From the NCBI RefSeq assembly GCF_029210465.1, contig NZ_JARGDL010000005.1, positions 53,366 through 85,365 of the forward strand: a stretch of 32,000 nt of DNA, in the 5' to 3' direction. Source of the stretch: Stygiobacter electus. GTDB taxonomy: Bacteria; Bacteroidota; Ignavibacteria; Ignavibacteriales; Melioribacteraceae. Shown piece after piece: positions 1 to 32,000 of this stretch; position 1 is the first letter of the stretch, and each line of letters starts with the position of its first letter. The position numbers were made by a program, and so were the translations under genes. Under the pieces are notes generated by a model. It saw nothing but the letters and a program-made list of their open reading frames with translations, had not been told where the DNA came from and made no database searches.

Positions 1-1776
1 AAATACATCGTATTGCAAAACAGTTTTTGTAAATTCATCGGGCGATAACTGTTTTAATTCTTCGCCTGTTACTACACGTTCAATTTCTAATCCAACATCC
101 TTACAAACTTTTTTTGTTACAAGTGAGTTATCGCCAGTTAAAATTTTAACCTGCACACCGGTTTTGCGAAGTCCGGAAATTGCCTCTGCAGCAGACTCTT
201 TAGGCGGATCGAAAAATGCAATGTAACCGAGAAGAATTAATTCAGTTTCATCAGAAACATTGAATACTTCTTTGCTTGATGGAAACTCACGATAAGCAAT
301 TGCAAGTACACGGTAACCATTATTATTTAAATCTTCAACTTCTTCATAAAGATCATTGCGGATCATATCTATTAAAGGATAGATTTCATCATCAACTTGA
401 TAATGAGTACACACAGAATAAATTTCTTCTACAGCACCTTTGCTGATTAAAACGTGATCGCCCTCGTACTCAACTATAACTGACATTCTTCTCCTTTGAA
501 AATCAAAAGGCAATTCATCCACAAGTCTGCATCTGCCTTCAACATTCAGTTCAATGTGTTCAAGTATAGAACGGTCAATCAGATTTCTTAAACCAGTTTG
601 ATAAAAACTATTTAGGTATGCGTATTGAAGTACATCCTGGCTTTCTCTTCCGGTTATATCAACATGTTTTTCAAGTACTACTTTATCCTGTGTAAGTGTT
701 CCGGTTTTATCGGTGCAAAGAATATCGATTGCGCCAAAGTTCTGGATTGATGAAAGATGTTTAACAATAACTTTCTTCTTTGACATTGTTAGAGCACCTT
801 TAGCGAGGTTAACAGTAACAATCATAGGAAGCATTTCGGGCGTTAATCCAACTGCGATTGATAATCCAAATAATAACGCTTCTACCCAATTACCTTTTGT
901 TATTCCTACAATCATAAAGACAGCTAAAACCATAACCACCATAAATTTGATCATAAGCCAGGTAAAAGATTTTACACCTTTATCAAAACTTGTTTCAACT
1001 CTTTTTTCGGTAAGTTTTTCTGAGATAGATCCGAAATAAGTGTTTGTACCTGTATTAACAACTACTGCCCGCGCTGTTCCGCTTAATACATTTGTTCCCT
1101 GAAAACATGCATTTGAAAGTTCAAACACAAATCCATTTGTATTGATAATGCTTGGTTCAGCTTTTTTTTCGATGGGAAGAGATTCGCCTGTAAGCAATGA
1201 TTGACTTACGAAAAAATCTTTTGCGGAAATTAATCTTAAATCAGCAGGAATTATTGAACCGGCTTGAAGCAAAATAATATCACCGGGCACAATATCAGAC
1301 ATAGGTAATTCAATTTCCTTTCCGTTGCGTAAAAGAACAACCTGTGATTGTACACGTTTACCAAGTGCTTCCACTGCATTCGAAGATCTTCTATCCAAAA
1401 CGTATGATAAACCAACGCTAAGCAAAATCATTGCACTAACAATCGCAGTTGATTTTGCTTCACCAATTAATGCAGAAACAATTGCGATTAAGAGTAACTG
1501 AATAACTAAAGGACTTTTTAATCTGTTAAAAATATCAGCCCAAAAGCTGTATGTTTTTGCATGAGCCAGTTCATTATATCCAAATTCTTTTATTAACTCT
1601 TCTGCTTCATCATCAGTTAATCCATTTTGTCTTGTTTTAAGTTTTGATAATGCCTCGTTAATTTGAAGTCCGCAAATCTCGATAAGTCGGCGTTCATTTT
1701 CAGAAGCTTTATGTGGTGATTTTGCTTCCTTTGAAAATGCTGAAGATGAAATTTTGGAAAATATTGAGCGTGGCAT
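1..1776 (-). CDS. mgtA: Mg2+-transporting P-type ATPase (MgtA type), N-terminal 592 codons; the C-terminus runs off the window edge
   Basis: Absent from the ORF track because it has no in-window stop. My minus-strand translation from the ATG at 1776-1774 reads MPRSIFSK...LTGESLPIEK...NLAKGALTMSKKKVIVKHLSSIQNFGAIDILCTDKTGTLTQDKVVLEKH... This contains the DKTGT phosphorylation motif with MgtA-type flanking blocks. The frame stays open to position 1. Confidence 0.9.
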   Translation of the reverse strand, partial: MPRSIFSKISSSAFSKEAKSPHKASENERRLIEICGLQINEALSKLKTRQNGLTDDEAEELIKEFGYNELAHAKTYSFWADIFNRLKSPLVIQLLLIAIVSALIGEAKSTAIVSAMILLSVGLSYVLDRRSSNAVEALGKRVQSQVVLLRNGKEIELPMSDIVPGDIILLQAGSIIPADLRLISAKDFFVSQSLLTGESLPIEKKAEPSIINTNGFVFELSNACFQGTNVLSGTARAVVVNTGTNTYFGSISEKLTEKRVETSFDKGVKSFTWLMIKFMVVMVLAVFMIVGITKGNWVEALLFGLSIAVGLTPEMLPMIVTVNLAKGALTMSKKKVIVKHLSSIQNFGAIDILCTDKTGTLTQDKVVLEKHVDITGRESQDVLQYAYLNSFYQTGLRNLIDRSILEHIELNVEGRCRLVDELPFDFQRRRMSVIVEYEGDHVLISKGAVEEIYSVCTHYQVDDEIYPLIDMIRNDLYEEVEDLNNNGYRVLAIAYREFPSSKEVFNVSDETELILLGYIAFFDPPKESAAEAISGLRKTGVQVKILTGDNSLVTKKVCKDVGLEIERVVTGEELKQLSPDEFTKTVLQYDVF

Positions 1777-2211
1777 CGGCTAGCTTCTCCAAAGAATTAA
1801 TTATTTATTAATTATAAAGATGAATAACAAATTCCAATTAAGAGTAAATATTTTGACATTGGCGCCTCCGAAAAAGTTCTACCACGGAGAAAACCAATGG
1901 AATGAGATTGGCTAAATCCGAGGAAAGTTTTTTTGAATATTTGAATTATTTAAATCAGCGCCAGGTTCATCTGAATCGGGCATTTGGTTACCTCATTTTA
2001 TTTTTTTTGAACATGCAAATATAACAAAACATTTTTCTGAAATTATAAAGACTCCTGAAAAATAGATCAAATATTAGTTGCTAAGGTTTGTCAACGTGCA
2101 ACATGCAGTTAGCTTATTATTAATGTAGGATTAAACCCAGTAGCTTTCCAAAAAGAAAAAAATGCTTCTATTTGTCGGTGGTGTTCGTTTGATTTGCGTA
2201 TTAATCAACAA

Positions 2212-2679
2212 TTAATTTTTACCTATTACTGTATTTTGATAACGTTCCAATAGTTTTGGATCTTCAATTGATCCGTGATGATGAACTTGCCGCCACACTC
2301 CATTAACTCGTTTAAATATTCTACTTGTTCTTATTGCAAGTTGTATCTCTTCAGTCTTTGTTTTGAAAAATCCTCTTTCTCGACCAACTGCATAGAACAT
2401 ATTTTCAACTTCGTGAATTGTGTAATCATAATATTCAACATAAACATCAGCTGGTCCATTAAATATTTTCTCATAGACAGATTTAATTTCATTCCAACCT
2501 CGTTTAATACCTCCTAATGGATTATCCATTGCGACTTCAGTTGATTGATCCCAATTCTGCGACATTGTTACTAAGTCACGATTATTAAATGCATAGTAAA
2601 ATTGAACTAATGCTTGATATGGTTGTGATAAATCTGTGTAGTTTTCTTTTCCTGTAATTGCTTTTTGTATTGGTTGCAT
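2212..2679 (-). CDS. NTF2/SnoaL-like (ketosteroid-isomerase-fold) protein
   Basis: The tracked ORF is 2212..2781. The first 34 codons (MPIGRRVLAWLPCSVWRF...) run through a GC-rich repeat and look non-native. The internal ATG at 2679 (MQPIQKAITGKENY...) is the more plausible start. The body (LVQFYYAFNNRDL...GVWRQVHHHGS) has a typical SnoaL-like pattern. Confidence 0.6.
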   Translation of the reverse strand: MQPIQKAITGKENYTDLSQPYQALVQFYYAFNNRDLVTMSQNWDQSTEVAMDNPLGGIKRGWNEIKSVYEKIFNGPADVYVEYYDYTIHEVENMFYAVGRERGFFKTKTEEIQLAIRTSRIFKRVNGVWRQVHHHGSIEDPKLLERYQNTVIGKN

Positions 2680-2955
2680 AATCTTTCTCGTAATTGATTG
2701 ATATTGTTGTATAACAGAGTTGTTTTTAAAACGCCACACAGAACAAGGAAGCCAAGCTAAAACCCGCCTACCGATAGGCACAACTGCTAAAAATTATTTA
2801 TTGAATTATTTAAAACGAACACTAAGAACAAAATCTCTAATAAAAATAAAACGCTAAAATCACAAATTCGTCAAACCGAATAACCTGTCCCGACTTATCA
2901 GGAGCGGTCGGCGTTGAGGCGCTGGTAAGCCCATTTTTATAAATTATGTTTATGC

Positions 2956-3216
2956 TTATTTAAATTTTCCAGAAATATATTTATGGATTATACTTGCTAC
3001 TAGTGTTTGATAAGGCATTCCTTCTTCTAATGATTTAGCCTTTAAGTTTGCTAAGTCTCTTTCAGTAAGACGAATATTAATTCTTTTGTTTTTAACAGCC
3101 GTATTTTTAGCATAGCGTTGATATTCTAACTTTTTCTTTTCCAAATCCTTTACTGATTTCCATTCACCTTTTTCGTATGATTTCAATAACTCTTTCTCTT
3201 CTTTGTCTAACTTCAT
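2956..3216 (-). CDS. brnA: RHH/CopG-type antitoxin (BrnA-like)
   Basis: 86 aa. The C-terminal block KRINIRLTERDLANLKAKSLEEGMPYQTLVASIIHKYISGK is the ribbon-helix-helix antitoxin pattern normally found downstream of BrnT-type toxins. It lies 12 nt downstream of the toxin ORF on the same strand. Confidence 0.65.
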   Translation of the reverse strand: MKLDKEEKELLKSYEKGEWKSVKDLEKKKLEYQRYAKNTAVKNKRINIRLTERDLANLKAKSLEEGMPYQTLVASIIHKYISGKFK

Positions 3217-3228
3217 TTTATTCTCCTT

Positions 3229-3492
3229 CTAAATATTTTTTTGTCGCTTTTCTGCTGGGATAATAGTTTTCAAAAATACTTTATTTGAATCTTCTACAAA
3301 TGGAACTAAATAAACATACTCTTCATATTCAACCACGTATATATTCTGATTTGCATACTTTTCTTTATTAGGTTGTTCTATAATATCAAGTAGATGTCCT
3401 AATTCAATTTGACTAACTATTATTTCGAACGAAATATTTCTTTCACTTTTAAGCTTTTCATTTTTTTCTTCATTCCATTCAAAATACTTCAT
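3229..3492 (-). CDS. brnT: BrnT-like (DUF497-type) toxin
   Basis: 87 aa. It has the N-terminal FEWNEEKNEKLKSERNISFE motif and the C-terminal VFLKTIIPAEKRQK motif. It is paired with the adjacent small antitoxin. Confidence 0.6.
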   Translation of the reverse strand: MKYFEWNEEKNEKLKSERNISFEIIVSQIELGHLLDIIEQPNKEKYANQNIYVVEYEEYVYLVPFVEDSNKVFLKTIIPAEKRQKNI

Positions 3493-3984
3493 ATAGATGT
3501 TCTTTATTTTAAACTTAACAAAAATGTATGCCTATTGTCAACCTTTCTTAAATTGGCTAACTATGCAATGCATCAACACTCTATCACTTACTATAAGCTA
3601 AAAGAACATATCGCTCAAACCAAACAACGTATTCGTTCGCAAATCGAACTCATTTTCCAAGAACTTTTGTGTATTGACGGAAGAAAGGAAAGGTTAAAGA
3701 GAACAAAATATACCGGGACTCTCAAACGGTTACTGATTGCAAAAAAAGCTGAGGGTGAAGTATGCCTATTAATACAAAATCCACTTTGCTTTTTTATGCT
3801 TTTTAATAACTATTTGAAAGAACATAATGTCAAAAATATTTTATAGTACTTTTTTTTCTTGCTTTGTTGCGAGTAGGCGTTGAAGACTTACTGAATTGTT
3901 TGAAATATTTTTCTGCCCTCTTTGCAAGAAGTATTTCCTTTTGTTTCTGTTTACAACTTAAATTTATTTTTCAATTTAATCAAG

Positions 3985-4023
3985 AAAATTTTCAGACACG
4001 AATTAACACTAATTTTCACTAAT
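3985..4023. repeat. Dispersed repeat R1, built of tandem 9-10 bp CACNAAT units (aaaattttcagacacgaattaacactaattttcactaat)
   Basis: It matches the reverse complement of 12061-12098 with two single-base indels. Internally it shows cacgaatta / acactaattt / tcactaat periodicity. Confidence 0.8.
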
Positions 4024-4082
4024 GGATAAAGATAAATTTCACGATTAATCTTAAGCTTACTTTATACTTGCTAAATTATATT

Positions 4083-4142
4083 TGTGTTAATCTGTGAAAT
4101 CTGTGGTAAAAAAACTAACCACAGATAACACAGATTTGCACA
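4083..4142. repeat. Imperfect 25-bp inverted repeat (tgtgttaatctgtgaaatctgtggt / accacagataacacagatttgcaca) with a 10-nt spacer
   Basis: The arms are complementary at 21 of 25 positions by manual alignment. Each arm is itself a tandem array of CACAGAT-type 9-10-mers. Confidence 0.8.
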
Positions 4143-4164
4143 GATCGATTTTATAATTTTTCGG

Positions 4165-4205
4165 GATGTGCAAGCATGCTGGCTAGGCAGGCTTGACCCC
4201 ACATC
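4165..4205. repeat. GC-rich hairpin element (gatgtg-caagc...gcttg-accc-cacatc)
   Basis: It has two nested stems and is visibly GC-richer than its surroundings. The core ggctaggcaggcttg resembles ggcagacaggcttg at 21569-21582 inside the CotH gene. Confidence 0.6.
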
Positions 4206-4366
4206 GTTCATTATAAATTATACATTTTACATTATTAATTAACAACTTGTGTTCTAATGCTAAATCAAAATTTTCTTTTGCAACTTCAGTATTTATTTTA
4301 AATGAATTCTAAATTTTTAATTGAATGCTGTTAAGCACTATTTTTGTATTAACAGTTTATCTTACA

Positions 4367-5224
4367 ATGAAAAATATTTTACTAGCTTTAGCAATTTTAT
4401 CGGGCATATTTTTTCCTTACGGACACAATTATGTTTTTCTCATAAGATATTTCCTAATGTTGCTTTTGTTTTTTTCTTTTCTTGATATTAAGGTAAATAA
4501 AAACATTATAAACAAAATTCACTTTCACATTTTAAGTATTATAGTTTTTTCATCAATTATTTTTTTCTACGCAATAAAAAGTTTTAACTTATACATAGCA
4601 CAAGCTGTGTTTATAACTTCAATAGCACCAACAGCAATTGCGGCACCAGTTATAATAAGTTTAAGAAAACGGAATATCGAATTTGTTATGTTTTCTTTAT
4701 TGCTAAATAACATTGTAATTTCTTTGGTAATTCCATTTTTGTTTCCTTTAATTACAAATTCAAATAACAGCATAAAAATAAGTAATGTTTTATTTCCAAT
4801 TCTTGTTACAATTTCAATCCCATTATTTGCTTCACAAATTATAAAGATTATTACACCTGCAATTTGGAAAAAGTTAGTCGAGTGGAAAGATTCATCATAC
4901 TATATTTTAATAGCAAATATTTACATTGCTGTTTCAGATGCTTCAACATTTATTCGCAATGAAAATGGTGATAATATTTTAATTGTTTTAATAATTGCAA
5001 TTAGTTCCGGCTTACTTTGTCTTTTCTATTTTAGTTTAGGTTGGTTTATTGGCGGAAAAAATTATCCAGCAGAAGCAAGTCAATCACTTGGACAAAAAAA
5101 TAATGCTTTCACAATTTGGCTTGCTTTAACATATCTATCACCCATTGTAGCGCTTGGTCCTGTTTTTTATGTTTTATATCAAAACGTTTATATCTCCTGG
5201 GTTTTATACAAAAGCAATAAATAG
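4367..5224 (+). CDS. Polytopic membrane transporter, bile-acid:Na+ symporter (BASS/SBF-like) family candidate
   Basis: The tracked ORF is 4325..5224. The ATG at 4367 (MKNILLALAILSG...) is the likelier start. The protein is strongly hydrophobic with many predicted TM segments. The SLGQKNNAFTIWLAL segment resembles the conserved G-x-x-N motif region of BASS carriers. Confidence 0.5.
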   Translation: MKNILLALAILSGIFFPYGHNYVFLIRYFLMLLLFFSFLDIKVNKNIINKIHFHILSIIVFSSIIFFYAIKSFNLYIAQAVFITSIAPTAIAAPVIISLRKRNIEFVMFSLLLNNIVISLVIPFLFPLITNSNNSIKISNVLFPILVTISIPLFASQIIKIITPAIWKKLVEWKDSSYYILIANIYIAVSDASTFIRNENGDNILIVLIIAISSGLLCLFYFSLGWFIGGKNYPAEASQSLGQKNNAFTIWLALTYLSPIVALGPVFYVLYQNVYISWVLYKSNK

Positions 5225-5226
5225 GT

Positions 5227-5835
5227 TTATAAAATTCCAAAAGTTTTTAAATCATTAACTAGTTTATCATAATTAACAAATTGAGTTCCGCTCCAGCCAC
5301 ATTTTTTAGCACCTTCTACATATTCAAAAACATCATCAATAAAAAAATGTTCATTTGATGGTTTTTGAGTATAAGCTTCAACTGTTCTATAAATTTTTTC
5401 CTCTGGTTTAATTGCACCGATTTCATGCGAATAAAAAGTTTTATCAAAAAGATTTAAGAATTCAAAATGACCATATCCAAAATCTTTATGAAGAACATTT
5501 GTATTTGAAAGCAAAGCAATAAAATATTTTTCTTTTAGTATTGGAATTAAATCAATAACATTTTGATTAAGTGTAAAGACATTAGCAAATGTTTCAATAA
5601 AATCTTTTTTAGATATATTACCTTCGAGCCAGTTCAACATAATATCAACGAATTCATCTAAGGTTAGTTCTCCTTTTTCAAATTGTCGATGAATATAATA
5701 ATTCGTTGCGTAGAGTTGTTTGAATTTATCTCCAAGTCCCAATTTAATTTTATTAAATTTCTGAATCACCTGATTATAATCAAAAGGGATTAAAACATTC
5801 CCCAAATCGAAAACAACAACAGAAAATTTTTGCAT
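5227..5835 (-). CDS. HAD-superfamily hydrolase (subfamily IA-like)
   Basis: It carries VVFDLGNVLI (motif I DxG/DxD-type) and a C-terminal FIDDVFEYVEGAKKCGW (motif IV). The tracked start at 5859 is GTG, and the ATG at 5835 (MQKFSVVVFDLGNV) is more plausible. Confidence 0.75.
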   Translation of the reverse strand: MQKFSVVVFDLGNVLIPFDYNQVIQKFNKIKLGLGDKFKQLYATNYYIHRQFEKGELTLDEFVDIMLNWLEGNISKKDFIETFANVFTLNQNVIDLIPILKEKYFIALLSNTNVLHKDFGYGHFEFLNLFDKTFYSHEIGAIKPEEKIYRTVEAYTQKPSNEHFFIDDVFEYVEGAKKCGWSGTQFVNYDKLVNDLKTFGIL

Positions 5836-5974
5836 CGAATCTCCGAATTTTTTGAGCACAAATATAGTAAAGTCGATTTAGAAGAAGATTATGATGTAAC
5901 TCAAAAAAAATTTTTCTTATATTTGTCTCAGTTAAAAAAATGTATAATAAATAAGTAAGTAGAAGATAATTGAT

Positions 5975-6363
5975 GATTCTTGTCAGGCAATTGATTCGCA
6001 GAAAGCGAGTAGGAAAGTCCGAACACCACAGAGCAGGGTGCCGGGTAACGCCCGGGATTCCGACTATGTTGGAATACGGAAAGTGCCACAGAAAACATAC
6101 CGCTCCGATTTAAATCGGAGTAAGGGTGAAAAGGCGAGGTAAGAGCTCACCGCTTCGATAGTAATATCGTTGGCAGGGCAAACCCCACCTGGTGCAAGGT
6201 CAAGTAGAAAGCATCCATTTATTGGACAAAGTTGCTCGCTTTGATTTCCTTCGGGAATTTGCTTTCGGGTAGACCGCTTGATGCCGATGGTAACATCGGT
6301 ACTAGATAAATAATTGCCGCTCCGTTTTTACGGAGTACAGAATTCGGCTTATAGACAAGAATC
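5975..6363 (+). ncRNA. rnpB: RNase P RNA, bacterial type A
   Basis: Universal blocks are present: gaggaaagtccgaac, gtgccacagaaaacataccgc, gaggtaagagctcaccg and acagaattcggcttatag. The P1 stem is gattcttgtc (5975-5984) paired with gacaagaatc (6354-6363). Confidence 0.93.
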
Positions 6364-6394
6364 TTAAATTTTTCTTCTGCTTCCAAAGGGAAAT

Positions 6395-8131
6395 ATGCAA
6401 AATAAACGTTGGAAGCTTAAAGAAGCACCAGATGAAAAATTAATTCTGGCTTTAGCTGATAGTTTAAACATTTCTAATGTTTTAGCTTCTCTTCTTATCA
6501 AAAGAGGTGTTACTAATTTCTTTGAAGCTAAAAATTTTTTCCGCCCATCTCTCTCTTCTTTACATGATCCTTTTTTAATGGATGGAATGCACAATGCCAC
6601 TGATCGCGTCCTTCAAGCGTTAACTAATAATCAAAAAATTTGTGTCTATGGCGATTATGATGTTGACGGCACTTGTTCAGCCGCTTTGATGTATCTTTTC
6701 TTAAAGGATCTTGGTGCTGATGTTGAAACTTATATTCCAAATAGATTAACTGAAGGTTACGGGATTTCTATTCAAAGCATCGATCTTCTTAAAGAAAAAA
6801 ATATTGAATTAATAATTTCTGTTGATTGCGGAATTACTGCTGTTGAAGAAATTGATCATGCTAATAATTTAGGAATTGATACAATTGTTTGCGATCACCA
6901 TAAACCAAAAGATATTTTACCAAATGCTTATGCAATTTTAGATCCAATTAAACCAGGTTGTAATTATCCTTTCAAACATTTATCCGGTGCGGGCGTTGCA
7001 TTTAAACTTGCTTCGGCTGTTGCTTCAAGAATTGGAAAAGATAATTTACCATTGAAATATTTAGATCTTGTTGCATTAGCTGGTGCAGCAGATATAGTTC
7101 CTTTAACAGATGAAAATAGAATTCTTGTTAGAGAAGGATTGCAATTAATTAACACAAATCCACGACCAGGAATATCAGCGCTAATTCGTTCTGCCCGAAT
7201 GGAGCCGGGAAATTTATCTGCTGGTCAAGTTGTTTTTACAATTGCACCAAGAGTAAATGCCGTTGGCAGATTAGGCGATGCAAATCGTGCAGTTGAATTA
7301 TTTACAACAGATGATCCTCAAAAAGCAATAGAACTTGCTCAAATTCTTGAAGAAGAAAATTTTGAAAGAAGAAAAATTGATGAAATGACTTTTTCGCATG
7401 CAACAAGTTTGCTTGAAGAAACTATTGATTTAGATAATGACCTTGCTATTATTCTTCATTACGAAGATTGGCATCCAGGGGTGATTGGAATTGTTGCTTC
7501 TCGAATGGTTGAAAAATATCATCGCCCAACAATTATGTTAACTACAATTGATGGTGTTGCAAAAGGTTCTGCTCGTAGTATTCCCGGTTTTAATATTTAC
7601 GAAGCATTGCAAAATTGTGAAGAGTTTTTAGTTCAATTTGGTGGACACGAAGCCGCTGCCGGTTTAGCAATTGAAGTTGATAAGCTAAGTGACTTTAAGA
7701 AAAAATTTAATGAAGTATTGAAAACCAGCTTAAAAGAAGAACACATTTTACAAGAAATTTCTATTGATGCTAAAATTAATTTATCAGAAATTTCACCTAA
7801 GTTTATTAGAATTTTAGATCAATTTGCCCCATTCGGACCTGGAAATATGCGTCCAACTTTTTTAAGTGAAAACGTTTCATTAGTTCAAGCACCTCGTTTG
7901 GTTGGTTCAAATCATCTTGTTACTAGTTTTAAACAAAATGGTCATGAAAAAATTTTAGATGCAATTGGTTTTAATCTTGGTTATTTTGTATCTAAAATTA
8001 ATAAAGATGAAAATCTCGTTGATATTGTTTATACAATTGAAACAATTACAAAAGATGGAAAAGTATTTCCGCAAATTAGAATTAGAGACTTACGCATAAA
8101 AGACAAAAATGGAAATTATATAGAGGTTTAA
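6395..8131 (+). CDS. recJ: Single-stranded-DNA-specific exonuclease RecJ
   Basis: 578 aa with DHH-family motifs (VYGDYDVDGTCS, SVDCGI, VCDHH) and a DHHA1-type GGHEAAAG motif. Confidence 0.93.
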   Translation: MQNKRWKLKEAPDEKLILALADSLNISNVLASLLIKRGVTNFFEAKNFFRPSLSSLHDPFLMDGMHNATDRVLQALTNNQKICVYGDYDVDGTCSAALMYLFLKDLGADVETYIPNRLTEGYGISIQSIDLLKEKNIELIISVDCGITAVEEIDHANNLGIDTIVCDHHKPKDILPNAYAILDPIKPGCNYPFKHLSGAGVAFKLASAVASRIGKDNLPLKYLDLVALAGAADIVPLTDENRILVREGLQLINTNPRPGISALIRSARMEPGNLSAGQVVFTIAPRVNAVGRLGDANRAVELFTTDDPQKAIELAQILEEENFERRKIDEMTFSHATSLLEETIDLDNDLAIILHYEDWHPGVIGIVASRMVEKYHRPTIMLTTIDGVAKGSARSIPGFNIYEALQNCEEFLVQFGGHEAAAGLAIEVDKLSDFKKKFNEVLKTSLKEEHILQEISIDAKINLSEISPKFIRILDQFAPFGPGNMRPTFLSENVSLVQAPRLVGSNHLVTSFKQNGHEKILDAIGFNLGYFVSKINKDENLVDIVYTIETITKDGKVFPQIRIRDLRIKDKNGNYIEV

Positions 8132-8132
8132 T

Positions 8133-8858
8133 ATGTCAGGTCACAACAAATGGTCAACCATCAAAAGAAAAAAAGCTGTACTTGATGCTAAGAAAGGGAA
8201 AATTTTTTCCCGTATTATTAAAGAAATTATGATTGCTGTTAGACAAGCTGGAGCTGATCCCGAAGCAAATGCAAGATTAAGATTAGCAATTGATAATGCA
8301 AAATCTGCAAACATGCCCGCCGAGAATATTGAACGCGCTATTAAAAAAGCTTCTGGAGAATTAGAAGGACAGCAATTATTCGAAGTAGTGTATGAAGGCT
8401 ATGGTCCCGGTGGTGCGGCTATAATTGTTGAAGCGGCTACTGATAATAAAAACAGAACTCTTCAAGAAATTAGACATACATTTTCAAAATATGGTGGAAC
8501 GCTTGGCGAAAGTAAATCTGTTTCCTGGATGTTTGAACACAAGGGTGTAATTACTATTAAACGTGATGGCAAAAGTGAAGATGAAATGATGGAAATAATT
8601 TTAGATGTTGGTGCTGATGATTTAATTACAGATGAAGACTTCTTTCAAGTTAAAACTTCTATTGAAGATTTTGAACATGTTCGCCGAGCATTAGCTGATA
8701 AAAAATTACCAATTGAAAATGCATCGCTTCAATGGATTGCAAAAACAAATCATGAATTAAAAAAAGAAGATGTTGAAAAATTTGAAAAGCTAATGGATGC
8801 AATTGAAGATTGCGACGACGTTCAAAATGTTTACACAAATGCTGAAATAAAAGAATAG
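8133..8858 (+). CDS. yebC: YebC/PmpR-family transcriptional regulator
   Basis: 241 aa starting MSGHNKWSTIKRKKA...; the family pattern is present throughout. Confidence 0.92.
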   Translation: MSGHNKWSTIKRKKAVLDAKKGKIFSRIIKEIMIAVRQAGADPEANARLRLAIDNAKSANMPAENIERAIKKASGELEGQQLFEVVYEGYGPGGAAIIVEAATDNKNRTLQEIRHTFSKYGGTLGESKSVSWMFEHKGVITIKRDGKSEDEMMEIILDVGADDLITDEDFFQVKTSIEDFEHVRRALADKKLPIENASLQWIAKTNHELKKEDVEKFEKLMDAIEDCDDVQNVYTNAEIKE

Positions 8859-8860
8859 AA

Positions 8861-9397
8861 ATGAGAATAATTGGAATTGACCCCGGAACTTTATTTACCG
8901 GTTATGGAATAATTGATTTTAAGAACAATGAAATTAAGCATGTTGTTTCGGGCGTAATTAAAATTCAGGCGTTCAAAGAACAAGCAAAAAGATTAGAGGT
9001 GATTTACTCCGAAATCAATTCAATAATAAAAAAATACAAACCACAAGAGTTCGCTTTAGAAACAGCCTTTTACGGAAAAAATGTTCAGTCAACATTAAAA
9101 ATTGGTTATGCACGCGGCGTTTCTATGCTTGTTGCAATTCACAATAAATTACCGATGAAGGAATATTCTCCAAGAGAAGTTAAAAAAGCTGTCGTTGGAA
9201 ATGGCGCCGCATCAAAAGATCAGGTTCAGTTTATGATTAAAAAACTTCTTTGCTTAAATAATTCCAAAATAAAATTTGATGAAACAGATGCTTTAGCTGT
9301 TGCCGTTTGCCATGCGTTTAAAATTACTTCGCCAACTAAAAGAAGTAAAACATGGAAAGAATTTGTTGAAGATAATCCCGAAAAAATTTGGGGATAA
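8861..9397 (+). CDS. ruvC: Holliday junction resolvase RuvC
   Basis: It starts MRIIGIDPGTLFTGYGIID and contains ETAFYGKN and DETDALAVAVCH acidic catalytic blocks. It sits directly downstream of yebC, which is the usual arrangement. Confidence 0.9.
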   Translation: MRIIGIDPGTLFTGYGIIDFKNNEIKHVVSGVIKIQAFKEQAKRLEVIYSEINSIIKKYKPQEFALETAFYGKNVQSTLKIGYARGVSMLVAIHNKLPMKEYSPREVKKAVVGNGAASKDQVQFMIKKLLCLNNSKIKFDETDALAVAVCHAFKITSPTKRSKTWKEFVEDNPEKIWG

Positions 9398-9470
9398 AAT
9401 TTTTCATTTAAATTAACTAGTATTATTTATTATTTTTGAATTATCACAATAAATAAATTGAGGGGTGTTT

Positions 9471-10097
9471 ATGCCAAATCAAAAATATCTTTTCTTGTTT
9501 TTAATCATTTTTATTCCATCAATTTTCTTTTCACAAACAGATTCAACATTTAAAAAAAACCAATTAAAATTTTTACTTGTGAATAATCTTTCATTATCAT
9601 ATGTAAAATATACAAGTGAAAATAGCGGCTGGTTGTTTGGATTTGATGTTTCATTAAACGGTCAAAAAGAAAATTCAACCATTGAAACAACAAATATAAG
9701 TTCAAAAGAAAATGGAGATTTTGGAATCAACGATCAGTTTTTAACTTTAGACGTATTACATTTTGGTGAAAACGGTTTTACAAATAATACTAAATTTTAT
9801 TATGGTGCTGGTCCTTCATTAAAATTTAGTAGAAATAAAAACTCTCAAAAAAACACTTTTTATAATCACGAAATAACAAATATTCAATACGGGTTCGGTT
9901 TAAAATTAATAAGTGGTTTGCGAGTTAATATTTATAAATCGCTCTCTTTGGTTTCAGAATACTCGTTAGTAGGATATTTCCTTTGGGAAAAGCAAACAAA
10001 CGAGAATATTAATGGCAGCGACAAACAGACTATCACAAGCAATGGTTGGTATTACTCATTAAGTTCATTAAAGCTTGGTATCGTTTATAGTTTTTAA
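9471..10097 (+). CDS. Secreted beta-barrel outer-membrane protein candidate
   Basis: The tracked ORF starts at GTG 9465. The ATG at 9471 sits 5 nt after gagggg. The protein has a signal peptide (LFLFLIIFIPSIFFSQ), an alternating beta-strand pattern and a C-terminal GIVYSF. Confidence 0.55.
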   Translation: MPNQKYLFLFLIIFIPSIFFSQTDSTFKKNQLKFLLVNNLSLSYVKYTSENSGWLFGFDVSLNGQKENSTIETTNISSKENGDFGINDQFLTLDVLHFGENGFTNNTKFYYGAGPSLKFSRNKNSQKNTFYNHEITNIQYGFGLKLISGLRVNIYKSLSLVSEYSLVGYFLWEKQTNENINGSDKQTITSNGWYYSLSSLKLGIVYSF

Positions 10098-10129
10098 TTA
10101 TTAGAGTGTGATTTAATTTTTTTAATGTG

Positions 10130-10160
10130 GGGATGTTCAATTGAACATCCCTACTTTTTT
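10130..10160 (+). terminator. Intrinsic terminator downstream of the beta-barrel gene
   Basis: A perfect 22-bp palindrome gggatgttcaattgaacatccc is followed by tactttttt. Confidence 0.8.
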
Positions 10161-10162
10161 GT

Positions 10163-10223
10163 AAAATTTTTCTCAAATATCTTCACTAAAAAGATGTTAT
10201 ATTTAAACAGCATCAAAAAATAT
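10163..10223 (+). repeat. 61-bp direct repeat, copy A (upstream of umuD)
   Basis: aaaatttttctcaaatatcttcactaaaaagatgttatatttaaacagcatcaaaaaatat is identical at 61 of 61 positions to 12092-12152. Confidence 0.95.
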
Positions 10224-10265
10224 TTTTACTTCAACTGACAAAAAATTATTCAAAAGCTATTTTCT

Positions 10266-10712
10266 ATGGCTACTAAATTACATTCAAGTAAAATAATAGA
10301 TATTTATTCCGCACTAACAGATACAGAACTTGAATTACCAGTTGTTAATTCCGGCATTAGTGCTGGTTTTCCTTCACCGGCATTGGATTTTGTTGATATC
10401 AGTATTGATTTAAATAAACATTTAATTAAACATCCATCTGCTACTTTTTACGGACGTGTAAAAGGACACTCATTAAAAAATGCCGGTATTGATGATGGCG
10501 ATCTTTTAATTATTGACAGAAGTTTAGAACCGCAAAATGGAAAAATTGCTGTTTGTTATATTGATGGCGAATTCACAGCTAAAAGAATTAAAATAAAAAA
10601 AGATGAAATTTGGCTGATGCCGGAAAATGAAAATTACGCCCCAATTAAAGTCGGAAAGGATAACGACTTTTTAGTTTGGGGAATTGTAACTCATGTAATT
10701 AAATCTTTTTAA
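10266..10712 (+). CDS. umuD: S24-peptidase UmuD-like translesion polymerase accessory subunit
   Basis: 148 aa with the SAGFPSPA motif, a GHSL serine-nucleophile region and a downstream AKRI lysine. It lies 1 nt upstream of the umuC-like gene. Confidence 0.85.
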
Positions 10713-10713
10713 A

Positions 10714-11973
10714 ATGTTTTCATTAATTGATTGCAATAATTTTTATGCTTCGTGCGAAAGAGTTTTTCGCCCCGATTTAAATGGAAAGCCTGTTGTTGTT
10801 TTGTCCAACAACGATGGCTGTGTAATTGCAAGAAGTAACGAAGCAAAAGCTCTTGGCATTCCAATGGGTGCACCAGCTTTTCAATATGAAGATGTTTTTG
10901 TAAAACATAATGTTCATGTTTTTTCTGCAAACTTTGCTCTTTATGGTGATATGAGTCATCGCGTGATGACTATTTTATCCGAATATTCTCCTGATATCGA
11001 AATTTACAGCATTGACGAAGCCTTCTTAAATCTTGATGGATTAGAACATCTCAACTTACTTGATTATGGAAATAAAATCAGAAAACATGTTTTTAAATGG
11101 ACTGGAATTCCTATCAGTATTGGAATTGCACCAACAAAAGCTTTAGCCAAAGCTGCAAATAGAATTGCAAAAAAATTCTCCGATAAAACCAATGGCGTTT
11201 ATGTACTTGATAATCAAGAAAAAATTACTAAAACACTTAAATGGCTTTCTGTTGAAGATGTTTGGGGAATTGGAAGAAGACATAGCAAAAGATTAAAGGC
11301 AATTGGTGTAAAAACAGCTTACGATTTTATTCAACTTGATGATAATTATGTCAAAAGAAAAATGACAATTGTTGGTCTTCGCTTAAAAAGAGATTTGCAA
11401 GGAATTCCAACAATTCAAATGGAAGATGTTCAACCCAAAAAGAATATTGCAACGACAAGAACATTTGAAACTAATTATAGTGAGTTTGAACAGATTAATG
11501 AACGTGTAATCACTTTTGCAGTTTCGTGTGGTGAAAAGTTAAGAAAACAAAATTCAGCTTGTAATTCATTAATGGTTTTTATTCATACAAATCAACATCG
11601 GGAAGATTTACCGCAATACAGCAGAAACATTGTAGTTAAACTTCCATTTCCAACTAATTCCGGAATTGAACTTGCAAAATTTGCTTCGCAAGCATTAAAA
11701 CAAATTTTTAAGCCCGGTTACTTTTACAAAAAAGCCGGAGTTATAGTAATGGATTTTACACCGGCAGATATTCCTCAATATGATTTGTTTGAAAACAGCG
11801 ATGAACGTCATAAACCATTAATGCAAGCAGTTGATAAAATTAACTCGAGATATGGTCAGCATAAAATTCGTCTTGCGTCGCAAGATCAAAAACGTGTTTG
11901 GAAAATGAAACAGGAAAAACTATCACCACGCTACACAACAAAATTATCTGATATTATAACAATCAATTTATAA
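10714..11973 (+). CDS. umuC: Y-family DNA polymerase, UmuC-like
   Basis: 419 aa. The N-terminus [52 protein letters not shown] is the canonical UmuC block. Confidence 0.9.
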
Positions 11974-12060
11974 TTAATTTGCAATTCGCAACCTGCCTGC
12001 CGTGTAGACGGGTGTATAATATAAAATGTAAGAGTTGAGCTTACTCAACCCAATAAATCT

Positions 12061-12098
12061 ATTAGTGAAAATTAGTGTAATTCGTGTCTGAAAAATTT
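12061..12098. repeat. Dispersed repeat R1, second copy (inverted relative to 3985-4023)
   Basis: attagtgaaaattagtgtaattcgtgtctgaaaaattt is the reverse complement of the 3985-4023 sequence, apart from two indels. Confidence 0.8.
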
Positions 12099-13222
12099 TT
12101 CTCAAATATCTTCACTAAAAAGATGTTATATTTAAACAGCATCAAAAAATATGAGACTGTAAAAATATAATCTTCTTTTCCTTTCCACAGGTGCATTATT
12201 CTTCTGAGTAGTTTCTTTGCTATACGAATAATAGCTTCCTGCTTTTTCATTCTCTTTATTAATTGTCCATACTTCATCGTTAATGCAGGGTCTTTTCTCG
12301 ATGCTATCCAAGCTGATTCTATCAATATATTTCTTAAATATGTGTTCTGTCTTTGTGTTATTCCCAGAACAACTTCTTTCCCTCCTGTTGAATATGTCGA
12401 TGGAGCTAAACCTACATAACTGCTTAGGTGATCATATCCCAAAAATCTTCTTATATCCATTATTTCTGTATATAACGTTACTGCTGTTATAAATCCTATA
12501 CCAGGTACTGTCATTAGTCGTGTTATTATCTTTTGTTTGTCTTCATCCTGATTTATCATTTTTCTTAACATTCTAACAACTTCTGTCATCTGTTCCCTTA
12601 AGGTTTTAAGTTGTCTTAAGTGTTGTTGAAGTGTTTGTTTGACTTCTTCCTGCTGAAAGTTCAAGCTTTCTATGTATTTGATAAACTTTCCGCTCCAGTA
12701 TTTTACTTCTATGTTTTCCGGTAGTTGAACCCCTAAAAAATTCAATAATGATTTTATCCTGTTCTTTACTCTTGTCTGATCTTTTACCAGTTGTATCCTT
12801 AGTCTACTCAATGTCCTTGCTGCTTGCTGTTCCTCTGCTGGAATATATATTCCCTTGAGATTATTACTCGATAGCTCTCTGGCTAATTTTCTTGAGTCTA
12901 TTCTATCGGTTTTACTTGTCTTTTCCTTATTACTTGTTGGTACATCTGCAGGATTAACTACTATATTTTCTATTCCCATTGATTTCAATTGCCTGTCTAT
13001 CCAGTATCCACAATATCCAGCCTCATAGCAACTTTGATACTTCGCTTTCGGATAATTCTTCATTAAATATTTACTTAACTCCTTTGTACTTGGGTTCATA
13101 CTGAATGTTTTGATTTGTTGTCCTCCTGTATTTATTGTTACTGACCACTGCTTCTTATGTACGTCTATTCCAACAAATACTGTTTGGTTTGTAAAATCAA
13201 GTTTGTTATTTTCCTTCTGCAT
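12062..13222 (-). CDS. IS110-family transposase (DEDD N-terminal domain plus Transposase_20-type C-terminal domain)
   Basis: It carries VFVGIDVHKKQW, PGIGFITAVTLYTEIMDIRRF and SYVGLAPSTYSTGGK. Family-like sequence stops around ...LLRRIMHLWKGKEDY. The last ~30 codons read through the 61-bp repeat and repeat R1 before the stop. Confidence 0.88.
   Translation of the reverse strand: MQKENNKLDFTNQTVFVGIDVHKKQWSVTINTGGQQIKTFSMNPSTKELSKYLMKNYPKAKYQSCYEAGYCGYWIDRQLKSMGIENIVVNPADVPTSNKEKTSKTDRIDSRKLARELSSNNLKGIYIPAEEQQAARTLSRLRIQLVKDQTRVKNRIKSLLNFLGVQLPENIEVKYWSGKFIKYIESLNFQQEEVKQTLQQHLRQLKTLREQMTEVVRMLRKMINQDEDKQKIITRLMTVPGIGFITAVTLYTEIMDIRRFLGYDHLSSYVGLAPSTYSTGGKEVVLGITQRQNTYLRNILIESAWIASRKDPALTMKYGQLIKRMKKQEAIIRIAKKLLRRIMHLWKGKEDYIFTVSYFLMLFKYNIFLVKIFEKNFSDTNYTNFH
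12092..12152 (+). repeat. 61-bp direct repeat, copy B (abutting or inside the 3' end of the IS110 ORF)
   Basis: Identical to 10163-10223. On the minus strand it is translated as the tail ...YFLMLFKYNIFLVKIFEKNF of the transposase ORF. Confidence 0.95.
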
Positions 13223-13225
13223 AAT

Positions 13226-13300
13226 GGCATCCTTTACTGTTTTATTTTTTAATTAGATGATTTATTAAATTATTTTTATCTAATTTACAGAAAGGATGCC
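13226..13300 (-). promoter_or_regulatory. Extended hairpin that sequesters the transposase ribosome-binding site
   Basis: ggcatcctttactgt (13226-13240) pairs with acagaaaggatgcc (13287-13300). An inner stem pairs aattagat (13251-13258) with atctaatt (13278-13285). On the minus strand the 3' arm contains the aaagga Shine-Dalgarno just upstream of the ATG at 13222. On the plus strand the hairpin is followed by a T7 run. Confidence 0.55.
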
Positions 13301-13347
13301 TTTTTTTATTATTTAAACATATTATCTACATTGAATAAATTCCTAAA

Positions 13348-15420
13348 CTATTCTACCTTAAACAAATCATCAGAAACATTTTTATTTACTTCATAAGAAG
13401 ATAAAGTTAATTCAATTGAACCCATTGGTGTTCCTTGAATCATTTTATGTGCAACCATATAACCATTTAATTCTTTGTAATCATCGTAATCAATTGTTAT
13501 AGATAAACTACCTTGTGGAGAGTCAACGGTTGAGTTTGTTCTAATTAAAAATCCAGTAGCTGCATCATAATATTGTGAATTTTTCTTTCCAGATGGATAA
13601 ATTAAATTTATTTTGTAAGCATCTTTTTTATTAATGGGTTCCATACCGGCTAATTCTAATTTAATTCCTTGACTAGCATAATCTAAAAATGCATTCAAAG
13701 CAGCTTGAACTTTCATTTCTTCTAATTGAGAGCCGGATAATTCTTGTTCTTGTCCCATAGCAGAAACTTTTCCACGTGTTCCGTCAAAAACAGTTTTTTG
13801 TTGACCAACACCAAAATCAATTAATTGGAAAAGTTTATTTGGTGCTTTGCGTGTAATCGTAACAACTAAATTCATTCCTTGCATTGAACCGGTAAGTTTC
13901 ATCGTTTCATCTTTCATTTGAGAAAGTTTGTCTTTGCCACCCATTACCTGAATATATTTGTCAATTACTTGTTCAGCGGTTAAACCTTCTGGAGCTTTTT
14001 TAACATTTGGATCATACTTTTCACCATAAATATCATAGTAATCAATTTTACCATTCATAGAAAATTTTGTTAAATTTTTTGCAACTTCTTCTGCTTTACC
14101 AACTATCAAAACATTTGCATTGTTTGGTTTGATATATTTTTTTGCAACCGATAAAACATCATCAGCAGTTACATCATTTAAATTTTTCAAATAGTTTTTA
14201 TAAAAATCTTTTGGAAGTTTATATCGTTCGATGTTAATTGCAAAGTTTGCTATTGTTTGTGGATTTTCGAGAGAGCGAACAAAATTTCCAATCATGTAAT
14301 TTTTATTTATTTGTAATTCCTCGTCACTGACTTTTTCATTTCTTATTCTTTTCATTTCATTAAAAATTTCTGTTAATGCACTGTCGGTAACAATATTGCG
14401 AACGGGTGCACTTGCCATCCATACACCTATAAATTTATCGGCTCTCAAATTTGATCCAGCACCGTATGTAAATCCTTTTGTTTCTCTTAAGTTTTTATTT
14501 ATTCGCGAAGTGAATGAGCCACCAAGAATTGTATTCATTACAGAAGCTTTGATATAATCTTCGCTTGCTAAATTAAATTCAATTGGATAACTAACAGAAA
14601 TAACGGATTGAACAGCATTTGCTCTATCAACAAGTGCAACTTTATTTATTAGTGGTGCTTTTGGATTTTGAAATTCAGTTTTTGGAACATCGCCAGCTTT
14701 CCAATTACCAAAATATTTTTCTACAAGTTTTTGTGCTTCCTTTTTGTTTATATCACCAACAATTGATAGATATGCAATGTTTGGTTTTAAGTATGTTTTA
14801 TAATAGTTATTGCATAAATCTAAGTTAATAGATTTTACAGTTTCTTCTGTTGTGGGTTCACCATAAGGATGATCTTTTCCATAATTCAAAACATCACGTA
14901 CTCTTTGCGAAATTGCATTTGGTTCATCTTTTTGTGCCGCAAGGTTTGATAAAGTTTTCTTAATTATTTTATCAAGTTCTTCTTGTTTGAAATCAGAATT
15001 AAGAACAATATCACTCATAATTTCTAATAGTTTTGGTGCTTGTTTTTTTAGTGCTGATGCAAAAATATTATTTGAAGATGTATTTAATGTTGCACCAAGA
15101 AAATCAATTTCTTCATCAAGTTTATCTTTGCTTCTTGTTTTGGTTCCGGTTCTTAAAAGTTCGCCGGTTGCTTCAACATAACCAGCATGTTTTCCTTCAA
15201 CAATTGGATCTATATCAAAAAATAAATTGAATGAAACACGAGGCACTTTTTTATTTTCAACTACAAATACTTTCAAACCATTTTTTAGGGTAAATGATTC
15301 GTAATTACCAAGTTTAATTTCTGGTGCTGGTCCAGCTGCAGGTTTTTTGCTTCTATCTATTTGTGCAAAAGATGCTATCGTTATAAATAGAATTAAAACT
15401 AATGACAAAAATTTTTTCAT
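13348..15420 (-). CDS. M16-family (pitrilysin-like) peptidase, non-catalytic-type subunit with a C-terminal extension
   Basis: The tracked ORF starts at GTG 15432. The ATG at 15420 is preceded by ggagaataaa. It has a signal peptide and M16 fold blocks but no HxxEH motif. It lies directly downstream of the HxxEH-bearing partner. Confidence 0.75.
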   Translation of the reverse strand: MKKFLSLVLILFITIASFAQIDRSKKPAAGPAPEIKLGNYESFTLKNGLKVFVVENKKVPRVSFNLFFDIDPIVEGKHAGYVEATGELLRTGTKTRSKDKLDEEIDFLGATLNTSSNNIFASALKKQAPKLLEIMSDIVLNSDFKQEELDKIIKKTLSNLAAQKDEPNAISQRVRDVLNYGKDHPYGEPTTEETVKSINLDLCNNYYKTYLKPNIAYLSIVGDINKKEAQKLVEKYFGNWKAGDVPKTEFQNPKAPLINKVALVDRANAVQSVISVSYPIEFNLASEDYIKASVMNTILGGSFTSRINKNLRETKGFTYGAGSNLRADKFIGVWMASAPVRNIVTDSALTEIFNEMKRIRNEKVSDEELQINKNYMIGNFVRSLENPQTIANFAINIERYKLPKDFYKNYLKNLNDVTADDVLSVAKKYIKPNNANVLIVGKAEEVAKNLTKFSMNGKIDYYDIYGEKYDPNVKKAPEGLTAEQVIDKYIQVMGGKDKLSQMKDETMKLTGSMQGMNLVVTITRKAPNKLFQLIDFGVGQQKTVFDGTRGKVSAMGQEQELSGSQLEEMKVQAALNAFLDYASQGIKLELAGMEPINKKDAYKINLIYPSGKKNSQYYDAATGFLIRTNSTVDSPQGSLSITIDYDDYKELNGYMVAHKMIQGTPMGSIELTLSSYEVNKNVSDDLFKVE

Positions 15421-15445
15421 TTTATTCTCCACTTATTTTCAAAAC

Positions 15446-16780
15446 TTATTGTTTATCTGCTGGTTTCATTGACTTAGGAAGATAATAAAGCACAACTCTA
15501 TTTTCTTTTGTTAAATATTTATTAGCAACGCGTTTTATATCTTCACGAGTTACTTTCATGTATCTATCAATTTCTGTGTTTATAAGATTAGCATCGCCAA
15601 AGTAAACAAAGTATTGAGCTAAATTTTCTGCTACACCAAGAACGCTGCTATTTTCAGTATAAAATTCTGTTTCTTTTTGATTGCGTAGTTTCTGAAATTC
15701 TTTTTCTGAAATTAAATCTTTCTTTACTTTATCTATTTCTGTTTGAATTGCGGCTTCAAGATCTTCTGCTTTAATTCCAATGTTTGCAATTCCATAAGTT
15801 AAAAACAAGCCGGGATCTTCTAAGAAATATGGAAAAGAACCTGTTACAACCGCTTTTTGCTGTTTATCAACTAATTCTTTGTAAAGACGTGAACTTTGTC
15901 CAGTTGATAAAACCTTTGCAAGCATTTCAAGTGCATAAGAATCTGGTGTTCCTTGTGCCGGAACTCTATAAGCATGTAAAACAAGTGGAAGTTGAACATT
16001 ATCATAAACAATATCACGAACTTCGCCGCCTAAATCTGGTTCAACTTCTTTTGGTCTTTTTATTTCTTTTGTCCCTTTTGGAATTTCACTAAAATATTTT
16101 TGAATTAATTCTTTTGTTTTTGGAATATCAATATCACCGGCAATTGAAAGTGTAACATTTTGTGGGACATAATATGTTGAATGAAAATCAATGAATTCTT
16201 GTAATGTTGCTTTGTTTATATCTTCTGGATTTCCAATCGTTGTCCAGCGATAAGGATGAACTTTATATGCACGTTTGAAAGTTTCTTCAATTAAAGTTCC
16301 ATAAGGGCGATTATCATAACTTTGTTTTCTTTCTTCTTTAACAACTTTGCGCTGTGTTTCAACGCCAATGCTGTCAATGTTTAAACTCATTAATCTGTCG
16401 CTTTCCATCCAAAGAGCAAGTTCTAATTGATTTGATGGGAAAATTTGATAATAAAAAGTTCTATCTGGATTTGTATTTGCATTATTTGTTCCACCAGCTC
16501 CTTGTGAAATTTTATCGAACTCGCCTCGAGGAATATTTTTAGAGCCTTCGAACATTAAATGCTCAAAGAAATGCGCAAAGCCTGTTCTTTGCGGGTCTTC
16601 ATTTTTTGAACCGACATGATATAAAAGTGTAACAGCAACAATCGGCGTAGAATTATCTTTATGCAGAATAACATTCATACCATTGTCTAATTTGTATTGT
16701 TCAAATGTTATCTTTTTTATTTGTGCATTTACTGCTACAAACGAAAAAAGAATTAATAACGAAAGAATTTTGCTTTTCAT
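15446..16780 (-). CDS. M16-family zinc peptidase, catalytic subunit
   Basis: 444 aa with a signal peptide and the inverted zinc motif HFFEHLMFEGS. An aaggag RBS lies upstream. Confidence 0.88.
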   Translation of the reverse strand: MKSKILSLLILFSFVAVNAQIKKITFEQYKLDNGMNVILHKDNSTPIVAVTLLYHVGSKNEDPQRTGFAHFFEHLMFEGSKNIPRGEFDKISQGAGGTNNANTNPDRTFYYQIFPSNQLELALWMESDRLMSLNIDSIGVETQRKVVKEERKQSYDNRPYGTLIEETFKRAYKVHPYRWTTIGNPEDINKATLQEFIDFHSTYYVPQNVTLSIAGDIDIPKTKELIQKYFSEIPKGTKEIKRPKEVEPDLGGEVRDIVYDNVQLPLVLHAYRVPAQGTPDSYALEMLAKVLSTGQSSRLYKELVDKQQKAVVTGSFPYFLEDPGLFLTYGIANIGIKAEDLEAAIQTEIDKVKKDLISEKEFQKLRNQKETEFYTENSSVLGVAENLAQYFVYFGDANLINTEIDRYMKVTREDIKRVANKYLTKENRVVLYYLPKSMKPADKQ

Positions 16781-16918
16781 TAATTACTCCTTGGTTTGAT
16801 TTTTCATTTTTGAGGTTTTTTGCTTTTAAAATATTGTCAATTTTTTTATAATATGCGAATAGTTAGACGTTAAAACTAAAATAAAGTTTTTATTGAAAAT
16901 CATTCTTTAAATAATTAC

Positions 16919-16965
16919 CAATTTGCAATTATCAATTTGCAATTAGTAATTGGCAATTTGCAACC
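16919..16965. repeat. Three copies of caatttgcaa(tt/cc) within 47 bp
   Basis: Copies start at 16919, 16933 and 16954. A related aatttgcaattcgcaacc occurs at 11976-11993 just after umuC. Confidence 0.7.
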
Positions 16966-17004
16966 TATTTCTTTTATTTTTCAATTGAAAAAATTTGGTG
17001 ATAA

Positions 17005-17442
17005 ATGAAAAAGATTTTTGTTCTTTTACTTGTTTTCGTTTCATACAATGCTTTTGCTCAAGCAGATACAACAGCAATATCATCGTTGAAAAATTGGATT
17101 AATTCTTTCAACGAAAAAAATCTTGAAAAAACTTTAAGCTATGTCTCTGATGAATACATCGGCTATTTCCCCGAGCAGCAAGATCAGTTTTATGAAACTT
17201 TGAAAGAATTATACACTAAAATTTTTTCTAATGATAAATTAAATATCACTCTTAAATACTTTGTTAACGATTTTACTTCCGATAACAATTTAACCGTTGT
17301 TCGATTAATTATAACTACCGTAGCTAAACCTACTTTTGCTCAACAAGCTCAATCAATTAAAGAAAAAGGAATTCAGATTTGGAGAAAAGAAAACAATCAA
17401 TGGAAACTTTTTAGATCAGTAACATTTCCAATAACAAAATAA
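17005..17442 (+). CDS. Secreted NTF2/SnoaL-like (DUF4440-type) protein
   Basis: It has a signal peptide (LLLVFVSYNAFAQA), SLKNWINSFNEKNLEKTLSYVSDEY and a C-terminal IQIWRKENNQWKLFRS pattern. Confidence 0.6.
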   Translation: MKKIFVLLLVFVSYNAFAQADTTAISSLKNWINSFNEKNLEKTLSYVSDEYIGYFPEQQDQFYETLKELYTKIFSNDKLNITLKYFVNDFTSDNNLTVVRLIITTVAKPTFAQQAQSIKEKGIQIWRKENNQWKLFRSVTFPITK

Positions 17443-17452
17443 GGGGAATAAT

Positions 17453-18739
17453 ATGAGAATGATTCTTTTTGGTTTCACAGTTTTTTTTATAACAATTGTT
17501 CAAGCACAGAATAACCAATCTCTTATAAAAGAAAATGCACCAAATGTTTATATAGACTGCGGTTATTGCGATTATAATTTTATCAAAGAACAAATACCAA
17601 TTGTAAATTTTGTAAGAGATAGAAATGATGCTGACGTTCACATACTTTTCACTTCTCAAACTACAGCTTCAAGCGGGAAAGAATATATTCTTTATTTCAT
17701 TGGACAAAATCTTTTTAAAAATTTAAATGATACAATTAAATATCAAACCTTTAATACAGATTCTGATGATATTTCGAGAAACAAAATGGTTAATAGTTTA
17801 AAGTTAGGATTAATAAATTATATAAAGAAAACCAGCCTTTCGGATTACTTAAGTATAAATTTCAACTTACCTAAAAAGAAAGAAAAAGTAACAGAAGACG
17901 AATGGAATTTTTGGTATTTTACAACGAGTGCAAATACAAATTTTAGCGGTGAAAAGAATTATAAAAATCTTTATTTAAACACATCGATTTCTGCAAGCAG
18001 AGTTACGGAAGATTTAAAATTAAGCTTTAAACTAAGTTCTAATTACAATGAAAATAGATATAATTATTTTGATGGAGTTACAGAAAAAAAATTTTTAAGT
18101 GTAAGAAGAAGTCAAGATTTTTACGCCTTCCTTGTAAAATCAATCGATGAACATTGGTCGTGGGGTGCATGGATTGGCGGTAATTCTTCAACTTATTCTA
18201 ATATCGAGTTTAACTTTTATATTTCTCCAGGAATTGAGTTTAACATTTTCCCTTATTCTCAATCAAATGATAAACAATTAAGAATTGATTACAGAATTAG
18301 AAATTCATTTACAAATTACTCTGAAGAAACTATTTATTTTAAGAAAAAAGAAAATTTATGGAGTCATTCTCTCGAGGCAACACTTTCATTAATTAAACCT
18401 TGGGGAAGTATTAATATTAGTACAGAAGCTGGAAATTATTTACACAATTTAAATTTATTTGAATTAGATATTAATGGATATCTTTCTTTGCGTTTAGTTA
18501 AAGGGTTATCGCTTAATTTATTTGGTGGATATTCTAGAATAAATAATCAACTTTCTTTAAGAAGAGCCGGTGCATCACTTGAAGAAGTTTTAACCCAAAG
18601 AAGACAATTAGAAACTTCCTACAATTATTGGGGTGGAATTGGAATTTCATTTTCTTTCGGCTCTATTTATAATAATATAGTCAATCCAAGATTTGGAAAC
18701 TCTGGTAGCGGTGGAATGACAATTATGTTTTATAATTAA
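17453..18739 (+). CDS. Hypothetical secreted protein, probably an outer-membrane beta-barrel
   Basis: 428 aa with a signal peptide (FTVFFITIVQAQ) and a long alternating aromatic/polar strand pattern. I do not recognise the family. It lies 10 nt downstream of the NTF2-like gene. Confidence 0.5.
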   Translation: MRMILFGFTVFFITIVQAQNNQSLIKENAPNVYIDCGYCDYNFIKEQIPIVNFVRDRNDADVHILFTSQTTASSGKEYILYFIGQNLFKNLNDTIKYQTFNTDSDDISRNKMVNSLKLGLINYIKKTSLSDYLSINFNLPKKKEKVTEDEWNFWYFTTSANTNFSGEKNYKNLYLNTSISASRVTEDLKLSFKLSSNYNENRYNYFDGVTEKKFLSVRRSQDFYAFLVKSIDEHWSWGAWIGGNSSTYSNIEFNFYISPGIEFNIFPYSQSNDKQLRIDYRIRNSFTNYSEETIYFKKKENLWSHSLEATLSLIKPWGSINISTEAGNYLHNLNLFELDINGYLSLRLVKGLSLNLFGGYSRINNQLSLRRAGASLEEVLTQRRQLETSYNYWGGIGISFSFGSIYNNIVNPRFGNSGSGGMTIMFYN

Positions 18740-18892
18740 TTATCATTAAAATAATTAGTGGTTATTATTAGAATAAAAAACCAAACATCTAATTTTTACT
18801 TTAACTTAAAAATGAGATAAAAATTAATCTTTCTGTTTTTAATGTTTGGTATAAGATGTGTTTAATAATTAAATTATTAATTGGAGTGATGA

Positions 18893-19723
18893 ATGAAGAA
18901 TTCACTTGTAATTTTTTTCCTTTCAACAGTTTTTTTCACAACATGTAAGTCACAAACAACAGAACCCAAGAAAGAAGAAATTCCAACTCCAGAAGGTTAT
19001 CAACTTGTATGGAATGACGAGTTTGATTACAATGGTTTACCAAATCCACAAAAATGGGGCTATGATGTTGGCGGCAATGGCTGGGGAAATAATGAACTTC
19101 AATATTATACCGATAAAAGATTAGATAATGCTAAAGTTGAAAATGGAAAATTAATTATCACTACAAAGATGGAAAATTATCAAGGAATGTCTTTTACATC
19201 AGCAAGACTTGTTACAAAAAATCGTGGCGATTGGACTTATGGCAGAATAGAAGTACGCGCAAAACTTCCTTACGGAAAAGGAACATGGCCAGCTATTTGG
19301 ATGCTTCCAACTCAATGGAATTTGGGAAATGGCGGCTGGCCTGATAATGGTGAAATTGATATAATGGAACATGTTGGTTACGATCCCGGCTGGATTCACG
19401 CTTCAACGCATTGCAATAAATATGTTCACACTAAAGGAACTCAAAAGACAGCAAAAATTTATATCAACGATGCAATGTCTCAGTTTCATAATTATATTCT
19501 TGAATGGACAAAAGATGAAATTAAAATGTATGTTGATGATAAACATTATTTTACTTCTTACAACGAAGGAAAAGGTTGGGAATATTGGCCTTTCTTTAAA
19601 GACTTTCATTTAATCTTAAATATTGCTGTTGGTGGAAATTGGGGTGGCGTTCAAGGAATTGATACAAGTATTTTTCCACAAAAGATGGAAATTGAATACG
19701 TGCGTGTTTATAAAAAATTATAG
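18893..19723 (+). CDS. Glycoside hydrolase family 16 (laminarinase / beta-glucanase type)
   Basis: It has the catalytic motif GEIDIMEH (ExDxxE), WPAIWMLP and a signal or lipoprotein leader (FFTTC). Confidence 0.88.
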   Translation: MKNSLVIFFLSTVFFTTCKSQTTEPKKEEIPTPEGYQLVWNDEFDYNGLPNPQKWGYDVGGNGWGNNELQYYTDKRLDNAKVENGKLIITTKMENYQGMSFTSARLVTKNRGDWTYGRIEVRAKLPYGKGTWPAIWMLPTQWNLGNGGWPDNGEIDIMEHVGYDPGWIHASTHCNKYVHTKGTQKTAKIYINDAMSQFHNYILEWTKDEIKMYVDDKHYFTSYNEGKGWEYWPFFKDFHLILNIAVGGNWGGVQGIDTSIFPQKMEIEYVRVYKKL

Positions 19724-19731
19724 ATTATGGA

Positions 19732-21843
19732 ATGAAAAAGTTTTGTTTGCTGTTTTTGTTGCTTTCAATTAACCTTTTTGCTCAAACAAATTTAACTTCA
19801 TCTAATTTACCGATTATAATAATTGATACAAATGGACAAGCCATTCCTGATGAACCCAAAATTACAGCTTCAATGAAAATAATTGATAAAGGAAATGGTG
19901 AAAGAAATTATGTAACAGATCCTGCTAATGTTTATGATGGAAAAATCGGAATTGAAATTCGTGGTCATTCTACTCAAATGTTCCCTAAAAAACAATATGG
20001 AATTGAATTACGTGATAATTCAGGCAATGATATTAATGCGGCAATTTTAGGTTTTCCTGCAGAAAGTGATTTTGTTTTTAATGCAACATACACAGATAAA
20101 TCTCTTTTAAGAAATGTTATTGCATATAAACTTGGAAATGATTTAGGCAGATACGCAACTCGCACAAAATTTTTTGAGTTAATTATTAACAATGATTACA
20201 AAGGAATTTATATTCTTCAAGAAAAAATTAAAAGAGATAAAAACAGAGTTAACATAAAAAAATGTGAAGCGGCAGATACAACAGGTGATGCTGTAACTGG
20301 TGGATATTTAATTAAGATTGATAGAATTGATCCAGGTGATAAATATTTTAATTCTGAATATCCATCAGTTTTTCCAAACACGCCTTCAAAACCATCGCCG
20401 ATTAGTTACATTATTGAATATCCAAAAGCAGAAAATATTCAACCAGCACAATATAATTACATTAAAAATTTCATTAATGATTTTGAAACAACTTTAACAA
20501 AGTCAACTTTCAACGATCCATTTGATGGATATTATAATTTCATTGATATAGATGCATGGGTGGATTATTTTCTTGTGAGTGAATTTACAAAAACAACGGA
20601 TGCTTATCGTTTAAGTGCTTACCTTTATAAAGATAGAAACAGTGTAAATGGAAAATTAATTTTTGGTCCTCTTTGGGATTATGATTTGTCTTTTGGACTT
20701 GCAGATTATGGTGACAGCTGGAAAGAAAATGGCTGGGTCGCACAAAATATTCCAAATGAAGGTATTTGGAATCCACCATTTTGGATAAGAAAAATTTTTA
20801 ATGATCCTGTTTTTTTTAATAAACTTGCTCATCGCTGGCATAAATTAAAACAACAATCTATAAATCCATTTGATCCTGAAAATTTAGTAAAGTTTATTGA
20901 TGCAAATAATCTTTTACTTGCAGAAGCAATAAACAGAAATTTTTCGCGCTGGCCTGAATTGTTTGATCCGAATATTTATATCTGGCCAAACAAAAATAGA
21001 TTTACAAATTACAAAGATGAACTTCTGTATCTAAAAAGTTGGATTGTAAAAAGATTCAATTGGATGAATGCAAATCTTCCGGAAGATTATTCATACATAG
21101 AATGGAAACAACCAGGCAAACGTTGGTTGATTTATCAAATAGGAAATACTACAAAACTTCCACTTTCAATTTTTTATGGTGAAATTAAAAATGTAACTTC
21201 ACTTCAGTTTATTAGCAAAGATCCCAATGTAAATTTTTCTGTTCTTGGTGATTCATTAATAATTTCAGCTTCAAAACTTGGTGAATTTTCTTTTAAGGGT
21301 GTTGTAAAAAAGAATAATGTTGTTGTTTCAATTTCACCAGAGTATAAAATAAATCTTGCAACAAACATTGAAGAAGAAAATAATTTACCTACGCAGTTTG
21401 AATTATATCAAAACTATCCAAATCCATTTTCCGCTAGTAGTGGGAAATCAAGCACGACTATAAAATACACAATACCGTCTGTCATCCTTCGACAGGCTCA
21501 GGATGACAATAGACAGTCCCGACAAAATCGGGATCAGGACGACAATGTCATGGTGAGCCTGCCTGACCGGCAGACAGGCTTGTCGAACCATGACGTCACC
21601 AATCGAAATGTTCAGGATGACAATGTCACTTCGAGTTTATCGAGAAGTGTGCTGCATGTAACACTCAAAGTCTATGATATATTGGGTCGAGAAGTAGCAA
21701 CACTTGTAAACGAATATCAAAAACCGGGAATATATAGTACTGAGTTCAGAGCTCAGAGTTCTGAGTTATCAAGCGGAATTTATTTTTATAAACTTCAGGC
21801 AGGAGAATTCAGTCAGACGAAGAAATTATTGCTGATGAAATAA
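19732..21843 (+). CDS. CotH-family protein with a type-A T9SS C-terminal sorting domain
   Basis: CotH blocks are present: LPIIIIDTNG, KKQYGIELRD and LRNVIAYKLGNDLGRYATRTKFFELIINNDYKGIYILQEKIKRDKNR. The tail reads YQNYPNPF...KYTIPSV[60-codon insert]VTLKVYDILGREVATLVN...GIYFYKLQAGEFSQTKKLLLMK. Confidence 0.88.
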   Translation: MKKFCLLFLLLSINLFAQTNLTSSNLPIIIIDTNGQAIPDEPKITASMKIIDKGNGERNYVTDPANVYDGKIGIEIRGHSTQMFPKKQYGIELRDNSGNDINAAILGFPAESDFVFNATYTDKSLLRNVIAYKLGNDLGRYATRTKFFELIINNDYKGIYILQEKIKRDKNRVNIKKCEAADTTGDAVTGGYLIKIDRIDPGDKYFNSEYPSVFPNTPSKPSPISYIIEYPKAENIQPAQYNYIKNFINDFETTLTKSTFNDPFDGYYNFIDIDAWVDYFLVSEFTKTTDAYRLSAYLYKDRNSVNGKLIFGPLWDYDLSFGLADYGDSWKENGWVAQNIPNEGIWNPPFWIRKIFNDPVFFNKLAHRWHKLKQQSINPFDPENLVKFIDANNLLLAEAINRNFSRWPELFDPNIYIWPNKNRFTNYKDELLYLKSWIVKRFNWMNANLPEDYSYIEWKQPGKRWLIYQIGNTTKLPLSIFYGEIKNVTSLQFISKDPNVNFSVLGDSLIISASKLGEFSFKGVVKKNNVVVSISPEYKINLATNIEEENNLPTQFELYQNYPNPFSASSGKSSTTIKYTIPSVILRQAQDDNRQSRQNRDQDDNVMVSLPDRQTGLSNHDVTNRNVQDDNVTSSLSRSVLHVTLKVYDILGREVATLVNEYQKPGIYSTEFRAQSSELSSGIYFYKLQAGEFSQTKKLLLMK
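21478..21657. repeat. Composite of GC-rich hairpin elements inserted in frame in the CotH T9SS domain
   Basis: Hairpins: gtcatcc/ggatgac (21481-21507); tcccga/tcggga (21517-21533); gtcatgg...ccatgac (21547-21594), which encloses agcctgcctg/cagacaggct; and cacttcgag/cgagaagtg (21628-21649). There are three copies of caggaYgacaatRt. No stop occurs in the gene frame. Confidence 0.85.
21698..21843 (+). repeat. 146-bp direct repeat, copy 1 (3' end of the CotH gene)
   Basis: It matches 22682-22827 at 145 of 146 positions. The single difference (ttt versus ttc) is synonymous. Confidence 0.95.
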
Positions 21844-21940
21844 CACCATTACTCCTTAATAAATGAAACTTTATGATGAGAAGAATTGTTAGATAAATAA
21901 ACAGACGGTTTATGTTTTAATAATATAGAAGGGTAATAAA

Positions 21941-22324
21941 ATGGATAACCAAATAAATTATTTTCGAAAGATAATTCCATTAGTTGTTCTTATTTTAGCA
22001 ATTGGAATGACTGGTTGTTACAAAAATGATTATGGTACAGATAATTCCGGCACACCCATTCAAAACGAAGTATGGCTTCAAAATATTTCATTTAATCCTG
22101 CAACAATAAATGTTAGTGTAGGTGCAAAAGTCACTTGGACTAACAAAGATAATACAATTCATACGGTAACAAGTGGTACTCCTGGTTCACCTAATGGTAT
22201 ATTTGATTCCGGCGATATTGGCAAGGGAGGAACCTTCACCTATACATTTAATACAAAAGGAACATTTAACTATTACTGCAAACCTCATTCCAGCAGCATG
22301 AGGGGGACAGTGATTGTGCAATAA
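21941..22324 (+). CDS. Cupredoxin (plastocyanin/pseudoazurin-like) lipoprotein
   Basis: It has a lipobox (IGMTGC), HTVTSG and the C-terminal type-1 copper ligand pattern YYCKPHSSSMRGTVIV. Confidence 0.8.
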   Translation: MDNQINYFRKIIPLVVLILAIGMTGCYKNDYGTDNSGTPIQNEVWLQNISFNPATINVSVGAKVTWTNKDNTIHTVTSGTPGSPNGIFDSGDIGKGGTFTYTFNTKGTFNYYCKPHSSSMRGTVIVQ

Positions 22325-22623
22325 ATAGAAAATAAAAATTTTAAGATAATTTCTTTAACAATGCATCAGTATTTTAAAATTATGATAGTGATTATATAAA
22401 CGAAATGTTCTAACTGTAAAAATAAATTAATGACTCTAAGAAATTATGAACAGTGTCATGGCAATCCCAATGATTTCAGAGAAGTATTTTTGATTTTAAA
22501 ATATCTAATGACTTTCAGGACATCCAATATTATCCTAATTATCCCAAGCCGGTTTCCGCCAGAAGTGGATCCGCCTTTGGCGAAAATCTAACAACGACGA
22601 TAAAATATTCAATACCTATGGGT

Positions 22624-22651
22624 GTAGAGATGTCATATATGACGTCTCTAC
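22624..22651. repeat. 28-bp GTAG...CTAC palindrome (one mismatch) inside the orphan T9SS domain
   Basis: gtagagatgtcatatatgacgtctctac encodes VEMSYMTSL between SIP and QIYD. Confidence 0.9.
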
Positions 22652-22681
22652 AGATTTATGATGTACTTGGAAAAGAAGTTA

Positions 22682-22827
22682 CAACACTTGTAAACGAATA
22701 TCAAAAACCGGGAATATATAGTACTGAGTTCAGAGCTCAGAGTTCTGAGTTATCAAGCGGAATTTATTTCTATAAACTTCAGGCAGGAGAATTCAGTCAG
22801 ACGAAGAAATTATTGCTGATGAAATAA
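22682..22827 (+). repeat. 146-bp direct repeat, copy 2 (3' end of the orphan T9SS domain)
   Basis: See 21698-21843. Confidence 0.95.
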
Positions 22828-22977
22828 TTTTTTTACTGGAACTGTCAAAAAAGATTTTTTAATAAATCACATGATGAAAATTATAAAGTACTTTTTCGAC
22901 AGTTCCAAAATTATGATAAAAATTTTATTGCCAAGCTAATAATTATAATACAGCAAGCAATTTTCAAACTAAACTGA

Positions 22978-23427
22978 TTATTTTATTACCGCACCAAGTC
23001 CTTTTATTTGATATGTCTTTTTAGTCTCTTTACTGCAACAAGAATCTTTTTCTTCATTATCATTATGTTTTTCTTCTTTCATTTCATTTTCAGTGCATTT
23101 ATCATTTTTAACTTCTTCTAAAACGCCTTCAATTAATGCTGTTTTTCCTTTTGAATCTTTTGGAAAAACAATTTCTCCATCATTTACTTTTACTTTTATT
23201 TTTTCATCATCTTTATTTCCAGCAAGTTCAATCCAACATCCAGCTTCTTGGCAAACGTCAAGAATTTTTCCTTCTACTAAAACTTGCTTGCCTTCAAATT
23301 TTTCTGGTGAATTTAATATAGTAGAAATTGCTGTTTTATTCTTAAGAGATATTTCTTTCCCCAATTTATCATCTTTTGCGAAAGAAACAGTTGAAATTAT
23401 TAAAAATGCTAATATTACGTTTTTCAT
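22978..23427 (-). CDS. DUF4920-like secreted protein
   Basis: It has a signal peptide, the VEGKILDVCQEAGCWIEL motif and a later IVFPKDSKGKTALIEG segment, which matches the DUF4920 pattern as I remember it. Confidence 0.55.
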   Translation of the reverse strand: MKNVILAFLIISTVSFAKDDKLGKEISLKNKTAISTILNSPEKFEGKQVLVEGKILDVCQEAGCWIELAGNKDDEKIKVKVNDGEIVFPKDSKGKTALIEGVLEEVKNDKCTENEMKEEKHNDNEEKDSCCSKETKKTYQIKGLGAVIK

Positions 23428-23734
23428 TTTTTCTCCTTTAATTTTATGATAAGTAAAGATAATGATAAGAGTAGCTGTAAATCAAGATTAGTAATCTTAT
23501 TATCTTGTTTTATTGAATTGTGATATTTTTCAAAAATTTTCTGATTAATTTGAAATAACATAAAAATTATTTTTGTACAAAGAAGAATTATTGAAATCCT
23601 CATTCTTTGTTTCTATGTTTTATCAAAAAAGACTTGTAATATCACTAAATGTAGTTTATAAAATGAAATAGAAATCCTTAGTAAATAAATGTTAATTTTA
23701 TTATTATAAAACTAAAAAATTGATGTAATATAAA

Positions 23735-24118
23735 ATGGGTTCACAACAAATTTTATTAATAGCACTTGGAATAATTTTAGTTGCCCTTACCATTTTTGCT
23801 GGTTATGGTATCGCTAAAGATTATCTCGAAAACACAAATCGTGAACAACTAATTTCTACAATTTACGATATAGGATTATTGGCTCAACAATATTCAAAAA
23901 AAGATGTTAAAGCTGGTGGCGGTGGAGGTACTTTTAACGGTTGGATAATTCCAGCACAACTTCGTTCAACTGAATCGGGGACTTTTAATGCTTTTGTATC
24001 TCAGGATAAAGTTAATCTTACTGCAGTTGGAAAAGAAATTGGAATGAACGGAATTACTAATGTTCGTGTAAATGCAATTGTTGATGTCAATGAAATAAAA
24101 ATTATAGTAGTTAATTAA
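23735..24118 (+). CDS. Small N-terminally membrane-anchored hypothetical protein
   Basis: 127 aa. A single N-terminal hydrophobic helix (ILLIALGIILVALTIFAGYGIA) is followed by an amphipathic helix and a GGGGG linker. Its end lies 1 nt before the sigma gene. Confidence 0.55.
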   Translation: MGSQQILLIALGIILVALTIFAGYGIAKDYLENTNREQLISTIYDIGLLAQQYSKKDVKAGGGGGTFNGWIIPAQLRSTESGTFNAFVSQDKVNLTAVGKEIGMNGITNVRVNAIVDVNEIKIIVVN

Positions 24119-24119
24119 T

Positions 24120-24629
24120 ATGCCTCAAGAAAACACAACATATTTAAATTATTTAATTGAAATTTCTAAAAGCGGAAGGCAACGTGGTTTTCTTGACCTT
24201 TGCCAAATTACTTTGCCAAATGTTTATACAACTGTTTTCAGACTTATGAACAATATTGAAAGCACCAAAAGAGTAACAATTAAAACTTATTTGATTGCTT
24301 GGAAAGAAATAAAATCATTCGATGAAAAACAACCTTTGATTATTTGGCTTAAAAATATTGCAATAAATTTAGCGATGGAAGAATTATCAGTCCGACATTT
24401 TGTTACTCAAAAAGTTATTGAAGATGAAGATAAATTAAGCGATGTTGAAAAACTTGAAATTGCAATTCAAAATTTACCATTTGAAGAAAGAATAATTTTT
24501 GTTCTTCATGATTTAGAAGGATTTAATTTTCATGAAATAAAAAATTTAATCTCTGAATATTTGATTGACGAAATAAAAACAATTTTAGCAAACGCAAGAA
24601 AGTTATTGATTGAAAAGTTGAACTTATGA
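24120..24629 (+). CDS. Divergent ECF-type RNA polymerase sigma factor
   Basis: It has a region-2-like segment (IIWLKNIAINLAMEEL) and a region-4-like segment (LPFEERIIFVLHDLEGFNFHEIKNL...ANARKLLIEKL). Its stop overlaps the anti-sigma start (ATGA at 24626). Confidence 0.7.
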   Translation: MPQENTTYLNYLIEISKSGRQRGFLDLCQITLPNVYTTVFRLMNNIESTKRVTIKTYLIAWKEIKSFDEKQPLIIWLKNIAINLAMEELSVRHFVTQKVIEDEDKLSDVEKLEIAIQNLPFEERIIFVLHDLEGFNFHEIKNLISEYLIDEIKTILANARKLLIEKLNL

Positions 24630-25831
24630 ATTGCGAAGAAGTAAAAATATTTCTTAATGATTATATCGATGAAGAACTTGATGAAGTAACTCGTCATGAA
24701 GTTGAATATCATATTCGCAATTGTGATTCTTGTATAAAAGATTATAAAAAATTCATGCTCTTTTTTGAAAGACTGAAAGATCTTCCTATTGCAATTAATC
24801 CTCCAACGGATTTAATTGATAAAATTAAAGATGAATTATTAAAAGAAAGTGGTGTGAAAAGTCAAACTGATTTAAAGCTTTCAAGATTAGAAACAAAAAA
24901 AATTCTGAAAGAAAGAAAAAGACAAACCCAGTCATTAAGCAAAATAAATCCCGTTGTTAAAAAAAGTAAAGCAACGAAACAACTTGCTAAAAAAAGATTA
25001 CATATTGATACTGCATCTTCAACAAAAAATTTTTTAAAATTTGTATTACCACTTTTGTTATTAGTAATAGGTTATATTATTTATGATCAATCAAGAATTA
25101 ATCATCCTTGGCAAGTTATTGCTTTAGAAGGAACGATTAGAATTGATAATAAAGCAAATGAAACTAAATGGTTCAAAGGATCAACTTTAAAAACGGATGA
25201 AAATTCAAAAGCGAAAATTTTAGTGCCTTCTGTTGGTGTGGTTTATGTTGAAGCCAATTCAAATATTGAACTTGAAACTGCTAAAAAAGGAAATAATGAA
25301 ATAAAGATTAACGACGGTAAATTAAAAGTTTTAAATACTGAATTAATTCCATCTTTAAAATTGCTAATAAATAATATTGAAATAATTGACAGATCAGGTG
25401 AGTTTGAAACTGCAGTTGATGTTTATAAAAATATTGAAGTAGATGTTAAAAGTGGATTCGTTGAAATAATTCATAATGATAAAAAATATTTAGTTGATAA
25501 AAATTATACATGCAAAATTCAAAGAGGAATGAAACCAGGCATACCAATTAGAAAAGATGCATCTGATTCATTGAAACTGGCAGTTGATTGGTTTGAGTTT
25601 AGAAATGGTGGTAATCAAGCTGTTGAAAAAATTATTAATTTTTCCCGACAAAGTGATATGTTAACTTTACTTGCACTTATTCCAAGAGTAAATCAACTTC
25701 AAAGACAAATTATATTTCAAATAATAAGCAATTATTTTCCACCACCGGAAACAATTACTCGTGCTGGAATAATTAGACTTGATGAAGAAATGCTTTATCG
25801 TTGGTGGGAAGAAATTGAATGGCAAATTTAA
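24626..25831 (+). CDS. Anti-sigma factor (zf-HC2 N-terminus, one TM, FecR-like extracytoplasmic domain)
   Basis: CEEVKIFLNDYIDEELD...HIRNCDSCIKDY is the H-x3-C-x2-C motif. It has a TM segment (FLKFVLPLLLLVIGYIIY) and a beta-rich C-terminal half. Confidence 0.75.
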   Translation: MNCEEVKIFLNDYIDEELDEVTRHEVEYHIRNCDSCIKDYKKFMLFFERLKDLPIAINPPTDLIDKIKDELLKESGVKSQTDLKLSRLETKKILKERKRQTQSLSKINPVVKKSKATKQLAKKRLHIDTASSTKNFLKFVLPLLLLVIGYIIYDQSRINHPWQVIALEGTIRIDNKANETKWFKGSTLKTDENSKAKILVPSVGVVYVEANSNIELETAKKGNNEIKINDGKLKVLNTELIPSLKLLINNIEIIDRSGEFETAVDVYKNIEVDVKSGFVEIIHNDKKYLVDKNYTCKIQRGMKPGIPIRKDASDSLKLAVDWFEFRNGGNQAVEKIINFSRQSDMLTLLALIPRVNQLQRQIIFQIISNYFPPPETITRAGIIRLDEEMLYRWWEEIEWQI

Positions 25832-25908
25832 TTATGATGATTAAGTATTAAAAAATCAGTTTAATCCGCTGAATCAGTAAGTTGCATCAGATACATAACA
25901 TTTACATT

Positions 25909-26403
25909 TTATTTCTCATCATAAGTAAAGGTTGGCGCCGATAAATATCTAAAAATTTTCCACATTTTGTTTTTATCTTTTTTCAAAATTCGAATACTTC
26001 TTTCAGAATAAGTTGGTTCTAATTTATTTGTTAAAGGATCCGGTTGCATAAAAGATCCGCTTGAGATTACAATAGCATAACCATCTGCAATGGTTATTTC
26101 TTCAATTTTATTTTCCCATTTCCCTTTTGGATATTGACGGTAGTATTGAAGTAAATCCTCTTTTGCATTTTCATACCCGATAACATCCAATGAATCAGTT
26201 GCAATTACTTTATAATCATTATCAAAATATTCTGCAGCGGTTTCAATATCGCCAGCATTATATGCGGCGAAATAGTTTTCAATTAATTCTCTAACTGCGG
26301 CTTCATCAATTGATTTGACGTTTCTTTTTTCTGTTTCAGGAACTTCTTTTGTGCAAGAAAAAAGTATTAGAAAAACAAAAAAGTAAAGTATATAATTTTT
26401 CAT
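25909..26403 (-). CDS. NTF2/SnoaL-like (DUF4440-type) lipoprotein
   Basis: The tracked start at 26418 is TTG. The ATG at 26403 gives MKNYILYFFVFLILFSC (lipobox). AAVRELIENYFAAYNAGDIETAAEYF and a WKIFRYLS C-terminus are typical of the fold. Confidence 0.6.
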   Translation of the reverse strand: MKNYILYFFVFLILFSCTKEVPETEKRNVKSIDEAAVRELIENYFAAYNAGDIETAAEYFDNDYKVIATDSLDVIGYENAKEDLLQYYRQYPKGKWENKIEEITIADGYAIVISSGSFMQPDPLTNKLEPTYSERSIRILKKDKNKMWKIFRYLSAPTFTYDEK

Positions 26404-26618
26404 TTGAATGAATCCCAAAATTTATTGCAATAATAAAACAAAAATATAAAATGATTGGCAATTTTATTAATTATCAAATTAATAAGATGTCATTATTAGT
26501 TTAATAAATTTAAACGTTGAGGATTTAAAAATTATTACAATATTAAATAAAAATTTTAATTCTTAAACATAAAATTTCTGGTATTAATTTTGGCTACTGA
26601 ATACAAAACGGGAATAAT

Positions 26619-28958
26619 ATGAAATTCAAACTTTTTACGCTGTTATTTTTATTAATTTCAATTAAACTAATTTCTCAAACAGCGACTCTTCAAACTTCAT
26701 TTAACTTTGTTGATATAAATGGAATTAAAGTACCCATGCAAAATGGAATGCCTTTACCATCATTTGAAAAACAAAATAGCAGAACAATTATTGATTTATC
26801 AGGTGAATGGAAAAAATTTAGATTTGTCTCTGATGATAATCTTACGCTTTCAAACCGAGATGCTAATGTAATTACGGCAATTGAAAATGAATCTGTTGGA
26901 AAGCATCTCCCAAATTATGATGATTCAAATTGGCAAAAGAAAAATTTACCAGCAGTTGAAAACGAAATGAATGCACCAAATGATAACTTTCCAGAATTTT
27001 ATAACGATGGTGTTTGGTATCGTAAAACCTTTAATGTTGATGCTGGTTACTCAAACAAATTTGTTAAACTAATGTTCTATGCTGTTAACTATGTTTGTGA
27101 TGTTTGGATAAATGGAAAATATGTTGGCTATCATGAAGGTGGTTATACACCATTCGCATTTGATGTTTCACAATTTTTAAATTATGGCTCAACAAATACA
27201 ATTGCAATTCGTGTTGATAATATTGCCTGGGGATTAAGGAAAGATATAATTCCTTTTAATAATGTAGATTGGTTCAACTATGCTGGTATTATTCACGATA
27301 TTTATCTTGAAGTTTCCGATAAAACATCTTTAACGAGAGCTAATATCATTCCTAAAGATATTAATGGAAATATCTCTACAACTTTAATTATTAATAATGC
27401 CGATATTGCTAAAAATGTATTTGTGAAAATCAATATTTACGAGGCTTCAATCAATAACAACAATATTAAATCTGAATACGCAAAAGATTTAATTGGAAAA
27501 GAAATTTTGTTCAATGGGACTTCAGAAAAATCAATTCAATTAAATGAAAAAAGTGTTTATACAATTCAGTTTAATAATCAAATCCCAAATCCAAAATTGT
27601 GGACGATGAAAAATCCAAATCTTTATGTAATGAAAGTAACAATTCAAAAAAGTCAAAGTGACCCGACAATAATTGATGAATACTATACACAATTTGGAAT
27701 TAGAACCGTTACAACATCAAAAGGAAAATTTTTACTTAATAATAAAATTATGTTTTTACCTGGAGTTGCTCGGCATGAAGATCATCCAACTTTTGGAAGA
27801 AGTGTTCCGAAAGATGTTATTTATTCAGATTTGCAAGAAGTAAAAAATTTGAATGCACTTTATATAAGAACAGCTCACTATCCAAATCATCTTTATACTT
27901 ATTTAATTGCAGATAGATTAGGATTTGGAATAATGGAAGAAATTCCTGCCTGGCAATGGGATAGTAAAGAAGTTTATGATATTCAAAATGCACGCAAACT
28001 TTACATTCAAATGTTTCGCGAAATGGTATTTAAAGATTTTAATCGTCCATCAATTTTTATGTGGAGTACATCAAACGAAAGTCATTGGAATGGAGTAGAA
28101 CGATTAACTTTTAACAATAACATTAAATCAGATTACCGAACAAACTATGATGATGGAAGATTGCTAACACAATCAGCCGCAGCAGATAATCCAGGTTCAT
28201 CTGACCAATCACAAAATTTATTAGATGTTGCTGGTTGGACAATTTACTTTGGTATATTTTATGGCAAAACTGGTCAATATACTGGTCCAACATATTCATT
28301 TGTTAATTCAGCTCAAACAAATTTTCCTGATAAACCAATTATCGATACAGAATTTGGTTATTGGTCATCTGAAAGTGGATCAACGACAAGTGAACAAGTA
28401 AAAGTCTTTAATGAAACATTTAACGCTTTTAAATTCTTTTTTCCATACGATGCTTTTGGAAATGAAAACGAAAATGGACACTTAATGGGAACAACATGGT
28501 GGTGCATTTATGATTGGTTCCAAAACAAACAAAAAAAGAATGGATGGCAAACAATGGGTTTATTTAGAATGGATAGAATAACAGAAAAACCTGTTGCCGG
28601 AACATTAAGGACTGCTTATTTACCGTATGCAAGTAAAGAAGGAATTCCAGTCAGTGTTGAAAAAAATGTTGATGCTATACCATCAGAATTTGTTTTATAT
28701 CAGAACTACCCAAATCCATTCAATCCAACAACAATAATAAAATATTCGATACCAACGGGTGTAGAGACGTCATATATGACGTCTCTACGGATATATGATA
28801 TCCTTGGAAAAGAAGTTGCAACTCTTGTAAATGAACGCCAACCAGCGGGAAATTATGAAGTAAAATTTGATGGAAGCAATTTATCAAGTGGAGTTTACTT
28901 CTATAAATTGCAAAGCGGTAGTTTTGTTCAAACAAAGAAATTCATTTTGATGAAATAG
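26619..28958 (+). CDS. Glycoside hydrolase family 2 enzyme with a type-A T9SS C-terminal sorting domain
   Basis: It has a GH2 sugar-binding block (WYRKTFNV..., VNGKYVGYHEGGYTPFAFDVS, IAIRVDN) and TIM-barrel blocks (RTAHYPNH, WSTSNESH). The tail reads YQNYPNPFNPTTIIKYSIPTGVETSYMTSLRIYDILGKEVATLVN...GVYFYKLQSGSFVQTKKFILMK. Confidence 0.85.
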   Translation: MKFKLFTLLFLLISIKLISQTATLQTSFNFVDINGIKVPMQNGMPLPSFEKQNSRTIIDLSGEWKKFRFVSDDNLTLSNRDANVITAIENESVGKHLPNYDDSNWQKKNLPAVENEMNAPNDNFPEFYNDGVWYRKTFNVDAGYSNKFVKLMFYAVNYVCDVWINGKYVGYHEGGYTPFAFDVSQFLNYGSTNTIAIRVDNIAWGLRKDIIPFNNVDWFNYAGIIHDIYLEVSDKTSLTRANIIPKDINGNISTTLIINNADIAKNVFVKINIYEASINNNNIKSEYAKDLIGKEILFNGTSEKSIQLNEKSVYTIQFNNQIPNPKLWTMKNPNLYVMKVTIQKSQSDPTIIDEYYTQFGIRTVTTSKGKFLLNNKIMFLPGVARHEDHPTFGRSVPKDVIYSDLQEVKNLNALYIRTAHYPNHLYTYLIADRLGFGIMEEIPAWQWDSKEVYDIQNARKLYIQMFREMVFKDFNRPSIFMWSTSNESHWNGVERLTFNNNIKSDYRTNYDDGRLLTQSAAADNPGSSDQSQNLLDVAGWTIYFGIFYGKTGQYTGPTYSFVNSAQTNFPDKPIIDTEFGYWSSESGSTTSEQVKVFNETFNAFKFFFPYDAFGNENENGHLMGTTWWCIYDWFQNKQKKNGWQTMGLFRMDRITEKPVAGTLRTAYLPYASKEGIPVSVEKNVDAIPSEFVLYQNYPNPFNPTTIIKYSIPTGVETSYMTSLRIYDILGKEVATLVNERQPAGNYEVKFDGSNLSSGVYFYKLQSGSFVQTKKFILMK
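28761..28788. repeat. Perfect 28-bp GTAG...CTAC palindrome inside the GH2 T9SS domain
   Basis: gtagagacgtcatatatgacgtctctac equals its own reverse complement. It encodes VETSYMTSL between SIPTG and RIYD. The antisense tracked ORF 28720..28935 carries the same peptide. Confidence 0.95.
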
Positions 28959-28974
28959 TATCCTATGACCAGAG

Positions 28975-29010
28975 GAAGGCAGAATCAATTTGGTTCTGCC
29001 TTCTGTTTTT
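28975..29010 (+). terminator. Intrinsic terminator of the GH2 gene
   Basis: gaaggcagaa (28975-28984) and ttctgccttc (28994-29003) form a 10-bp stem with a 9-nt loop, followed by tgttttt. Confidence 0.85.
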
Positions 29011-29020
29011 AAGGATGTAA

Positions 29021-29361
29021 GTATAACAAGCCAATCAGGCTGACGCCGTTTTTCCAGAATGGCAATGTTTTGGTTTTATATTTAGTTGTAAAACTAAGTT
29101 GCTCTTTAAATTTGTTAATATTATAAAAACATTTTATAAATAATAAGTTGTTGAGACTTCTAAAAAATTCAAAAAATCATTCCTGTGGAAACAGAAATCC
29201 AGTAAATACTAATTAGATTTCCCCTTTCGCGAGAATGACAGTCAATAAGAAATCTACTTTTCAGAAGTCTCTTGTTGGTATTGTTTGGCATTCTTGATCC
29301 TGCCTTCGTTAAAACTTTGGCAGGCAAGCTGGGGCGCCTTTAATCGGCAACGTTGTTATAC
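29021..29361. repeat. 341-bp non-coding element with perfect 9-bp terminal inverted repeats and nested internal hairpins (MITE-like, or an oversized attC-like structure)
   Basis: gtataacaa (29021-29029) pairs with ttgttatac (29353-29361). The inner inverted repeat is gagacttctaaaa / ttttcagaagtctc. It also contains GC-rich hairpins ttcctgt-ggaa-acagaaa and cctgcc...ggcagg. There is no ORF. Confidence 0.6.
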
Positions 29362-29439
29362 AAATTTATTGCAGTTATTCATTGAAAAATAAGGATCGGA
29401 TATGTATCTTTATTGTAGAAACAATAAATAAGTTTAGTT

Positions 29440-29682
29440 ATGCGTATCAAAATTCAAAAGTGGGGCAATAGTTTGGCTTTAAGAATTCTAAAAGCTTTTG
29501 CTTTTCAATCTAAAATTCGAGAAGATGAATATGTTAATCTAACTTTAGAAGAAAATAAAATTGTTATTGAACCAGTTGAAGAAAAAAAATATTCATTGAA
29601 AAAATTAGTTTCTGGAATAAACAAATCAAACCTTCATCGTGAGATTGACTTTGGCAACCAAGTTGGGAATGAACATTGGTAA
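29440..29682 (+). CDS. mazE: AbrB/MazE-family antitoxin
   Basis: The 80-aa MRIKIQKWGNSLALRILKAFA... carries the SpoVT/AbrB swapped-hairpin motif. It overlaps the start of the mazF-like stub. Confidence 0.8.
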   Translation: MRIKIQKWGNSLALRILKAFAFQSKIREDEYVNLTLEENKIVIEPVEEKKYSLKKLVSGINKSNLHREIDFGNQVGNEHW

Positions 29683-29876
29683 AATTAAAAGTTCCTGATA
29701 GAGGAGATATAGTTTGGCTAAGTTTTTCTTCTAAAAGTTGTCATGAGCAATGGGGAGAAGTTTTTAATGATGACATTGTTGCTGCTGCGGTACTCGATAG
29801 ATTACTGCATCATTGTTATCCATTTTTAATAAACGGAATGAGCTTTCGCTTGAAGAATATTACTAAATCTAATTAA
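29676..29876 (+). pseudogene. Chimeric ORF: mazF/pemK 5' stub (25 codons) fused in frame to the last ~41 codons of an IS21 istB
   Basis: (M)VKLKVPDRGDIVWLSFSSKSCHEQ is the MazF N-terminus. WGEVFNDDIVAAAVLDRLLHHCYPFLINGMSFRLKN is the conserved IstB C-terminus. The junction is at about 29751. Confidence 0.75.
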
Positions 29877-29930
29877 CTTACGGTGGTCAATTTTCACCGT
29901 AAAAACTGGTCAGTTTTTAAGCGGAATCAA
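29751..29930 (+). mobile_element. IS21-family right-end remnant (istB 3' fragment plus terminal repeats)
   Basis: After the istB stop there are two direct copies of tggtcaRtttt (29884-29894 and 29907-29917) and the hairpin acggtg/caccgt. This fits the multi-repeat IstA-binding ends of IS21-family elements. The exact terminus is uncertain. Confidence 0.55.
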
Positions 29931-29996
29931 CAACTTTATAAATGGAATATAAATGAATATATATCTACTATTCCCACAAACATAAGGAGTAGTAAT

Positions 29997-30611
29997 ATGA
30001 AAAAGTCATGTTTTGCAGTTCTGTTTTTTATGTTCTTTGGCAACGTGAGTTGTCAATTTGTTAACTCTGTTAACTTAAATGCCGGACTTATTATGCCCAC
30101 AACTGGTCAGACCGGAACTTTAATCGGCCTTGAAGTTACACACAAAATTAATAATACTTGGAGCCTTTATCTTTCATCTGGTATTTTAAACTGGAACCGA
30201 AATAAAGTCTTGTTAAGCTGGGACTATTCAGACTTGTCAAGTTATAACGAAGACAATCACCAAATGTATCCTATCTACATTGGGACAAGAATGGTTATTA
30301 GTACTATAAAGACATTTCAGATCTATGCGAATTTAGAATTAGGGTATAATTATTTGAAATACAATTCTTATCAAAATTTTATCATAACAGACGAATCAAC
30401 TAAAAAAATTTTAGCATTCTATGTTAATCAAGCCTCAAGAAGAGAAACGAGTGAAAATTTAATAGGTGTAGGTTTTGGTTTAGGTTTTGTCCAAAATATT
30501 AGTAATAGTTTTTCTTTCTTAGTTGAATATAAACGAAACACTATTGGAAATAATTTAGATAATCTCCGAAATCATTTTATTCTGAAATCTGGATTGATAT
30601 TTAATATGTAA
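29997..30611 (+). CDS. Secreted beta-barrel outer-membrane protein candidate
   Basis: The tracked ORF 29883..30611 begins inside the IS21 remnant. The ATG at 29997 is preceded by aaggag and gives the signal peptide MKKSCFAVLFFMFFGNVSCQ. The body has an alternating strand pattern. Confidence 0.55.
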   Translation: MKKSCFAVLFFMFFGNVSCQFVNSVNLNAGLIMPTTGQTGTLIGLEVTHKINNTWSLYLSSGILNWNRNKVLLSWDYSDLSSYNEDNHQMYPIYIGTRMVISTIKTFQIYANLELGYNYLKYNSYQNFIITDESTKKILAFYVNQASRRETSENLIGVGFGLGFVQNISNSFSFLVEYKRNTIGNNLDNLRNHFILKSGLIFNM

Positions 30612-30713
30612 TGCCTAACTCACATTTCAAGCAGAACTCTGTAGTTGGTCGCAATATTTGTAGTTCTGTTTTTGTGTAAGTGAATAATATGAATAATAAG
30701 TTAAGTTATCTGC

Positions 30714-30738
30714 AGCGGACACTTTCAAGGTGTCCGCT
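30714..30738. repeat. GC-rich 9-bp-stem hairpin (agcggacac tttcaag gtgtccgct)
   Basis: The stem is perfect, no T-run follows on either strand, and it is GC-rich against an AT-rich background. Confidence 0.7.
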
Positions 30739-31053
30739 TAAACAAAGCTTCGTTATAGTTTAATAATTAAACTTAAAAATTAAATTGATGATACGTTCCA
30801 TATTGCAAAATTATTTACGTATTATTAAAAAGGAATTAATTGAATATCAAACCAACATTCAAATTCAGTAATAAAGCAATTAATCGTGCTAAAAGGAATA
30901 AACAGAGTCTTAGAATTATGGTTGAAAAATATTTCAATTTAATATCTGATAAAAAAGCGTAATTGAAATATCTCCAAATGTTTTTGTTATTGATTTTGTA
31001 ATTTTGCCTCAAAGTTGAATAAATATTAGCATTAAATAAAAAAGAGTTTAATA

Positions 31054-31836
31054 ATGAATTTAAAATTTTATCAGGTGGATGCATTTACGTCGAAAGTTTT
31101 TGGTGGAAATCCAGCTGCTATTGTCCCTCTTGAAAATTGGATTGGTGATGAATTGATGCAAAATATTGCAATGGAAAATAATTTATCTGAAACAGCATTT
31201 TTTGTAAAGGAAAATTCCCATTATCACATTCGTTGGTTTACTCCTGTTAACGAAGTTGATTTGTGTGGACATGCAACTTTAGCTTCTTCTTTTGTGATTT
31301 TTAATTTCATAGAAAAAAAATCTAATCAAATAAAATTTATTTCTAAAAGCGGTGAATTAATTGTAACAAAAGAAGATGATTTAATTTCGTTGAACTTTCC
31401 AAGTAATCCACCAAATAAAATTGTATCATCACAATTAATTGAAAATGCATTTCAACAAAAACCAATTGAAGTTTTGCAAGGTGGAAATTACATACTCATA
31501 ATTTTTGATAATGAAAATTTCATTCGTAATTACGAACCAAACATTGAATTAATTAAAAAAATCGATCCACATGGAGTAATAATTTCATCAAAAGGTAACG
31601 AAGCAGATTTTGTAAGTCGTATGTTTGCACCAAATGAAGGCATTGATGAAGATCCTGTAACCGGTTCTTCACACACGGTTTTAATTCCTTATTGGACAGA
31701 AAAATTAGGTAAGAAAATTTTTCGTGCATTACAGGTTTCCAAACGCGGTGGTGAATTGTTTTGTGAAAATCTTGGTAATCGGGTAAAAATTTCGGGCAAG
31801 GCAGTGCTTTATGCCACAGGAGATTTGTTTTTGTAA
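31054..31836 (+). CDS. PhzF-family isomerase
   Basis: It carries FYQVDAFTSKVFGGNPAAIV, ETAFF, WFTPVNEVDLCGHATLAS and DPVTGSSH. Confidence 0.88.
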   Translation: MNLKFYQVDAFTSKVFGGNPAAIVPLENWIGDELMQNIAMENNLSETAFFVKENSHYHIRWFTPVNEVDLCGHATLASSFVIFNFIEKKSNQIKFISKSGELIVTKEDDLISLNFPSNPPNKIVSSQLIENAFQQKPIEVLQGGNYILIIFDNENFIRNYEPNIELIKKIDPHGVIISSKGNEADFVSRMFAPNEGIDEDPVTGSSHTVLIPYWTEKLGKKIFRALQVSKRGGELFCENLGNRVKISGKAVLYATGDLFL

Positions 31837-31938
31837 CTAATTTTTAACTATTCATTTCTTTTTAAATTAAAATTTAATCTCTTTTTTCTATATTTTAACC
31901 TGAAAAAATAAGCATTTCTCTTAAGGACAAAATCAAAT

Positions 31939-32000
31939 ATGAAATTTTTTCGTGGTGTGTTTTTAATTTTAATCTTGGCTTTTCTCTTTTCGTGCGATGC
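31939..32000 (+). CDS. 5' end of a lipoprotein gene (runs off the window)
   Basis: The ATG at 31939 gives MKFFRGVFLILILAFLFSCDA, a lipobox signal peptide. Only 20 codons are visible. Confidence 0.4.
   Translation, partial: MKFFRGVFLILILAFLFSCD

What the first reader, a model, noticed from the sequence alone, without database searches (positions are those of the whole stretch)
10163..12152. Perfect 61-bp direct repeat brackets the umuD-umuC operon, with the second copy abutting an IS110
10163-10223 and 12092-12152 are identical at 61 of 61 positions and 1929 bp apart, in the same orientation. Copy A sits exactly between the upstream terminator and umuD, so it is positioned as the operon promoter/operator region. 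It contains an AT-centred palindrome, TGTT-atattta-AACA, within gatgttatatttaaacagcatc, which is a candidate SOS-type operator. Copy B lies after umuC and is read through by the IS110 transposase ORF. There are three possibilities:
- the 61-mer is the IS right end and copy A is a solo end that now drives umuDC
- the 61-mer is the IS110 target and the element inserted at ...aaaaaatat|
- the repeats mark umuDC as a recombination-delimited module

Perfect identity implies a recent event.
Basis: partly seen in the sequence, partly recalled or inferred. Interest (0 to 1): 0.6.

Follow-up and report, generated by a model that had tools for sequence, protein, structure and literature searches.

The report
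Rearrangement scar beside a truncated IS
The perfect 61-bp repeat is real, but the second copy is a stray piece of the umuDC upstream region left at a rearrangement joint next to a broken insertion sequence, so it is ordinary genome scarring and not a mobile-element end, target or operator.

Summary
Bases 10163-10223 and 12092-12152 are identical at 61/61 (63/64 from 10160/12089), lie 1929 bp apart in direct orientation, and occur nowhere else in the genome.

- **Copy A** is the native umuD upstream region. In sister species G002, its right 43 bp run without a break into the umuD 5' region.
- **Copy B** is a recent ectopic duplicate inside a composite junction.
  - On its left it is fused, within an 11-nt shared stretch (AAAATTTTTCT), to a fragment of the upstream leader of an integron integrase gene. 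That leader is dispersed in about 13 copies in this genome.
  - On its right, after 3 orphan bases (GAG), it abuts an IS1111-group (IS110-family) element that is broken internally.
- **The IS is truncated.** A 99%-identical full copy (L020), its empty site (contig C43) and a 56% relative (L021) show that the complete IS is about 1.48 kb, with a ~305-nt right end and subterminal inverted repeats. The window copy stops at transposase codon 356.
- **The IS originally sat elsewhere in context.** The last 96 nt of its right end lie on contig C60, beside the gene that neighbours M16 in G013. Its target is ...GT AGA GAYG....

So the 61-mer is neither the IS end nor the IS target. No attC/att features mark umuDC as a module. 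The genome has no LexA.

The parts
10127..10154 (+). Intrinsic-terminator hairpin of the upstream ORF (9465-10097), immediately left of copy A
   Evidence: 12-pair stem followed by a T run; fold z = -4.5.
10163..10223 (+). Copy A of the 61-mer: the native umuD upstream region (identity extends to 10160 with one mismatch)
   Evidence: The G002 homolog of 10181-10223 runs contiguously into the umuD 5' region at 93% identity.
10266..10712 (+). umuD (148 aa, S24 peptidase, no DNA-binding domain)
   Evidence: PF00717; NF007621, 161.5 bits against a cut-off of 110.
10714..11973 (+). umuC (419 aa, Y-family polymerase)
   Evidence: PF00817, PF11799, PF13438.
11974..12038 (+). REP-like hairpin-bearing spacer. 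It replaces the SRAP gene that follows umuC in G002 and G013.
   Evidence: synteny break right after the umuC stop; small hairpins; similar to dispersed REP-like sequences.
12039..12102 (+). Fragment of the integron-integrase (intI) upstream leader family: CTCAAC box and three 10-bp-spaced repeats ATTAGTG/ATTAGTG/ATTCGTG. About 90% identical to the family, up to AAAATTTTTCT.
   Evidence: alignment with 11-13 family copies; the full copy precedes an intI gene, TIGR02249 at 434.6 bits.
12092..12102 (+). 11-nt stretch AAAATTTTTCT shared by the intI leader family and the umuD upstream region; this is the left crossover point of copy B
   Evidence: family identity is high up to this point and near background after it (z = -0.9 to 3.1 once the first 14 nt are removed).
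12092..12152 (+). Copy B of the 61-mer: an ectopic duplicate, of which only 12103-12152 (50 nt) is unambiguously derived from the umuD upstream region
12153..12155 (.). Three orphan bases (GAG) between copy B and the IS body. The breakpoint is known only to about +-10 nt.
   Evidence: homology with L020 ends at 12156; two mismatches in the last 8 IS bases.
12156..13324 (-). 3'-truncated IS1111-group (IS110-family) element: a 105-nt left end plus transposase codons 1-356. The last codons, the stop and the ~305-nt right end are missing.
   Evidence: PF01548 and PF02371; 99% identity over 1174 bp with L020:204-1376; full element defined by the empty site C43, by L021 and by the subterminal inverted repeats.
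12062..12155 (-). Read-through tail (about 30 codons plus the stop) of the truncated transposase ORF, encoded by GAG, copy B and the intI-leader fragment
   Evidence: All relatives end at query residue 352-373, mostly 352-357. L020 ends ...KEDYILAVVE*.
13325..13347 (-). Left target half-site of the IS (core AGA at 13325-13327, GT at 13328-13329) within the native 3' flank of the M16 peptidase gene
   Evidence: homologous to the G013 M16 flank; matches the C43 and L021 target half-sites.
13348..15432 (-). M16-family peptidase gene, the original neighbour on the left-end side of the IS

Best explanation
Copy A is simply the native upstream (promoter-bearing) region of the umuDC operon. Copy B is a recent 50-61-bp ectopic copy of that region, and it forms the middle of a composite rearrangement junction. 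On the left, copy B is joined to a fragment of the integron-integrase upstream leader, which sits behind umuC, by an exchange within an 11-nt identical stretch (AAAATTTTTCT). On the right, after three filler bases, it is joined to the interior of an IS1111-group element at about transposase codon 356.

That IS had originally inserted between the M16 peptidase gene and gene V, at a site reading ...GT AGA GACG.... The rearrangement cut off its last ~300 nt. This removed the transposase stop, the right end and the region where this IS group encodes its bridge RNA. The event coincided with relocation of the DNA that follows umuC in related species (SRAP ... V, about 43.5 kb, now on contig C60).

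Two routes fit equally well.
(a) Unequal exchange at AAAATTTTTCT made a tandem duplication of the 1929-bp unit, and a later deletion or translocation removed everything from 50 nt into the second unit up to the inside of the IS.
(b) One complex break-repair event copied a 50-nt patch from 1.9 kb upstream, primed by the 11-nt match.

Shown: the identities, boundaries, IS truncation, IS target and synteny breaks. Inferred: the order and mechanism of events.

Consequences:
- The IS copy is almost certainly immobile, and its ORF acquires a 30-codon junk tail.
- The two 61-mers are a substrate for RecA-dependent loss of umuDC.
- The repeat has no designed function.
For: - Repeat exact and unique in the genome.
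- G002 carries the right 43 bp of the 61-mer contiguous with the umuD 5' region, with no second copy after umuC. In G002 and G013 umuC is followed within 14-31 bp by an SRAP gene.
- Copy B's left context is collinear with, and about 90% identical to, the intI leader family up to AAAATTTTTCT, then drops to background.
- L020 (99% identity over 1174 bp) matches window 13329..12156 only.
- Contig C43 is the empty site of L020's 1.48-kb insertion, flanked by AGA.
- L021 shares the left-end start, the internal CGTAGATT motif and the ...TTAACATAAC terminus.
- The subterminal inverted repeats co-vary between L020 and L021.
- All 20 relatives of the transposase end at query residue 352-373, mostly 352-357.
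- The last 96 nt of the IS right end, followed by AGA GACG and gene V, sit at C60:72-172, and V neighbours M16 in G013.
- SRAP and V are collinear on C60 in the orientation expected if that block once lay between umuC and the IS.
Against: - The order of events is not observed.
- The intI-leader fragment has no identical donor elsewhere in the genome, so whether it was behind umuC before the event is unknown.
- V-M16 adjacency is seen only in G013. More distant genus members differ, and G002 has yet another M16 flank.
- The synteny of the three genomes is scrambled at more than two points, so the history involved several events.
- The left 18 nt of the 61-mer are not demonstrably conserved in G002 (z = 1.2). 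The shared 11-mer could therefore be old homology and not chance microhomology.
- The assembly could not be checked against reads.
Confidence: 0.7

Rival explanations
1. The 61-mer is the right end of the IS, and copy A is a solo IS end that now drives umuDC.
For: The transposase ORF reads through copy B, and copy B directly abuts IS-derived sequence.
Against: The 99%-identical copy L020 has no 61-mer. Its right end is about 305 nt of unrelated sequence ending ...TTAACATAAC. That end is bounded by an empty site (C43), shared with L021, and paired with the left end by co-varying subterminal inverted repeats. All transposase relatives stop at about residue 356. G002 has the 61-mer homolog upstream of umuD and no IS there.
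Confidence: 0.01
2. The 61-mer is the sequence-specific target of the IS, which inserted after ...AAAAAATAT.
For: IS110-family elements are site-specific (PMC11208160). The repeat boundary coincides, to within 3 nt, with the start of IS sequence.
Against: The junction is not at an IS terminus: it lies at about codon 356, roughly 300 nt short of the true right end. The three known sites of this IS clade read CGT/TGT AGA GATG/GACG/GGAC, which is unlike the 61-mer end. The other flank of the IS is native M16 3' sequence, not the continuation TTTTTACTTC. Copy A carries the same supposed target and is unoccupied.
Confidence: 0.03
3. The repeats are att-like or cassette-like sites that delimit umuDC as a mobile module able to form a 1929-bp circle, moved by the integron integrase or another recombinase.
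For: - The structure is a circular permutation of [intI leader - 61-mer - umuDC].
- An intI-leader fragment with a CTCAAC/GTTGAG box lies next to copy B.
- The genome has an intact integron integrase.
- umuDC has a different chromosomal context in G000, G002 and G013.
- Integrative elements are typically flanked by direct repeats of this size.
Against: - The DNA behind umuC and left of copy A does not fold as an attC: it gives three small hairpins, and the R''/R' and L''/L' pairing fails.
- IntI recombination duplicates only a few bases, not 61.
- umuDC points toward the leader, opposite to the usual cassette orientation.
- In G002 and G013 umuDC has no flanking repeat and travels with SRAP.
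- The right edge of copy B is an illegitimate joint inside an IS.
- The 61-mer occurs nowhere else.
Confidence: 0.07
4. The 61-mer is a regulatory unit (a promoter plus an SOS-type operator at TGTT-N7-AACA), and its duplication reflects selection for a second regulated site.
For: Copy A lies within 100 bp upstream of umuD and is conserved in G002. It has weak, collinear similarity to the intI promoter leader (z about 5, mostly from the first 14 nt). intI and umuDC are SOS-regulated in many bacteria (PMC8565304, and Guerin 2009 from my own knowledge).
Against: - There is no LexA, no COG2932-type regulator and no other S24 protein in a 99.97%-complete genome.
- The dyad is not enriched genome-wide.
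- The known Bacteroidetes motifs CTAA-N5-TTAG and GGA-N5-TCC are absent from the 61-mer (direct reading; PMC8565304).
- Conservation in G002 (93%) equals that of the coding sequence, so there is no extra constraint.
- No sigma-70-like promoter is predicted inside the 61-mer. The nearest is at 10235-10263.
- Copy B faces the antisense strand of a dead IS.
Confidence: 0.1
5. The arrangement is an assembly artefact: a loop in the assembly graph at the 61-mer, with the real structure being terminator - 61-mer - IS plus a separate molecule or allele.
For: The genome is a 60-contig draft with strain heterogeneity: C43 is an empty site while L020 is the filled site. A 61-bp repeat shorter than the k-mer or read length can be mis-threaded. 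Reads could not be examined.
Against: Either threading still requires two real copies of the 61-mer with the observed flanks. The leader/61-mer joint shares only 11-14 nt, too short to cause a k-mer mis-join. Contig C45 (147 kb) passes through both copies with unique flanks.
Confidence: 0.05

Closest known systems
IS1111 group of the IS110 family (e.g. IS1111, IS4321/IS5075, ISPpu9; bridge-RNA recombinases, PMC11208160)
   Same: - DEDD plus Transposase_20 domains.
- Short left end (105 nt) and long right end (about 305 nt) in the full copy.
- Subterminal inverted repeats of 10-14 bp.
- Site-specific target with a 3-nt core.
- An internal right-end motif that repeats the element's own left junction, as expected of a bridge-RNA guide.
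   Different: The window copy is a dead fragment: it lacks the last codons, the stop and the whole right end. The element is unnamed and only 44-61% identical to other relatives found. Bridge RNA was not demonstrated.
Rearrangement junctions formed at short homologies next to IS elements (tandem duplication by unequal exchange; microhomology-primed templated insertions, MMBIR/FoSTeS type; my own knowledge)
   Same: A short (50-61 bp) perfect copy of nearby sequence (1.9 kb away, same orientation) sits at a novel joint. One edge has 11 nt of shared sequence and the other has 3 filler bases. The joint is associated with loss or relocation of a large block.
   Different: The event itself was not observed, and such complex junctions are documented mainly in eukaryotes and in laboratory bacteria. 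Here one partner is the interior of an IS rather than its terminus, so it is not a classical IS-mediated adjacent deletion.
Integron platform (intI, P_int, attI) and the IS1111-attC elements that target integron sites (Post & Hall 2009, cited in PMC11208160)
   Same: The sequence fused to copy B is a fragment of the leader of a genuine integron integrase gene (TIGR02249). It has direct repeats reminiscent of IntI-binding repeats and a GTTRRRY-type box, and an IS1111-group element lies next to it.
   Different: No intI gene is present at this locus. No attC fold was found. The IS did not insert into the integron-type sequence: it was joined to it by an internal break. The attI function of the leader is conjecture.
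LexA-controlled umuDC operon of E. coli and the non-canonical SOS regulons of Bacteroidetes (PMC8565304)
   Same: Gene pair umuD (S24, cleavable type) and umuC with overlapping stop and start. A dyad lies in the upstream region.
   Different: No LexA or LexA-like repressor is encoded. The dyad matches no described motif and is not enriched.

Membership tests
IS110 family, IS1111 group | DEDD (RuvC-like) N-terminal domain plus C-terminal Transposase_20 domain | tested here: met
   PF01548 (68 bits) and PF02371 (74.9 bits).
IS110 family, IS1111 group | Short left end, long right end, subterminal inverted repeats of 7-17 bp (PMC11208160) | tested here: met
   In the full copy L020, the left end is 105 nt and the right end about 305 nt. 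The inverted repeats are TATGTT(T)AAAT in L020 and TTATGTT(T)AATAGT in L021, and they co-vary.
IS110 family, IS1111 group | Both ends present in the copy in this window (a complete, potentially mobile element) | tested here: not met
   The window matches L020:204-1376 only. The right end, L020:1377-1686, is absent. A 96-nt remnant sits at C60:72-167.
IS110 family, IS1111 group | Encoded bridge RNA with target and donor guides | tested here: inconclusive
   Rfam gave no hit on the window, but the window lacks the right end. The right ends of L020 and L021 contain an 8-9-mer identical to their own left junctions. No covariance model was run.
61-mer as IS terminus | The sequence is present at the end of other copies of the same IS | tested here: not met
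   L020 (99% identical) lacks it, and the 61-mer occurs only twice in the genome.
61-mer as IS110-type target site | The flank resembles the flanks of other insertions, and the junction lies at an IS terminus | tested here: not met
   The targets are CGT/TGT-AGA-GAYG/GGAC. The junction lies about 300 nt inside the element.
Integron gene cassette / attC-bounded module | attC: a 57-141-nt imperfect hairpin with R'' (RYYYAAC) and R' (GTTRRRY) paired, next to the cassette ORF | tested here: not met
   11974-12060 folds into three separate small hairpins on either strand, and the candidate R''/R' and L''/L' do not pair. The region left of copy A is a plain terminator.
Integron integrase upstream leader family (this genome) | Collinear similarity to the ~100 nt upstream of the intact intI gene and its truncated copies | tested here: met
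   Window 12039-12147 matches 11-13 copies at 77-89%, and about 90% up to 12102. intI is identified by TIGR02249 at 434.6 bits against a cut-off of 265.
LexA / SOS operator | A LexA or LexA-like S24 repressor encoded in the genome | tested here: not met
   TIGR00498 and PF00717 each hit only this umuD gene; genome completeness is 99.97%.
LexA / SOS operator | The motif recurs upstream of other damage-response genes or is enriched in the genome | tested here: not met
   TGTT-N7-AACA occurs 123 times against about 132 expected. The exact 15-mer occurs only in the two copies.
LexA / SOS operator | Protein binding and DNA-damage induction | not testable with these tools
   Needs EMSA or pull-down, and RT-qPCR after mitomycin C or UV.
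umuDC (Pol V) operon | An S24 UmuD-type protein followed by a Y-family polymerase with the UmuC C-terminal domain | tested here: met
   NF007621, 161.5 bits against a cut-off of 110; PF00817, PF11799, PF13438.

The most novel reading that the evidence does not exclude
The integron-integrase leader (three ATT(A/C)GTG repeats plus a promoter), dispersed in about 13 copies with one fixed edge and variable gene content behind it, may be a mobile regulatory or recombination module that captures genes by exchange at its AAAATTTTTCT box. On that reading, the leader/61-mer fusion at copy B is a frozen intermediate in which this module was being placed in front of a second umuDC copy. It would give a LexA-less bacterium a common control region for intI and error-prone polymerase genes.
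Probability: 0.08. Interest if true: 0.6.

Novelty: new member of a known kind. Interest (0 to 1): 0.27.

Why it matters
The finding itself matters little. It is a clean worked example of how a perfect short direct repeat next to an IS can look like an IS end, a target site or an att site when it is only a rearrangement scar. It also shows that the true ends of an IS1111-group element can be missed when the only local copy is truncated.

Practical points:
- The transposase ORF annotated here (386 aa) is a chimera and should be flagged as a pseudogene.
- The IS is dead in this genome.
- umuDC sits between 61-bp direct repeats and could be lost by homologous recombination.

The side observations may deserve a look of their own: many truncated intI-leader copies, no LexA despite umuDC and intI, and a candidate bridge-RNA guide in the IS right end.

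Tried and rejected
- **Rfam scan of 9400-13500:** only a chance PinT hit at E = 0.94.
- **One wasted Pfam call** on a 20-aa fragment.
- **Exact-protein look-up of UmuC in public assemblies:** nothing on record.
- **L020's source assembly:** it holds only the IS contig, with no umuDC locus.
- **Homology of the whole 61-mer with the intI leader:** z is about 5 for the full 61-mer but -0.9 to 3.1 (0.4-3.1 in ten of eleven members) after removing the first 14 nt. So I treat only the 11-14-nt stretch as shared.
- **Homology of the 42 bp between copy A and umuD with the leader:** not significant.
- **G002 homology left of 10181:** not significant with the context of either copy.
- **C60:1-71 as the reciprocal leader fragment:** rejected (z at most 2.3). 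It resembles the end of contig C5 instead.
- **umuC|X and S9-peptidase|SRAP as reciprocal products of one exchange:** X's best match is G002's S9-downstream region (78%, z = 8.6). But X is a dispersed REP-like sequence with an 85% match in C56, so this is inconclusive.
- **Full reconstruction of the rearrangement path from G002 and G013 synteny:** abandoned, because at least four breakpoints differ among the three genomes.
- **Bridge-RNA guide matching in the 105-nt left end:** only AT-rich matches of no weight (fold; by eye).
Full report
**1. Observation**

The repeat is real. The repeat finder reports 10160-10223 and 12089-12152 as 63/64 identical, with the single mismatch at the third base. 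So 10163-10223 and 12092-12152 are 61/61 identical, 1929 bp apart and in direct orientation. The genome that contains the window (G000: 60 contigs, 3.18 Mb, 99.97% complete; the window is C45:53366-85365) holds exactly these two copies.

- An ORF with no known family (9465-10097), followed by a strong terminator hairpin at 10127-10154.
- umuD (10266-10712; S24 peptidase, NF007621).
- umuC (10714-11973; IMS, IMS_C and DUF4113 domains).
- A minus-strand ORF of 386 aa (13222 to 12062) with the two IS110-family transposase domains.
- A convergent M16 peptidase gene.

**2. Copy A is the native umuD upstream region**

In the closest relative in the genome set (G002, same genus, about 92% DNA identity), ruvC is followed after 38 bp by ...CTTCATAAAAAAGATGTTATATTTAAACAGCGTCAAAAAATATTTTGCTTCAACTGA...ATG(umuD). 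This is a contiguous homolog of window 10181 onward at 93% identity. So the right 43 bp of the 61-mer, joined to the 42 bp that follow copy A, predate the split of the two species.

The left 18 nt of the 61-mer look similar in G002 (AAAATTT..C.CAAA), but that similarity is not statistically demonstrable. In G002 and in G013, umuC is followed within 31 and 14 bp by a 200-aa SRAP/YedK-like gene. Neither genome has a second copy of the upstream sequence. The two copies here are identical while the species differ by 7%, so the duplication is recent and specific to this lineage.

**3. What lies to the left of copy B**

Window 12039-12147 matches at least 11 other places in G000 at 77-89% identity. 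Aligning them and following one copy downstream showed that this family is the upstream leader of an integron integrase gene. The gene is C60:112637-113653, which scores 434.6 bits on TIGR02249 against a cut-off of 265.

There is one intact intI and about 12 partial copies. These consist of the ~100-nt leader plus 50-370 nt of the 5' end of intI. All share the same left boundary and have different right ends. The leader carries three 10-bp-spaced repeats (ATTAGTG, ATTAGTG, ATTCGTG) and a TTGACT...TAAGTT promoter-like pair. In one subfamily a GCTCAAC box precedes it.

The context of copy B is collinear with this leader and about 90% identical to it from the CTCAAC box (12044-12049) up to ...TGAAAAATTTTTCT (12102). 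Beyond that point it is identical to copy A and close to background against the family. The shuffle z-score is about 5 for the whole 61-mer but only -0.9 to 3.1 (0.4-3.1 in ten of the eleven members) once its first 14 nt are removed.

So the left edge of copy B is a crossover within an 11-nt stretch (AAAATTTTTCT; 10163-10173 and 12092-12102) that the leader family and the umuD upstream region share.

**4. What lies to the right of copy B**

A search of species-representative genomes found a copy of the transposase gene that is 98% identical at the protein level (L020). At the DNA level, L020:204-1376 matches window 13329 down to 12156 at 99% identity, and nothing beyond. That alone removes the 61-mer from the IS. 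Every one of the 20 relatives recovered matches the query only up to residue 352-373, mostly 352-357. L020's protein ends ...KEDYILAVVE*, whereas the window ORF continues ...KEDYIFTVSYFLMLF... for 30 more codons through GAG, copy B and the leader fragment.

The relatives also carry a conserved, structured region after the stop codon. That led to the decisive result: L020's flanks exist in G000 itself.
- Contig C43 is 99% identical to both L020 flanks and reads ...TTTCGTAGAGATGGC....
- L020 reads ...TTTCGTAGA|TAATATG...(1.48 kb)...CATAAC AGA|GATGGC....

So C43 is the empty site, and the complete element is about 1.48 kb. It has a 105-nt left end, the transposase gene, and a right end of about 305 nt ending ...TTAACATAAC, with the 3-nt core AGA on both sides.

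A 56%-identical relative from another genome (L021) has the same left-end start (CCCCGTAGA|TATTATG), the same internal CCGTAGATTACGGC motif and the same terminus TTAACATAACAG|GGAC. The subterminal inverted repeats co-vary between the two elements: TATGTT(T)AAAT in L020 and TTATGTT(T)AATAGT in L021.

A short left end, a long right end and subterminal inverted repeats are the hallmarks of the IS1111 group, whose bridge RNA is encoded in the right end (PMC11208160). The window copy therefore lacks its last codons, its stop, its right end and, by inference, its guide RNA. The joint with copy B lies inside the IS, about 300 nt short of the real terminus. It is known only to about +-10 nt, because two of the last eight matching bases differ.

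**5. Where the IS originally sat**

The left-end flank in the window (13330-13347) is the native 3' flank of the M16 gene, since it is homologous to the G013 locus.

The last 96 nt of the IS right end are found at C60:72-167. They are followed by AGA GACGCAG..., a terminator and gene V. In G013, V is the gene next to M16, 63 bp away. Joining the two half-sites gives ...CAATGT AGA GACGCAG.... This resembles the C43 site ...TTTCGT AGA GATGGC... and the L021 site ...CCCCGT AG(A/G) GGAC....

So the IS inserted between M16 and V at its normal target and was later broken. The 61-mer, which ends ...AAAAATAT, is not that target.

G000 holds no intact copy of the IS: L020:1377-1543 has no match in it. 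Another right-end remnant lies at the end of contig C42.

**6. The rearrangement**

The SRAP gene and its neighbour, which follow umuC in G002 and G013, lie in G000 at C60:43671-41602. This is the same contig, and the orientation expected, as V at C60:238-2201. The simplest reading is that a block of about 43.5 kb (SRAP ... V plus the right part of the IS) once lay between umuC and the IS body and was moved. It now follows an S9 peptidase gene, whose ancestral neighbour in both G002 and G013 is a gene at C45:84415.

More than two breakpoints distinguish the three genomes, and I could not reconstruct the full path. What remains between umuC and the IS body is, in order:
- a REP-like spacer (11974-12038);
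- the intI-leader fragment (12039-12102);
- 50 nt that can only have come from the umuD upstream region (12103-12152);
- GAG.

Two routes explain copy B equally well: a tandem duplication of the 1929-bp unit by unequal exchange at the 11-mer followed by truncation, or a single complex repair event with a templated 50-nt patch.

**7. The other readings**

- **Operator.** The genome encodes no LexA and no S24 protein other than this UmuD, which has no DNA-binding domain. The dyad TGTT-N7-AACA is not enriched (123 observed, about 132 expected), and the longer palindrome occurs only in the two copies. The motifs described for the non-canonical Bacteroidetes SOS repressors (CTAA-N5-TTAG, GGA-N5-TCC; PMC8565304) are absent from the 61-mer. 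The consensus scan places no sigma-70-type promoter inside the 61-mer; the nearest is at 10235-10263. The 61-mer has no significant fold. It may still carry promoter elements, since it lies within 100 bp of the start codon, but nothing singles it out.
- **Cassette or module.** Neither flank folds like an attC. IntI recombination does not duplicate 61 bp. umuDC in the relatives has no such repeats.
- **Assembly artefact.** This cannot be excluded without reads. But any threading of the assembly graph needs two real copies with these flanks.

**8. Verdict**

The feature is a rearrangement scar next to a dead IS1111-group element, an ordinary kind of thing. The earlier notes of this scan on the same window (the transposase ORF running out into flanking repeats, and the R1 repeat recurring at 3985-4023) agree with what I found. 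The present analysis explains them as IS truncation and as copies of the intI leader.

Noticed in passing
window ~3902-4159 (minus strand); G000 C60:112300-113653 and about 11 other places (C2, C3, C5, C6, C8, C9 x2, C36, C37, C45:10365-10762, C58): There is one intact integron integrase gene, plus at least 12 partial copies of its ~100-nt upstream leader with 50-370 nt of the 5' end of intI. All share the same left boundary and have different right ends, and each is followed by unrelated genes. So many truncated intI-leader modules in one 3.2-Mb genome is unusual. The leader could be an attI/P_int unit or a mobile promoter.
   Followed up: partly
L020 (JBMOLG010000019.1) versus G000 contigs C43, C42 and C60:72-172: A contig filed under a Nanoarchaeota MAG is 99-100% identical to this bacterium's contigs, so it is probably mis-binned. 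It carries the full-length IS in a site that is empty in G000 (C43), which is an insertion polymorphism between near-identical strains. Its transposase has an in-frame stop at codon 158.
   Followed up: yes
L020:1455-1475 and L021 (about 100 nt before its right terminus): The IS right end contains TTCGTAGAT (L020) or CCGTAGAT (L021). Each is identical to that element's own left junction (target-left plus AGA plus the first left-end base), and the two differ at one co-varying position. This is a candidate bridge-RNA guide segment.
   Followed up: partly
window 9398-10160: The 210-aa ORF 9465-10097 (no Pfam or NCBIfam hit) and its terminator are absent in G002, where ruvC is 38 bp from the umuD upstream region. 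This is a lineage-specific insertion of about 760 bp immediately left of copy A.
   Followed up: partly
whole genome G000: There is no LexA and no other S24-family protein, although umuDC and an integron integrase are present. Both are classically LexA-controlled, so how they are regulated here is open.
   Followed up: partly
G000 C60:41602-43800: The SRAP/YedK-like gene and the 428-aa gene that follow umuC in G002 and G013 sit behind an S9 peptidase gene in G000. That peptidase's neighbour in G002 and G013 is the gene at C45:84415 (window ~31050). So several breakpoints separate these genomes around this locus.
   Followed up: partly
window 13226-13300 (minus strand): A long two-tier hairpin in the IS left end ends 3 nt before the transposase ATG (fold z = -4.8). 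It is conserved in L020 and L021 and, with a different sequence (CTCCTCCG...CGGAGGAG), in the more distant relatives.
   Followed up: partly
G000 C42:1282-1427 and C60:1-71 / C5:97651-97720: A second orphan remnant of the IS right end (146 nt, 99% identical to L020) lies at a contig end. Separately, a ~70-nt repeat is shared by the start of C60 and the end of C5 (93%). Both mark unresolved repeats at contig breaks.
   Followed up: no

Follow-up and report, generated by a model that had tools for sequence, protein, structure and literature searches.

In-frame palindromic hairpin units stacked in a sorting-domain loop of a CotH-family gene

Introduction

Why should the signal that sends a protein out of the cell contain, in frame, 180 nucleotides of hairpin-forming DNA? 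The question is raised by a CotH-family gene of Stygiobacter electus, which lies in a 32,000-nucleotide stretch of DNA that was analysed as a whole (the window) and whose C-terminal T9SS type-A sorting domain (CTD) is interrupted by such a block. CTDs are cleaved by PorU, and in one case the last 22 amino acids were enough for secretion of GFP (PMC10202324). Their binding pocket has been described as plastic, and about 40% of the CTD surface has to fit the SprA/PorV pocket (PMC10994853). Here we describe the units that make up the block, their relatives in other bacteria and the loop that they occupy, and we argue that the block is probably REP/RPE-like selfish or neutral DNA which settled in a permissive loop, was spread by gene conversion and grew by duplication and nested insertion.

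Results

The host gene and its sorting domain

The gene that hosts the insert (Table 1) matches the Pfam CotH profile (PF08757) over positions 1-322 of 322 (192.2 bits, 2.1e-56). CotH homologues number in the thousands, and the syntenic orthologues carry the name CotH. By eye, the N-terminus of the protein, MKKFCLLFLLLSINLFAQ, resembles a signal peptide. The C-terminal domain is assigned to the type-A class by two profiles that score above cut-off at the extreme C-terminus, Por_Secre_tail (PF18962; 29.4 bits against a cut-off of 27, residues 637-700) and TIGR04183 (29.9 bits against 23, residues 633-700), together with a predicted seven-strand Ig-like sandwich. Both profiles cover the protein only 3' of the 180-nt block, the N-terminal profile positions being displaced by the insert. 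The strands predicted by AF2 fall at tail residues 3-7, 20-27, 87-94, 100-109, 112-119, 128-136 and 139-147, with pLDDT 88-95 over most of the sandwich flanking the insert. Residues 28-86 of the tail have a pLDDT of 50-58 and nearly no secondary structure, a single four-residue helix (34-37) apart. A Foldseek search of the tail model against the PDB returned solved T9SS CTDs (8glk_D and 8qb1), the matches being weak (E about 1e-2) because of the disordered insert.

Table 1. Features of the CotH locus and of related sites in the window
Feature	Position	Strand	Evidence
IS110-family transposase	12062-13222		
CotH-family gene, 703 aa, with C-terminal T9SS type-A sorting domain; host of the insert	19732..21843	+	ORF and Pfam/TIGR04183 profiles
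Sorting domain (CTD) including the insert, 149-aa tail; predicted seven-strand beta-sandwich around a disordered loop	21394..21843	+	AF2
Remains of a second palindromic insert in an earlier tail loop; codes SASSGKSS in place of the NP(S/T) of most tails	21430..21453	+	Six-tail alignment
In-frame insert, 180 nt = 60 codons (SVILRQ...SVLH); five GTCA-type hairpin units with AAT spacers	21478..21657	+	
Unit 1, intact 27-nt hairpin GTCATCCT-TCGACAGGCTC-AGGATGAC, orientation A; codes VILRQAQDD	21481..21507	+	Covariance model, 47.7 bits, E = 3.7e-10
Unit 2, orientation A, without 5' stem arm; 17-nt mini-hairpin TCCCGACAAAATCGGGA (21517-21533) nested in the loop	21511..21543	+	
Unit 3, orientation B, GTCATGGT-GAGC[...]TTGTCGA-ACCATGAC, split by nested 21-nt hairpin CTGCCTGACCGGCAGACAGGC (21559-21579)	21547..21594	+	
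Unit 4, degenerate, orientation A, GTCACCAA-TCGAAATGTTC-AGGATGAC	21595..21621	+	
Unit 5, degenerate, orientation B, GTCACTTC-GAGTTTATCGA-GAAGTGTG	21625..21651	+	
Orphan T9SS tail without cargo domain, stops upstream	22495..22830	+	Por_Secre_tail, 33.3 bits
Replaced patch between near-identical strains	22619..22749	+	Sole break in 17 kb at 98.75% identity
28-nt palindrome GTAGAGATGTCATATATGACGTCTCTAC, same loop, orphan tail	22624..22651	+	Fold z = -6.28
Perfect 28-nt palindrome GTAGAGACGTCATATATGACGTCTCTAC, same loop, T9SS tail of a GH2 protein (26619-28958); codes VETSYMTSL	28761..28788	+	

The insert separates the strands TTIKYTIP and VTLKVYD. An initial annotation had placed here an in-frame 180-nt block inside the sorting domain, richer in GC than its surroundings and composed of at least four hairpins and three repeat copies, and on each of these points it was right. 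The block supplies 60 codons to a domain whose profiles score above cut-off, its GC content is 0.50 against 0.304 for the window (30% for the genome), four units fold with z-scores between -2.83 and -4.12, and there are three copies of TCAGGAYGACAAT (at 21498, 21534 and 21612). Folded as single-stranded DNA, the insert region reaches z = -3.65 against shuffles. The frame in use contains no stop, against one to five in each of the other five frames.

Could the insert have disabled the sorting domain, so that export of CotH has been lost or the gene is turning into a pseudogene, with the stack tolerated in a useless tail? The profile matches, confined to the part after the insert and barely over their cut-offs, would fit, as would the required match to the SprA/PorV pocket and the orphan tail 650 nt downstream of CotH. 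However, the reading frame is intact in two strains and, judged by the differences from the sister strain (L003), the gene is under purifying selection (pN/pS = 0.011/0.057, about 0.19 over the whole gene), with no non-synonymous and three synonymous changes in the tail 3' of the insert. The sandwich is predicted around the loop with high confidence, and other tails have loops of 52-69 aa. A disabled domain is thus very unlikely.

Anatomy of the insert

The five units belong to a family of 27-nt hairpins, GTCA-nnnn-GAGCYTGTCGA-nnnn-TGAC, in which a stem of 8 bp, made up of GTCA and four free pairs, encloses the 11-nt loop GAGCYTGTCGA. A 27-nt unit and its AAT spacer make a module of 30 nt and hence ten codons, and the only frame that is reliably stop-free in both orientations, GTC-A.., is the one used in CotH. 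A single unit is intact; one is truncated at its 5' end, two contain a nested mini-hairpin and two are degenerate. Unit 1 matches the family pattern exactly and folds with z = -3.05. The mini-hairpin of unit 2 (z = -2.83) is also found nested in a complete unit of a further sister-strain tail (L244), and 5'-truncated tandem units are present also in an acidobacterial array (L044). Unit 3 comprises the inverted repeats I6 and I7 (z = -4.12), and its weak covariance-model matches are split (21547-67 and 21578-86). Unit 4 is 80% identical to unit 1, has three mismatches to the 19-mer and has lost its fold (z = +0.83). Unit 5 (z = -3.20) aligns with the intact B unit of an orthologue (L001); its stem, perfectly paired in L003 (GAAGTGAC), is broken in the window by strain differences at 21650-21651. 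The insert differs from that of L003 at four positions, three of them in stems and none compensatory.

Several other explanations of the block were considered and rejected. An intein, an intron or a programmed frameshift is hard to reconcile with the continuous translation in a single frame, the recognisable 27-nt units, and the shorter version and empty site in orthologues. Against an assembly or adaptor artefact stand the same stack, with four substitutions, in an independent assembly, the 27 different inner stems of the family and its presence in isolate genomes, for example Hymenobacter. A known structured RNA was likewise discarded: Rfam gave no credible match on the insert (E up to 10) or on an intergenic array, P11 and AaHKsRNA41 lying far under their gathering scores. 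At the gathering threshold RNase P is the sole Rfam match in the window, and no tRNA or tmRNA was found there.

The 60 residues might instead be an adaptive part of the protein, a polar, charged and flexible linker selected for its amino-acid properties, and the peptide is indeed rich in Q, R, D, N and S and predicted to be disordered. We regard this as highly improbable: the palindromes in the DNA dictate the residues, the two orientations give unrelated peptides (RQAQ and SLSK) that both occur in tails, the loop varies from 7 to 69 aa among close tails and the insert is absent from close orthologues. In diverged orthologues, conservation of the peptide without pairing in the DNA is not what is found; the opposite is seen. 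A protein search with the 60-aa insert alone yielded three word-sharing candidates, none of which scored.

Empty and intermediate sites in orthologues

A search for an empty site among CotH orthologues, which the initial annotation had proposed as a check, was successful. An orthologue with 76% amino acid identity and the same GH16 neighbour (L002) reads IPGLSDNLF-VSLKIYD across the site, without an insert. In a second orthologue (L001; 75% identity) the insert is 24 codons long and consists of a doublet of two intact units, while the sister strain L003 (98.75% nucleotide identity) has the full five-unit stack. One database entry begins within the hairpin of the L001 tail. When the insert borders in CotH were compared with the empty site of L002, no target-site duplication was seen.

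The GTCA hairpin family

The 27-nt unit is present in at least 151 copies in at least 120 loci, spread over many phyla. Among the matches listed, its hosts include Bacteroidota, Ignavibacteria, Calditrichaceae, Eremiobacterota/Vulcanimicrobiota, Nitrospinota, Chloroflexota, Acidoferrum, Peribacteria, Babeliales and Rickettsiales, with genomes of 31% to 72% GC. The family is mostly intergenic; among the matches listed, at loci with a GC content below 0.45, 54 of 64 copies lie in stop-to-stop ORFs shorter than 100 codons. The only regularity in the flanks of 155 copies, which are otherwise unconserved, is a T at position -1, present in about 60%. The stem covaries freely: its four free pairs are Watson-Crick in 93-98% of cases, and 27 different inner stems occur. 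Neighbouring copies within 120 nt are inverted in ten cases and direct in three (among the matches listed), and A-AAT-B doublets occur in L001, L003 and L244. No significant Rfam match to the family was obtained, and the literature searched contains nothing on it.

This distribution, together with the empty site of L002 and the intermediate of L001, bears out the proposal that palindromes of an intergenic type have stacked up in the gene without a stop or a frameshift. The accompanying claim that the sub-units recur in intergenic DNA of the window did not survive. With up to three mismatches allowed, the 19-21-mers gave no match, and the covariance model, run over the 32 kb, gave one strong match (21481-21507) and none that was significant beyond the insert. 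The supposed relatives at 11992, 4181 and 29300 have only 6-8-mers in common with the insert, two of the five CCTGCCTG matches are 'QAG' codons of the tails themselves, and the sites 11985-12020 and 29295-29330 fold no better than shuffles.

Occupancy of the loop in type-A tails

The loop that carries the insert has 7 residues in its canonical form and 67 in CotH (IPS + insert + LH). In a sample of 117 tails drawn regardless of loop content, 96 have the 7-aa loop and 15 a loop of 11-26 aa; the loop is expanded in 16 of 101 CotH orthologues. The canonical form accounts for 82-84% of the sampled tails, which agrees with the earlier statement that a normal tail has few residues here; that statement does not extend to the tails nearest to the CotH tail, among which loops of 13-17 aa are commonest and 85 of 101 tails have an expanded loop, the longest of 69 aa. 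Several hairpin families and tandem units are represented in these loops. Hairpin-coded peptides occupy the loop in about 13-16% of type-A tails sampled regardless of loop content. The occupants comprise the GTCA type, the GTAG palindrome and hairpins coding VIASEAKQS, VTLSGVEGSR, VISTEGRNL and SSPLAKGR. Long loops fold better than shuffles, at a mean z of -1.64 versus +0.20 for controls (p = 3e-4). Another loop of the tail is expanded in only 3 of 108 tails.

Segment exchange between tails

Further hairpins are found in the tails of the window. The remnant at 21430-21453 aligns with a fuller copy, TCCGCCAGAAGTGGATCCGCCTTTGGCGA, in the orphan tail, and other tails have the similar peptides SAKGGSASGG and SAGGGSAFGG at this site. 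The last ~150 nt of the orphan tail (from about 22674) are almost identical to the CotH tail, and neighbouring tails are mosaics in the six-tail alignment. Within the patch that has been replaced between the strains, the window version consists of a GTAG palindrome and CotH-like sequence, and the L003 version of an A-AAT-B doublet of GTCA hairpins and GH2-like sequence, for which a paralogous, donor-like tail (L244) is found at another place in that genome. On its left the patch ends exactly at the loop, directly after KYSIP. The orphan tail takes part in segment exchange among tails, and the idea of a recombination hotspot gains circumstantial support from the mosaics.

These observations bear on two further readings. 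In the first, the hairpin is useful at the level of the nucleic acid, as a ribosome pause before the sorting domain, an exonuclease block or a hot spot of DNA exchange, and the 60-codon stack is an overgrown example. In most tails of the closest subfamily the loop is filled, and the hairpin sequences there are of several unrelated kinds, which speaks for such a role, as do the significantly better folding of expanded loops, the strong family-wide covariation of the stem, the position of the patch edge and the mosaic tails. Yet no hairpin is present in 82-84% of type-A tails, among them most CotH orthologues and the syntenic L002; the asymmetric loop is present in tails in both orientations (19 A-type, 13 B-type), which speaks against a strand-specific RNA signal; the CotH units decay without compensation; and the units are overwhelmingly intergenic and occur in phyla without known T9SS (among the matches listed). 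We consider this reading unlikely.

In the second, the loop is an active target: a RAYT/IS200-like enzyme or a palindrome-targeting enzyme of IS110 type inserts hairpins site-specifically, first in the tail and then in resident hairpins, so that recurrence reflects repeated independent insertion and not gene conversion. We hold this to be unlikely as well. The window encodes an IS110-family transposase, the inverted doublets are REPIN-like, and insertions are nested precisely in apical loops (units 2 and 3, and tail 2 of L244; compare the nested peptide VETRQLARQLTGGASLQH in P0171); cross-genome tail copies (L078 and L087) also share the position, frame and orientation of unit 1. On the other side, no Y1/RAYT transposase was detected with Pfam among 26 of the 29 window ORFs of at least 100 aa, the 155 flanks show no conserved target save the T at -1, and the comparison with the empty orthologue revealed no target-site duplication. 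Moreover, hairpin-plus-strand segments are near-identical in three tails of one genome, for which conversion is the simpler explanation.

Discussion

We favour the interpretation that the insert is repeat DNA, selfish or neutral, rather than an evolved part of the protein. An ancestral A-spacer-B doublet would have entered the loop, a state still seen in L001 and in further tails of the sister strain, and loop inserts may then have spread over the paralogous tails of a genome, mainly through gene conversion or segment exchange. In CotH the stack would have grown as units, whole or 5'-truncated, were duplicated and as more small hairpins were inserted into the apical loops of units already there, and the units now appear to be decaying through uncompensated point mutation. 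An insert here would be tolerated as long as it keeps the frame and brings no stop, because the loop is predicted to be disordered, lies N-terminally in the CTD and is cut off with it after export. That the loop might be unusually permissive had been suggested from the outset, and the disorder predicted by AF2 agrees.

Two observations sit less easily with neutrality. The presence of several hairpin families in one loop, when another tail loop is rarely expanded, is more site-specific than random insertion plus a filter would give, so some targeting or benefit may exist. Stem covariation over phyla is the pattern expected of a functional structured element; here we assume instead that hairpin-templated correction of palindromes would account for it. 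A bolder and doubtful proposal is that the GTCA hairpin and its relatives sharing the GAGC...CGA loop form a functional ssDNA or RNA element with a conserved partner across phyla, exploited by Ignavibacteria and relatives in the first long loop of T9SS tails as a shuffling hot spot or as a signal in the mRNA linking tail translation with export.

The inserts have practical consequences. They weaken profile matches to the sorting domain, as in CotH, where the match no longer covers the N-terminal profile positions and scores are just over the cut-offs; they yield spurious small ORFs, of which the database entry that begins in the L001 hairpin is one; and mosaic tails can mislead orthology and assembly. 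Loops ranging from 7 to about 70 residues constitute a natural experiment on how far a secretion signal can be stretched, and the family raises the question of what copies or maintains the GTCA hairpin across phyla.

The initial annotation knew of no described feature class of this kind. In-frame palindromes are in fact known as RPEs of Rickettsia and as intragenic GTAG/CGTC REPs (PMC3733652), and the basic phenomenon is not new, since in-frame selfish palindromes have been found in Rickettsia and a few other bacteria. Two elements do appear to be new: one loop of the very abundant T9SS type-A signal as a recurrent home of hairpins, in about one tail in seven of the general sample and in most tails of the nearest subfamily, and, second, the GTCA family with its conserved 11-nt loop and covarying stem in many phyla. 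The literature searched contains no description of nucleotide hairpins within CTD loops, and searches with the peptide strings, with the DNA core and for T9SS together with REP or MITE returned nothing relevant.

As a sorting domain, the CotH tail resembles other type-A CTDs in its profile scores and in the predicted seven-strand sandwich, as in solved CTDs, and departs from them in its loop of 67 residues in place of 7. The exchange among tails recalls pilS/pilE, an example of gene conversion among paralogous cassettes. In both, short tracts are swapped between paralogues to give mosaics; among the T9SS tails this extends to a cargo-less, 'silent' copy beside expressed genes. The T9SS tails differ in showing no sign of variation that is programmed or selected, and no antigenic rationale is apparent because the exchanged CTD is removed after secretion.

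Among mobile or repetitive elements, MITEs can be set aside, given the lack of a target-site duplication at the insert borders relative to the empty site and the unconserved flanks of the 155 copies. There is a likeness to REPs and REPINs: units of 20-40 bp, mostly intergenic, in inverted dimers or clusters, with subfamilies that show complementary changes in the stem and occasional in-frame clusters (PMC3733652), and the 28-nt palindromes of the orphan and GH2 tails (at 22624 and 28761) start with GTAG and end with CTAC. GTCA units, however, have no GTAG or CGTC tag, and their ends, GTCA and TGAC, pair with each other; their loop is 11 nt long, against mostly 2-5 nt in REPs and 4-5 nt in CGTC families; and no RAYT gene was found among the 26 window ORFs scanned with Pfam. 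Membership of the CGTC type was considered because CGTC can degenerate to TGTC, and is ruled out by the loop length and the paired 'tag'. The published intragenic REPs lie in diverse proteins, many of them for DNA repair, in-frame clusters encoding 43-82 aa, and no hot spot in T9SS tails is reported (PMC3733652).

The last comparison is with the Rickettsia palindromic elements. Of these, RPE-4 and RPE-6 count as REPs of the CGTC type, and RPE-1 as a longer palindromic insertion (PMC3733652). In both RPEs and GTCA units, palindromes occur between genes and, in frame, within genes, where they add peptide without destroying the protein, and the in-frame insertion in CotH is matched by an empty orthologous site (L002) and an intermediate (L001). 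RPEs were reportedly described by Ogata et al. in 2000, and the RPE-1 type is not known outside Rickettsia. RPEs and GTCA units are both interpreted as selfish DNA tolerated at permissive surface sites. By their descriptions the two are nevertheless distinct: GTCA units lack the CGTC tag and have another length, 27 nt; they are stacked, nested and spread over many phyla; and they occupy one loop of one domain family, whereas RPEs are found in unrelated proteins.

Hairpin units stacked in frame inside the CotH sorting domain

The window has a GC content of 30.4%, and its nearest database proteins carry the names Stygiobacter and Melioribacteraceae (Ignavibacteria). The CotH gene encodes 703 aa. 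Curated cut-offs are exceeded both by its CotH domain, which is full-length, and by a T9SS type-A sorting domain at the C-terminus. Alignment of the tail to its profile is restricted to residues 633/637-700, indicating that the N-terminal profile positions have been split off by an insertion. The insert, located between strands TTIKYTIP and VTLKVYD, is exactly 180 nt (60 codons; SVILRQAQDDN...SRSVLH) with a GC content of 0.50. As a single strand it folds more strongly than shuffled sequences (z = -3.65), and it contains three copies of TCAGGAYGACAAT. The used frame alone is open, with one to five stops in each of the other five. The core observation of the initial annotation was correct.

Comparison with orthologues and with copies elsewhere showed that the insert consists of five units, all from a single 27-nt hairpin family with the pattern GTCA-nnnn-GAGCYTGTCGA-nnnn-TGAC, in which an 8-bp stem encloses an 11-nt loop that may read in either orientation (A or B) on the coding strand. 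Each of the three repeats corresponds to the 3' arm of an A unit together with the spacer. AAT spacers occupy the 1/2, 2/3 and 4/5 junctions while units 3 and 4 abut directly, and all pieces are multiples of three (27, 33, 48, 27 and 27 nt, plus 3-nt spacers). Frame 3 of the unit meets a TGA from the conserved TGAC end, and frame 2 in orientation B does so whenever the last stem base is T (the usual case). Thus the GTC-A.. frame is the only one that reliably stays open whichever way the unit is oriented, and this is the frame used in the CotH insert and in two copies within tails of other genomes. The mini-hairpin nested in unit 2 recurs in the sister strain, where a different tail carries it within a complete unit. 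On an acidobacterial contig (L044, 6500-7020), an intergenic array contains three successive units 91 nt apart and is composed of both intact GTCA units and 5'-truncated 3'-half units in tandem (GACAGGCTCAGGATGAC plus AAT/ACT); its architecture is that of CotH units 1-2, though the phylum is distant.

Positions of features in the window
Feature	Position (strand)	Orientation or length	Remarks
Short tandem-like motif and GC-rich stretch	4120-4214		intergenic gap
RNase P RNA class A (bacterial)	5975-6367 (+)		293.8 bits
Repeat of IS110 3' end	10160-10223	64 nt	intergenic gap; 98% identity
IS110-family transposase gene	12062-13222 (-)
Repeated part of IS110 3' end	12089-12152	64 nt
CotH gene	19732-21843 (+)
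Half-remnant palindrome, NPF-TTIKY site of CotH	21430-21453
Insert	21478-21657
Unit 1	21481-21507	A	intact; covariance-model match 47.7 bits; fold z = -3.05
Unit 2	21511-21543	A	without 5' arm; 17-nt mini-hairpin (21517-21533) nested in loop
Unit 3	21547-21594	B	split by nested 21-nt hairpin (21559-21579); fold z = -4.12
Unit 4	21595-21621	A	degenerate; fold lost
Unit 5	21625-21651	B	degenerate; stem perfect in sister strain
Orphan T9SS sorting domain	22495-22830		no cargo domain, no start codon, stops upstream
Fuller palindrome, NPF-TTIKY site of orphan tail	22555-22583
Patch differing between strains	22619-22749		orphan tail
Orphan-tail palindrome, GTAGAGAYGTCATATATGACGTCTCTAC	22624-22651	28 nt
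GH2-protein tail palindrome, GTAGAGAYGTCATATATGACGTCTCTAC	28761-28788	28 nt

Orthologous sites are empty, intermediate or full

DNA was recovered for three syntenic orthologues, all of them directly preceded by a GH16 gene. The first (locus L002, 76% aa identity) reads ...KYTIPGLSDNLF-VSLKIYD and constitutes an empty site. The second (L001, 75% identity) has 24 extra codons, in which a 9-nt spacer separates an intact A unit (stem TGGT/ACCA) from an intact B unit (stem TCCC/GGGA). The third (L003), from the sister strain, carries the complete five-unit stack with four substitutions. The canonical 7-residue loop was found in 85/101 parsable CotH orthologues, which together with these three states identifies the insert as lineage-specific. 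Judged from these sequences, the insert predates the split of the window strain and L003, and the stack appears to have grown from a doublet-like state. Orthologues do not conserve the 60 residues without hairpin potential, and the main idea of the initial annotation, a hairpin stack within the sorting domain, therefore stands.

The same loop is expanded in many T9SS tails

All three T9SS tails of the window contain a palindrome at this loop. Those of the orphan and GH2-protein tails are of a GTAG...CTAC type, which was seen inside T9SS tails only across ~1.6 Mb of loci; their centre, GTCATA|TATGAC, resembles the stem of the GTCA unit with the loop deleted. Four tails on another contig of the sister strain comprise two with a 7-residue loop and two with an A-AAT-B doublet, and loop hairpins occur in 5/7 tails seen in that strain. 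Two of the at least 151 copies found across genomes lie in T9SS tails (YSIPNVILRQAQGDNF-TTLKVYD and YSIPSVTLRQAQSDNW-VTLKVYD), with the same position, frame and orientation as unit 1 in this loop.

A metagenome sample picked solely by the motif QNYPNPFNP provided 117 parsable tails, of which 96 (82%) have a 7-residue loop and 15 (13%) have loops of 11-26 residues. The DNA encoding the latter folds more strongly than shuffled sequences (mean z = -1.64 versus +0.20 for matched controls; Wilcoxon p = 3e-4). The 120 database tails with the highest similarity to the CotH tail, attached to many different cargos, provided 101 parsable loops, and 85 of these were expanded, mostly to 13-17 residues and up to 69. 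Their hairpin-coded peptides fall into several families, namely VTLRQAQSD, VIPSLSRDE, VIASEAKQSQ, VTLSGVEGSR, VISTEGRNL, VETRHASSLQ and SSPLAKGR; the GTCA unit is found in both orientations (19 A versus 13 B), and the loops also include tandem triplications (protein P0121) and nested forms (P0171). The CotH insert is thus no one-off but belongs to the long tail of a distribution. Several database entries of ~81-111 aa (P0143, P0136, P0141 and P0174; P0143 is the tail of the L001 CotH) start at a Met inside a loop-hairpin peptide of a T9SS tail; split or spurious gene calls thus appear to result from the inserts.

At the loop that precedes SGxYFY, only 3/108 tails show an expansion. Some CotH orthologues (P0006, P0007, P0009, P0018 and P0020) have hairpin-like peptides there, such as VETRHGSSL and ARHLERSREI, with a ~30-residue insert in P0018. 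Palindromes of the SAKGGSASGG type also occur at a third site, which lies between NPF and TTIKY: one centred on GGATCC codes for SARSGSAFGE, with a fuller copy in the orphan tail and a half-remnant in CotH, and the similar peptides SAKGGSASGG and SAGGGSAFGG occupy this site in other tails.

Tail segments are exchanged between paralogues

The window and L003 are 98.75% identical over 17 kb, and the sole break is a swapped patch of ~130-170 nt, loop hairpins included, in the orphan tail (L003 10895-11061). In the window the patch combines the GTAG palindrome with a following stretch that matches the CotH tail at ~97% identity; in L003 it is an A-AAT-B doublet followed by sequence like the GH2 tail. 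The flanks on both sides are common to the two strains. The L003 patch has ~93-95% DNA identity, hairpins included, to two tails located on a different contig of that genome, and the CotH and orphan tails are near-identical over their last ~150 nt. Recent recombination among paralogous tails has thus produced mosaics, in which the loop hairpins move along with the exchanged segments. The orphan tail follows CotH and a cupredoxin gene at a distance of 650 nt, and a second cargo-less tail is present on another contig of the sister genome (L244:6001-6300).

The protein probably tolerates the insert, whose units may be decaying

The type-A tail is a seven-strand sandwich cleaved by PorU after export, and in one case its last 22 residues were enough for secretion of GFP (PMC10202324). 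It is held in a 'plastic' pocket, with ~40% of its surface buried (PMC10994853). AlphaFold2, supplied with an alignment of 73 related tails, predicted seven strands, with pLDDT 88-95 over most of the sandwich around the insert. Across the insert pLDDT was 50-58, almost without secondary structure (one 4-residue helix, 34-37). Foldseek with this model recovered solved T9SS tails weakly.

Between the window strain and L003, CotH is under purifying selection (pN/pS = 0.011/0.057), and the tail 3' of the insert differs by three synonymous changes and no non-synonymous one. That the insert inactivates the tail we regard as improbable, and a role of the insert at the protein level as highly improbable. 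The four differences within the insert are three in stems and one in a mini-hairpin loop, with none compensatory; together with the lost fold of unit 4, these uncompensated stem changes are consistent with decay of the units.

A discrete hairpin family and its probable residence in the loop as selfish or neutral DNA

A unit-pattern scan with one genome per species returned at least 120 loci with at least 151 copies. Among the matches listed, hosts include Bacteroidota (with Hymenobacter isolates), Ignavibacteria, Calditrichaceae, Eremiobacterota/Vulcanimicrobiota, Nitrospinota, Chloroflexota, Acidoferrum, Peribacteria, Babeliales and Rickettsiales, and locus GC ranges from 31% to 72%. At listed loci below 45% GC, 54/64 copies lie in stop-to-stop ORFs of fewer than 100 codons and are therefore intergenic, and ORFs of at least 200 codons hold only two. 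The unit is discrete, as the flanks of the listed copies are unconserved. The pattern leaves four stem pairs free; among these matches they are 93-98% Watson-Crick and form 27 different inner stems, and all four covary, column shuffles and register shifts coming nowhere near. Adjacent listed copies are inverted in 10 cases and direct in 3. The family had no credible match in Rfam, and neither its DNA core nor the encoded peptides were found in the searchable literature.

Relatives of the insert had also been proposed in intergenic DNA of the window, a proposal that the searches did not bear out. Here 19-21-mers found no match at up to three mismatches, and the covariance model found none outside the insert; the cited sites have just 6-8-mers in common, some of them ordinary tail codons, and their folds are not significant. 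One such site, at 11992, abuts the 3' end of an IS110 element, within which the alignment of window and L003 begins. The transposase gene adjoins a umuD/umuC-like pair, and a stretch of its 3' end is repeated ~1.9 kb away. In another intergenic gap a GC-rich stretch comes after a short tandem-like motif (cacagataacacagatttgcacagatcg); this motif probably represents a further small repeat family. The window's other large GC-rich island is RNase P RNA.

We consider it probable that the insert consists of REP/RPE-like DNA, selfish or neutral, which resides in a disposable domain at a permissive loop. Gene conversion between a genome's many tails would be the main route of acquisition and spread. 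Locally the insert would grow as 30-nt modules or half-units are duplicated and as further small hairpins insert into exposed apical loops; a filter would let only in-frame, stop-free arrangements survive. Such selfish or neutral residence explains incompletely why several unrelated hairpin families converge on one loop, far above others, and does not account for perfect stems kept across phyla. Because of these two observations, some weight is retained by a nucleic-acid-level function of the hairpins, which we judge unlikely, and by active insertion targeting the loop, which we judge quite unlikely. Both are compatible with selfish or neutral DNA, and both are more likely than tail inactivation or a protein-level role.

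Relation to known repeat systems

The searched literature showed no link between T9SS tails and REP or MITE elements, and a Pfam scan of 26 of the window's 29 ORFs of at least 100 aa found no RAYT gene. The initial annotation knew of no described class for this feature, which is incorrect, since in-frame palindromic repeats are on record as Rickettsia RPEs and intragenic GTAG/CGTC REPs (PMC3733652). Intragenic REPs, among them clusters that encode 43-82 residues, have been read as insertions in flexible loops (PMC3733652). Compared with the GTAG and CGTC super-families, the GTCA unit has neither tag, and its 11-nt loop is much longer than those of REPs. The GTCA unit behaves like a REP, yet is not assignable to the GTAG/CGTC families.

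Follow-up and report, generated by a model that had tools for sequence, protein, structure and literature searches.

How did a single 28-bp palindrome come to encode the same loop of a secretion-signal domain in two different genes? The question is raised by the window, the 32,000-nucleotide stretch of Stygiobacter electus DNA analysed here, in which a REP unit, GTAGAGACGTCATATATGACGTCTCTAC, a perfect GTAG...CTAC palindrome without a strand of its own, lies at 28761–28788, in frame across loop 1 and strand beta-2 of the T9SS C-terminal domain of a GH2 protein. A one-mismatch copy, equally strandless, occupies the equivalent loop of an orphan T9SS tail at 22624–22651.

The palindrome and its host tails

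A match search of the window recovered both copies, which had been reported in a first-pass annotation, as the sole matches with up to three mismatches, where none is expected by chance (100 shuffles). Tail translations bore out their shared position and their reading as VE(T/M)SYMTSL: the GH2 copy encodes V E T S Y M T S L and the first base of R, and the orphan copy V E M S Y M T S L, its mismatch being C8 to T (GAGACG to GAGATG), a T-G or U-G wobble on the sense strand. Both copies are intragenic, are flanked by IKYSIP(T/M)G ... (R/Q)IYD, and lie in frame inside Pfam Por_Secre_tail domains. As single strands, both fold into a hairpin of 12–13 bp with a 4-nt loop. The DNA hairpin (12-bp stem, 4-nt loop; −11.6 kcal/mol, z = −5.8) has the 20–40 bp short stem-loop form of REPs, and GTAG at 28761–28764, by symmetry also present on the opposite strand, matches their GT[AG]G 5' foot, while the RNA hairpin reaches −20 kcal/mol (z = −3.9). 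The minus-strand ORF at 28720–28935 reads VETSYMTSL, as annotated; palindromy makes this trivial, and nothing indicates that the ORF is a gene.

The GH2 glycoside hydrolase gene (26619–28958, plus strand) ends in a T9SS type A C-terminal sorting domain at about 28707–28955 and is followed, after the stop codon, by a terminator-like hairpin (28974–29004). Its product, for which an exact-sequence look-up returned no entry, is 99% identical to protein P0241 of a Stygiobacter sp. MAG (Melioribacteraceae). A syntenic Melioribacteraceae locus (L266/L267) shares the block from the DUF4920 gene to the GH2 gene and lacks the side of the window that holds the CotH, plastocyanin-like, and orphan-tail sequences. 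The orphan tail (22474–22827, plus strand, stop-to-stop frame; ATG ORF at 22618–22827) has no passenger domain and a degenerate N-motif (QYYPNYPKP). The CotH-domain gene (19732–21843, plus strand) also ends in a T9SS tail, in which, as previously noted, a composite insert of roughly 180 bp (ILRQAQDDN...SLSRSVLH; 21480–21660, plus strand) occupies the loop equivalent to that of the palindrome. This insert is built of GTCA...TGAC hairpins (21480–21508 and 21547–21594), a repeat class different from that of the palindrome.

The annotation had described the surrounding tails as otherwise diverged, which the flanks do not bear out: the GH2 and orphan tails share 21 of 24 nt upstream of the palindrome and 38 of 45 nt downstream, and the last 136 nt of the orphan tail are identical to the CotH tail at 130 positions. 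The orphan tail is a mosaic, GH2-like at about 22600–22696 and CotH-like at 22697–22827, the latter part matching the 3' segment of the CotH tail at 21713–21843.

All three tails scored above the Pfam gathering cutoff of 27 bits for the T9SS type A sorting domain (PF18962/TIGR04183) at their C-termini (GH2, 42.9; orphan, 34.2; CotH, 29.4). The AlphaFold (AF2) model of the tail (pLDDT 88.5) predicts a six-stranded beta-sandwich resembling a solved substrate CTD; its top Foldseek match was 8glk_D, a T9SS substrate CTD (E = 9.7e-4), with mirolase CTD and PorZ also matched. Residues 28–34 are modelled as the loop and residues 35–43 (YMTSLRIYD) as a strand, which places the codons of the 3' arm of the palindrome in beta-2 and supports the earlier proposal that the insert has been accommodated and supplies loop and strand residues. 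In contrast to the canonical domain, loop 1 of the GH2 tail is four residues longer, and the first half of its beta-2 is, according to this model, encoded by repeat DNA.

A dispersed hairpin family and a RAYT-like gene

The palindrome had been interpreted as REP-like, and our results support its assignment to the REP-type elements of the GTAG class, a widespread mobile hairpin linked to RAYT. Its family, with the pattern GTAGAGACG-N10-CGTCTCTAC, is present across phyla on many contigs, mostly in intergenic DNA, with at least 120 stretches on viral contigs and at least 120 in metagenomes. Among the matches listed, nearly all are 28 nt long and most look intergenic, with up to four copies per contig and contig GC contents of 0.29–0.69. 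The 206 copies listed comprise 95 inner variants, and 112 of them are palindromic through the centre; inner stem positions 10–12 and 17–19 form Watson-Crick pairs in 86–98% of these copies, with three to four pair types each, indicating covariation. Copies also extend beyond the two tails of the window in identical form: the same 28-mer is present in non-coding DNA of Chloroflexia, Thermobaculum, Gloeobacterales, and Bacteroidales genomes. None of the 126 viral-contig copies listed carried a T9SS motif, and the REP family is therefore not T9SS-specific; its other in-frame hosts include a Der GTPase, a GH2, a histidine kinase, an NRPS, and other T9SS tails. No Rfam family covers the 28-bp element, and no REP dimers (REPINs) were seen among the copies investigated here.

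A candidate partner enzyme was found in L139, from an Ignavibacteriales MAG, as a 169-aa RAYT-like HUH/Y1 ORF (6892–7401) with the motifs MPNHVHGII, WQKRFYDRIIR, AWQKRFYDRIIR, and NYIEENP. These include the HUH motif NH[IFV]H, WQ, and the catalytic Tyr given for TnpA-REP subclass 2.4 by Quentin et al. (2018, PMC6006769). REP copies of the same variant as the palindrome, with the form GTAGAGACG(C/T)CATATATG(G/A)(T/C)GTCTCTAC, flank the ORF at 6837–6864, 7411–7438, and 7576–7603, and a further copy interrupts it in frame at 7168–7195; a RAYT gene carrying its own REP is a published trait of subclass 2.4. The ORF scored below the cutoffs of both NCBIfam NF047646 REP_Tyr_transpos (59.8 bits against 80; E = 2.7e-16) and Pfam PF01797 Y1_Tnp (20.2 bits against 23; E = 7e-4), and the in-frame REP insert may have depressed these scores. 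It has 351 homologues, some of which are named RayT by JGI, and a VET....SLQ, VET....VST, or RD....VST stretch is present past the HUH motif in most of the 120 listed. Loci L145 and L192 have the same layout with other hairpin variants. The REPtron arrangement, in which a cognate RAYT gene is flanked by its own repeat, is thus seen in a related genome and not in that of the window, where no RAYT gene was found within the 32 kb; RAYT is linked to this genome by relatedness only.

Arrival in loop 1 and probable spread with the tails

Comparison of filled and empty tails established the palindrome in the GH2 tail as a derived insertion. The canonical loop is empty in 95 of 116 GH2 orthologue tails, the other 21 holding inserts of various kinds; VETSYMTSL was found only in P0241, from the same species, while the loop inserts of orthologues with 85 and 77% identity differ from it. 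Loop-1 inserts belong to many repeat families and were present in 72 of 109 query-similar tails and in 19 of 106 tails from an unbiased set of orthologues. Two further loops of T9SS tails are also variable in length.

Exact copies of the palindrome in two other Ignavibacteriales genomes all lie in tails of unrelated genes (12 of 12 in SURF_24 and 3 of 3 in a Melioribacter MAG), and no exact 28-mer was found outside tails in SURF_24. The 15 palindrome-bearing tails represent one distinct lineage, with 87% mutual DNA identity over the 63 nt downstream, versus 55% when compared with the remaining tails of these genomes. Given that this one lineage is found on unrelated genes, and that the orphan tail is a mosaic, the palindrome seems mostly to hitch-hike on tail recombination. 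The earlier statement that the two copies do not reflect simple paralogy is right only in part: every one of the 15 exact copies falls within a single tail lineage, and the orphan tail combines GH2-like with CotH-like sequence by recombination. The 28-mer itself is invariant in the 15 copies (0 differences in 420 positions versus 66 in 840 in the flanks); as the loci were retrieved by exact palindrome match, this contrast is subject to ascertainment bias and was not taken as a sign of selection. Other tail copies are less regular: L264 reads GTAGAGACGCCATATATGGCGTCTTTAC, with one compensatory pair (T-A in the window to C-G) and a wobble, L123 has a wobble in the hairpin, L124 a nested insertion, and L265 a degenerate palindrome with an intact peptide. 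Such wobbles, compensatory changes, and degenerate copies suggest that the tail hairpin behaves as a relic and not as a required signal.

We consider it probable that the palindrome is an intragenic REP of the family described above that landed in a tolerant tail loop and spread with the domain. Its cognate enzyme would be a RAYT (TnpA-REP, HUH/Y1) of the subclass that bears its own REP in the gene. In an Ignavibacteriales ancestor, one copy would have inserted into loop 1 of a type A T9SS CTD, between beta-1 (..IKYSIP) and beta-2 (V.L.VYD), in the sole frame reading V-E-T....S-L. The reading frame may then have been restored as a portion of the original loop and strand was lost, with a net gain of four codons in the window, such that the 3' arm (..ATG ACG TCT CTA C) would now encode the first half of beta-2. 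The insert was presumably tolerated owing to its place in a predicted cleaved-off export signal with permissive, repeat-collecting loops. Thereafter, the palindrome would have multiplied mainly by hitch-hiking, as the tail segment was copied to other genes through homologous recombination or gene conversion between highly similar tail-coding DNAs, and its hairpin would have drifted within the tails as a relic. Several points count against this explanation: the 32-kb window has no RAYT gene, the L139 ORF falls below both profile cutoffs, the GTAG-type inserts seen at loop 1 share one frame, a 28-bp insertion requires a compensating indel and the frame would have had to be restored repeatedly, and the usual intergenic REP population, while seen in other contigs, was not found among the exact copies of SURF_24.

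The annotation had suggested a preferred target inside tail DNA, and an active RAYT could indeed target T9SS tail-coding DNA by sequence or structure, each tail copy being an independent transposition; we regard this as unlikely. While about 150 kb of Ignavibacteriales DNA near tail copies held further GTAG hairpins in tail loops (L143, L123, and L124) and none in intergenic DNA, only 1 of the 135 metagenomic family copies listed lies in loop 1, and the 15 exact copies trace to a single tail lineage. Several inner variants occur at loop 1, namely, TCATATATGA, GGGCATGCCC, AGGCATGCCT, and TTGCATGCAA (VETLHATSL), and matching variants are present in RAYT genes on low-GC contigs (VETGHAPSLQ in L214; TTGCATGCAA in L268/P0124), but loop 1 is also filled by unrelated repeat classes, and the family is found in frame in unrelated proteins. 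Within 10 kb of L268, an Ignavibacteria RAYT locus, there is no T9SS tail. All GTAG-type inserts seen at loop 1 are read in frame 1, whereas both open frames are in use in RAYT genes and other proteins; the cause of this constancy could be an exact insertion point and not selection. However, junction codons vary among copies, the net gain at loop 1 is three, four, or seven codons, and a clean gain of 28 or 30 bp was never seen at the insert. No conserved flanking target motif was detected, none of 12 positions exceeding 0.11 bits across 396 flanks, which also disagrees with an IS200/IS605-type insertion at a fixed 5' target tetranucleotide. The canonical beta-2 starts with GTAA, resembling the GTAG of the REP, in 7 of 11 empty tails, a microhomology too weak for use. 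Given the lack of a flanking motif and the many unrelated repeats in loop 1, tolerance is favoured over targeting, and tolerance with paralogous spread explains the tail enrichment at least as well.

A more speculative view, to which we assign a low probability, is that Ignavibacteriales tail loops are an active safe harbour for REPs, in which RAYT or hairpin-induced breaks insert or exchange units at loop 1 and hairpins drive the exchange of export-tail cassettes. If so, mobile hairpins would shape the set of secreted proteins, and orphan tails would be leftover intermediates.

Less probable still is a hairpin kept as a functional cis-element, either in the mRNA, where its folding would slow translation or shield the transcript, or as a DNA signal (a cruciform or RAYT site) for tail-cassette exchange. 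The stable RNA hairpin agrees with such a role, as do repeat hairpins bounding the orphan tail and a recombination joint of that tail within about 50 nt of the palindrome, yet no insert at all is present in 82% of orthologous GH2 tails, and other tails fill the loop with unrelated ones. Mismatches are mostly C to T and keep G-U pairing on the sense strand, but this bias is expected anyway in a genome with 35% GC; a compensatory pair is seen in one related tail, and the degenerate L265 copy persists with its peptide intact. The GH2 copy has no terminator features (GC-rich hairpin and T-run) and was not called as an intrinsic terminator, the terminator-like hairpin after the stop codon being a separate site, and the orphan copy, with the tail GATTTATGAT, received only a marginal call. 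Finally, although both copies encode a near-identical peptide at one structural position, an origin by selection for VETSYMTSL or by chance is effectively refuted by the non-coding occurrences of the identical 28-mer, the zero matches expected at random, the family-wide stem covariation, and the presence of the same 28-mer variant beside the RAYT-like gene of L139.

Relation to known systems and implications

GTAG REPs and their RAYTs have been studied further in the lines of work of Nunvar, of Bertels and Rainey, and of Ton-Hoang. The palindrome family shares with GTAG REPs and REPINs mobilised by RAYT a 20–40 bp hairpin with a 5' GTAG, multiple and mostly intergenic copies, a covarying stem (Di Nocera et al., 2013, PMC3733652), and, in L139, a RAYT gene flanked by its own repeat. 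Unlike the usual GTAG REPs, the 28-bp unit is fully symmetric, with GTAG...CTAC at its ends and often palindromic through the centre, and the Ignavibacteriales copies found sit in T9SS tail loops instead of intergenic DNA. Intragenic in-frame REP copies in loops have been reported before, and Bacteroidetes and Chlorobi are absent from the GTAG REP hosts given by Di Nocera et al. (2013). TnpA-REP subclass 2.4 (Bertels Group 4; PMC6006769), recorded from Cyanobacteria, Bacteroidetes, and scattered phyla, has NH[IFV]H, WQ, and YIxNNP-like motifs in common with L139; it differs in that the paper appears to make no mention of T9SS tails and in that the L139 protein falls below the profile cutoffs. 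Rickettsia palindromic elements (Ogata et al., as summarised in PMC3733652) are likewise in-frame palindromes tolerated at protein surface loops, but that summary gives them as about 100–150 bp long, of CGTC or other classes, in many unrelated proteins, and with no known transposase, whereas here a short unit is seen at one loop in a single domain family, with which it spreads. Our literature search returned no paper associating T9SS or Ignavibacteria with REP or RAYT, and the sequence strings matched unrelated primers only; in-frame REPs are known, and their T9SS-tail niche appears undescribed.

These results illustrate the conversion of a selfish hairpin repeat into ordinary coding DNA, with half a beta-strand of a secretion signal probably repeat-derived. 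For the spread of REPs in general, this is a further case, one in which the copies appear to owe their increase largely to recombination of their host domain and not to transposition. Odd peptides in metagenomic T9SS proteins, including VETRHASSLQ, VIASETKQSQ, VTLSGVEGS, and similar stretches, can be accounted for in this way; annotators should expect low domain-model scores from insert-rich tails, and the tails offer a natural map of insertion-tolerant loops for T9SS tag engineering.

The Ignavibacteriales T9SS CTD serves as a sink for several short-repeat families. A second, imperfect hairpin, CCGCCAGAAGTGGATCCGCCTTTGGCG, read directly from the sequence at 22556–22582 (no strand) and unrelated to the 28-mer, occupies the expected position of the NPFNP motif in the orphan tail; its putative family, the GGATCCGCC...GGCGG hairpin type, also occurs in a different loop of a SURF_24 tail.

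The palindrome as a GTAG-type hairpin repeat

The perfect 28-bp palindrome GTAGAGACGTCATATATGACGTCTCTAC (28761-28788) is located in the sorting domain at the C-terminus of a GH2 glycosidase (779 aa, 26619-28958). A second copy, differing only by C to T at position 8, is at 22624-22651 in an orphan tail lacking any passenger domain. Each tail scored above the Pfam Por_Secre_tail cutoff. Coordinates and codons agree with the first-pass annotation, which had placed both copies in frame in the same tail loop: the reading is IKYSIP-TG-VETSYMTSL-RIYD in GH2 and IKYSIP-MG-VEMSYMTSL-QIYD in the orphan tail. VETSYMTSL is encoded by an antisense ORF as well, a trivial outcome of the symmetry. When single-stranded, the element was predicted to form a hairpin (12-bp stem, 4-nt loop), and the orphan mismatch becomes a sense-strand wobble (G-T/G-U). 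The window contained no further match at up to three mismatches, where chance would give none at all, and no terminator features were called at the GH2 copy.

At least 120 stretches matching GTAGAGACG-N(4-12)-CGTCTCTAC were retrieved from a viral contig collection, and at least 120 matching GTAGAGACG-N(8-12)-CGTCTCTAC from a metagenome collection. Among the matches listed, nearly all were exactly 28 nt long and most copies were intergenic, on contigs with GC of 0.29-0.69 that sometimes carried several copies. The exact window variant occurred in 23 stretches of a species-representative genome collection; outside T9SS tails, it was found in Chloroflexia, Thermobaculum, Gloeobacterales, Bacteroidales, and Paludibacteraceae. 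The 206 listed copies in distinct contexts comprised 95 inner variants, with Watson-Crick pairing in 86-98% at three inner stem positions and three to four pair types at each. Perfect palindromy in 112 of these 206 extended to the central 4 nt (window 28773-28776), which are unable to pair in the hairpin. The symmetry of the family exceeds what stem-loop stability needs, a possible sign of a dimeric protein site or of fold-back copying when the elements arise. Given that 396 flanks revealed no conserved motif (at most 0.11 bits at any of 12 positions), the 28-mer alone represents the whole element. Nine elements (among them retrieved loci L004, L005, L024, L026, L028, and L049) had an extra 9-nt arm, CGTCTCTAC or GTAGAGACG, just outside the unit, and tandem VETLP or VETQH half-arm repeats were present in RAYT proteins P0237, P0154, and P0156; together, these duplications suggest that the arms undergo slippage or abortive strand transfer.

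The earlier assignment to REPs, hairpin repeats mobilised by RAYT (TnpA-REP, HUH/Y1) transposases, proved sound, on evidence from a relative and not from the window genome. In L139, a locus from an Ignavibacteriales MAG, three copies of the window variant were detected within 800 bp and a fourth, degenerate, was read from the sequence. The ORF enclosed by these copies (169 aa; motifs MPNHVHGII and WQKRFYDRIIR) matched NCBIfam REP_Tyr_transpos (E = 2.7e-16) and Pfam Y1_Tnp (E = 7e-4), in each case under the curated cutoff, and itself contains an in-frame hairpin copy (7168-7195, LP-VETSYMASLQ-NK). Its 351 homologues came from Ignavibacteria, Bacteroidota, Cyanobacteria, Chloroflexi, and Planctomycetes, several being named RayT by JGI, and in most of the 120 listed (P0121-P0240) a hairpin-encoded stretch directly followed the HUH motif, in either open frame. 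RAYT genes at metagenome loci L145 and L192 likewise contained, and were flanked by, copies of one variant. A RAYT gene containing its own REP is a published trait of TnpA-REP subclass 2.4 (PMC6006769), equivalent to RAYT Group 4 (PMC6006769; PMC5581495). A longer hairpin, GTAGAGACTTGCCG...CGGCAAGTCTCTAT, sharing the GTAGAGAC foot, was observed 3' of an Ignavibacteria RAYT gene in the pgi-polA interval (L268, 10560-10625), and may be the "long" or "double-foot" REP form known from subclass 2.4.

A permissive loop in T9SS tails

A search with the GH2 catalytic part alone provided an unbiased sample of 116 parsable orthologue tails, of which 95 had the canonical loop (20 residues, NPF to YD) and 21 an insert. 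VETSYMTSL appeared solely in a Stygiobacter MAG protein (Melioribacteraceae, Ignavibacteriales) 99% identical to the window GH2. An 85% orthologue had the insert QFEKNRSEIL, which the L266 DNA sequence confirmed, and a 77% orthologue had a composite resembling the CotH one; orthologues of at most 68% identity mostly had an empty loop. Four more orthologues had other GTAG-type peptides (VGTRRGESLQ, VETRGGESLQ, VETRRGESLQ, and VETWHGVSL). By this comparison, the palindrome in the GH2 tail is a derived insertion into a permissive loop. This position (loop 1, between strands beta-1 and beta-2) was occupied by an insert in 72 of the 109 tails that could be parsed from the 120 best matches to the GH2 tail, with insert families including VET/VGT....SL, VISSGARNL, VTLSGVEGS, VIASETKQSQ, NVKSEMSN, and MVRQAHHD. 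Two more loops varied in length in the unbiased set, one with a VETCRGKSL string.

Tails with the palindrome exceeded empty tails by four codons in the window and by three in the SURF_24 lineage, and "unfused" inserts (IP-VETRHASSLQ-NVQLKIYD) by seven, so each 28-bp gain was accompanied by the removal of some former loop or strand codons. In an AlphaFold model (pLDDT 88.5; best solved structural match, T9SS substrate CTD 8glk_D), residues 28-34 (PTGVETS) form a loop and residues 35-43 (YMTSLRIYD) strand beta-2. The 3' arm would thus code for part of this strand, in line with the proposal that the element supplies strand residues.

Spread with the tails

All exact copies in two other Ignavibacteriales genomes, SURF_24 (12/12) and a Melioribacter MAG (3/3), were in loop 1, in genes with unrelated passenger domains. 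Their tails form one lineage (..KIKFTLPN-VETSYMTSL-RIYNILGKEIITLINKELSAG...), with 87% identity within the lineage over the 63 nt past the YN/YD codon versus 55% to nine other tails at the same loci. In the window, the orphan tail resembles the GH2 tail on both sides of the palindrome (21/24 nt before it, 38/45 nt after it) and then changes over to sequence identical to the CotH tail at 130/136 nt, which makes the orphan tail a recombinant. The view that the copies are "not simple paralogy" therefore holds for the passenger genes, which are unrelated, and fails for the palindrome-bearing segments, which are paralogous and apparently exchanged by recombination. The palindrome seems to have spread among tails mostly by hitch-hiking.

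Targeted insertion into tail DNA, as previously proposed, is unlikely. GTAG-type inserts at loop 1 were in frame 1 in every case, unlike RAYT genes and other proteins, where the REP is read in both open frames, and the frame was restored many times at this loop, which keeps this model alive. Only 1/135 listed metagenome copies was at loop 1, so T9SS tails look like an unusually tolerant landing place for the family and not its target. In-frame copies of the family were also present in many other proteins (L220 at 9047, L229 at 5260, L255 at 10666, L258 at 8351 and 9258, L225 at 3367, L167 with four copies, and L234 at 14120), namely a Der GTPase linker, a GH2 protein (twice), a histidine kinase ATPase loop, an NRPS, a type IIG-like enzyme (four copies, alternating frames), and Bacteroidota-type T9SS tails at other positions.

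Still less probable is a palindrome serving as a functional or recombination signal, for which the same constant frame and repeated restoration count. Tail copies fetched independently of exact palindrome matching had drifted: L264 combined a compensatory change (T-A to C-G) with a wobble, L123 had a single wobble, L124 a second hairpin nested within the loop, and L265 a degenerate hairpin with the peptide retained. The tail palindrome thus looks like a tolerated relic, not a required hairpin. The 15 exact copies had 0/420 differences in the 28-mer versus 66/840 in the flanks, but these loci had been found through exact palindrome matching and this invariance was dropped as evidence for selection.

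REPs, their RAYT link, REPs within RAYT genes, and in-frame REPs in loops are already published, with GTAG-tagged REPs and REPs within genes described in PMC3733652. In the literature searched, we found no description of the Ignavibacteriales T9SS C-terminal domain as a sink collecting repeats of multiple families, of a REP arm as strand codons, or of REP spread via tail recombination.

Other repeats and genes in the window

The CotH gene (19732-21843) carries a ~180-bp composite insert at loop 1 of its tail (21480-21660), with GTCA...TGAC hairpins at 21480-21508 and 21547-21594 (nested stem) and CGTC/GACG borders. The hairpins may belong to the CGTC-tagged REPs, which form the other superfamily in Di Nocera 2013. 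A composite insert resembling the CotH one was present in the same loop of GH2 orthologue P0243. In the orphan tail, whose N-terminal motif is degenerate (QYYPNYPKP), a GGATCCGCC...GGCGG-type hairpin (22556-22582) splits the NPFNP motif; the same type was observed in a SURF_24 tail (L124, STEGGSASGGDG), in the loop preceding LSSGVYFY. FRAQSSELSSG, common to the CotH and orphan tails, looks repeat-derived.

The 32-kb window contained no RAYT gene, its sole transposase gene encoding an IS110-family DEDD enzyme (12062-13222, - strand), a family with members that target REP-like sequences. A long imperfect inverted repeat of CTGTGAAATCTGTGG-like units (36-nt arms, 78% complementary) at intergenic positions 4072-4153 is probably another dispersed repeat family. 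We also observed a class A bacterial RNase P RNA (5975-6367, + strand; Rfam, 293.8 bits), followed by recJ, yebC, and ruvC, and a umuD/umuC-like pair at 10266-11973.
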